A DNA stretch of 30,710 nt from a virus (lineage: Duplodnaviria > Caudoviricetes): positions 1-30,710 of the IMG/VR virus record IMGVR_UViG_3300016472_000051; one strand, 5' to 3'. Below are positions 1-30,710 of the stretch, piece after piece (position 1 is the stretch's first letter; each line of letters starts with the position of its first letter). The notes beneath the pieces are model-generated. The model saw only the letters and a list, made by a program, of their open reading frames with translations, had not been told where the DNA came from and did no database searches. A program made the position numbers and the translations under genes.

Positions 1-2
1 GC

Positions 3-2000
3 ATGGAGTGGACCAACGCGCAGGAGGATTCATGCGTGCTAAACTTCATAGTGGATGATGACTACTGGAACGAGCCGCCGGTGACGATCTTCGGCGGCCC
101 TCGGCCCTTTGTCTTGTCGGAATTTAATCAGGACAACGACATTTTCAAACCGGTCCGGCCGCAACAGGCCACGATCGAGATACTGGCATCTATCAACGGC
201 GTCGACCTTGAAGACTTCATAATCGAGGATGATGACCGGCAGATGATCGTCCGTTTCGACTTTGGCAATAATCTAGGGTATTGGAACGGAATCGTGTCAC
301 AGGAGGACATGCAGGAGATATGGATCGCGCAGAACCATATCCTCACCCTGCGGGCCGATGAAGGCTTCGGCAATCTTAAGACGATCCCACTGGTCGATGA
401 CGCGGGGCAGTATCTCTCAGGTGTTTACACGCCATTCGCATACATACAATACGCAGCCGACAAGACGGCGCAATCGTTCTTTAACTGCAACGTCATCAGC
501 AATCTCTTCCACGATTCGATGACCACGGCCAACACGGACACGGGCATCGACCAGTGCTATGTTGACGCCCGGACGTTTGAAGAGGGGTTTCTGAACTTCG
601 ATGACAGTTATCTGGCCCTTGAGAAGATAAACAAGTCATTCAATCAGACCATCTTCCAATGGCAAGGCCAGTGGTGGATCGTGCGGATGGAAGAGCTATT
701 TGTCAACAAGGCGGCGAATATTCGCGGCTTTCAGAATAACAAACCAACAGGCGGTAACCGGGCGACGTTCAACACCCGGTGGATGATCGAGGTCGGCGTG
801 AATGAGGACGTAAAGCCTATCATGCCCGAGATGATTCGGACACTGAACAAGCCGAGCAAAGAGACGTCTGTCCTTTGGCGGTATCAGTTCCCCGATGCCA
901 TCCTTTGCAATCAGAATTTTGAACTCGGCACGCAGACGGCTGTCGGCCCGCCGCAGACGTACACGATAAGCAACTGGACGCATTACAAGACGAGCAGAGA
1001 GACGCCTGTCGCGGCCGGCGGTCTCTTCCAGCGTGTTGTCGAGTTCGACGCACTGGGCGGCGTGTCGGACAATTATGCGATGATTCGCAAGGAGTCATTT
1101 GAGACCTGGGCGTCATCGTGTGAGGTAATTCTGCAGGAGGGTGATATTCTCGACTTTTCACTCCAGTACAAGACCACGGGCAACTTCGGCGGGGATATAA
1201 AGGTCGCACAGGTTCAGCTGAAGCGGATTGAAAGCCTGCAGTATCGGTATGGACTTAATAACGAAGGCGAATGGGTGCTATGTACTACGGACTGGGATAG
1301 TGCGAATAACCCTTACCTGTCCCTTGGTCTTGACGTCGGCCAGCTCGCCAACACATGGACATCGGTGAATGTGACCAGCCGCCCGGTTCCATATCGGTGT
1401 ATTGCAAAGGTCCTGCTTGTCTGCCCGGCCATTGGACCGGGTGCCGAGGCTCATTTCAAGGACCTGCAGTTCGAGATCTTGTCAAAAAATAACGGGACGT
1501 ATGACCGCACCATCCGGGGCAATCTTGACGTCTACACCATCAGCAAATCGGTTCAAAAGAACAGCCAGACGGAGACCTATTTCGATGATAGCACGAACCT
1601 TTACCTGAAGGGGTCGCTGTTCGAGTCGGACGGCGAGACGTTGACCGACAAGAATTGGCTTAGACGTCGCTACAGCTCCGAGCGGTTCGGCTTTAAGCAA
1701 CAGAACGCGATTGCGAACTGGTGGATAAATCGACAGCATCGGACCCGGCTTGAGTGTAACTTCTATGGGCTTAAATGGGACAGGTCGGGGACTAAGTTCC
1801 CGATCGGTTTGATTAATACGATTAACTTTGTCGACGATGCGCCCGACAAGACTTTCGCCATCGTCAACATGCGGGAGATTGATTTCATGAGCTGCATATG
1901 GTCAGCGAATCTTTTAGAGGTCTGGGATGAGCAAAAAGACACGACTGTCGAGCCTGGCGCGCTGGATGTGTACACTAACGAGAACTATCACGAGGACTAA
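3..2000 (+). CDS. Minor tail / tail-tip structural protein, probably 5'-truncated by the window edge
   Basis: 665 aa, beta-rich, acidic/aromatic. It would follow the tape measure gene if the genome is circular and is coupled to the next gene (TAATG). No catalytic motifs seen. Confidence 0.6.
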   Translation: MEWTNAQEDSCVLNFIVDDDYWNEPPVTIFGGPRPFVLSEFNQDNDIFKPVRPQQATIEILASINGVDLEDFIIEDDDRQMIVRFDFGNNLGYWNGIVSQEDMQEIWIAQNHILTLRADEGFGNLKTIPLVDDAGQYLSGVYTPFAYIQYAADKTAQSFFNCNVISNLFHDSMTTANTDTGIDQCYVDARTFEEGFLNFDDSYLALEKINKSFNQTIFQWQGQWWIVRMEELFVNKAANIRGFQNNKPTGGNRATFNTRWMIEVGVNEDVKPIMPEMIRTLNKPSKETSVLWRYQFPDAILCNQNFELGTQTAVGPPQTYTISNWTHYKTSRETPVAAGGLFQRVVEFDALGGVSDNYAMIRKESFETWASSCEVILQEGDILDFSLQYKTTGNFGGDIKVAQVQLKRIESLQYRYGLNNEGEWVLCTTDWDSANNPYLSLGLDVGQLANTWTSVNVTSRPVPYRCIAKVLLVCPAIGPGAEAHFKDLQFEILSKNNGTYDRTIRGNLDVYTISKSVQKNSQTETYFDDSTNLYLKGSLFESDGETLTDKNWLRRRYSSERFGFKQQNAIANWWINRQHRTRLECNFYGLKWDRSGTKFPIGLINTINFVDDAPDKTFAIVNMREIDFMSCIWSANLLEVWDEQKDTTVEPGALDVYTNENYHED

Positions 2001-2677
2001 TGCCTGACGCGGTTAAAGGTGGGGATGTGGTCTTTTACGCAAAGCTAGGGACTAGCTTCTACCCCTTTGCGTGCGCCAAGGACGTCACCATCACGCATAC
2101 GACGGACAAGATTGAGTTGGCCCCGTACACCAGCGGCAAATGGCGGTCCTACATCTACGGCAGAACGACCGGGACCATCAGCTCGAATGGAGTGGTAAAG
2201 GTAGTTCCCGACACGGGCAAGAATACCATCTTCGACCTTCTCGATTCGATGAAGGCACACTTCATCATTCTCACGAAGTACACCACTAGCGACCCGCAGG
2301 GCAACAGCAAGACGTATGAGGTTCCTTGCCTGATTGATGAGGTGACGTTCTCGGGCAGCGTCGGCGCGCTGGCCATCTATTCCTTCACCCTGACGATGAA
2401 CGGGGACCCGACATTCGACCAGGTTGTGGTGGACTCTCCGCTGACGGACGTGGACAGCTGGACCTACAACGCGACGGGTGGCGAAACGACCATCAGCGAC
2501 AGCAGCATCCTCGGCGTCGATGTTCTCGACGTCCGGCGTAACGGCATCGGGCTTGAGGTCATCACGGCAGGCGCCCCGACCGGGTCGCAGGTGAAATATA
2601 CGTCCGGCTCGGGATCCCTTGAGTTCGGCATGGCCCTAGGTGCAGGGGAATGGATCACGACCATCTACGTGGACTGA
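2000..2677 (+). CDS. Tail-tube-like protein (second tube paralog) with C-terminal beta domain
   Basis: N-terminal ~135 aa (ACAKDVTITHTTDKIELAPYTSGKWRSYIYGRTTGTISSNG...YSFTLTMNG) resembles TP901-1-type tail tube proteins. An extra ~80-aa domain follows (VRRNGIG...LEFGMALGAGEWI). Confidence 0.55.
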   Translation: MPDAVKGGDVVFYAKLGTSFYPFACAKDVTITHTTDKIELAPYTSGKWRSYIYGRTTGTISSNGVVKVVPDTGKNTIFDLLDSMKAHFIILTKYTTSDPQGNSKTYEVPCLIDEVTFSGSVGALAIYSFTLTMNGDPTFDQVVVDSPLTDVDSWTYNATGGETTISDSSILGVDVLDVRRNGIGLEVITAGAPTGSQVKYTSGSGSLEFGMALGAGEWITTIYVD

Positions 2678-3501
2678 TGTACGGCGCACGGACATACAAG
2701 GTCACAACGACAGACCCATATCTCGACGTGGTGGGCCTGACCGCCAGTGACGTCATCATCGTCGACAGGAACGGCATCGGCATCAAGCATGTCACTAGCT
2801 TCGGCGGCACGGAGACAGTGGACGTCTATGTCTATGAGTGGTACGGCGTCCGGCTCGGGTCCCTTGTCGCTGGGGACTATCTGATCATCATCAGCAACAT
2901 CGTCCTCGCGACCCGCGTCATCTTGTTCGAGTTCGGGCCTACCCCTGCCGTCGGCACTACCTACAGCGTGACGGACGGCAATGCCATTGCGTCGTACAAG
3001 GTGCAGACGGGTGATACGACGGAGGACGTGCGTGATGCACTACAGACGGAGATTGACAACGCCACATGGCTCACATCCGTCTCGACGCAGGACGTGTCGA
3101 CGAACCGGCTGCAATGCACCCTGTCAGACCCTACTGTAGACCTGACTGTGTCACTTGGCGCCGAGAAATATAAGAAGGGCAGATATGTCACCCTGTCAGG
3201 CGTGAACTATATCATCAACGAGCTGCAGGACCCTGACAATTACCCCACCCTCCCAGCTCTCGCCGCGTCGTATGCGTTCACGGCACTGTCCCCCTTCTCC
3301 GGCACGATTGAGCAATACCTTGAGGAGCCGCTGACCATCACGACCTTCAGCGAATCGACAACGGCAACGACGGACATAACGGGCATCCCGCAGGCAGTGT
3401 CGGTGAACGCCGGCGAGTGCATCATCGACCAGCCTAGCCAAAGGATATGGTTCGACGCGAATTTGAACCCCGGTGAGATAATTAAACTCTTTCAGAAATG
3501 A
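2677..3501 (+). CDS. Tail structural protein
   Basis: Start taken at ATG 2677 (TGATG overlap with upstream stop). Thr-rich beta protein sharing the RNGIG and L-x-x-GE-x-I motifs with the previous protein. Confidence 0.55.
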   Translation: MYGARTYKVTTTDPYLDVVGLTASDVIIVDRNGIGIKHVTSFGGTETVDVYVYEWYGVRLGSLVAGDYLIIISNIVLATRVILFEFGPTPAVGTTYSVTDGNAIASYKVQTGDTTEDVRDALQTEIDNATWLTSVSTQDVSTNRLQCTLSDPTVDLTVSLGAEKYKKGRYVTLSGVNYIINELQDPDNYPTLPALAASYAFTALSPFSGTIEQYLEEPLTITTFSESTTATTDITGIPQAVSVNAGECIIDQPSQRIWFDANLNPGEIIKLFQK

Positions 3502-5546
3502 GAATACCCATATTAGCCATTCTTAGCCTGTTTACGGCCCTATCGTCAACTGCCCAACAGGTGAACCCGGTGCCGGATTATGTGTTCCGGAACCAAATGT
3601 CCGTGGGCCGCAACGCCGTGACGGACACTGCGGCGTACATATCGATCGGGCCGCGCTACGGGGCCAACAAGGGCCTGATGCCGCCGATCGTGTCCGACAC
3701 CGCAGCCATCACAGGCGTGAAGCGCAACGGCCTCCTAATCTTCAGCGTACAGCGGAACAACTTCCAATACTGGGACAGCATCAACAGCAGATGGACAAGC
3801 GTCACGGCAAATGTCGACACCACCATCATATCCACCCGCGCATGGCGCAAGAAAGGCGACGACAGTCTCGGCGCAGTAATAGCCACCCGGACGGATACGA
3901 CGCTACTTTCCACCCGCGCATGGCGGCAGAAGGGTTTAGATTCTCTTGCGGCCATCGAGCTAAATGTAGCAGACACGGCCACGATGCTGAACCCGTACAC
4001 GCGGGGAAGTGGGACGGTGAACTATGTCCCGAAGTTTACGGCCACGCGGACGCTAGGGAACTCGCAGATATTTGATAACGGGACGAATGTAGGAATAGGT
4101 ACTACAAGTCCGAGCGAGAAATTAGATGTTATTGGATTTATGCGCACTACATCAGGCGTGAAAGTAACTGACGGAACTATTGATTTTAGATTATCATGGG
4201 CATCTGGGAATGTAGCATTTTTCGGAAATACAACTAATCACCCGATTGACTTTTATACAAATTTTGCCCAACGCCTCCGCATCACATCCGCAGGCGAACT
4301 CCTCATCGGCACCACCACCGACGCCGGGGCCTACGCCCTGCAGGTAGCGGGGTCCATCTACAATACGACGGGGGCTGTGTTCGCGGCGACGAGTGGGAAT
4401 GTAACCATAGGTGCGACAACGTCACCAAGTTTCAGCTGGAGTGGAACGGGGCAGATGAATATTGAATCAAATATATATGCTTCATCTGGTATTATGTCGC
4501 ATAGCAACACGTCCGGGAACTATTCATTTTGGAACATTGGTAAAAGTCGCGGTACATTAACATCGCCTTCGGCAGTTGCAAGCGGTGAGACAATCGGGGA
4601 CATAAATTACGTCGGTCATGATGGCGCGAGTTATCAATTAGCAGCAACTATCCGTACTGTTATAGGTGGGACAGTTTCGAGTGGAGTTGTACCGGGTGAC
4701 ATACAATTTTTAACTGAAAACACGTCCGGCACATATGCGCTACGTGCAATCATAACAGCCGACGGCAATTTAGGCATCGGCACCACCTCACCATCCGAAC
4801 GCCTGCACGTCAACGGTCGCGTGAGAATCGCTACCATCGACTCCTCTGCATCGCCCATCAATGTACTTTGGGCGAATGCAAGCGGAGTCATCCAAAAGAC
4901 GGCATTCCCGAATGTCATCGCCAACGGGTCGGCGGGGCGCATACCCAAGTACGCCACGGCCACGACGTTCGACACGTCATTGATATATCAAGCATCGAAT
5001 GAGATGTATATCAACACAACCAGCGACGCGGGGGACTTCAAGCTACAGGTCTCCGGCAATACCCTCGTCTCCGATGGGCAGTTCCGCGTGAACGCGAATG
5101 CGAATAACGGCATGGTACTCTCGCGCTCCGGCACCAACTCCGTGGTAATGTACACGAGCAACACGTCGGGCATCATGGAGCTGGGCGTCGCAGGTGCTAC
5201 GGGCGGCACGGGGACGGGCTACACCGGATACGCCGGATACCTTATGACCGAGGCCGCATACCCTTTGCAGTTCGGCAGCGTCGACACGATGCGGATGACG
5301 CTGAATACAGCCGGTGAATTGCTCATCTCGACGAGTACAACCGACAACGGCAATTACAAGCTGCAGGTGGACGGCAATGTGTGGAGTACGGGGAGCATAA
5401 CCACGGGAGACCCTACCAGCGGTACCAAAAAACCGTGGAAGCTCGGCAGCGTGGTCGGTACATCCGTGCAGCTCGACACCGGCAACTATGTCGAAGTCGA
5501 GATAAACGGCACTTTTTACAGGCTTGCGTTAGTCACACCCCTATAA
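3498..5546 (+). CDS. Tail fibre / receptor-binding protein with N-terminal Sec signal peptide
   Basis: 682 aa, G/S/T-rich, with repeated fibre motifs (NVGIGTTSPSEKLDV, NLGIGTTSPSERLHV, GELLIGTTTDAGAYALQVAG-type x3). N-terminus MRIPILAILSLFTALSSTA|QQ looks like an SPase I signal peptide. Confidence 0.75.
   Translation: MRIPILAILSLFTALSSTAQQVNPVPDYVFRNQMSVGRNAVTDTAAYISIGPRYGANKGLMPPIVSDTAAITGVKRNGLLIFSVQRNNFQYWDSINSRWTSVTANVDTTIISTRAWRKKGDDSLGAVIATRTDTTLLSTRAWRQKGLDSLAAIELNVADTATMLNPYTRGSGTVNYVPKFTATRTLGNSQIFDNGTNVGIGTTSPSEKLDVIGFMRTTSGVKVTDGTIDFRLSWASGNVAFFGNTTNHPIDFYTNFAQRLRITSAGELLIGTTTDAGAYALQVAGSIYNTTGAVFAATSGNVTIGATTSPSFSWSGTGQMNIESNIYASSGIMSHSNTSGNYSFWNIGKSRGTLTSPSAVASGETIGDINYVGHDGASYQLAATIRTVIGGTVSSGVVPGDIQFLTENTSGTYALRAIITADGNLGIGTTSPSERLHVNGRVRIATIDSSASPINVLWANASGVIQKTAFPNVIANGSAGRIPKYATATTFDTSLIYQASNEMYINTTSDAGDFKLQVSGNTLVSDGQFRVNANANNGMVLSRSGTNSVVMYTSNTSGIMELGVAGATGGTGTGYTGYAGYLMTEAAYPLQFGSVDTMRMTLNTAGELLISTSTTDNGNYKLQVDGNVWSTGSITTGDPTSGTKKPWKLGSVVGTSVQLDTGNYVEVEINGTFYRLALVTPL
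3831..3925 (+). repeat. Direct repeat within tail fibre (26-codon unit)
   Basis: TCCACCCGCGCATGGCG at 3831-3847 and 3909-3925, 78 bp apart. Encodes DTTIISTRAWRKKGDDSL / DTTLLSTRAWRQKGLDSL. Confidence 0.9.
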
Positions 5547-5562
5547 ACCTAAACCCCTACAC

Positions 5563-5799
5563 ATGCGGAAAATGCAGACCCTCGGCCTAACGATTCTCGC
5601 GTTCATTGCCATCTTCTCCGTCATGGCATGGCGCACAAAGGACACGCAACCAAAGACCTACACGCTGACGCTGACGGCGCAAGAGGTGCAGGTAGTATAC
5701 GACGCGCTGGGCGAACTGCCAGCCAAAACGACGGAGAGCATACGCGGGAAAATCGCGCAACAAGTAACTTCGCAAAACCAAACAATCGATAAAAAATGA
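5563..5799 (+). CDS. Small tail-fibre-associated protein with signal peptide/TM segment
   Basis: Hydrophobic N-terminus (LGLTILAFIAIFSVMA), then TYTLTLTAQEVQVVYDALGELPAK..., a short helical protein type recalled from positions downstream of phage fibre genes. Confidence 0.6.
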   Translation: MRKMQTLGLTILAFIAIFSVMAWRTKDTQPKTYTLTLTAQEVQVVYDALGELPAKTTESIRGKIAQQVTSQNQTIDKK

Positions 5800-6206
5800 A
5801 ACGTATCATCTTCATCCTTCTCGCCCTTGTTAGTGTAGCACAGGCACAAGACAGCTCGGCCGTGAGGTCAAAGCGGCAGCCCATCAAAGAGTTCAAAATC
5901 TGGTACCAAGGCCAGCTACTTGACGCCGACAATCTCGAGGTCGATTGCGTCGAGGATGACCTATCCACCTTCGCCAATTTCAAGTACACGCTGACCGACA
6001 GCATCGGGCAGACCCTCGCCATGGGCTTCCTCAAGATGACCGGCCCCGAGTACAATCTGTATCTGACCCGTCCAAACCACGGCGATAGGGCCACGGCATG
6101 GGTGATGCAACAGCTCAAGCTACAGGTCCGGCAGCAGCGTCAGGCAGTCCAGTCAGCGAAGACGCCAGCGACAGGCACCACGACCGGGACAACTACGAAG
6201 CAATGA
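5796..6206 (+). CDS. Tail-fibre-associated protein with Sec signal peptide
   Basis: MKRIIFILLALVSVAQA|QD is a classic AxA signal peptide with +1 Gln. ATGA overlaps on both sides. Confidence 0.65.
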   Translation: MKRIIFILLALVSVAQAQDSSAVRSKRQPIKEFKIWYQGQLLDADNLEVDCVEDDLSTFANFKYTLTDSIGQTLAMGFLKMTGPEYNLYLTRPNHGDRATAWVMQQLKLQVRQQRQAVQSAKTPATGTTTGTTTKQ

Positions 6207-6667
6207 CCATCCGACAAGGCACACATGCACCCCTTCGGCTTCCAACACTACTTTGGAGGCCGAAGGTGCTTGCGTACATGGTCCGATTCGATCAGTCGGC
6301 GCGCTACGACATAGGCCCCGACCAGTCCGACATAAACAAGCTCTTCGGCATCGGCTACCTTCCGCATCATTTCCACAATTCCGTCCGCATAGGGTGGAAC
6401 TGGGACGAACAGAAGCAGAGGGTGGTGACATGGGCCTACTGGTACAAAGACAGCCTGAATTACAGCGAAAAATTGCACGAAGTAAGGCTGAACGTCACCG
6501 AACGCTACGCCATCCACTTCTTCCCCGACAGGCATACCATCATGGTGCCTGGCAAGTCTATGACAATACCCATCCAGCCGCGCACGTCAGGATATCTGTT
6601 AGGCCCATATTTTGGCGGCAATCAGACAGCTCCGCATGATATAAACCTACACATGACACCATGCTAG
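6203..6667 (+). CDS. Hypothetical protein (beta-rich, aromatic)
   Basis: Start taken at ATG 6203 (ATGA overlap). Motifs DINKLFG, NSVRIGW and GYLLGPYFGGN; function unknown. Confidence 0.6.
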   Translation: MTIRQGTHAPLRLPTLLWRPKVLAYMVRFDQSARYDIGPDQSDINKLFGIGYLPHHFHNSVRIGWNWDEQKQRVVTWAYWYKDSLNYSEKLHEVRLNVTERYAIHFFPDRHTIMVPGKSMTIPIQPRTSGYLLGPYFGGNQTAPHDINLHMTPC

Positions 6668-7191
6668 ACATTTTAATTGTCAAGACTGCTGAGACATATC
6701 TCGGTCAGACCGAGAAGGCAGGGAATTTAGGATGGCAAGATCCAGAGTTCGAGGCAAAGATGAAGGCTGTCGGATGGAAGCCAACCCATTCGTGGTGTTG
6801 CTACTTTGCCGAGCTCGTTTGGAAGGAAGCACTTACCATGCGCAGGCCGCTGAATTACGACAAGCTAATGGAGCTCTATTCTAAATTTTTCTCCGCATCA
6901 TGCACTGCCACGTATGCCAACTTCCGCGGATCTTCGTTTTTTACCACCGGCAACATTCCAAAGGCTGGCGCGCTGGCTGTCTGGAGATACGGAAGTGGAT
7001 GGACGGGTCATATAGGCATATGCACCAAAGGAGCCGACAAGTTCGGCCGGTTCACCACTATCGAGGGCAACACCAACGCAGCCGGCGAACGGGAAGGAAT
7101 GTTTGTGATGCGGAAAGACCGCAGGACGGGCCTGCCGTTCAAGGAGAAGGGTCTGAACCTCATCGGGTTCATATACCCACCGAATGTGTAA
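6661..7191 (+). CDS. Endolysin, CHAP-domain amidase/peptidase
   Basis: CHAP motifs: WCCYF (catalytic Cys), P..GALAVW, GHIGI (His), TIEGNTN. Confidence 0.88.
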   Translation: MLDILIVKTAETYLGQTEKAGNLGWQDPEFEAKMKAVGWKPTHSWCCYFAELVWKEALTMRRPLNYDKLMELYSKFFSASCTATYANFRGSSFFTTGNIPKAGALAVWRYGSGWTGHIGICTKGADKFGRFTTIEGNTNAAGEREGMFVMRKDRRTGLPFKEKGLNLIGFIYPPNV

Positions 7192-7196
7192 CTTTG
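7189..7196 (+). promoter_or_regulatory. Bacteroidota sigma-70 -7 box (TAACTTTG)
   Basis: Exact TAnnTTTG match overlapping the endolysin stop codon, 4 nt before ATG 7201. Confidence 0.5.
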
Positions 7197-7200
7197 AAAC

Positions 7201-7539
7201 ATGACTCCGGGCATCTACAACATTAGAGCATATCGCAACGACACCCTGCAAAGGACTGTCACCATCACCGATGGCTCGGCACTGCCCATAAGCCTGGCGA
7301 ACGCGACGATGAAGATGGAGGTAAGGGACAAGCCCGACGGGGATGTCTACCTGACGCTGACCGAAGGGGATGGCTTGACAGTCGGCGGTGCTGGAAACAA
7401 CGTCGTGACCATTTCCAAGGTGGTCAACATCGACGGCGGCTGTTACTTTTACGACCTGCAGGCCACCTTTACCTCGGGCGTGGTCACCACCTACATAAAG
7501 GGCAGTTTTTTAGTCACAGATGACATTACCCTAGCATGA
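7201..7539 (+). CDS. Virion structural-type protein (BppU N-terminal-like beta domain)
   Basis: Pattern YNI....DTL..TVT...PISL.NATMKMEVR...YFYDLQATF..GVVTTYIKGSFLV resembles baseplate-upper/Ig-like phage domains. Confidence 0.5.
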   Translation: MTPGIYNIRAYRNDTLQRTVTITDGSALPISLANATMKMEVRDKPDGDVYLTLTEGDGLTVGGAGNNVVTISKVVNIDGGCYFYDLQATFTSGVVTTYIKGSFLVTDDITLA

Positions 7540-8045
7540 GCAGCGTGAACATAACAGTGGACGAGGATAGCGTACAGGTGCTGGTGGGTGAGCTGCGCTA
7601 TTATGGTTCGTTCTATTCGACGCAAGACCAGACCAACGCAGGAGCAACGTCCGAGAACCTGATGACATACAACAACACGGATCTCTCGAATGGCGTCAGC
7701 ATCGTCTCCAATTCACGTATCACAATAGCCAACGCCGGAATCTACAACATTCAATTCTCTGCGCAGCTGGACAAGACAGATGCCGGGAATGATGCCATTG
7801 AGATATGGCTGAAAAAGAATGGAAGCAATGTATCAAACAGCAGCACAGTAGTGACCTTGCACGCGCAGGATGGAAAGGCTGTAGCCGCATGGAACTGGTT
7901 TGTCAATGCTGCAGCTGCAGACTATTTTGAAATTGCCTGGAACAGTGCAGACACTGCCATGTTCATCAACTACAGCACAGGGGGCAGCAACCCCACACGG
8001 CCTGCTATTCCTTCGATAATATTAACTGTCAACCGCGTCGGATGA
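7536..8045 (+). CDS. Jelly-roll (C1q/BclA-like) phage structural-type protein
   Basis: YGSFYSTQDQT...ITIANAGIYNIQFSAQL...IEIWLKKNG...DYFEIAW. Beta-sandwich pattern typical of fibre-tip/decoration domains. Confidence 0.5.
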   Translation: MSSVNITVDEDSVQVLVGELRYYGSFYSTQDQTNAGATSENLMTYNNTDLSNGVSIVSNSRITIANAGIYNIQFSAQLDKTDAGNDAIEIWLKKNGSNVSNSSTVVTLHAQDGKAVAAWNWFVNAAAADYFEIAWNSADTAMFINYSTGGSNPTRPAIPSIILTVNRVG

Positions 8046-8257
8046 AAGTACCATTTGAGTTGATCGTATGGGCAGTCGGCATGGTGGGTGGGCTTGTAGG
8101 CATCTACGTTCGTATGGAGACAAAGATGAAAGAGCTGGACGTGCGGGTGCAGGCCCTTGAAAAAACGGACAAAGTGATGAATGCAAAATTGGATGAGATA
8201 CTTAAAACATTGCACCAATTAGCATTAGATTTGAAAGACAAGCAAGACCGAAGCTAA
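8042..8257 (+). CDS. Small membrane protein (holin/antiholin-like; TM plus coiled coil)
   Basis: One N-terminal TM segment (LIVWAVGMVGGLVGIYV) and a heptad-rich tail; located in the lysis module. Confidence 0.55.
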   Translation: MKVPFELIVWAVGMVGGLVGIYVRMETKMKELDVRVQALEKTDKVMNAKLDEILKTLHQLALDLKDKQDRS

Positions 8258-8275
8258 CAACAAAAATTAGATACA

Positions 8276-8500
8276 ATGAGCAAATTGTTTCAACTCAATG
8301 CACAAGACGTCCTTAAAGGTATCGTCATTGCCGCACTCGTGACAGTGCTGGGTTCCATTCAGAGCATCCTTGAGGCCGGCGAACTTCCGACACAAACCGA
8401 ATGGATGAACATCGCGAAGATGGCAGGTGCTGCAATCATTTCCTACCTGCTGAAAAATCTGTTTACCAATAGTCAGGGTCAAATCGCTAAACCTGAATGA
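8276..8500 (+). CDS. Holin (two TM segments)
   Basis: 74 aa with two hydrophobic helices and a YLLKNLFTNS tail, immediately upstream of the spanin. Confidence 0.7.
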   Translation: MSKLFQLNAQDVLKGIVIAALVTVLGSIQSILEAGELPTQTEWMNIAKMAGAAIISYLLKNLFTNSQGQIAKPE

Positions 8501-8955
8501 TGCGATTGTACGCTGCTATGCTGTTCGTGCTGTTGCTGGTTGGCTGTGACCCAGTGAAGCGGGCCATGAAACGTAAGGCAAAGGTGGACCGCATCATCGC
8601 GGACTATCTGGTCGACAATCCCATCAAGTCCGACACTGTCTACATGCCTGGGGCCACTATCGTGCGGCATGATACGATCGTCAACGAGAATATCTACGTC
8701 GATACCATCCGTCTTAACGACACGCTGCGGATCCATTCAACCCAGTGGCGGGACATTGTGCGGGAGGTCAACGTGACCGACACGATATGGATCCGGCCGG
8801 ATGTTTCCGGCCCACTCCGGGCAATGCAGGCCGAACTGGATGCCGCAAGGCATAAAATAGAACGTCAAAGAGACATGATACGGAAATTTTCTATGGGCGC
8901 GGGTATCCTTGGCCTTCTTATGCTTATTATCATTATCGTCGTGAAGATCAAATAG
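8497..8955 (+). CDS. Unimolecular spanin (u-spanin-like)
   Basis: N-terminal lipobox LLVG|C plus C-terminal TM segment (GAGILGLLMLIIIIVV-KIK); last gene of the lysis module. Confidence 0.75.
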   Translation: MMRLYAAMLFVLLLVGCDPVKRAMKRKAKVDRIIADYLVDNPIKSDTVYMPGATIVRHDTIVNENIYVDTIRLNDTLRIHSTQWRDIVREVNVTDTIWIRPDVSGPLRAMQAELDAARHKIERQRDMIRKFSMGAGILGLLMLIIIIVVKIK

Positions 8956-8984
8956 TTACGTTCAGCAGCTCGTAGGGTTACGTC

Positions 8985-9017
8985 GGCCCCTCGTTTCCAC
9001 GGGGGGCTATTTTTTTT
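8985..9017 (+). terminator. Rho-independent terminator ending the late operon
   Basis: GCCCCTCGT-TTCC-ACGGGGGGC hairpin followed by a T8 run. Confidence 0.85.
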
Positions 9018-9045
9018 CTATTCTGCGAAAATAGTTTGGGAATTA

Positions 9046-9077
9046 TTTGGAGGTAATTGGAAATGTCTTTTACTTTG
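9046..9077 (+). promoter_or_regulatory. Putative early promoter (Bacteroidota -33/-7)
   Basis: TTTG (9046-9049), 20-nt spacer, TTACTTTG (9070-9077; one mismatch to TAnnTTTG), in an AT-rich gap after the terminator. Confidence 0.55.
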
Positions 9078-9106
9078 TCCTATCAATCACCCAAAATCAA
9101 AACACG

Positions 9107-9277
9107 ATGAAACATTACATCTGCTACGCCGAAGAGCGCACGTTCAACCCCAACCGCGACAATGGTCATTCGTTTACGATTGAAGCCCGCAACCTTCGGC
9201 AGGCGATCACCTACGCCCGGCTCCATTGCCGTCACATTTGCATGAAATTCATAAAGGCAAAGCTTCATAAAAAGTAA
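9107..9277 (+). CDS. Small basic early hypothetical protein
   Basis: ATG 9107 after an A-rich leader (AAATCAAAACACG); 56 aa. Confidence 0.6.
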   Translation: MKHYICYAEERTFNPNRDNGHSFTIEARNLRQAITYARLHCRHICMKFIKAKLHKK

Positions 9278-9295
9278 AACAACAAAAACACAATA

Positions 9296-9520
9296 ATGAA
9301 AATCAACGCAGAAATCTTCGCACGCTGGCAACAGATCCGCCAACCCGGTGACGTGGCGGAAATCGCCCGTCGGGCAAATTGCACCCGGCAGAATATCTAC
9401 ATCGCATTTAAGTCCGGCCGCTGCAGCGCAAAGCTGTTCGATATCATGACGGCCTTCTACAATGACCGAGCTGACAAGGTGAACGCCATTCTCGACAAGA
9501 CCGAAAATATTGCAGAATGA
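9296..9520 (+). CDS. Cro-like helix-turn-helix regulator
   Basis: DVAEIARRANCTRQNIYIAFKSG is an HTH signature; 74 aa. Confidence 0.7.
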   Translation: MKINAEIFARWQQIRQPGDVAEIARRANCTRQNIYIAFKSGRCSAKLFDIMTAFYNDRADKVNAILDKTENIAE

Positions 9521-9603
9521 AAAAGTTTATCCGCGACAACTACATCGCATGGCTCATGGTCCTTGCGATGATTATCATGTGTACTGCAGATAGTTGGTTC
9601 TAA
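9517..9603 (+). CDS. 28-aa membrane micropeptide (not in ORF track)
   Basis: ATGA overlap with the HTH gene stop. MKKFIRDNYIAWLMVLAMIIMCTADSWF fills the gap before ATG 9620. Confidence 0.55.
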   Translation: MKKFIRDNYIAWLMVLAMIIMCTADSWF

Positions 9604-9619
9604 CCATCAAACTTGCCAC

Positions 9620-9937
9620 ATGGAAACAATCAATGAAATAATCGGAACGCTGACCGCAGCCTCGCTGATTCTGTTCATATACGTATGGATACACCGAGGC
9701 GATAAAAAATACGCCGAAGTGGAACGAGAATTCTACGATGACTATGAGGTAACCATAGACATCCTCAGCATCTGCACCCCTCCCGACGGCGAGCGCATCA
9801 TCCGGTCCTTCTCGGACCGATGGACAGGAATCATCCCCGAGCTGGAGCTGATCCATCGGCTCGGAGTCATGCGGGGCATCCAAGAGGCTAAGCATCCATC
9901 TATGCTCAGATTCAAATATTCACCATCTCAAAATTAA
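9620..9937 (+). CDS. Hypothetical protein with N-terminal TM segment
   Basis: IIGTLTAASLILFIYVWI hydrophobic stretch; tight gene packing. Confidence 0.6.
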   Translation: METINEIIGTLTAASLILFIYVWIHRGDKKYAEVEREFYDDYEVTIDILSICTPPDGERIIRSFSDRWTGIIPELELIHRLGVMRGIQEAKHPSMLRFKYSPSQN

Positions 9938-9944
9938 ATCAACT

Positions 9945-10559
9945 ATGGGACTCGGAAACAGAGAAAGTAGTGTGTACCTGTCGGTAGCCGGCGGGAAAGT
10001 CATCCGGCGGTTCAACGAACCGCAGCCGGGAACAAAGCCCCGCATCTCCAAGACCGGCAAGCAGGTCCATGAGGCGGCCTACGACTTCATCGCCGGCACC
10101 ATCACGGACATCGAGGTCCGTGACACGGAATTCGGCAAGTTCTGGCAGGTCAGTCTCGCCGACGATGGAGTGACTTACAAGCTCCAATTCAACTACAGCG
10201 GCGGGAACGCATCATCCTTCCTAAAGGCCCTGCCGAACGTCAACCCTGCCATACCTGTGACCATCATCCCCCGCGTGAAGCTCGAGGGTGACAAAACCAG
10301 GTCCAGCATCATAATGTTGCAACAGGACAAAGTCATCCGCTGGGCATGGACGAAGGATAACCCCGGCGAGCTGCCGCAGCTTCGTAAGATTAAGATCAAG
10401 GGCGTCGAGCAGTGGGATGACTCCGACATGATGGAGTACCTTGAATCTTTTGTAAAACACGAGTACATGCCTCGCGTGCGGCTCAACAAACAGGCCACGA
10501 TGGCCAGCGCAGCCTTCGGTGCTGAGGTGCCAGATGCTGAGGAAGATACGCCGTTCTAA
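9945..10559 (+). CDS. Putative ssDNA-binding / recombination protein
   Basis: Beta-rich core with an acidic C-terminal tail ending EEDTPF (SSB-type); adjacent to the exonuclease. Confidence 0.55.
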   Translation: MGLGNRESSVYLSVAGGKVIRRFNEPQPGTKPRISKTGKQVHEAAYDFIAGTITDIEVRDTEFGKFWQVSLADDGVTYKLQFNYSGGNASSFLKALPNVNPAIPVTIIPRVKLEGDKTRSSIIMLQQDKVIRWAWTKDNPGELPQLRKIKIKGVEQWDDSDMMEYLESFVKHEYMPRVRLNKQATMASAAFGAEVPDAEEDTPF

Positions 10560-10574
10560 CCTGTGAAACCGGCA

Positions 10575-10657
10575 GCCACCTTCATCTAAGTCTCATTTGA
10601 GGCATGGCAGGATCCCGCAATTGACGGGGAATGCAGGTTCGAGTCCTGCAGGTGGCT
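10575..10657 (+). ncRNA. tRNA-like RNA (intact acceptor stem and T-arm, non-canonical D and anticodon arms)
   Basis: GCCACCT (10575-81) pairs with AGGTGGC (10650-56). T-arm GCAGG-TTCGAGT-CCTGC; arm TCCCG-CAATTGA-CGGGG; no encoded CCA. Confidence 0.6.
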
Positions 10658-10672
10658 CTAAATCATAACCCC

Positions 10673-11428
10673 ATGAGCAATTACATCATCAACACCCAAA
10701 ACAAGCAGCTGACCTTCCTTGACGGGAGGTTCTACAGGACGGAAGACGGCCAGTTCGTGCCGTCCGTGACCACCATCCTAGACGCCTATCCCAAGGACGC
10801 GGGTTACTACATGTGGCTCAAGTCCGTCGGTCAAGATGCCGACACTATCCGCGACGAGGCCGGCCGCAGGGGTACAACAGTCCACGAGATGACGGAAGCC
10901 TACGACGCAGGGGCCGAAGTCTCCCTGCTGACCGAGGACGGACATCTAGGGTATAAGGTATCCGAGTGGGCTATGTTTGAGCGTTATGTCGAGTTCATCC
11001 ACCGGTTCAAGCCCGAGATAATGATGACCGAACACAATTTCGTCAATCCTGAGCTAGGATGGGCAGGCACTATCGACCGGGTCATAAAGATCGGAAGCCC
11101 TAACCCTGTCACCATGCTCCTCGACATCAAGACCTCCAATGCCATCTATCCGACCTACTGGCTCCAGCTCGCCGCATATCGCCGGCTGCTCGAAGAGGCC
11201 GGCATCTACGTCGACCAGGTCGGCATCCTGTGGCTCAATGCCAAGACCCGAACCAACGGCAAGGCCGGCGACATCCAAGGCGATGGATGGCAGTTGTTGC
11301 GCAAAATGGCGTGCGATACGGACGAAGACCTCAACCTGTTCGTCCACACCCGCGCCCTATGGATGGCGCAGAATCACTCAGCTAAACCCAAGCAGGCAAC
11401 GTATAAGCTCACGCATCAAAAATTCTAA
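10673..11428 (+). CDS. PD-(D/E)XK exonuclease (RecB/Cas4/lambda-exo-like)
   Basis: PSVTTIL, RGTTVHE, E...WAGTIDRV, LLDIKTS, QLAAY motifs. Start taken at ATG 10673. Confidence 0.85.
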   Translation: MSNYIINTQNKQLTFLDGRFYRTEDGQFVPSVTTILDAYPKDAGYYMWLKSVGQDADTIRDEAGRRGTTVHEMTEAYDAGAEVSLLTEDGHLGYKVSEWAMFERYVEFIHRFKPEIMMTEHNFVNPELGWAGTIDRVIKIGSPNPVTMLLDIKTSNAIYPTYWLQLAAYRRLLEEAGIYVDQVGILWLNAKTRTNGKAGDIQGDGWQLLRKMACDTDEDLNLFVHTRALWMAQNHSAKPKQATYKLTHQKF

Positions 11429-11430
11429 AC

Positions 11431-11742
11431 ATGCACCCAGTAAAATCAATCACAGAGCAAGAGCTGGAGGACAGCCGCATGCGGCACCGGTTATGCACGC
11501 AGGAGCTGGTCAGGGCCAGGACTATCGTGTGGGGGTATCGCAATCACCGGTTCAGCATGCTGGTCAAAAACTTCGACACGTACATGCTCAAGCTACCCCG
11601 CGAGAGGTTCGCGCTGCATTTTTCCGACAAGATGGGCGCTAACTTTTGGCAGGAATTTATCGGCGAATACTCAATTTACGAAGAGACGGAGCCTGACATG
11701 ACATGGACCGATTTTCTAGCCAAACGCATACAAACTACATAA
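11431..11742 (+). CDS. Hypothetical protein
   Basis: 103-aa ORF starting 2 nt after the previous stop. Confidence 0.6.
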   Translation: MHPVKSITEQELEDSRMRHRLCTQELVRARTIVWGYRNHRFSMLVKNFDTYMLKLPRERFALHFSDKMGANFWQEFIGEYSIYEETEPDMTWTDFLAKRIQTT

Positions 11743-11753
11743 AACCTATAACC

Positions 11754-12209
11754 ATGAACAACGAGACAAGACCCACCGACCCGCTCGAGCGCGCTGCCTA
11801 CGATGCTGCGTACACTGTATACGCCAAAGTCGAGGAACTGCGGAATCAAATGTACGAGCTGAAATATGCGCAGAACAACCGCATGGCACTCTCAGTACAT
11901 CATGCTATCGGCATGCTGTCCTATGCCGTCGAGCGATACGTCAGGGGTGCGAAGAGCACCACCTTCGACACCGGAGTGTACAATACGCTCATGCGCGTAA
12001 TGGCATGGCTCGAGTTTTCACAAGGCATCGAGCTGGACATGTGCAAGGCCTTCGTAGGTTCTGGCACTAAAATCACCGGGCAGTTTAATAAGCTCTACGA
12101 CAGATACATATCGAGCGGGTCAGAGGAGGATTTCACGATGTGGCTTGATGAGTTTTACCCAGCATGGAATAATCAGATCCTAAACCTGCAGGACGATGCA
12201 ACTGCGTGA
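11754..12209 (+). CDS. Hypothetical helical protein
   Basis: ATG 11754 after an A-rich leader; overlaps the helicase start. Confidence 0.6.
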   Translation: MNNETRPTDPLERAAYDAAYTVYAKVEELRNQMYELKYAQNNRMALSVHHAIGMLSYAVERYVRGAKSTTFDTGVYNTLMRVMAWLEFSQGIELDMCKAFVGSGTKITGQFNKLYDRYISSGSEEDFTMWLDEFYPAWNNQILNLQDDATA

Positions 12210-13467
12210 CTATCAGATCGACATCGTGAGGCGCGGGACGGAGGTCCTGCGCCATCACCACCTGCTATACCTAGCGATGCAGGTCCGGACGGGCAAGACC
12301 ATCACTAGCCTATCTATCGCGCAAGAATGGGGGGCCAAGTCAGTCCTGTTCGTATCCAAAAAGAAGGCCATATCATCAATAGCCGGTGACTACGAGAAGG
12401 GCCGTTTCTCCTTCCAGTTCGACCTGATTAACTATGAAGCCATCCATAAGATCACAGCCGGCCAGGCCCTGCAGTTTGATCTTATCATCGCAGACGAAGC
12501 CCACACCCTTGGCGCGTTCCCCACACCGAACGAGCGCACGCGGCAGATGCGATCCATCGCCTATCCCATCGGCGGGAAGCCCTTGCCGATCATCTTCCTA
12601 TCCGGCACCCCGACGCCCGAGTCGTACAGTCAGATGTTCCACCAGCTATGGGTCAGTCATTTCACCCCGTGGACCGGGCAGAATTTTTACCAATGGGCCA
12701 AGGAGTACGTCAATGTGACCAAGCGGCACATCTACAACCGCGAGGTGAATGATTACAGCGATGCGGATGAGTCCAAGGTCATGGGGGACTGTCAGCCATT
12801 TATGATTTCATTCACTCAGGAAGAGGCGGGGTTCACGGAACGCGTGCAAGACCATGTGATCGAGGTCGACATGAAGCCGGGAACGTATGAAGGTATCAAG
12901 CGGCTCGTCCGCGACCGGGTACTCAAGACCAGCAACGGAGTGGTGATAGCGGACACGGCCGTGGCCCTGCAGAACAAAGTCCACCAGCTGTGCAGCGGGT
13001 CGGTCATCCTCGACGAACCTAACGGCATTTTTGAGTCCTACGCATTCGACATGACCAAGGCCGAATTTATACGCGACCACTTCCGCGGGGTTAAGATTGC
13101 CATCTTTTACAAATTCCAAGCCGAGCGGATGCTGCTGTCGTTTGTTTTCGCCGAACGGATAGTCGACAGCCCTGAAGAGTTCAACGCAGGCGGGAAGGAT
13201 GCCGTCTACATTTCACAGATAGCATCGGGCAGGGAAGGCATCAACCTATCGACAGCCGACGCGCTGGTGATGTTCAACATTGATTTCAGTGCCGTGAGCT
13301 ATTGGCAGGCAAGAGCGCGGATGCAGTCAAAAGACAGGGACCGGCCGGCCGATGTGTATTGGATATTCTCACGCGGCGGGATTGAACCGAAGATTTACGA
13401 GCAGGTCCTCCGTAAACGGAACTACACCCTCAGCCATTTCAAAAAAGATTTTATGACAACACAATAA
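12196..13467 (+). CDS. SF2 (SNF2-like/DEAH) helicase
   Basis: LRDYQ Q-motif, RTGKT motif I, IIADEAH motif II, LSGTP motif III, GREGINL motif V, QARAR motif VI. Confidence 0.9.
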   Translation: MQLRDYQIDIVRRGTEVLRHHHLLYLAMQVRTGKTITSLSIAQEWGAKSVLFVSKKKAISSIAGDYEKGRFSFQFDLINYEAIHKITAGQALQFDLIIADEAHTLGAFPTPNERTRQMRSIAYPIGGKPLPIIFLSGTPTPESYSQMFHQLWVSHFTPWTGQNFYQWAKEYVNVTKRHIYNREVNDYSDADESKVMGDCQPFMISFTQEEAGFTERVQDHVIEVDMKPGTYEGIKRLVRDRVLKTSNGVVIADTAVALQNKVHQLCSGSVILDEPNGIFESYAFDMTKAEFIRDHFRGVKIAIFYKFQAERMLLSFVFAERIVDSPEEFNAGGKDAVYISQIASGREGINLSTADALVMFNIDFSAVSYWQARARMQSKDRDRPADVYWIFSRGGIEPKIYEQVLRKRNYTLSHFKKDFMTTQ

Positions 13468-13523
13468 AGCGCGCGCAAGCACGTTTTATAGATGATAGAT
13501 TCCAATCGGGTATGGACAATCAC

Positions 13524-13554
13524 CCGCCTGTGTTTCTACACGGGGCGGTTTTTT
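13524..13554 (+). terminator. Rho-independent terminator-like hairpin
   Basis: CCGCCTGTGT-TTCT-ACACGGGGCGG followed by T6. Confidence 0.7.
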
Positions 13555-13573
13555 CAAGACTAAAACAAAACCC

Positions 13574-13855
13574 ATGCTGCAAAGACTTACAAAGCTGTGG
13601 GGCAACCTCCAGCAACAGATCAACGGGCAGACCATGCCCGACGCGCTCGACGAACAAGTCGGCGGGGCGCATTACAAGGACTATCTCATCCAGCCTGTCG
13701 AGTTTATTCATGCTAATAAGATAGGGTACATTGAGGGGTGCGTGGTCAAATACATCTGCCGCCATAAGCAAAAGAACGGCGTGCAGGATCTGCTGAAAGC
13801 GAAACACTACATCGACCTGTTAATTCAAATGGAGTACAAAAACCAAATCCCATGA
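13574..13855 (+). CDS. DUF3310 family protein (T7 gp1.7/SaV-like)
   Basis: QVGGAHYK...IQPVEFI...EGCVVKYICR...KNGVQDLLKAKHYIDLLI. Confidence 0.88.
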   Translation: MLQRLTKLWGNLQQQINGQTMPDALDEQVGGAHYKDYLIQPVEFIHANKIGYIEGCVVKYICRHKQKNGVQDLLKAKHYIDLLIQMEYKNQIP

Positions 13856-14073
13856 GCCTGACAAGTCTGTTTGAAAAGTTCATCGACCTGATCCCACCGG
13901 AGCAGGCATTCACGCGGTCCAAGGCAGAGACATTGAAGATGCTGGCCGAGATTCAGCACAAGCAGGACATGATTGATGCGTACCTTGCAGGTAACAACCG
14001 GCAAGATGACATCCACGATGCCCTCGACAAAGCCGACGCATACTACGAAGGGCGGCACGCCCAAGGAAAGTGA
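13852..14073 (+). CDS. Hypothetical protein
   Basis: ATGA overlap; 73 aa. Confidence 0.55.
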   Translation: MSLTSLFEKFIDLIPPEQAFTRSKAETLKMLAEIQHKQDMIDAYLAGNNRQDDIHDALDKADAYYEGRHAQGK

Positions 14074-14326
14074 GATTCAGCGGAGAATAGTGGCCGCACT
14101 CCGCGCCGAGGGGTGGCTCGTCATAAAGCTCATCCAAACCACTTACAACGGCATTCCTGACCTTATATGCCACCGAGATGGGCGTACTGTCTACATCGAG
14201 ATCAAACGGCCAGGAATCGCCCCTAATGCGCTGCAGGCGCTACGACATGACGAGCTGCGGGATGCGGGGATGGAGGTGTACGTCCTAAGTAGTGTCGACC
14301 AGCTTGCCGACATAGCAAACCCATGA
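14018..14326 (+). CDS. VRR-NUC domain nuclease (Holliday junction resolvase-like); start uncertain
   Basis: ESEIQRRIV...GIPDLI...YIEIKRPG...LQ...H..LR..G.EVYV. The nearest in-frame ATG is 14018. Confidence 0.85.
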   Translation: MPSTKPTHTTKGGTPKESEIQRRIVAALRAEGWLVIKLIQTTYNGIPDLICHRDGRTVYIEIKRPGIAPNALQALRHDELRDAGMEVYVLSSVDQLADIANP

Positions 14327-15306
14327 AACTACAAATCGCACGCGAGTACCGAGCTAAATTCGGATGGGAGATGCCCACCCGCAAGCTTGCGCGCATAATG
14401 GCCGGCGAACTGCCCGATATATTCAACTCCTTGGAAGATGCGCGCTACTGCCTCCGGCGCATCGAGAACAAGACAGGGCCTCAACACGCGAGCGAAGGGT
14501 ATGCCAACATTCCTCCAAGACCGGCGAACCCCTACAAGCTGCCCGAGAGTCAGGCAACGAAGCGGGAGACGATGACGCTGCCCGAGGTCTGCGACAACAT
14601 CCTCGTGATCTCGGACCTTCATATCCCTTATCACGACCTTGAGGCTGTAACAATGGCCATAAGATATGGCATAGAGAACAAAGTCAATACCATCCTCATC
14701 AACGGCGACCTCATCGACTTTTACAATATGTCGCGTTTCCAGAAGGATCCGCGCAAGCGGTCCATCCGGTTTGAAATCGACACGGCCAAGGCCTTCCTAG
14801 TGCAGCTGCGCGCCGTGTTCCCATCCGCGGCCATCTACTGGCTGAAGGGCAATCATTGCATCAGATACGAGCATTGGCTAATGACCAAGGCTCATGAAGT
14901 TTTCGATGACCCATACTACCAGCTGGAGCATCGACTCAAACTGCAGGAGGAAAGGGTAACAATCTTAGATGACAAAACCCTTGTGAAGGCGGGCATGCTA
15001 TCCATAACCCACGGACATCACATAATGAAAGGGTTTTTTGCGCCCGTCAATTCCTCGCGCGGCGCATGGCTACGAGCTAAGCAGTCGGTCCTGATCGGAC
15101 ACGTTCACAAGGTGTCTAATCATGTCGAGGTGTCACTTGATGGCAAGGTATATGGGTGCTGGTCGACCGGGTGCCTGTGCGACTTACATCCAGACTACAA
15201 CCCACTAGTGTCAAACTATCAGCACGGATTCGCCCATGTCGTGGTCGACAAGTCTGGAGATTACATGGTCAAAAATTATCAAATAATTGATGGAAAAATT
15301 CACTGA
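14323..15306 (+). CDS. Calcineurin-like metallophosphoesterase with N-terminal extension
   Basis: SDLHIP, NGDLID, GNH, THGH and GHVH motifs. Confidence 0.9.
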   Translation: MKLQIAREYRAKFGWEMPTRKLARIMAGELPDIFNSLEDARYCLRRIENKTGPQHASEGYANIPPRPANPYKLPESQATKRETMTLPEVCDNILVISDLHIPYHDLEAVTMAIRYGIENKVNTILINGDLIDFYNMSRFQKDPRKRSIRFEIDTAKAFLVQLRAVFPSAAIYWLKGNHCIRYEHWLMTKAHEVFDDPYYQLEHRLKLQEERVTILDDKTLVKAGMLSITHGHHIMKGFFAPVNSSRGAWLRAKQSVLIGHVHKVSNHVEVSLDGKVYGCWSTGCLCDLHPDYNPLVSNYQHGFAHVVVDKSGDYMVKNYQIIDGKIH

Positions 15307-15307
15307 G

Positions 15308-15514
15308 ATGATTGACGAAGTTGATCCCTCTGACGTCGAGACTATTGGGTATCTTGACATTATCGAATCACAAATCAACGTCATCACTACCCTTAGCGAT
15401 TCAGACACGTCTGAATACGACAAATGTCCCGAAGACAAAGTACGGGCGATAAGTCAGGCCTATAAAATCATCCATAAGGTACAGCGTCTTTTGTATAAAT
15501 CACTAGACGATTAA
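15308..15514 (+). CDS. Hypothetical acidic protein
   Basis: ATG 15308 lies 1 nt after the upstream stop. Confidence 0.55.
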   Translation: MIDEVDPSDVETIGYLDIIESQINVITTLSDSDTSEYDKCPEDKVRAISQAYKIIHKVQRLLYKSLDD

Positions 15515-15564
15515 ACAATATTTCCACACCGGAAAAATAGTTTTTAACTTATATTTATAGGGCA

Positions 15565-15657
15565 GCAGTGTCGGGAGACCACTGCGTGCGAAAAATATAC
15601 ACGCCCCAATGTGGCCGGGACCGCGTGCGCGGTGTCTCCCCCCGGTCATATTGGGGC
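15565..15657 (+). ncRNA. Structured leader RNA (two hairpins with complementary 7-mers) upstream of primase
   Basis: Hairpin 15565-15585; 17-bp stem 15603-15619/15641-15657; GGGAGAC (15573-79) complementary to unpaired GTCTCCC (15634-40). Confidence 0.6.
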
Positions 15658-15668
15658 TAATACATCCA

Positions 15669-18197
15669 ATGAATATCTACGATTACCTTCAAGAGGGCGA
15701 AGTGGTGGACAAGGCCTGCCTGTTGGCGGCGCACGCCCTCATTGAAGCGGGCATTCACGTCGTTCCGTTAAAGGACAAGAGCCCCGCTAATATCAAGGAT
15801 CTCACAGCCCTCAGACGCAATCCCATCAACAAGCATAACTGCGCCTACTATTTCGACCGGGAAGGCATCGACCTGGGCATCATGCTCACAGGCAAGATGG
15901 AGGTGATCGACATCGACGAGAAGCAACAGAAGGGAATCGTGGCTAAAGTGCTGACCACTTTAGAGATGGCAAATCCCGACCTGTTCGAGCGGCTGGTGAT
16001 ATCGCGCAGCCCATCCGGGGGAGCGCATATTTACTACACTGCAGACCAGATAGGTGGTGACGCCGTCATCGCCTACACGTTGGACGGCAATGGCAAGATG
16101 GTCGGCAAAATAGAGCGCATCGACGAGTCCAATAAAAAGTACATCAAGACAGCTCCATCAGCTGGGTATTACTTCCAACAAGGCAGCCCCCTCGAGCTGC
16201 CACATCTATCCATCGAAGATAGGAATTACATCATATCCATCTGCAGGTCCTTCAACGAGGTCAGCATATCCGAGGCCACGAAGATTGACAAAGAACGCAA
16301 GGACGCGCCCTGGCGCATGTTTAACGACAAACATGATTACACCTACATCGTAAAAGAGATCCAGGAGAGGGGATGGAAAATAGTGCAGGAACTCGATGAC
16401 CGCATCATCATCAAGTCACCCAACACCACACAGCGGCAATCGGGTTCCATCTGGAAAAACAACGCGACAAAATATAACCTGCAGAACTGCCTCTACCTCT
16501 TCACGCATAACAGTGAATTTGAACAGGCAAAACCCTACAGTCCATTCGACGTTTACAAATTATATTATCATGATGGCAATTTTATCCAAGCACAGGCAAA
16601 GCTCGCCAGTGAAGGATACGGCCGCGACATTGTCAATGAAGGTGATTTTTGGATTAAGGAAGGCCGCAAAATAAATGTAAAATACACAGATCTCCTTCAC
16701 TATTACAAACAGCTAGGATACTGCAAATATCTTGGGCAACTTGTGCAAGTCATTGACAATGTTGTCAGTATACGGGAGACGGGTGATATTGTCCGGCAGT
16801 TCCTGACAGCCGTGGAGCCTGTCGTGAAGAACTACTTTTTCGAGCGCGTCAGCACCATCTTCTCCGACAACGGGGGACTGATGACCATGCTGGATGAACT
16901 CGATGACAACTTTGTCCGCGACGATGCTGCATCCACTTGGTTCTTTTTCCGCAATCGCGCCATCAGGGTTTATGCCGACAGAGTGGAAGAGATGCTTTAC
17001 AAGGACCTCACGGCATACATCTGGAAAGAAAGCATCATTGACCGGGACTTTAATTTTATCGACCACACAAATTGCGATGCCGACAGGTTCGTCACCATCC
17101 TGGGTGGTGAGATGGTGGACAAGCTCCGCAGCATCATCGGGTATGCGCTCAATAGATACAAGAACGAGCTAATCACCAAGACTGTCATCCTGATGGAGGA
17201 CATCAACCCGGATGACGAAGGCGAGAGCATGGGCAGGTCAGGCAAAGGGCTTGTCTTCAAGATGATCGAGCAATTCCGCAAGACCTGCCGAATGAATGGC
17301 AAGTCCTTCAACTTTCATGATGCGTTCCTTTGGCAGAACGTCGAGCTGGACACCGACATCATTTTTATTGATGACGTCGAAAAGAGTTTCGCATTCACCA
17401 AACTTTACAGCGTCATAACAGAAAGCATTCAAGTCAATAAGAAGGGAGTAAAGCAGATTGTCATCCCTTACTCCAAATCACCCAAGATATTCATCACATC
17501 AAACTATGCCGTCGGCAACAGCGACGAGTCGACAATAGACCGCAAATTTGAGTTCCCTGTAGTAAAGTATTTTAACGCCCAGCATAAGCCCGTCGATGAG
17601 TTCGGCCGGGCATTCTTCTCTGAATGGGACGCCACTGAATGGCGCAAGTTTGACAATTTCATGCTCTCCTGCGCCCAGGCATGGCTGACCAGTGACAAGC
17701 GGAACCTGAGCCATGTGACCGGCAACACGGCCAATCGCATCCTCATCAATCAGACCCATCCCGATTTCGTGGCCTACATGGACGATCAGCTCGCCATGAA
17801 CTTCTTTGACTTTGCACCTGCATCTATCAAAAACGCAAGGCTGCAGGTCGAAGGCGGCAAGCTCATCACCAACGCCGTCAACATGGACACATGGCAGGCC
17901 AACTGCGACAGCCCAGACTATTACATGCTCATGCGGAAGGAAGATCTGTTCGACAAGTTCAAAACCATCCCGAAGATCACCACCACCAAGGTCACGCAAT
18001 GGCTAAAGCTATGGGCAATGACAAGGAAAATCGAAATAAACCTATCACATAAAAAGAAACATGAGGCCGGCAGATACTATCGGATTGTCAACTGGACACA
18101 TGAAACCGGTTCCCACTTTGAAGCGGGAACTGAAGGCGAAAAGTCGGTACTGGGCGATTTCAAAGTGGGAACCGATGAAGAATACCCTCTTTTTTAA
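15669..18197 (+). CDS. Bifunctional primase-polymerase / P-loop helicase replication protein
   Basis: Prim-Pol motifs EVIDIDEK and SPSGGAHIYY; C-terminal Walker A GRSGKG, Walker B IIFIDD, ITSNY, DRKFEF. Start taken at ATG 15669. Confidence 0.85.
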   Translation: MNIYDYLQEGEVVDKACLLAAHALIEAGIHVVPLKDKSPANIKDLTALRRNPINKHNCAYYFDREGIDLGIMLTGKMEVIDIDEKQQKGIVAKVLTTLEMANPDLFERLVISRSPSGGAHIYYTADQIGGDAVIAYTLDGNGKMVGKIERIDESNKKYIKTAPSAGYYFQQGSPLELPHLSIEDRNYIISICRSFNEVSISEATKIDKERKDAPWRMFNDKHDYTYIVKEIQERGWKIVQELDDRIIIKSPNTTQRQSGSIWKNNATKYNLQNCLYLFTHNSEFEQAKPYSPFDVYKLYYHDGNFIQAQAKLASEGYGRDIVNEGDFWIKEGRKINVKYTDLLHYYKQLGYCKYLGQLVQVIDNVVSIRETGDIVRQFLTAVEPVVKNYFFERVSTIFSDNGGLMTMLDELDDNFVRDDAASTWFFFRNRAIRVYADRVEEMLYKDLTAYIWKESIIDRDFNFIDHTNCDADRFVTILGGEMVDKLRSIIGYALNRYKNELITKTVILMEDINPDDEGESMGRSGKGLVFKMIEQFRKTCRMNGKSFNFHDAFLWQNVELDTDIIFIDDVEKSFAFTKLYSVITESIQVNKKGVKQIVIPYSKSPKIFITSNYAVGNSDESTIDRKFEFPVVKYFNAQHKPVDEFGRAFFSEWDATEWRKFDNFMLSCAQAWLTSDKRNLSHVTGNTANRILINQTHPDFVAYMDDQLAMNFFDFAPASIKNARLQVEGGKLITNAVNMDTWQANCDSPDYYMLMRKEDLFDKFKTIPKITTTKVTQWLKLWAMTRKIEINLSHKKKHEAGRYYRIVNWTHETGSHFEAGTEGEKSVLGDFKVGTDEEYPLF

Positions 18198-18405
18198 TCA
18201 AAGTCGGTTCCCACTTTTTTTCGGTTCCCACTTTTATGGCCCCGGTTCCCACTCGGTTCCCAGTAGCTAAATCATTGATAATCATGACGGTTCCCAGGTT
18301 CCCACTTATTTCTAAGTAATCTAAGAAAAAAAGATATATTTATATAATACGCTATACGTGTACATACGTATAAAGAATAGGAAACTAAAGTGGGAACTGG
18401 GAACC
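18108..18405. repeat. Iteron array; putative replication origin
   Basis: GGTTCCCA(CTT) at 18108, 18206, 18223, 18244, 18255, 18289, 18297. Inverted copies at 18121 (degenerate), 18163, 18388, 18398. AT-rich tract ~18308-18350 and TATACGT-N6-ACGTATA inverted repeat at 18353-18372. Confidence 0.8.
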
Positions 18406-18434
18406 GGCCTTGAAACCAAATAAAAATAAAGATA

Positions 18435-18641
18435 ATGACAAAGCTAAATCTTGTTGTCCTTGACATCCAACGGACCGGGGTGAAGGTTCACGGCCCGACT
18501 GATGAGGCGGGTGCTGTCCGCATACTTGTAAAGCTATGCCAGGACCAACCACTGCGCTACTTTGACACCACCCCGGGGCTTTACATTGCCGACCTTGAAA
18601 CTGGAATCATTCGTAAACCCACGCTAAAACTACAAGCATGA
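18435..18641 (+). CDS. Hypothetical protein
   Basis: A-rich leader; ATGA overlap with the next gene. Confidence 0.55.
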   Translation: MTKLNLVVLDIQRTGVKVHGPTDEAGAVRILVKLCQDQPLRYFDTTPGLYIADLETGIIRKPTLKLQA

Positions 18642-19066
18642 CAGTGATCTACGACACGCCCCCTAATAGGGCCGCCGTTAAGCGATTAGTGGCCAAGGTG
18701 ATGAACATATCAGTTGAGGACATAAACAGCCCTAATCGGGCTAAAAAGTGCATCCTCGCGCGTCAGATGGTCGTGAAGGTCTACCGCGACAACTTCTGCA
18801 TGACGTGGAAAGACATCGCGGCCCATGTCGGGACTGCAAAGCATGCAAAGCACTGGTCGACCTGCATCCATGCGCTCAGGGTGCTGAATCAAATGCTTTA
18901 CATCAACGACGAGTACGCCACCATGCACTGGGTGAAGGTGCAGGCCAATGTCGAGGAGTCAGTGGAGCTGGGCTATGAGGTCAAGGTATACGTCCTCCCG
19001 CAGAACCGGGATGAACTATTGAAATACCTGGCCGAGAAGGGCTACAGTTACCGGGTTAAGGAGTAA
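18638..19066 (+). CDS. DnaA C-terminal (domain IV)-like HTH DNA-binding protein
   Basis: ISVEDINSPNR....LARQMVVKVYR....TWKDIAAHVG...HWSTCIHA parallels the DnaA domain IV pattern (ARQIAMYL...IG..F..DHSTV.HA). Confidence 0.7.
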   Translation: MTVIYDTPPNRAAVKRLVAKVMNISVEDINSPNRAKKCILARQMVVKVYRDNFCMTWKDIAAHVGTAKHAKHWSTCIHALRVLNQMLYINDEYATMHWVKVQANVEESVELGYEVKVYVLPQNRDELLKYLAEKGYSYRVKE

Positions 19067-19071
19067 ATTTG
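19064..19071 (+). promoter_or_regulatory. Bacteroidota -7 box (TAAATTTG), probable late promoter
   Basis: Exact TAnnTTTG match overlapping a stop codon, 13 nt before the terS ATG. Confidence 0.55.
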
Positions 19072-19084
19072 CTAAAACAAAACT

Positions 19085-19441
19085 ATGCCAGCAGGGCAGC
19101 CACCATACTATGACAGCCCCGAACAACTTGAGGCGAAAGTAAAAGAATACTTTGCAACGGAGAAGCAGCTGACCATTACAGGGCTGTGCCTGTTCTGCGG
19201 ATTCGCCACCCGGCAAAGCTTCTACGATTATGAGAAGCGGCCTGAATACTCTTACATTGTAAAGATGGCACGTACCCGTATAGAACACTACTACGAAAAA
19301 ATGAGTCAGCGGACTGATGGGCAGGTGACGGGTCCCATCTTTGCGCTCAAGCAGTTCGGATGGACGGATAAGACGGAGTCGACGCATACGTTCACCAATC
19401 GCACGCGTGTAACTTTCGACACGGATGACAGCAGCGACTGA
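19085..19441 (+). CDS. terS: Terminase small subunit
   Basis: GQPPYYDSPEQLE....EYF...TITGLCLFCGF.TRQSFYDYE...IFALKQFGWTDK; directly upstream of terL. Confidence 0.88.
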   Translation: MPAGQPPYYDSPEQLEAKVKEYFATEKQLTITGLCLFCGFATRQSFYDYEKRPEYSYIVKMARTRIEHYYEKMSQRTDGQVTGPIFALKQFGWTDKTESTHTFTNRTRVTFDTDDSSD

Positions 19442-20597
19442 CGTCATCCGCGTGAAGTTGAACCGGCCGGCGAAGCGGACCATCAAGGCTTTGCAGTCTG
19501 ATGTGCGCTACATCTGCCATGAAGGTGGTGCCAGATCCGGCAAAACTTATGGCATCATCCAGTCTTTGATATGGTGGGCCACCAACCATGACCGGATGAA
19601 GGTGTCGGTGGTGAGCCATTCCCTACCGCATCTGAAGCGCGGGGCCATGCGCGACTTCTTTGAGATCATTGATTCGTGGGGATGGTACGATGAAGGCCAG
19701 CACAACAAGACGGACAACATCTACACGTTCGACAACGGCACATTCATCGAGTTCTTTGGCCTTGAGGACCACGACCGGGCCAAGGGTCCTGGTCGGGATG
19801 TGCTGTTCTGCAACGAGGCGAACTTGCTGAGCAAAGCCCTCTTCGACCAGCTCGACATGCGGACGCGGCTGAAGGTGATCACTGACCTCAACCCTTCGGA
19901 CTTTGACGTGTGGTGTTATCACCTTGCGGATTCATCAGAGGCAGTCAAGATTCATAGCACCTATCTCGACAATTCTTTCCTGCCGGATCCGCAGCGCAGG
20001 GTCATCGAGAGCTATAAAGAGGCCGACCCGATGATGTGGAAGGTGTTCGGCCTTGGTGAGCGTGGTGCAAGTCAGGAGCAGATCTACACCCATTACAAGG
20101 TCGTGGACAGCGTTCCACCGGGTGGCGAGGTTATATTCGGCCTTGACTTCGGATTCCGCAACCCGACGGCACTGGTCAAGGTATGGCTTTATGATGGGGC
20201 TATCTATGCTAGGGAAGAGCTTTACAAGCCGGGCATCACGACGTCCGAGCTTGCCGACATGATCCCCGACATCGTGGTGGATACATCCGCTGAGATTTAT
20301 TGCGACGCGGCCGAGCCCAAGACAATCGAGGAACTCTACAGGGTAGGCCTTAACGTACGGCCGGCCGATAAGGATGTATATGCGGGCATCATGAAGGTGA
20401 AAAGTTTACCTTTGTACGTCACATCAACGTCGACTAATCTACTTGCCGAACTTAAAAAATACAAGTGGAAGACCGACATGAACGGCAAGGTGATTGACAA
20501 GGAACCCGTGAAGGCTGATGACCATCTGCTCGACGCCCTGCGTTATGCTGTGTACACAAAACTAAAACAGCCACGTTTGACATGGGGCGTATTATGA
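19425..20597 (+). CDS. terL: Terminase large subunit (PBSX/SPP1-like)
   Basis: EGGARSGKT Walker A, FCNEAN Walker B, DLNP, GLDFGF..P, CDAAEP, DDHLLDALRYA nuclease motifs. Confidence 0.95.
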   Translation: MTAATDVIRVKLNRPAKRTIKALQSDVRYICHEGGARSGKTYGIIQSLIWWATNHDRMKVSVVSHSLPHLKRGAMRDFFEIIDSWGWYDEGQHNKTDNIYTFDNGTFIEFFGLEDHDRAKGPGRDVLFCNEANLLSKALFDQLDMRTRLKVITDLNPSDFDVWCYHLADSSEAVKIHSTYLDNSFLPDPQRRVIESYKEADPMMWKVFGLGERGASQEQIYTHYKVVDSVPPGGEVIFGLDFGFRNPTALVKVWLYDGAIYAREELYKPGITTSELADMIPDIVVDTSAEIYCDAAEPKTIEELYRVGLNVRPADKDVYAGIMKVKSLPLYVTSTSTNLLAELKKYKWKTDMNGKVIDKEPVKADDHLLDALRYAVYTKLKQPRLTWGVL

Positions 20598-21976
20598 ATT
20601 TAATCGACAGACTATACCTGAGATACAAGGGGCTGAACCCCAACACGGCGCAGTACACCATCCTGCCCATCAACCAGGGCAATATCCTGCAGACGTATGA
20701 CGCCCAGAAGTACACCGATGCGTATGCGTCCAATGCGGATGTGTATTCTGTCGTGTCATTCCTCGCGCGGAAGGCGGCGTCCATTCCGTGGTATGTATAC
20801 AAGACGAACAACGGGCAGAAGGCGCGCGTGTCTCTTGAGAGGTATAAGCAACTGACCAAGGGCCTGGGCCATCCGGGTGCGTTCGACAGGGCAGTGATGG
20901 AGCGGAAGGCCGCCTACGACGAGAATATGATCGTCGAGGACAGCGCGACGGCCAGGCTCCTGCAACGGCCTAACAATTACCAAGGTCAGGATCAGTTCTT
21001 TGAGCAACTGTTCGGGATGCGGTTCCTAACCGGCGAAGGCTTCACATGGGGAAATGATGGAAATATAGACGCCGGCAAGTTCGTCGAGCTGTTCATCATG
21101 CCGTCGCAGTTCATGTCCCTTGTGGCCGACCCGTCGGACATCTTTGGAGTGAATGGGTGGATCCTGCAGTCAGCTAATGGCAACCTCCCCCTGCAGAAGG
21201 AGGACGTGCTGCAATGGAAGAGCTGGAACCCTGCGTTCGACTCAGCCGACAGGACGCATCTGCGCGGGGTTAGCCCAATCAAGGCCGCGTGGAACAACTA
21301 CCTGATGGGTACGGAGGCGCAGAAGGCCAGTGCCAAGTTGATGGCCAACGGAGGTGCCAAGGGCGCGCTGGTGCCAAAGCCGGTGGGCAATCAGATCCCA
21401 TTAGTGGATGAAAAGACGGCGGCCAACATGCAGCGACAGCTGGCCGACCGGGTCAACAATAACGACAGGTATGGTCAGGTGGCGATGCTGCAGACGCCGT
21501 GGGAGTTCTTGAACTTCGGTCTGACGAGTTCCGAGATGGCACTCATCGACACGATGAAGTACTCCCTTGAGCAATGGTGCAGGGTCTTCGGTGTGCCTGT
21601 GGTTTTGTTCAGCCCCGACAACATGGCGGACAACAACTACCAGAACGCGCTGAGGGACCTTGTTACCAACACCATCGTCCCGATGTGCGCGCAGTTGCGG
21701 GATGAGTTGAACAAATGGCTCCTGCCGCGGATGGGTGACACGGGCATGTTCATCGACTTCGACATCATGGCCCTGCCCGAGTTGCAGCGCGACATGGAGA
21801 AGATGGTTAACGGGTTGAAATCAGCCGACTGGCTGACCTATGACGAGAAGCGGGTGGCTATGAACTACGAACCGAAGGGCGGCGCGTATGACAATGCGTT
21901 CATCGCCCAGGGCTTGATGCCTATTTCGGAGGCGGCTGTGGGTGTGGACCCAGAGATGAATGTCGGAGTGATATGA
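20594..21976 (+). CDS. Portal protein (HK97 family)
   Basis: VYSVVSFLARKAASIPW, LLQRPN..Q, LTGEGF, RGVSPI, CRVFGVP, TIVP, LTYDEKR. Start taken at ATG 20594 (ATGA overlap). Confidence 0.92.
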   Translation: MNLIDRLYLRYKGLNPNTAQYTILPINQGNILQTYDAQKYTDAYASNADVYSVVSFLARKAASIPWYVYKTNNGQKARVSLERYKQLTKGLGHPGAFDRAVMERKAAYDENMIVEDSATARLLQRPNNYQGQDQFFEQLFGMRFLTGEGFTWGNDGNIDAGKFVELFIMPSQFMSLVADPSDIFGVNGWILQSANGNLPLQKEDVLQWKSWNPAFDSADRTHLRGVSPIKAAWNNYLMGTEAQKASAKLMANGGAKGALVPKPVGNQIPLVDEKTAANMQRQLADRVNNNDRYGQVAMLQTPWEFLNFGLTSSEMALIDTMKYSLEQWCRVFGVPVVLFSPDNMADNNYQNALRDLVTNTIVPMCAQLRDELNKWLLPRMGDTGMFIDFDIMALPELQRDMEKMVNGLKSADWLTYDEKRVAMNYEPKGGAYDNAFIAQGLMPISEAAVGVDPEMNVGVI

Positions 21977-22170
21977 ATGCGGAACAGCTAGAATGGATAC
22001 GGGTCCAAGTTTATGCGAAATATCCAAAGCTCGACAAAGAGAGGACATGCCTGACGGAAAAGAGATTCAGAGAGGCGGCAAGACAGTGTTACCGGGAAAA
22101 GTTAATACGTGACCTACAGGCAACGAAGGGCATACTGGAAAGCACAGACCCGCAAGCTACAGGCGGCTGA
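21973..22170 (+). CDS. Small hypothetical protein
   Basis: ATGA overlap with the portal stop; overlaps the next gene by 62 nt. Confidence 0.5.
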   Translation: MNAEQLEWIRVQVYAKYPKLDKERTCLTEKRFREAARQCYREKLIRDLQATKGILESTDPQATGG

Positions 22171-22918
22171 GCGTCGCTACCTGCCTGACGTGCAGCGTGC
22201 CTTGACGCGTGAGGTCGAGCGGTTCCTGCGGGAGGCACAGGATGTAGGGTTTCAAACGGCGTTTCGGTCCCTTCGCATTGTGAACGACGAACTGCTCGGT
22301 GTCATCAACAGATTGCATAAGCGGGTGGCCATGCAATTCGGGATGGACACGAACCGGAAGCTAACGGCCGATCGCAAGGTGTCATTCTTCAACGCGAATT
22401 TCATCCTTTCGATCACGGAAATCCTGACGCGCCAGGCCCTCGACCTGTTGACGTTGGTCGAGCAAACGACAAAAGACCGCATCCTAGAGGTCCTGACGCA
22501 ACAGACGATGGAGCAGTGGAGTTTCGCAAGGACCGCGGAACGCATTACGGAGCTCGTGGCTAGCCCATCGCGTGCCTTGACTATCACACGTACTGAATCG
22601 AACAGGGCGGCTAATTTAGCCTCCTTGGAGGCCGCACGCCTGCAGCCCTTCGAGGTCGTGAAGGAATGGATCAGCGGCATCGACAATCGGACCCGTCGGT
22701 TCCGCGAGAAGGACGAGTTCGACCACGCCATCCTGGACGGCCGCAGGGCCGAGCTGGATGAGCCATTCACGCAGATGGGGAGCAAGGGCATCCAGGCGGT
22801 GGCGCAATGCCCATGTGACCCGGCCGCGCCGGCTGCGTTCACGATTAACTGCAGGTGTACGCTAGGATACGAGAACAAACGAGACGCGCAGGGACGATTG
22901 ATACCAAAAAGAGGATAG
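22109..22918 (+). CDS. Head morphogenesis / minor capsid protein (SPP1 gp7 / Mu gpF family)
   Basis: RALTITRTESNRAAN, KEW....DNRTR, H..LDG, P.DP......INCRC. Confidence 0.88.
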   Translation: MTYRQRRAYWKAQTRKLQAAERRYLPDVQRALTREVERFLREAQDVGFQTAFRSLRIVNDELLGVINRLHKRVAMQFGMDTNRKLTADRKVSFFNANFILSITEILTRQALDLLTLVEQTTKDRILEVLTQQTMEQWSFARTAERITELVASPSRALTITRTESNRAANLASLEAARLQPFEVVKEWISGIDNRTRRFREKDEFDHAILDGRRAELDEPFTQMGSKGIQAVAQCPCDPAAPAAFTINCRCTLGYENKRDAQGRLIPKRG

Positions 22919-22919
22919 C

Positions 22920-24074
22920 ATGCCAGTGACAAGATGCGCAAATGGCAAATGGAGAATAGGAGACGGCGATTGCGTCTACACGTCCGAGGCTGCAGCTGAC
23001 CGGGCCTATCGGGCCTATTTAGCACGAGAAGGCGAGAGCGAGGAAGAGCATGAGGGTCGGATGAAGGAAGCGACCTACAACGACTATCCCGAGGCGGCGA
23101 GCAACAATGCGCGAAGGGCGTTGAAGTACAAGGAAGAGAACGGCAGCGATTGCGGGACATCTGTTGGGTGGACAAGGGCGCGGCAGTTGGCCAACCGCGA
23201 GAGGATCAGCCGCGACACGATTGCACGCATGGCGTCGTTCAAACGTCACCAGCAAAATAAAGATGTGCCATATAGCGAAGGGTGCGGTGGCATCATGTGG
23301 GACGCATGGGGCGGGGACGCCGGTGTTAACTGGGCTATCAGTAAATTGCGTGAGATAGATGGCAAAAATGATAAAATGATTTACGCATATAAAAAATTTA
23401 CGCAGGACATAAAGGACGTCGATACGAAAGAGGGGACAGTCATCGGCTACTTCTCAGCGTTCGATGTAAAGGACAGCGACGGGGACATCATCCGACCGGG
23501 TGCCTTCGCAAAGTCGATCACGGAATGGTTCCCGAAAGGTCGAATTAAACATCTTTTGAACCATGACCCGCGTCAGCCCATCGGCAAGTTGACTGTCTTG
23601 AAGGAGGACGCCTATGGCTTGTATTACGAATCGAAGATAGGAAGCCACAACCTGGGCAGGGACTTCCTGAAGATGGTCGAGAGCGACTTAATTAAAGAGC
23701 ATAGCATCGGTTTCAACGTCATAAATCGCAAAAAGACGGCCGACGGCGTGGAGTTGACCGACATCCAGCTCTTTGAAGGGTCGAGCCTGACCAGCTGGGG
23801 CGCGAATGAGCATACCCCGATGCTGGGCATGAAGTCGATGGAGGAAAGGAAGGAGCGGATACGCCGGCTCGAGAAGTTCATAAAGCAGACCGACGCAACA
23901 GATGAGACGATAGAATTACTTTTGCTGGAGATCAAGCAACTGAATCAACTGGTCGTGGACTTAAGTAGCGCGCCGGAATCCCTCGCGGAGCCGGAACAGC
24001 CAAAGGATGACCACACACAGATGGTGAAGGAAGCGATGGACATACTTATTTACAAACATTTTCAAAAGAATTGA
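22920..24074 (+). CDS. HK97-type prohead maturation protease with ~150-aa N-terminal extension
   Basis: GYFSAFDVKDSDGDII.PGAF, LLNHD...PIGK, EDAYGL, HSIGF, LFEGS....GAN. Confidence 0.9.
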   Translation: MPVTRCANGKWRIGDGDCVYTSEAAADRAYRAYLAREGESEEEHEGRMKEATYNDYPEAASNNARRALKYKEENGSDCGTSVGWTRARQLANRERISRDTIARMASFKRHQQNKDVPYSEGCGGIMWDAWGGDAGVNWAISKLREIDGKNDKMIYAYKKFTQDIKDVDTKEGTVIGYFSAFDVKDSDGDIIRPGAFAKSITEWFPKGRIKHLLNHDPRQPIGKLTVLKEDAYGLYYESKIGSHNLGRDFLKMVESDLIKEHSIGFNVINRKKTADGVELTDIQLFEGSSLTSWGANEHTPMLGMKSMEERKERIRRLEKFIKQTDATDETIELLLLEIKQLNQLVVDLSSAPESLAEPEQPKDDHTQMVKEAMDILIYKHFQKN

Positions 24075-24078
24075 TACA

Positions 24079-25224
24079 ATGGAAGTAAAAGACATCATCC
24101 AAGCTCTTGACCCCAAGCTCGGGGAGATCAAGGCACAGGTGGCCAGCGAGGTCGCTGCCATCGAGACGAAGCACGCCGCGACTGTCGCACAGCTCAATGA
24201 GGACGCCCAAAAGAATGGCCAAAGCCTGGCCGAGTTGCAGGAGAAGGTGAACGGCCTGATCGCAACGAATGGAAAGCTGACCAGTGCCATCAAGCAGGAG
24301 GCCTTCGCTGACCGGCAGAAGTCGCTGAAGGGTGCCGTCATGGATTTGGTGGCCGAGAACTTCGAGGCCATCAAGTCGGAGCGTCCGTTCAACGCGATGA
24401 AGGACGTGGCCAACATGACGCTGAGCAACAACCTGACCGGCACCAGCCAGATCAGCTACGTCGACAGCCCCATCCTGCGGGCCTTCTTCAATCCCCATCT
24501 GTACGACGTTTTCCGCATCATCCCGACGGCCACTGGCAACGTGACATTCCCCCGCGGCAACACTACCATCGGCGAGGGTTCGTTCGGAACGCAGACAGAA
24601 GGCAGTGCCAAGGCGCAGGTCGACTACGACGTGACGATGGTGAACACCTCGCTGTCGTTCATCGCCGGTTATGCCCGGGTCAGCCGTCAGATGCTGCAGG
24701 ATCTGCCGTTCCTCCAGGCCTATCTGTCCAGCTCACTGCTTGAGGACTGGAACCAGCGCGTCAACAACAGCTTCATGTCGACCATCACGGCCTCGGCAAC
24801 GGCCGGCTCCACGTCTGCCACCCCCGTGGCTGAGCGTATCGTCGACTACATCGCGCAGCACCTGAAGCTCGGCCTTGGTCAGCCGAACCTGATCCTGACC
24901 ACCCATGCTGTGTGGGCATCGGTCTTGAAGACCTTGCCGACCAACGGAAGCTACAGCATCCCCGGCGGCGTGGTGATCGGCCCCGGCGGTGAGGTTCGCA
25001 TGCTCGGCATCCCCCTCGTCCCCCACAGTCAGATCGTGACGGGCAAGATCTACGTCATGAACACCAATGCCTTCGCTATCGCACAGGCCTCCGGCCTCGC
25101 GGTCCGCAGCACGGAGTTCAACGAGGATGATTTCATCAAGAACTTGGTGACCTACCGGGCCGAGGCACGCATCGGTCTCCTGTCGTTCCAGCCCACTGCT
25201 GCCATCTATGGCTCTGCATCCTGA
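24079..25224 (+). CDS. Major capsid protein (HK97 fold)
   Basis: N-terminal coiled-coil delta domain; TEGSAKAQ, IAGYARVSRQMLQD, MLGIPLV, DDFIKNLVTYRAEARIG. Confidence 0.93.
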   Translation: MEVKDIIQALDPKLGEIKAQVASEVAAIETKHAATVAQLNEDAQKNGQSLAELQEKVNGLIATNGKLTSAIKQEAFADRQKSLKGAVMDLVAENFEAIKSERPFNAMKDVANMTLSNNLTGTSQISYVDSPILRAFFNPHLYDVFRIIPTATGNVTFPRGNTTIGEGSFGTQTEGSAKAQVDYDVTMVNTSLSFIAGYARVSRQMLQDLPFLQAYLSSSLLEDWNQRVNNSFMSTITASATAGSTSATPVAERIVDYIAQHLKLGLGQPNLILTTHAVWASVLKTLPTNGSYSIPGGVVIGPGGEVRMLGIPLVPHSQIVTGKIYVMNTNAFAIAQASGLAVRSTEFNEDDFIKNLVTYRAEARIGLLSFQPTAAIYGSAS

Positions 25225-25249
25225 GAATTAGTCGTGGTGATATGGTTGA

Positions 25250-25281
25250 AGGGCCTGGCGTTCTCGCCGGGCTCTTTTTTT
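25250..25281 (+). terminator. Rho-independent terminator after major capsid gene
   Basis: GGGCCTGGCG-TTCT-CGCCGGGCTC followed by T7. Confidence 0.85.
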
Positions 25282-25284
25282 GTT

Positions 25285-25292
25285 TAACTTTG
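25285..25292 (+). promoter_or_regulatory. Bacteroidota -7 box (TAACTTTG) upstream of MTase/GT cassette
   Basis: Exact TAnnTTTG match just after the terminator and 44 nt before ATG 25337. Confidence 0.55.
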
Positions 25293-25336
25293 AAGCACCT
25301 TCCATTATTTGTTACACGTCCTTGTAAAACAATAGA

Positions 25337-25879
25337 ATGCCCATAGGTTCGTATTCTGCCTTCCGCGACATCATACGGATGGTCTTGATGCAAAACCCGT
25401 CAAGCGTCCTCGACCTTGGCGTCGGGCACGGCATCAATGGTGCCGGCGTGCGAAACTGGCTCGACCTTGGGTATAAGTACAAGACGCGGCTTGTCGGCGT
25501 GGAGGGCTTTGCCGACTATTACAGCCCTTTGTGGGACTGTTACGACAAGGTGCATGTTATGGACATACGGAATTTTTTGGCCGACAATAAAGAAAAGTTC
25601 GACTGTATCATCATGACGGATGTCCTTGAGCATTTCGACAAGCTTGAGGGTGAGACGATCCTGCAAATGGCTGAGGCTTCATTAAATCCGGGCGGCGGTT
25701 TACTAATTAGTACACCCGCCGTGTGGATCGAGCAAGGTGACGCCTACGGCAATGAATTTGAGCGGCATAAATCGCTATGGCATTGGACCGACTTCATAGG
25801 CCATGAGATTGTGAAGGACGGCCGCGAGGATGACATGGGATACATGATGCTGGTGGTCAAAATTACCAAACCCGCCTAA
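25337..25879 (+). CDS. Class I SAM-dependent methyltransferase (small-molecule/sugar type)
   Basis: VLDLGVGHG motif I, VGVE, FDCIIMTDVLEHF, LNPGGGLLISTP. No DPPY/NPPY or PC DNA-MTase motif. Confidence 0.85.
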   Translation: MPIGSYSAFRDIIRMVLMQNPSSVLDLGVGHGINGAGVRNWLDLGYKYKTRLVGVEGFADYYSPLWDCYDKVHVMDIRNFLADNKEKFDCIIMTDVLEHFDKLEGETILQMAEASLNPGGGLLISTPAVWIEQGDAYGNEFERHKSLWHWTDFIGHEIVKDGREDDMGYMMLVVKITKPA

Positions 25880-25881
25880 AT

Positions 25882-26874
25882 ATGAAGGTGCTTAACAGTA
25901 TCCACCTATACCCTCCTGAGCATCTATGCGGGGCCGAGTTTATGGCCCACTGGATGAACAAGTACATGCACGGCCAGGGAGATGAAGTTAGGGTCTTGCT
26001 GCATCAAGCGCGGCACTACCGGATTGAGTCCATGTACGTCTATGATGGCATAGATGTATTCCCACCGGAGCAGCTGCTGATTGAGAAGTTGTTTCTGTGG
26101 TCAGATGCCGTTTTCACCCATCTCGATTACACGGACTGGACGATCTCGATGGGTCAGCTATTCAAACGTCCGATCTTTCACCTCATCCACAACACGCATA
26201 CATATGGGAAGATAGTGATGGCCGATGACCCGCAGTTCATCGTGTACAACAGCCAATGGGCGCATGAGATGTTGGGCTACAAGCACGAAAGCATTGTGGT
26301 CCATCCACCTTGCGACTGGAGGCACTACGATGTGCAGATGGACACGTCGCTGAACTATTACATCACCCTCATCAACCTCGACCAAAACAAGGGCGGGCAT
26401 ATCCTTCGCAAGATTGCCGAGGCAATGCCTGACCGGAAGTTTCTCGGCGTGATGGGCAGTTATTCCGAACCGGCGAATATCGGCCAGCATGTCAATCAGC
26501 CGAACAATGTGAAAGTGGTTCCAAAGACGGATGACATACGGCAATACTATCGGCAGACGCGGATCCTCATCATGCCGTCGGAATACGAGAGCTGGGGCCG
26601 GACGGCAACTGAGGCGATGTGTTCCGGCATCCCCGTCATTAGCTCGGGAACGCCGGGCCTTCGGGAGAACTGCGGCACGGCTGGCATCTATGTCGACAGG
26701 GATGACATTGCAGGGTGGGTGAAGGCTATTGAGAGCCTCGACCATCACAAGGCGTATAACAAATGGCGGCGGCGGTCCTTTGAGCGCAGCCGCGAGCTGG
26801 ACCCACAGGCAGAACTTGCGGCATTGCGTATCTTTGTTGGCGATAGCATCAACAAGTACAAAGCGCGGGCATGA
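25882..26874 (+). CDS. GT-B fold glycosyltransferase, GT4-like
   Basis: YPP...GAE N-terminal motif, NS.W, KGG, MPSEYESWGRTATEAMCSGIPVI (EX7E), GL.E..G.AG. Confidence 0.9.
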   Translation: MKVLNSIHLYPPEHLCGAEFMAHWMNKYMHGQGDEVRVLLHQARHYRIESMYVYDGIDVFPPEQLLIEKLFLWSDAVFTHLDYTDWTISMGQLFKRPIFHLIHNTHTYGKIVMADDPQFIVYNSQWAHEMLGYKHESIVVHPPCDWRHYDVQMDTSLNYYITLINLDQNKGGHILRKIAEAMPDRKFLGVMGSYSEPANIGQHVNQPNNVKVVPKTDDIRQYYRQTRILIMPSEYESWGRTATEAMCSGIPVISSGTPGLRENCGTAGIYVDRDDIAGWVKAIESLDHHKAYNKWRRRSFERSRELDPQAELAALRIFVGDSINKYKARA

Positions 26875-27383
26875 ATCTATTGGTCGACAGCGAGATCCTG
26901 CAGGACTACACGACGGAGCCGGTGGCACTTGCGACCGCCAAGGCGTACATGAAAGTCGAGTTCACGGATGACGATGCGCTGATTACTTCGCTGATTAAGA
27001 ACGCCCGCATCTGGCTGGAGAATTACACGGGCAAGTCATACGGCACGCGGTCGGTCAAGCTGATCGTGGAGATGAATGCTTATGAGTTCTACGACCTCCC
27101 TGGACCTGTGCAATCGGTCGACAGCGTCTGCGTGGATGGGATTTACATTTCGCCGGATAATTACACCCTTTACGGCACGCAGTTAAAAGTGCCTTACACG
27201 GGCGTGGCTGAGATTTATCTCACGTATGGGTTCACGTCGATTCCTGAGGACGCAAAAAACGACATACTAGCCATCACGGCCTACACCTATCAGAACAGGG
27301 GTATCGACCTCTCGAATGAGAACGCGAACCTCGTGGACTTCCCCATGCTCGCCACGCAATACCAAAGGAGGGTTCCGATATGA
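26871..27383 (+). CDS. Head-tail connector (HK97 gp6 / SPP1 gp15-like)
   Basis: EPVALATAKAYMKVE..DDDALITSLIKNARIWLENYTG...IPED.K..IL......YQNRG. Confidence 0.88.
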   Translation: MNLLVDSEILQDYTTEPVALATAKAYMKVEFTDDDALITSLIKNARIWLENYTGKSYGTRSVKLIVEMNAYEFYDLPGPVQSVDSVCVDGIYISPDNYTLYGTQLKVPYTGVAEIYLTYGFTSIPEDAKNDILAITAYTYQNRGIDLSNENANLVDFPMLATQYQRRVPI

Positions 27384-27907
27384 CGTTGAAGCTGGAAGGT
27401 GTGCAGACGGTGCTTAACAAGCTCGCCAAGGTCGATGATGACCTCACCAAGAGCATCGACGGAGTCATGCTGTCGGCATCGAATGACATGGTCAGGATTG
27501 CCAAGCGTGCGGCACCTTTCAACTTTGGACAGCTGCACAACAGCATCGGGCAGGAAAGGGTCAGTAACATGCGCTACACAATCTTCGCCACTGCCTTCCA
27601 CGCCCCTTTCATCGAATTCGGCACCGGCCCTAAGGTATCCGTGCCTGCTGAATTGCAAGACGTCGCGCAGGCGGTCAAGACTCGCAAGGGGCAGGGCAAA
27701 TGGAAGGACTTTGTGAACGACATCCTCCTATGGGGCGAAAAGAAGGGAATCATTAAGAAGGGAGACAAAGGCCATGCGTATGCCATAGCTCGGAAGATCT
27801 ACAGGAACGGCATCACCCCGCAGCCATATCTTTACCCCTCATTTTTGTCCGTAAAACCTCGGTTAATTCGCGACATCAAGGACCTAATTCGAGGGATAAA
27901 ATTATAG
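27380..27907 (+). CDS. HK97 gp10-like neck/tail component
   Basis: AKRAAP...GQLHNSI, APFIEFGTG, G..PQPYLYPSF. Confidence 0.85.
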   Translation: MTLKLEGVQTVLNKLAKVDDDLTKSIDGVMLSASNDMVRIAKRAAPFNFGQLHNSIGQERVSNMRYTIFATAFHAPFIEFGTGPKVSVPAELQDVAQAVKTRKGQGKWKDFVNDILLWGEKKGIIKKGDKGHAYAIARKIYRNGITPQPYLYPSFLSVKPRLIRDIKDLIRGIKL

Positions 27908-27908
27908 A

Positions 27909-28334
27909 ATGAAGAGTCCGGGCAAGGCACTCAGGGAGGCGTATATGACGGCATTGTCATCGTTGACATACGACGGCAAGGCGATCAAGGTGTACGAGTT
28001 CATGCCCATCGAGACGCTGCCCGATGCGTATGTGTATATCAACAGCATGTCATCGGTGCAAGTCGGGAATAATCATCTGTTCATTCATACGGCCTCGGTG
28101 ACTTTGGACGTGGTGGTCAGGCAGTACAAAAAGATGGATTATGACAAGCTCGACGGCATCGCCACTGAGGTCATTAACACCATCCTCCCATATCCCTACA
28201 GCACAATTACCAATGCTGACTTCCAATTCATGAACCCGACACTGGAGAGCAGCACGTACCTGATCGAGCAGGACGGCTCGACCCACATTGTCAGGAATAT
28301 CCTTAGATTTGCTCAAAGTTTAATACAGAAATAA
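27909..28334 (+). CDS. Tail completion/terminator protein
   Basis: 141 aa between the gp10-like and tail tube genes; YVYI...VTLDVV pattern. Confidence 0.7.
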   Translation: MKSPGKALREAYMTALSSLTYDGKAIKVYEFMPIETLPDAYVYINSMSSVQVGNNHLFIHTASVTLDVVVRQYKKMDYDKLDGIATEVINTILPYPYSTITNADFQFMNPTLESSTYLIEQDGSTHIVRNILRFAQSLIQK

Positions 28335-28772
28335 ATGGCTAATATCCTCGGAACGGCGCAAAACATCGAAGTCGATTTCGCGCCAACAAGCAGCTACAAA
28401 ACGCTCATCTGCCTTCGCACCTCGTCCGTCAACACCACTCTCACGGTGAACGAGGACGAGACCAACTGCGGCAAGCTGACCAGCGTCGGCGAACCCGGTT
28501 TCACATTCGACTTTGATGCGGTCTGTGAGACCACGCAGACGGGGAGCCAAGCGTCTTATGATGACTGCCTCTCGGCCATCGTCAACAAGACGAAGGTGAA
28601 GGTCAGGTATCAGAACCCTGTCGTGACCGGTTCGTCCATCGGCACTGTGTACCATCATGAGTGCGATGCGTATTTCACGAGCCTGACCCTGAACCAGGAC
28701 GCGGCGGGTGGCGCATACATTTCGTTCAGTGGTACCATCCAGTCGACCGGCACGCTAGACATCACACCCTAA
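28335..28772 (+). CDS. Major tail tube protein
   Basis: 145 aa: ICLRTSSVNTT....ETNCG...FDFDAV...AYFTSLTL....ISFSGTIQSTG; precedes the tail assembly chaperones. Confidence 0.8.
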   Translation: MANILGTAQNIEVDFAPTSSYKTLICLRTSSVNTTLTVNEDETNCGKLTSVGEPGFTFDFDAVCETTQTGSQASYDDCLSAIVNKTKVKVRYQNPVVTGSSIGTVYHHECDAYFTSLTLNQDAAGGAYISFSGTIQSTGTLDITP

Positions 28773-28785
28773 CCCTTAACGCTGC

Positions 28786-29133
28786 ATGAACGGATACATA
28801 CAAGCCCACGTCCTCGGGAGGATGCGGGGGCTAAAGTTTGGCATGATTGCGCTGCAACAGATCAGCCTTGAGAGTGCGAAGCTGGGCAAGGTCCTTGGCA
28901 GTTCAGTCGACATTGCGATGGTCCCGGTCATCGTTTATTGGGGACTTTGGAATAACTGCTATGTCAAGCGCGAGGACCCCGACTTTGACTTCGAGGCCGT
29001 CGCGAATTGGGTAGATGACAATGTAACAAAGCCCGAACTGTTGACGCCGATCATTGAATGTTTATATCAATCTCGGTCCGTTCCTGCGGAAGAGGGTGCG
29101 GCCGTGAAGGATGAAAAAAAAAGTACGACCTGA
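28786..29133 (+). CDS. Tail assembly chaperone (gpG-like)
   Basis: Lies between the tail tube and tape measure genes; ends EKK at an A9 slippery run. Confidence 0.8.
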   Translation: MNGYIQAHVLGRMRGLKFGMIALQQISLESAKLGKVLGSSVDIAMVPVIVYWGLWNNCYVKREDPDFDFEAVANWVDDNVTKPELLTPIIECLYQSRSVPAEEGAAVKDEKKSTT

Positions 29134-29450
29134 CAACAGCCGCCGGATGGGACCAGCTCCGGCGGCATGTCCAGGGCGAGATAGGCCGGCAGGATTACGA
29201 CGCGCTGACGATGCGCGAGGTGTCGTTAATCATGCAGGGATATCAGGACAGACAAGTGCATGACTATCGGCAGACGCGGCTCATCATGTTTGTAATGACG
29301 AGATTGCTAGGGGATAGTAAGAAGGCACCGAAGACGCCGGAAGAGTTGTGGGAACTTCCGGGAGATAGTAAAGGCAACCCACGCGAGGAGGAGATACTGG
29401 AGCTGTTAAAGCAATTCAGAGAGAAGCATGGCGGAGCAGCTACAGATTAA
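29121..29450 (+). CDS. Tail assembly chaperone frameshift extension (gpT part of gpGT)
   Basis: The -1 frame is open from the A-run (KYDLTTAAGWDQLRRH...DALTMREVSLIMQGY...PEELWELPGD) to TAA 29450. Confidence 0.75.
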   Translation, partial: KYDLTTAAGWDQLRRHVQGEIGRQDYDALTMREVSLIMQGYQDRQVHDYRQTRLIMFVMTRLLGDSKKAPKTPEELWELPGDSKGNPREEEILELLKQFREKHGGAATD

Positions 29451-30710
29451 CATCGGGGCCAATACAGCCGACCTTGAGGCCGGGCTGAACCGGTCAGTCA
29501 CTGCCGTCGGCAAATTCGACGCCGCCGTCAAAAAGACCACGGCCGCATCTGGTCAGGCGAATCAGGCCTTGGTCAATCTCGGGCGCGTGGCATCGGATGC
29601 GCCGTTCGGGTTCATCGCCATTCAGAACAACATTGAGCCGCTAATACAAGCATTCGGCTCACTGAAGGCATCGACAGGCACCACAGGCGGCGCGCTGAAG
29701 GCACTGGCCAGCAGCCTCGCCGGCCCGACGGGTGTACTCCTAGCCTTCAGCGTCGTATCGTCGGCCGTCACAGTTGCCATCCAAAAGTACGGGAGCCTGG
29801 GCGGGGCGGTGAATGCTCTTTTTGGCAATTACGACAAGCTCGACGAACAGATTAACAGGGCGGGCAAGAGTCTCGATAAGTACAACGAACAGCTGCAATC
29901 CTCAGCCGACATCACAGCACAGGCGGCTGGATCGGTGCAGGGCGAGGCTACAAGGGTGCAGACCCTTGCCAAGATAGTGCAGGACCAGACGGCGAGCTAT
30001 GACCGGCGTAACGCGGCACTGAAGGAACTGCAAAGCATCAGTAAGGAGAATTTCGGCCTGTTCGACATTGAGAAGGGCAAGCTCGAAGGTCTGACGGGTG
30101 CTGTACAGTCATACACCCAGTCCCTTGTGCAGGCGGCTGTGGCCAAAGGTTTCGAGAAGCAGATAGGTGATATATCGGTACAGCTCAACATCCAGCGCAA
30201 CCTTTACAAGGAGCTAGAGGTGGCTGCGACTAGGGCGCAAGAGGCGCAGCGCAAGGGGACGCAGGCCCTTCCAGGCCTTGCGGCGGCACAGGGGCAGGCA
30301 CAGCTAAGCACAGCGGCCGCGGATGCGACCAAGCGATTGCAGCAGCAGGGCGTGGTCATCCGCAACCTTGAGGCTCAACTGAAGAGCGCGACTTCGGCCC
30401 TTGAGGGGGCTGTGACCGAACAGAACAAGATTGTCGCGCCCACTATCGCAGCGGCTGAGGCGGCAAGGAAGCAGGCCGAGGCAGACCGCGAGGCCACAAA
30501 GCAACTAAAGGAGCGGGCCAAAGCCGCTGCCGAGCTAGAGAAGCGGCTCGCCGCACCCATCCGCGAGCGGTTCACGCAGGCTCCTGACATCGAAGCTCAA
30601 CAGATAGCGCAGCGCATCCTGCCCGAGCGACAGGGCTTCGAGTTCGACGTCAGGATTCCCGATGAAGCCAAGCAGCGGGTCCTCACCACCATCAAGGAGA
30701 TAGATGCCAA
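29428..30710 (+). CDS. Tape measure protein, 3'-truncated (not in ORF track because no stop is in the window)
   Basis: ATG 29428: MAEQLQINIGANTADLEAGLNRS...LGRVASDAPFGFIAIQNNI...; Ala/Gln/Lys-rich helical; appears open to the window end. Confidence 0.9.
   Translation, partial: MAEQLQINIGANTADLEAGLNRSVTAVGKFDAAVKKTTAASGQANQALVNLGRVASDAPFGFIAIQNNIEPLIQAFGSLKASTGTTGGALKALASSLAGPTGVLLAFSVVSSAVTVAIQKYGSLGGAVNALFGNYDKLDEQINRAGKSLDKYNEQLQSSADITAQAAGSVQGEATRVQTLAKIVQDQTASYDRRNAALKELQSISKENFGLFDIEKGKLEGLTGAVQSYTQSLVQAAVAKGFEKQIGDISVQLNIQRNLYKELEVAATRAQEAQRKGTQALPGLAAAQGQAQLSTAAADATKRLQQQGVVIRNLEAQLKSATSALEGAVTEQNKIVAPTIAAAEAARKQAEADREATKQLKERAKAAAELEKRLAAPIRERFTQAPDIEAQQIAQRILPERQGFEFDVRIPDEAKQRVLTTIKEIDA

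Follow-up and report, generated by a model that had tools for sequence, protein, structure and literature searches.

The only tail fibre of this virus is best read as a protein that would be exported, trimmed and glycosylated in the host periplasm, with its freed N-terminus docking at lysis on the XD domain of a tail built in the cytoplasm, a reading to which we give a probability of roughly 0.6. The window, i.e., the whole stretch of 30,710 nucleotides analyzed, carries 41 ORFs, all on the + strand, and codes for an HK97-type head, portal, terminase, tail tube, tape measure, CHAP endolysin and replication genes; its genome type is that of a nearly complete siphovirus. In the closest relatives the tape-measure gene is 587–618 aa long and continues directly into the gene that opens this window, which holds 427 aa of it; about 0.5 kb of tape measure is therefore missing between the window ends, leaving no room for a second fibre gene. 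The source is freshwater, with four metagenome runs of one study containing 68–97% of the sampled words of positions 2000–6200; no RNA data set is listed among those that contain them. The fibre itself (3498..5546, + strand, 682 aa) is the sole fibre-like gene, with PHROG tail-fibre matches at E 7e-15 and 5e-12; it is a fibre-type sequence inside the tail module, its start overlapping the stop of the preceding gene for a 274-aa protein. Its PDB matches are confined to the distal part, which resembles the Bdellovibrio MAT fibres (8ond and 8ol4, E about 2e-5).

Sequons at the fibre N-terminus

The N-terminal trimer domain and stalk of the fibre carry eight O-glycosylation sequons (3624..3980, + strand): D43 DTA, D67 DTA, D93 DSI, D107 DTT, D122 DSL, D133 DTT, D148 DSL and D159 DTA. 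According to the accessible text of PMC12871550, the O-glycosylation system of Bacteroidota modifies D-(S/T)-(A/I/L/V/M/T), with Ser also among the third-residue preferences, on exported proteins only; the transferase and the function are described there as still unknown. The sequence-only reading had held that 8 of the 10 Asp in residues 1–163 begin this triplet, and the count is borne out, the two exceptions being D27 (DYV) and D121 (DDS); a DTM (D596) is likewise found near the C-terminus, as that reading had stated. The enrichment is not due to chance. Shuffles of residues 1–163 give a mean of 0.94 sequons, and none of 200,000 reach 8; when the choice of region is allowed for by taking the best 120-aa window in 20,000 shuffles of the whole protein, again none reach 8. 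The fibre as a whole has 9 sequons against 3.05 expected (p 0.002), while the 519 residues from 164 to 682 show no enrichment (1 of 20 Asp). Sequon density per ORF, proposed earlier as a check, follows the same line: the four ORFs with export signals have 15 sequons against 4.4 expected and the 36 others 20 against 26.2.

A 26-aa repeat that begins and ends with a sequon occurs twice within the cluster (3816..3971, + strand), and the proposal that the duplication adds two sites holds, as the eight sequons fall to six when one copy is removed. Even then 6 of 8 Asp begin a sequon, with a shuffle mean of 0.65 and none of 200,000 shuffles reaching 6. At the DNA level the duplication is seen as a 78-nt spacing with 76% identity over 41 nt; contigs in runs X1 and X2 span it without mismatch, and in runs X1–X3 there is a contig carrying one extra 78-nt unit. 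The repeat motif occurs in no other ORF of the window, and across 225 proteins the repeat number ranges from 0 to 10. Among 164 distinct repeat copies the first sequon is kept in 133 and the second in all 164.

The same retention is seen in the 74 homologs under 90% identity, of which 51 retain the sequon at D43, 60 at D67 and 72 at D93, with the third residue at D93 varying among V, T, A, I and L; at D27 none of the 74 has a sequon. In the first 200 residues of 18 signal-bearing fibres there are 106 sequons against 16.3 expected (observed/expected 6.5), with 74 against 48.4 in the remainder of these proteins. When only residues 21–200 are taken, the D-motifs stand at 106 against 16.1 expected, and replacing D by another residue abolishes the enrichment (observed/expected: E 0/1.4, N 10/18.9, G 26/24.5). 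The residue after D-S/T belongs to the allowed set in 106 of 128 cases (120 if Ser is included), in contrast to 42 of 163 in 51 signal-less fibres. The sequon motif is, as judged from these homologs, under selection; the fibre carries the motif of a Bacteroidota O-glycosylation substrate, and its predicted leader would place it among exported proteins. It had been anticipated that fibres without signal peptides would also lack the sequons, and the 51 signal-less fibres do show no enrichment in their first 200 residues (42 against 42.7 expected, observed/expected 0.98; remainder 65 against 77.6), this being a contrast between families, since the N-termini of the two sets are not homologous and members are related within each set. 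No verified signal-less homolog of the fibre N-domain was found. A closer case in point is locus L054, which by inspection matches the type of the signal-bearing loci L021, L029 and L034 in its gene order and in its portal, adaptor and terminator: there the anchor peptide that in other loci carries the XD domain described below is joined directly to a fibre that lacks a signal and has 3 sequons among its 47 Asp, while the phage's own membrane protein has 5. Thus, the expected lack of enrichment is also seen in a phage type shared with signal-bearing relatives.

A homologous control is provided by the family of the 136-aa signal-bearing protein (5796..6206, + strand), which follows the fibre genes. 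The DSI that the sequence-only reading had pointed out in this protein is present (DSI68); alone it has p 0.44, and it gains weight only through its homologs. Among 75 distinct homologs, 14 have a signal and 61 do not, and a sequon in the corresponding loop is present in 12 of the 14 as against none of the 61. The 12 form one clade, whereas a second signal-bearing lineage of two has other sequons, and the tree calls for at least two changes of the signal label; on these sequences, the family gains sequons together with the signal in two lineages. Relatedness inflates the Fisher and Mann–Whitney p-values for the fibre and 136-aa contrasts, and no weight is placed on them. Three loci count against the proposal, L019, L032 and L034, in which a signal-bearing fibre is paired with a signal-less gene of the 136-aa family. 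An internal control that the sequence-only reading had missed is a lipoprotein with a C-terminal membrane segment (8497..8955, + strand), presumably of unimolecular-spanin architecture, in which 5 sequons stand where 0.52 would be expected; of 14 lipoproteins taken from the compared loci, 12 have 5–6.

It might be held instead that the fibre docks on the tail and yet its D-S/T triplets are mainly structural, serving as Asx turns or helix caps, or are only partly glycosylated, the glycan having no selected role. The fold may indeed favor D-S, as both residues are invariant at D93 and D-S-E stands there in a chromosomal relative (L107); moreover, cultured signal-bearing tail proteins manage without sequons. 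This explanation is nevertheless unlikely: the third residue stays within the allowed set (72/74 at D93, 164/164 in the second sequon of the repeat), N-S/T, an equally good cap, is depleted, and unrelated exported proteins, i.e., the spanin-like lipoprotein and the 136-aa family, gain sequons too. Further, the accessible text of PMC12871550 has the common sequons nearly fully substituted in Bacteroidota.

The XD domain and the predicted docking peptide

Immediately upstream of the fibre lie two signal-less proteins whose models show the beta-jellyroll of the XD2 and XD3 domains of the CBA120 tailspike TSP4. The first, of 225 aa (2000..2677, + strand), is a tail-tube paralog (phrog_1407; NF047353 tail tube), and its residues 148–225 (2441–2674, + strand) form the predicted XD docking fold, of the T4 gp10 type, with a pLDDT of 96.8. 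It best matches TSP4 residues 265–333 (Z 8.6, rmsd 1.9, 66 aligned), a score tied with those of neck/adaptor domains (Z 8.2–8.3) and not far from what unrelated models commonly reach, and it also matches TSP4 residues 187–250 (Z 8.3, rmsd 1.8); the segments 187–250 and 265–333 are assigned to XD2 and XD3 by position. The second protein, of 274 aa (2677..3501, + strand), has a second XD-like domain that is split around an inserted domain, being formed by the N- and C-terminal ends with the invariant motifs DRNGIG and L..GE.I; its model (residues 3–274) matches TSP4 265–332 (Z 7.8, rmsd 1.9, 65 aligned). Neither a sequence search of the XD domain against the PDB nor a Foldseek search against the PDB at E 0.001 gave a match.

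The XD domain, of about 75–78 residues with an RNG motif, appears to travel with signal-bearing fibres. Of 31 signal-bearing loci that offer 1 kb or more of upstream DNA, 30 contain it as against 0 of 43 signal-less loci, a co-occurrence that is partly circular, since the profile was built from signal-bearing loci and could miss a divergent XD in the controls; one clade of contigs of roughly 13 kb predominates among these controls, and near-duplicates occur in both sets. The count excludes three loci that lack upstream DNA (L020, L030, L033) and two that repeat counted contigs (L032, L099), and it retains L027, the sole locus without XD, which had been placed among the signal-bearing loci because of a weak match to the repeat. 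The carriers of XD elsewhere are diverse: an FN3 protein (L015), an anchor peptide (L021, L022, L024, L031, L100), the tail terminator (L029), the head-tail adaptor (L019, L026, L028, L034) and a standalone form (L025), and the domain also occurs at the end of signal-less fibre-like proteins. This docking adaptor, which the sequence-only reading had missed, could, if the models are right, explain how an exported fibre reaches the virion.

The mature N-terminus of the fibre is predicted to dock on the XD domain of the 225-aa protein. A model of three copies of fibre residues 20–111 with three copies of that domain scores 0.73 (runs 0.91, 0.66 and 0.73) as against 0.00 for the best of three controls. 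Among solved complexes 116 of 157 attain the score mark, among mismatched pairs 2 of 215, though a job of 3+3 chains is unlike those on which the tool was calibrated and may pass by likeness to solved XD–peptide complexes. At least 95% of the contacts agree between runs and the partner pLDDT is at least 89. The modeled interface joins fibre residues 20–27 (3555..3578, + strand), a predicted docking peptide without a sequon, to residues 180–183, 185, 194–196 and 211–218 of the 225-aa protein, including the segments RNGI and MALGAGEW; its columns are only slightly more conserved than the rest (0.64 vs 0.55, p 0.053), which counts against the model. The peptide is the very one uncovered by the predicted cleavage of the leader, and among the 74 homologs N23 is kept in 74, P26 in 71 and Q20 in 70 (with 4 gaps). 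In all 18 signal-bearing fibres the first standard sequon comes at about mature residue 19 or later. Locus L029 counts against the model, as its mature N-terminus opens with an extended-motif DTS inside the would-be docking peptide.

A parallel might be struck with the branched tailspikes of cultured phages, in which the XD2 and XD3 domains of CBA120 TSP4 dock other tailspike trimers (PMC8825819, accessible text) and a branching domain of RBP1 in the Klebsiella phage KP32 receives a short conserved N-terminal peptide of RBP2 (PMC13352976, accessible text). Shared with these systems are the beta-jellyroll XD fold and the predicted docking between trimers, in which a fibre without an anchor is bound through its first few residues. 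Unlike in them, the first tailspike is not what bears XD here, the domain being found on a tail-tube paralog and on a protein in which it is split, and the docked fibre is the only fibre, is sequon-rich and has a cleavable leader, so that the peptide would be exposed only after export. The arrangement would, as modeled, work like a branched multi-RBP system, and it is not a member of that class, the docking domain being outside the first receptor-binding protein.

Two further systems among the closest known also have signal-bearing proteins. In Bdellovibrio, the MAT fibres (Bd2133, 8ol4) likewise begin with a signal peptide, behind which comes a trimeric beta fibre of phage-like build; in the accessible text of PMC10769870 they are chromosomal surface adhesins with their own conserved, beta-rich 130-aa N-domain and no virion, and the word "glycosyl" is absent from it, whereas the fibre discussed here is encoded in a phage tail module. 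The other system comprises 13 signal-bearing tail-module proteins of four cultured Cellulophaga phages: phi18:3 gp085–087, phi19:1 gp101–104, Nekkels_1 53–55 and Ingeline_1 31–33. Like this fibre they sit in the fibre slot with Sec-type leaders, 12 of the 13 ending before Gln, and seven of them are annotated as structural or virion proteins by MS/MS (phi18:3 and phi19:1); unlike it they are sequon-poor, with 17 sequons against 43 expected. For the Ingeline and Nekkels lyase proteins, signal peptides are recorded in the accessible text of PMC8776804, which gives no mechanism. None of these proteins has a significant sequence match to the fibre and there is no clear match to XD upstream of them: phi18:3 gp083 gives none, and Ingeline1_30 gives a weak one (E 0.08, hhalign probability 2%).

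These comparisons bear on the possibility that the exported and glycosylated fibre never joins the virion, acting rather as a decoy, adhesin or receptor blocker on the infected cell, in vesicles or in the lysate, in the manner of the MAT fibres. The likeness of its distal part to those fibres, the presence of distant signal-bearing relatives of the N-domain in 3 of 401 genomes and the chance that the MS/MS annotation of the cultured phages stems from co-purified material lend it some weight. It is improbable all the same: the genome is nearly complete and has no other fibre gene, this one occupies the fibre slot and its start overlaps the stop of a tail gene, the XD domain travels with the fibre across phage types and is bound to it in the model, and the mature sequence has no evident membrane anchor.

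Export, host and the proposed route

The leader on which a docking fibre of this kind would depend is a predicted Sec/SPI signal peptide (residues 1–19; 3498..3554, + strand) with a basic n-region, a hydrophobic core and a small-residue cleavage site, ending in STA before QQ. The Gln at +1 conforms to the Q-rule of Bacteroidetes signal peptides (PMC5837995, accessible text). By a hydropathy heuristic of our own, used in place of SignalP, a leader is called in 117 of 120 homologs, the remaining three being cut at the 5' end, and in 202 of 210 Met-start homologs with a whole N-domain (from a profile search, best 150 of 207 matches); A/G/S-Q lies within residues 13–42 in 204 of the 210. The eight exceptions look like late start calls, since three begin inside the leader and five at a Met that follows AQ in close relatives. 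In 65 proteins the mean identity to the window is 23% for the leaders and 59% for the mature domains, i.e., the leader sequences diverge yet keep their leader character. The fibre is likely exported, to judge from its leader. That most of it stays in the cytoplasm, through an internal start or poor export, and assembles in the ordinary way with sequons inherited from a captured host secreted protein is very improbable, for although an in-frame Met34 is present in 48 of the 74 homologs and the eight database proteins have no called signal, Met34 is Leu in the other 26, a start there would delete the predicted docking peptide, those eight begin inside leaders or at the Met after AQ of relatives with full leaders, and chromosomal relatives hold next to no sequons that could have been inherited.

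The host is likely a member of the Bacteroidota, as hinted by the Q-rule leader, the sequon-rich lipoprotein and Atlas neighbours that are mostly Bacteroidota (scores under 0.9). The Atlas also pointed to PF26696, again with scores under 0.9, which is a lead only. Pfam has no family, and NCBIfam nothing above its cut-off, for the fibre, its N-domain, the XD domain or the small proteins. Among 50,697 phage records no cultured relatives of the 136-aa core or the fibre N-terminus were found, these records giving only weak distal fibre matches and one weak match to the 225-aa protein. The genome scan gave no prophage copy or host; a single 19-residue match in a non-phage context was treated as chance, and G001, an assembly titled Bacteroidetes, had no match. 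The three of 401 genomes already mentioned are from the phylum of G001, and in them the N-domain weakly matches chromosomal secreted proteins with leaders, which within residues 1–200 contain 0, 0 and 1 sequons. This sequon-poverty suggests that a host secreted domain was captured and later loaded with sequons, the saturation having arisen in phages.

The proposed route may be laid out as follows. The fibre would be exported by Sec through its leader, and signal peptidase I would cleave it, with pyroglutamate formation probably following, as in established biology. Host glycan would then be attached at the sequons, each trimer receiving at most 24 glycans on its stalk, in a fibre whose N-domain is predicted by the model to trimerize, and two small exported proteins may assist folding. 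One of these is the 136-aa protein, a putative helper; the other is a 78-aa protein with a signal-like N-terminus (5563..5799, + strand; hydrophobic N-termini in 10 of 10 homologs of the loci), which its position suggests to be a fibre-assembly helper. Docking would come after the action of holin, endolysin and spanin mixes the compartments, residues 20–27 then binding the XD domain as modeled. A lysis set that would do this is available in the CHAP endolysin (6661..7191, + strand; PF05257, E 7e-9), a holin-like ORF (8042–8257; phrog_1296 holin, E 3e-4) and the spanin-like lipoprotein.

The sequence-only reading had gone further in proposing that the signal peptide exists to get the fibre decorated with glycan. 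Predicted export and selection on the motif speak for the first parts of that proposal, whereas the purpose is not supported, since the 13 Cellulophaga proteins bear such leaders and fewer sequons than expected; being of the exported type yet sequon-poor, they indicate that the export of tail proteins is wider than sequon saturation. As for the job of the glycan, the sequons lie on the virion-proximal stalk and not on the receptor-binding part, so mimicry at the tip fits less well than stabilization or stiffening. That the glycans form a protective collar which stiffens the stalk, both during the periplasmic wait and afterwards, is the weakest element of the proposal and is offered tentatively, at a little under even odds.

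Possible two-compartment virions

The assembly of tailed-phage particles is held to take place entirely in the cytoplasm. Glycosylated virions are known among mycobacteriophages, where phage-encoded glycosyltransferases modify capsid or tail proteins; the present case is like theirs in having sugar, here predicted, on a structural protein of a tailed phage, and unlike theirs in that a host periplasmic transferase would act on an exported fibre. The fibre resembles the substrates of Bacteroidota O-glycosylation in its motif, in its third-residue preference including Ser, in its predicted export and in the Gln after the cleavage site; the known substrates in the accessible text of PMC12871550 are host proteins, while here the candidate is a phage fibre, and the literature search found no phage substrate of that system. 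Both the docking hardware and the glycosylation system are already known, and their combination across the inner membrane is the new part: no description of a route of export, glycosylation and docking was found in the literature searched, outside which most subscription journals lie, nor was a precedent found in the accessible parts of PMC13288928 and two bioRxiv preprints.

By a wider conjecture, to which we would give slightly less than an even chance, these viruses represent a widespread class of Bacteroidota tailed phages with two-compartment virions. Their fibres would pass through Sec, signal peptidase, glutaminyl cyclase and O-glycosylation, and would be captured at lysis by a mobile XD socket borne on at least six kinds of neck or tail protein; cleavage of the leader would arm the plug, the stalk glycans would be required, and the virions would carry the glycan of their last host. 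The host secretory line would then be used much as the glycoproteins of enveloped viruses use the secretory pathway.

The analysis names a concrete predicted plug of 8 residues and a socket of 78, and it offers strongly selected candidate substrates for the O-glycosylation system of Bacteroidota; the cultured Cellulophaga phages are the place where the export half is open to proteomics. If the proposed route is true, this phage would complete its particle with a component that was made beyond the inner membrane and glycosylated by the host, and its virion would carry a host-specific glycan.

Fibres with and without an export leader

The two kinds of fibre, with and without a predicted export leader, occur side by side in a single phage locus (L015, 7941-16383), in which sequons of the Bacteroidota O-glycosylation type per aspartate stand at 20/56 in the signal-bearing fibre versus 5/58 in its signal-less neighbour. 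A separate set of many contigs of about 13 kb (L055, 1-8291, and similar ones among L036-L092), which combine a signal-less fibre with small unfamiliar structural genes, is a compact virus type.

In the window's own fibre gene, contigs from three freshwater metagenome runs (X1-X3) step back by 78 nt at 3831-3908, pointing to strains with one further copy of the 26-residue repeat. The middle of the gene (4008-4800) has a GC content of 48%, with flanks at 58% and 57%, consistent with a swapped receptor-binding segment.

Cultured Cellulophaga phages

Sequons are depleted (17 observed versus 43 expected) in the signal-bearing tail proteins of the cultured Cellulophaga phages phi18:3, phi19:1, Nekkels_1 and Ingeline_1 (loci L102, 6892-12584; L103, 5902-12039; L104, 5902-11802; L105, 5866-10970); avoidance of the periplasmic transferase could be the cause. 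Just 5' of the first signal-bearing fibre gene of Ingeline_1 lies Ingeline1_30 (L105, 5187-5864), whose C-terminal end carries a stretch weakly resembling the T4 gp10-type XD docking domain (E 0.08; hhalign probability 2%), a candidate for the domain that would bind the fibre N-terminus in a cultured phage.

Further genes and possible routes to glycosylation

The fibre-to-lysis interval of the window holds three conserved, uncharacterised signal-less genes (6203-6667, 7201-7539 and 7536-8045), the last with a weak match to BclA_C (E 0.0016). Immediately downstream of the major capsid gene, there are genes for a methyltransferase and a GT4 glycosyltransferase (25337-26874). These enzymes may act on the capsid while it is still cytoplasmic, which would be another way for the virion to acquire sugar.

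The window's spanin-like lipoprotein (8497-8955) has 5 sequons. Among 14 lipoproteins chosen from related loci, 12 carry 5-6; in L054, a phage with a signal-less fibre, one membrane protein likewise has 5. Glycosylation by the host may be general among the spanins of these phages.
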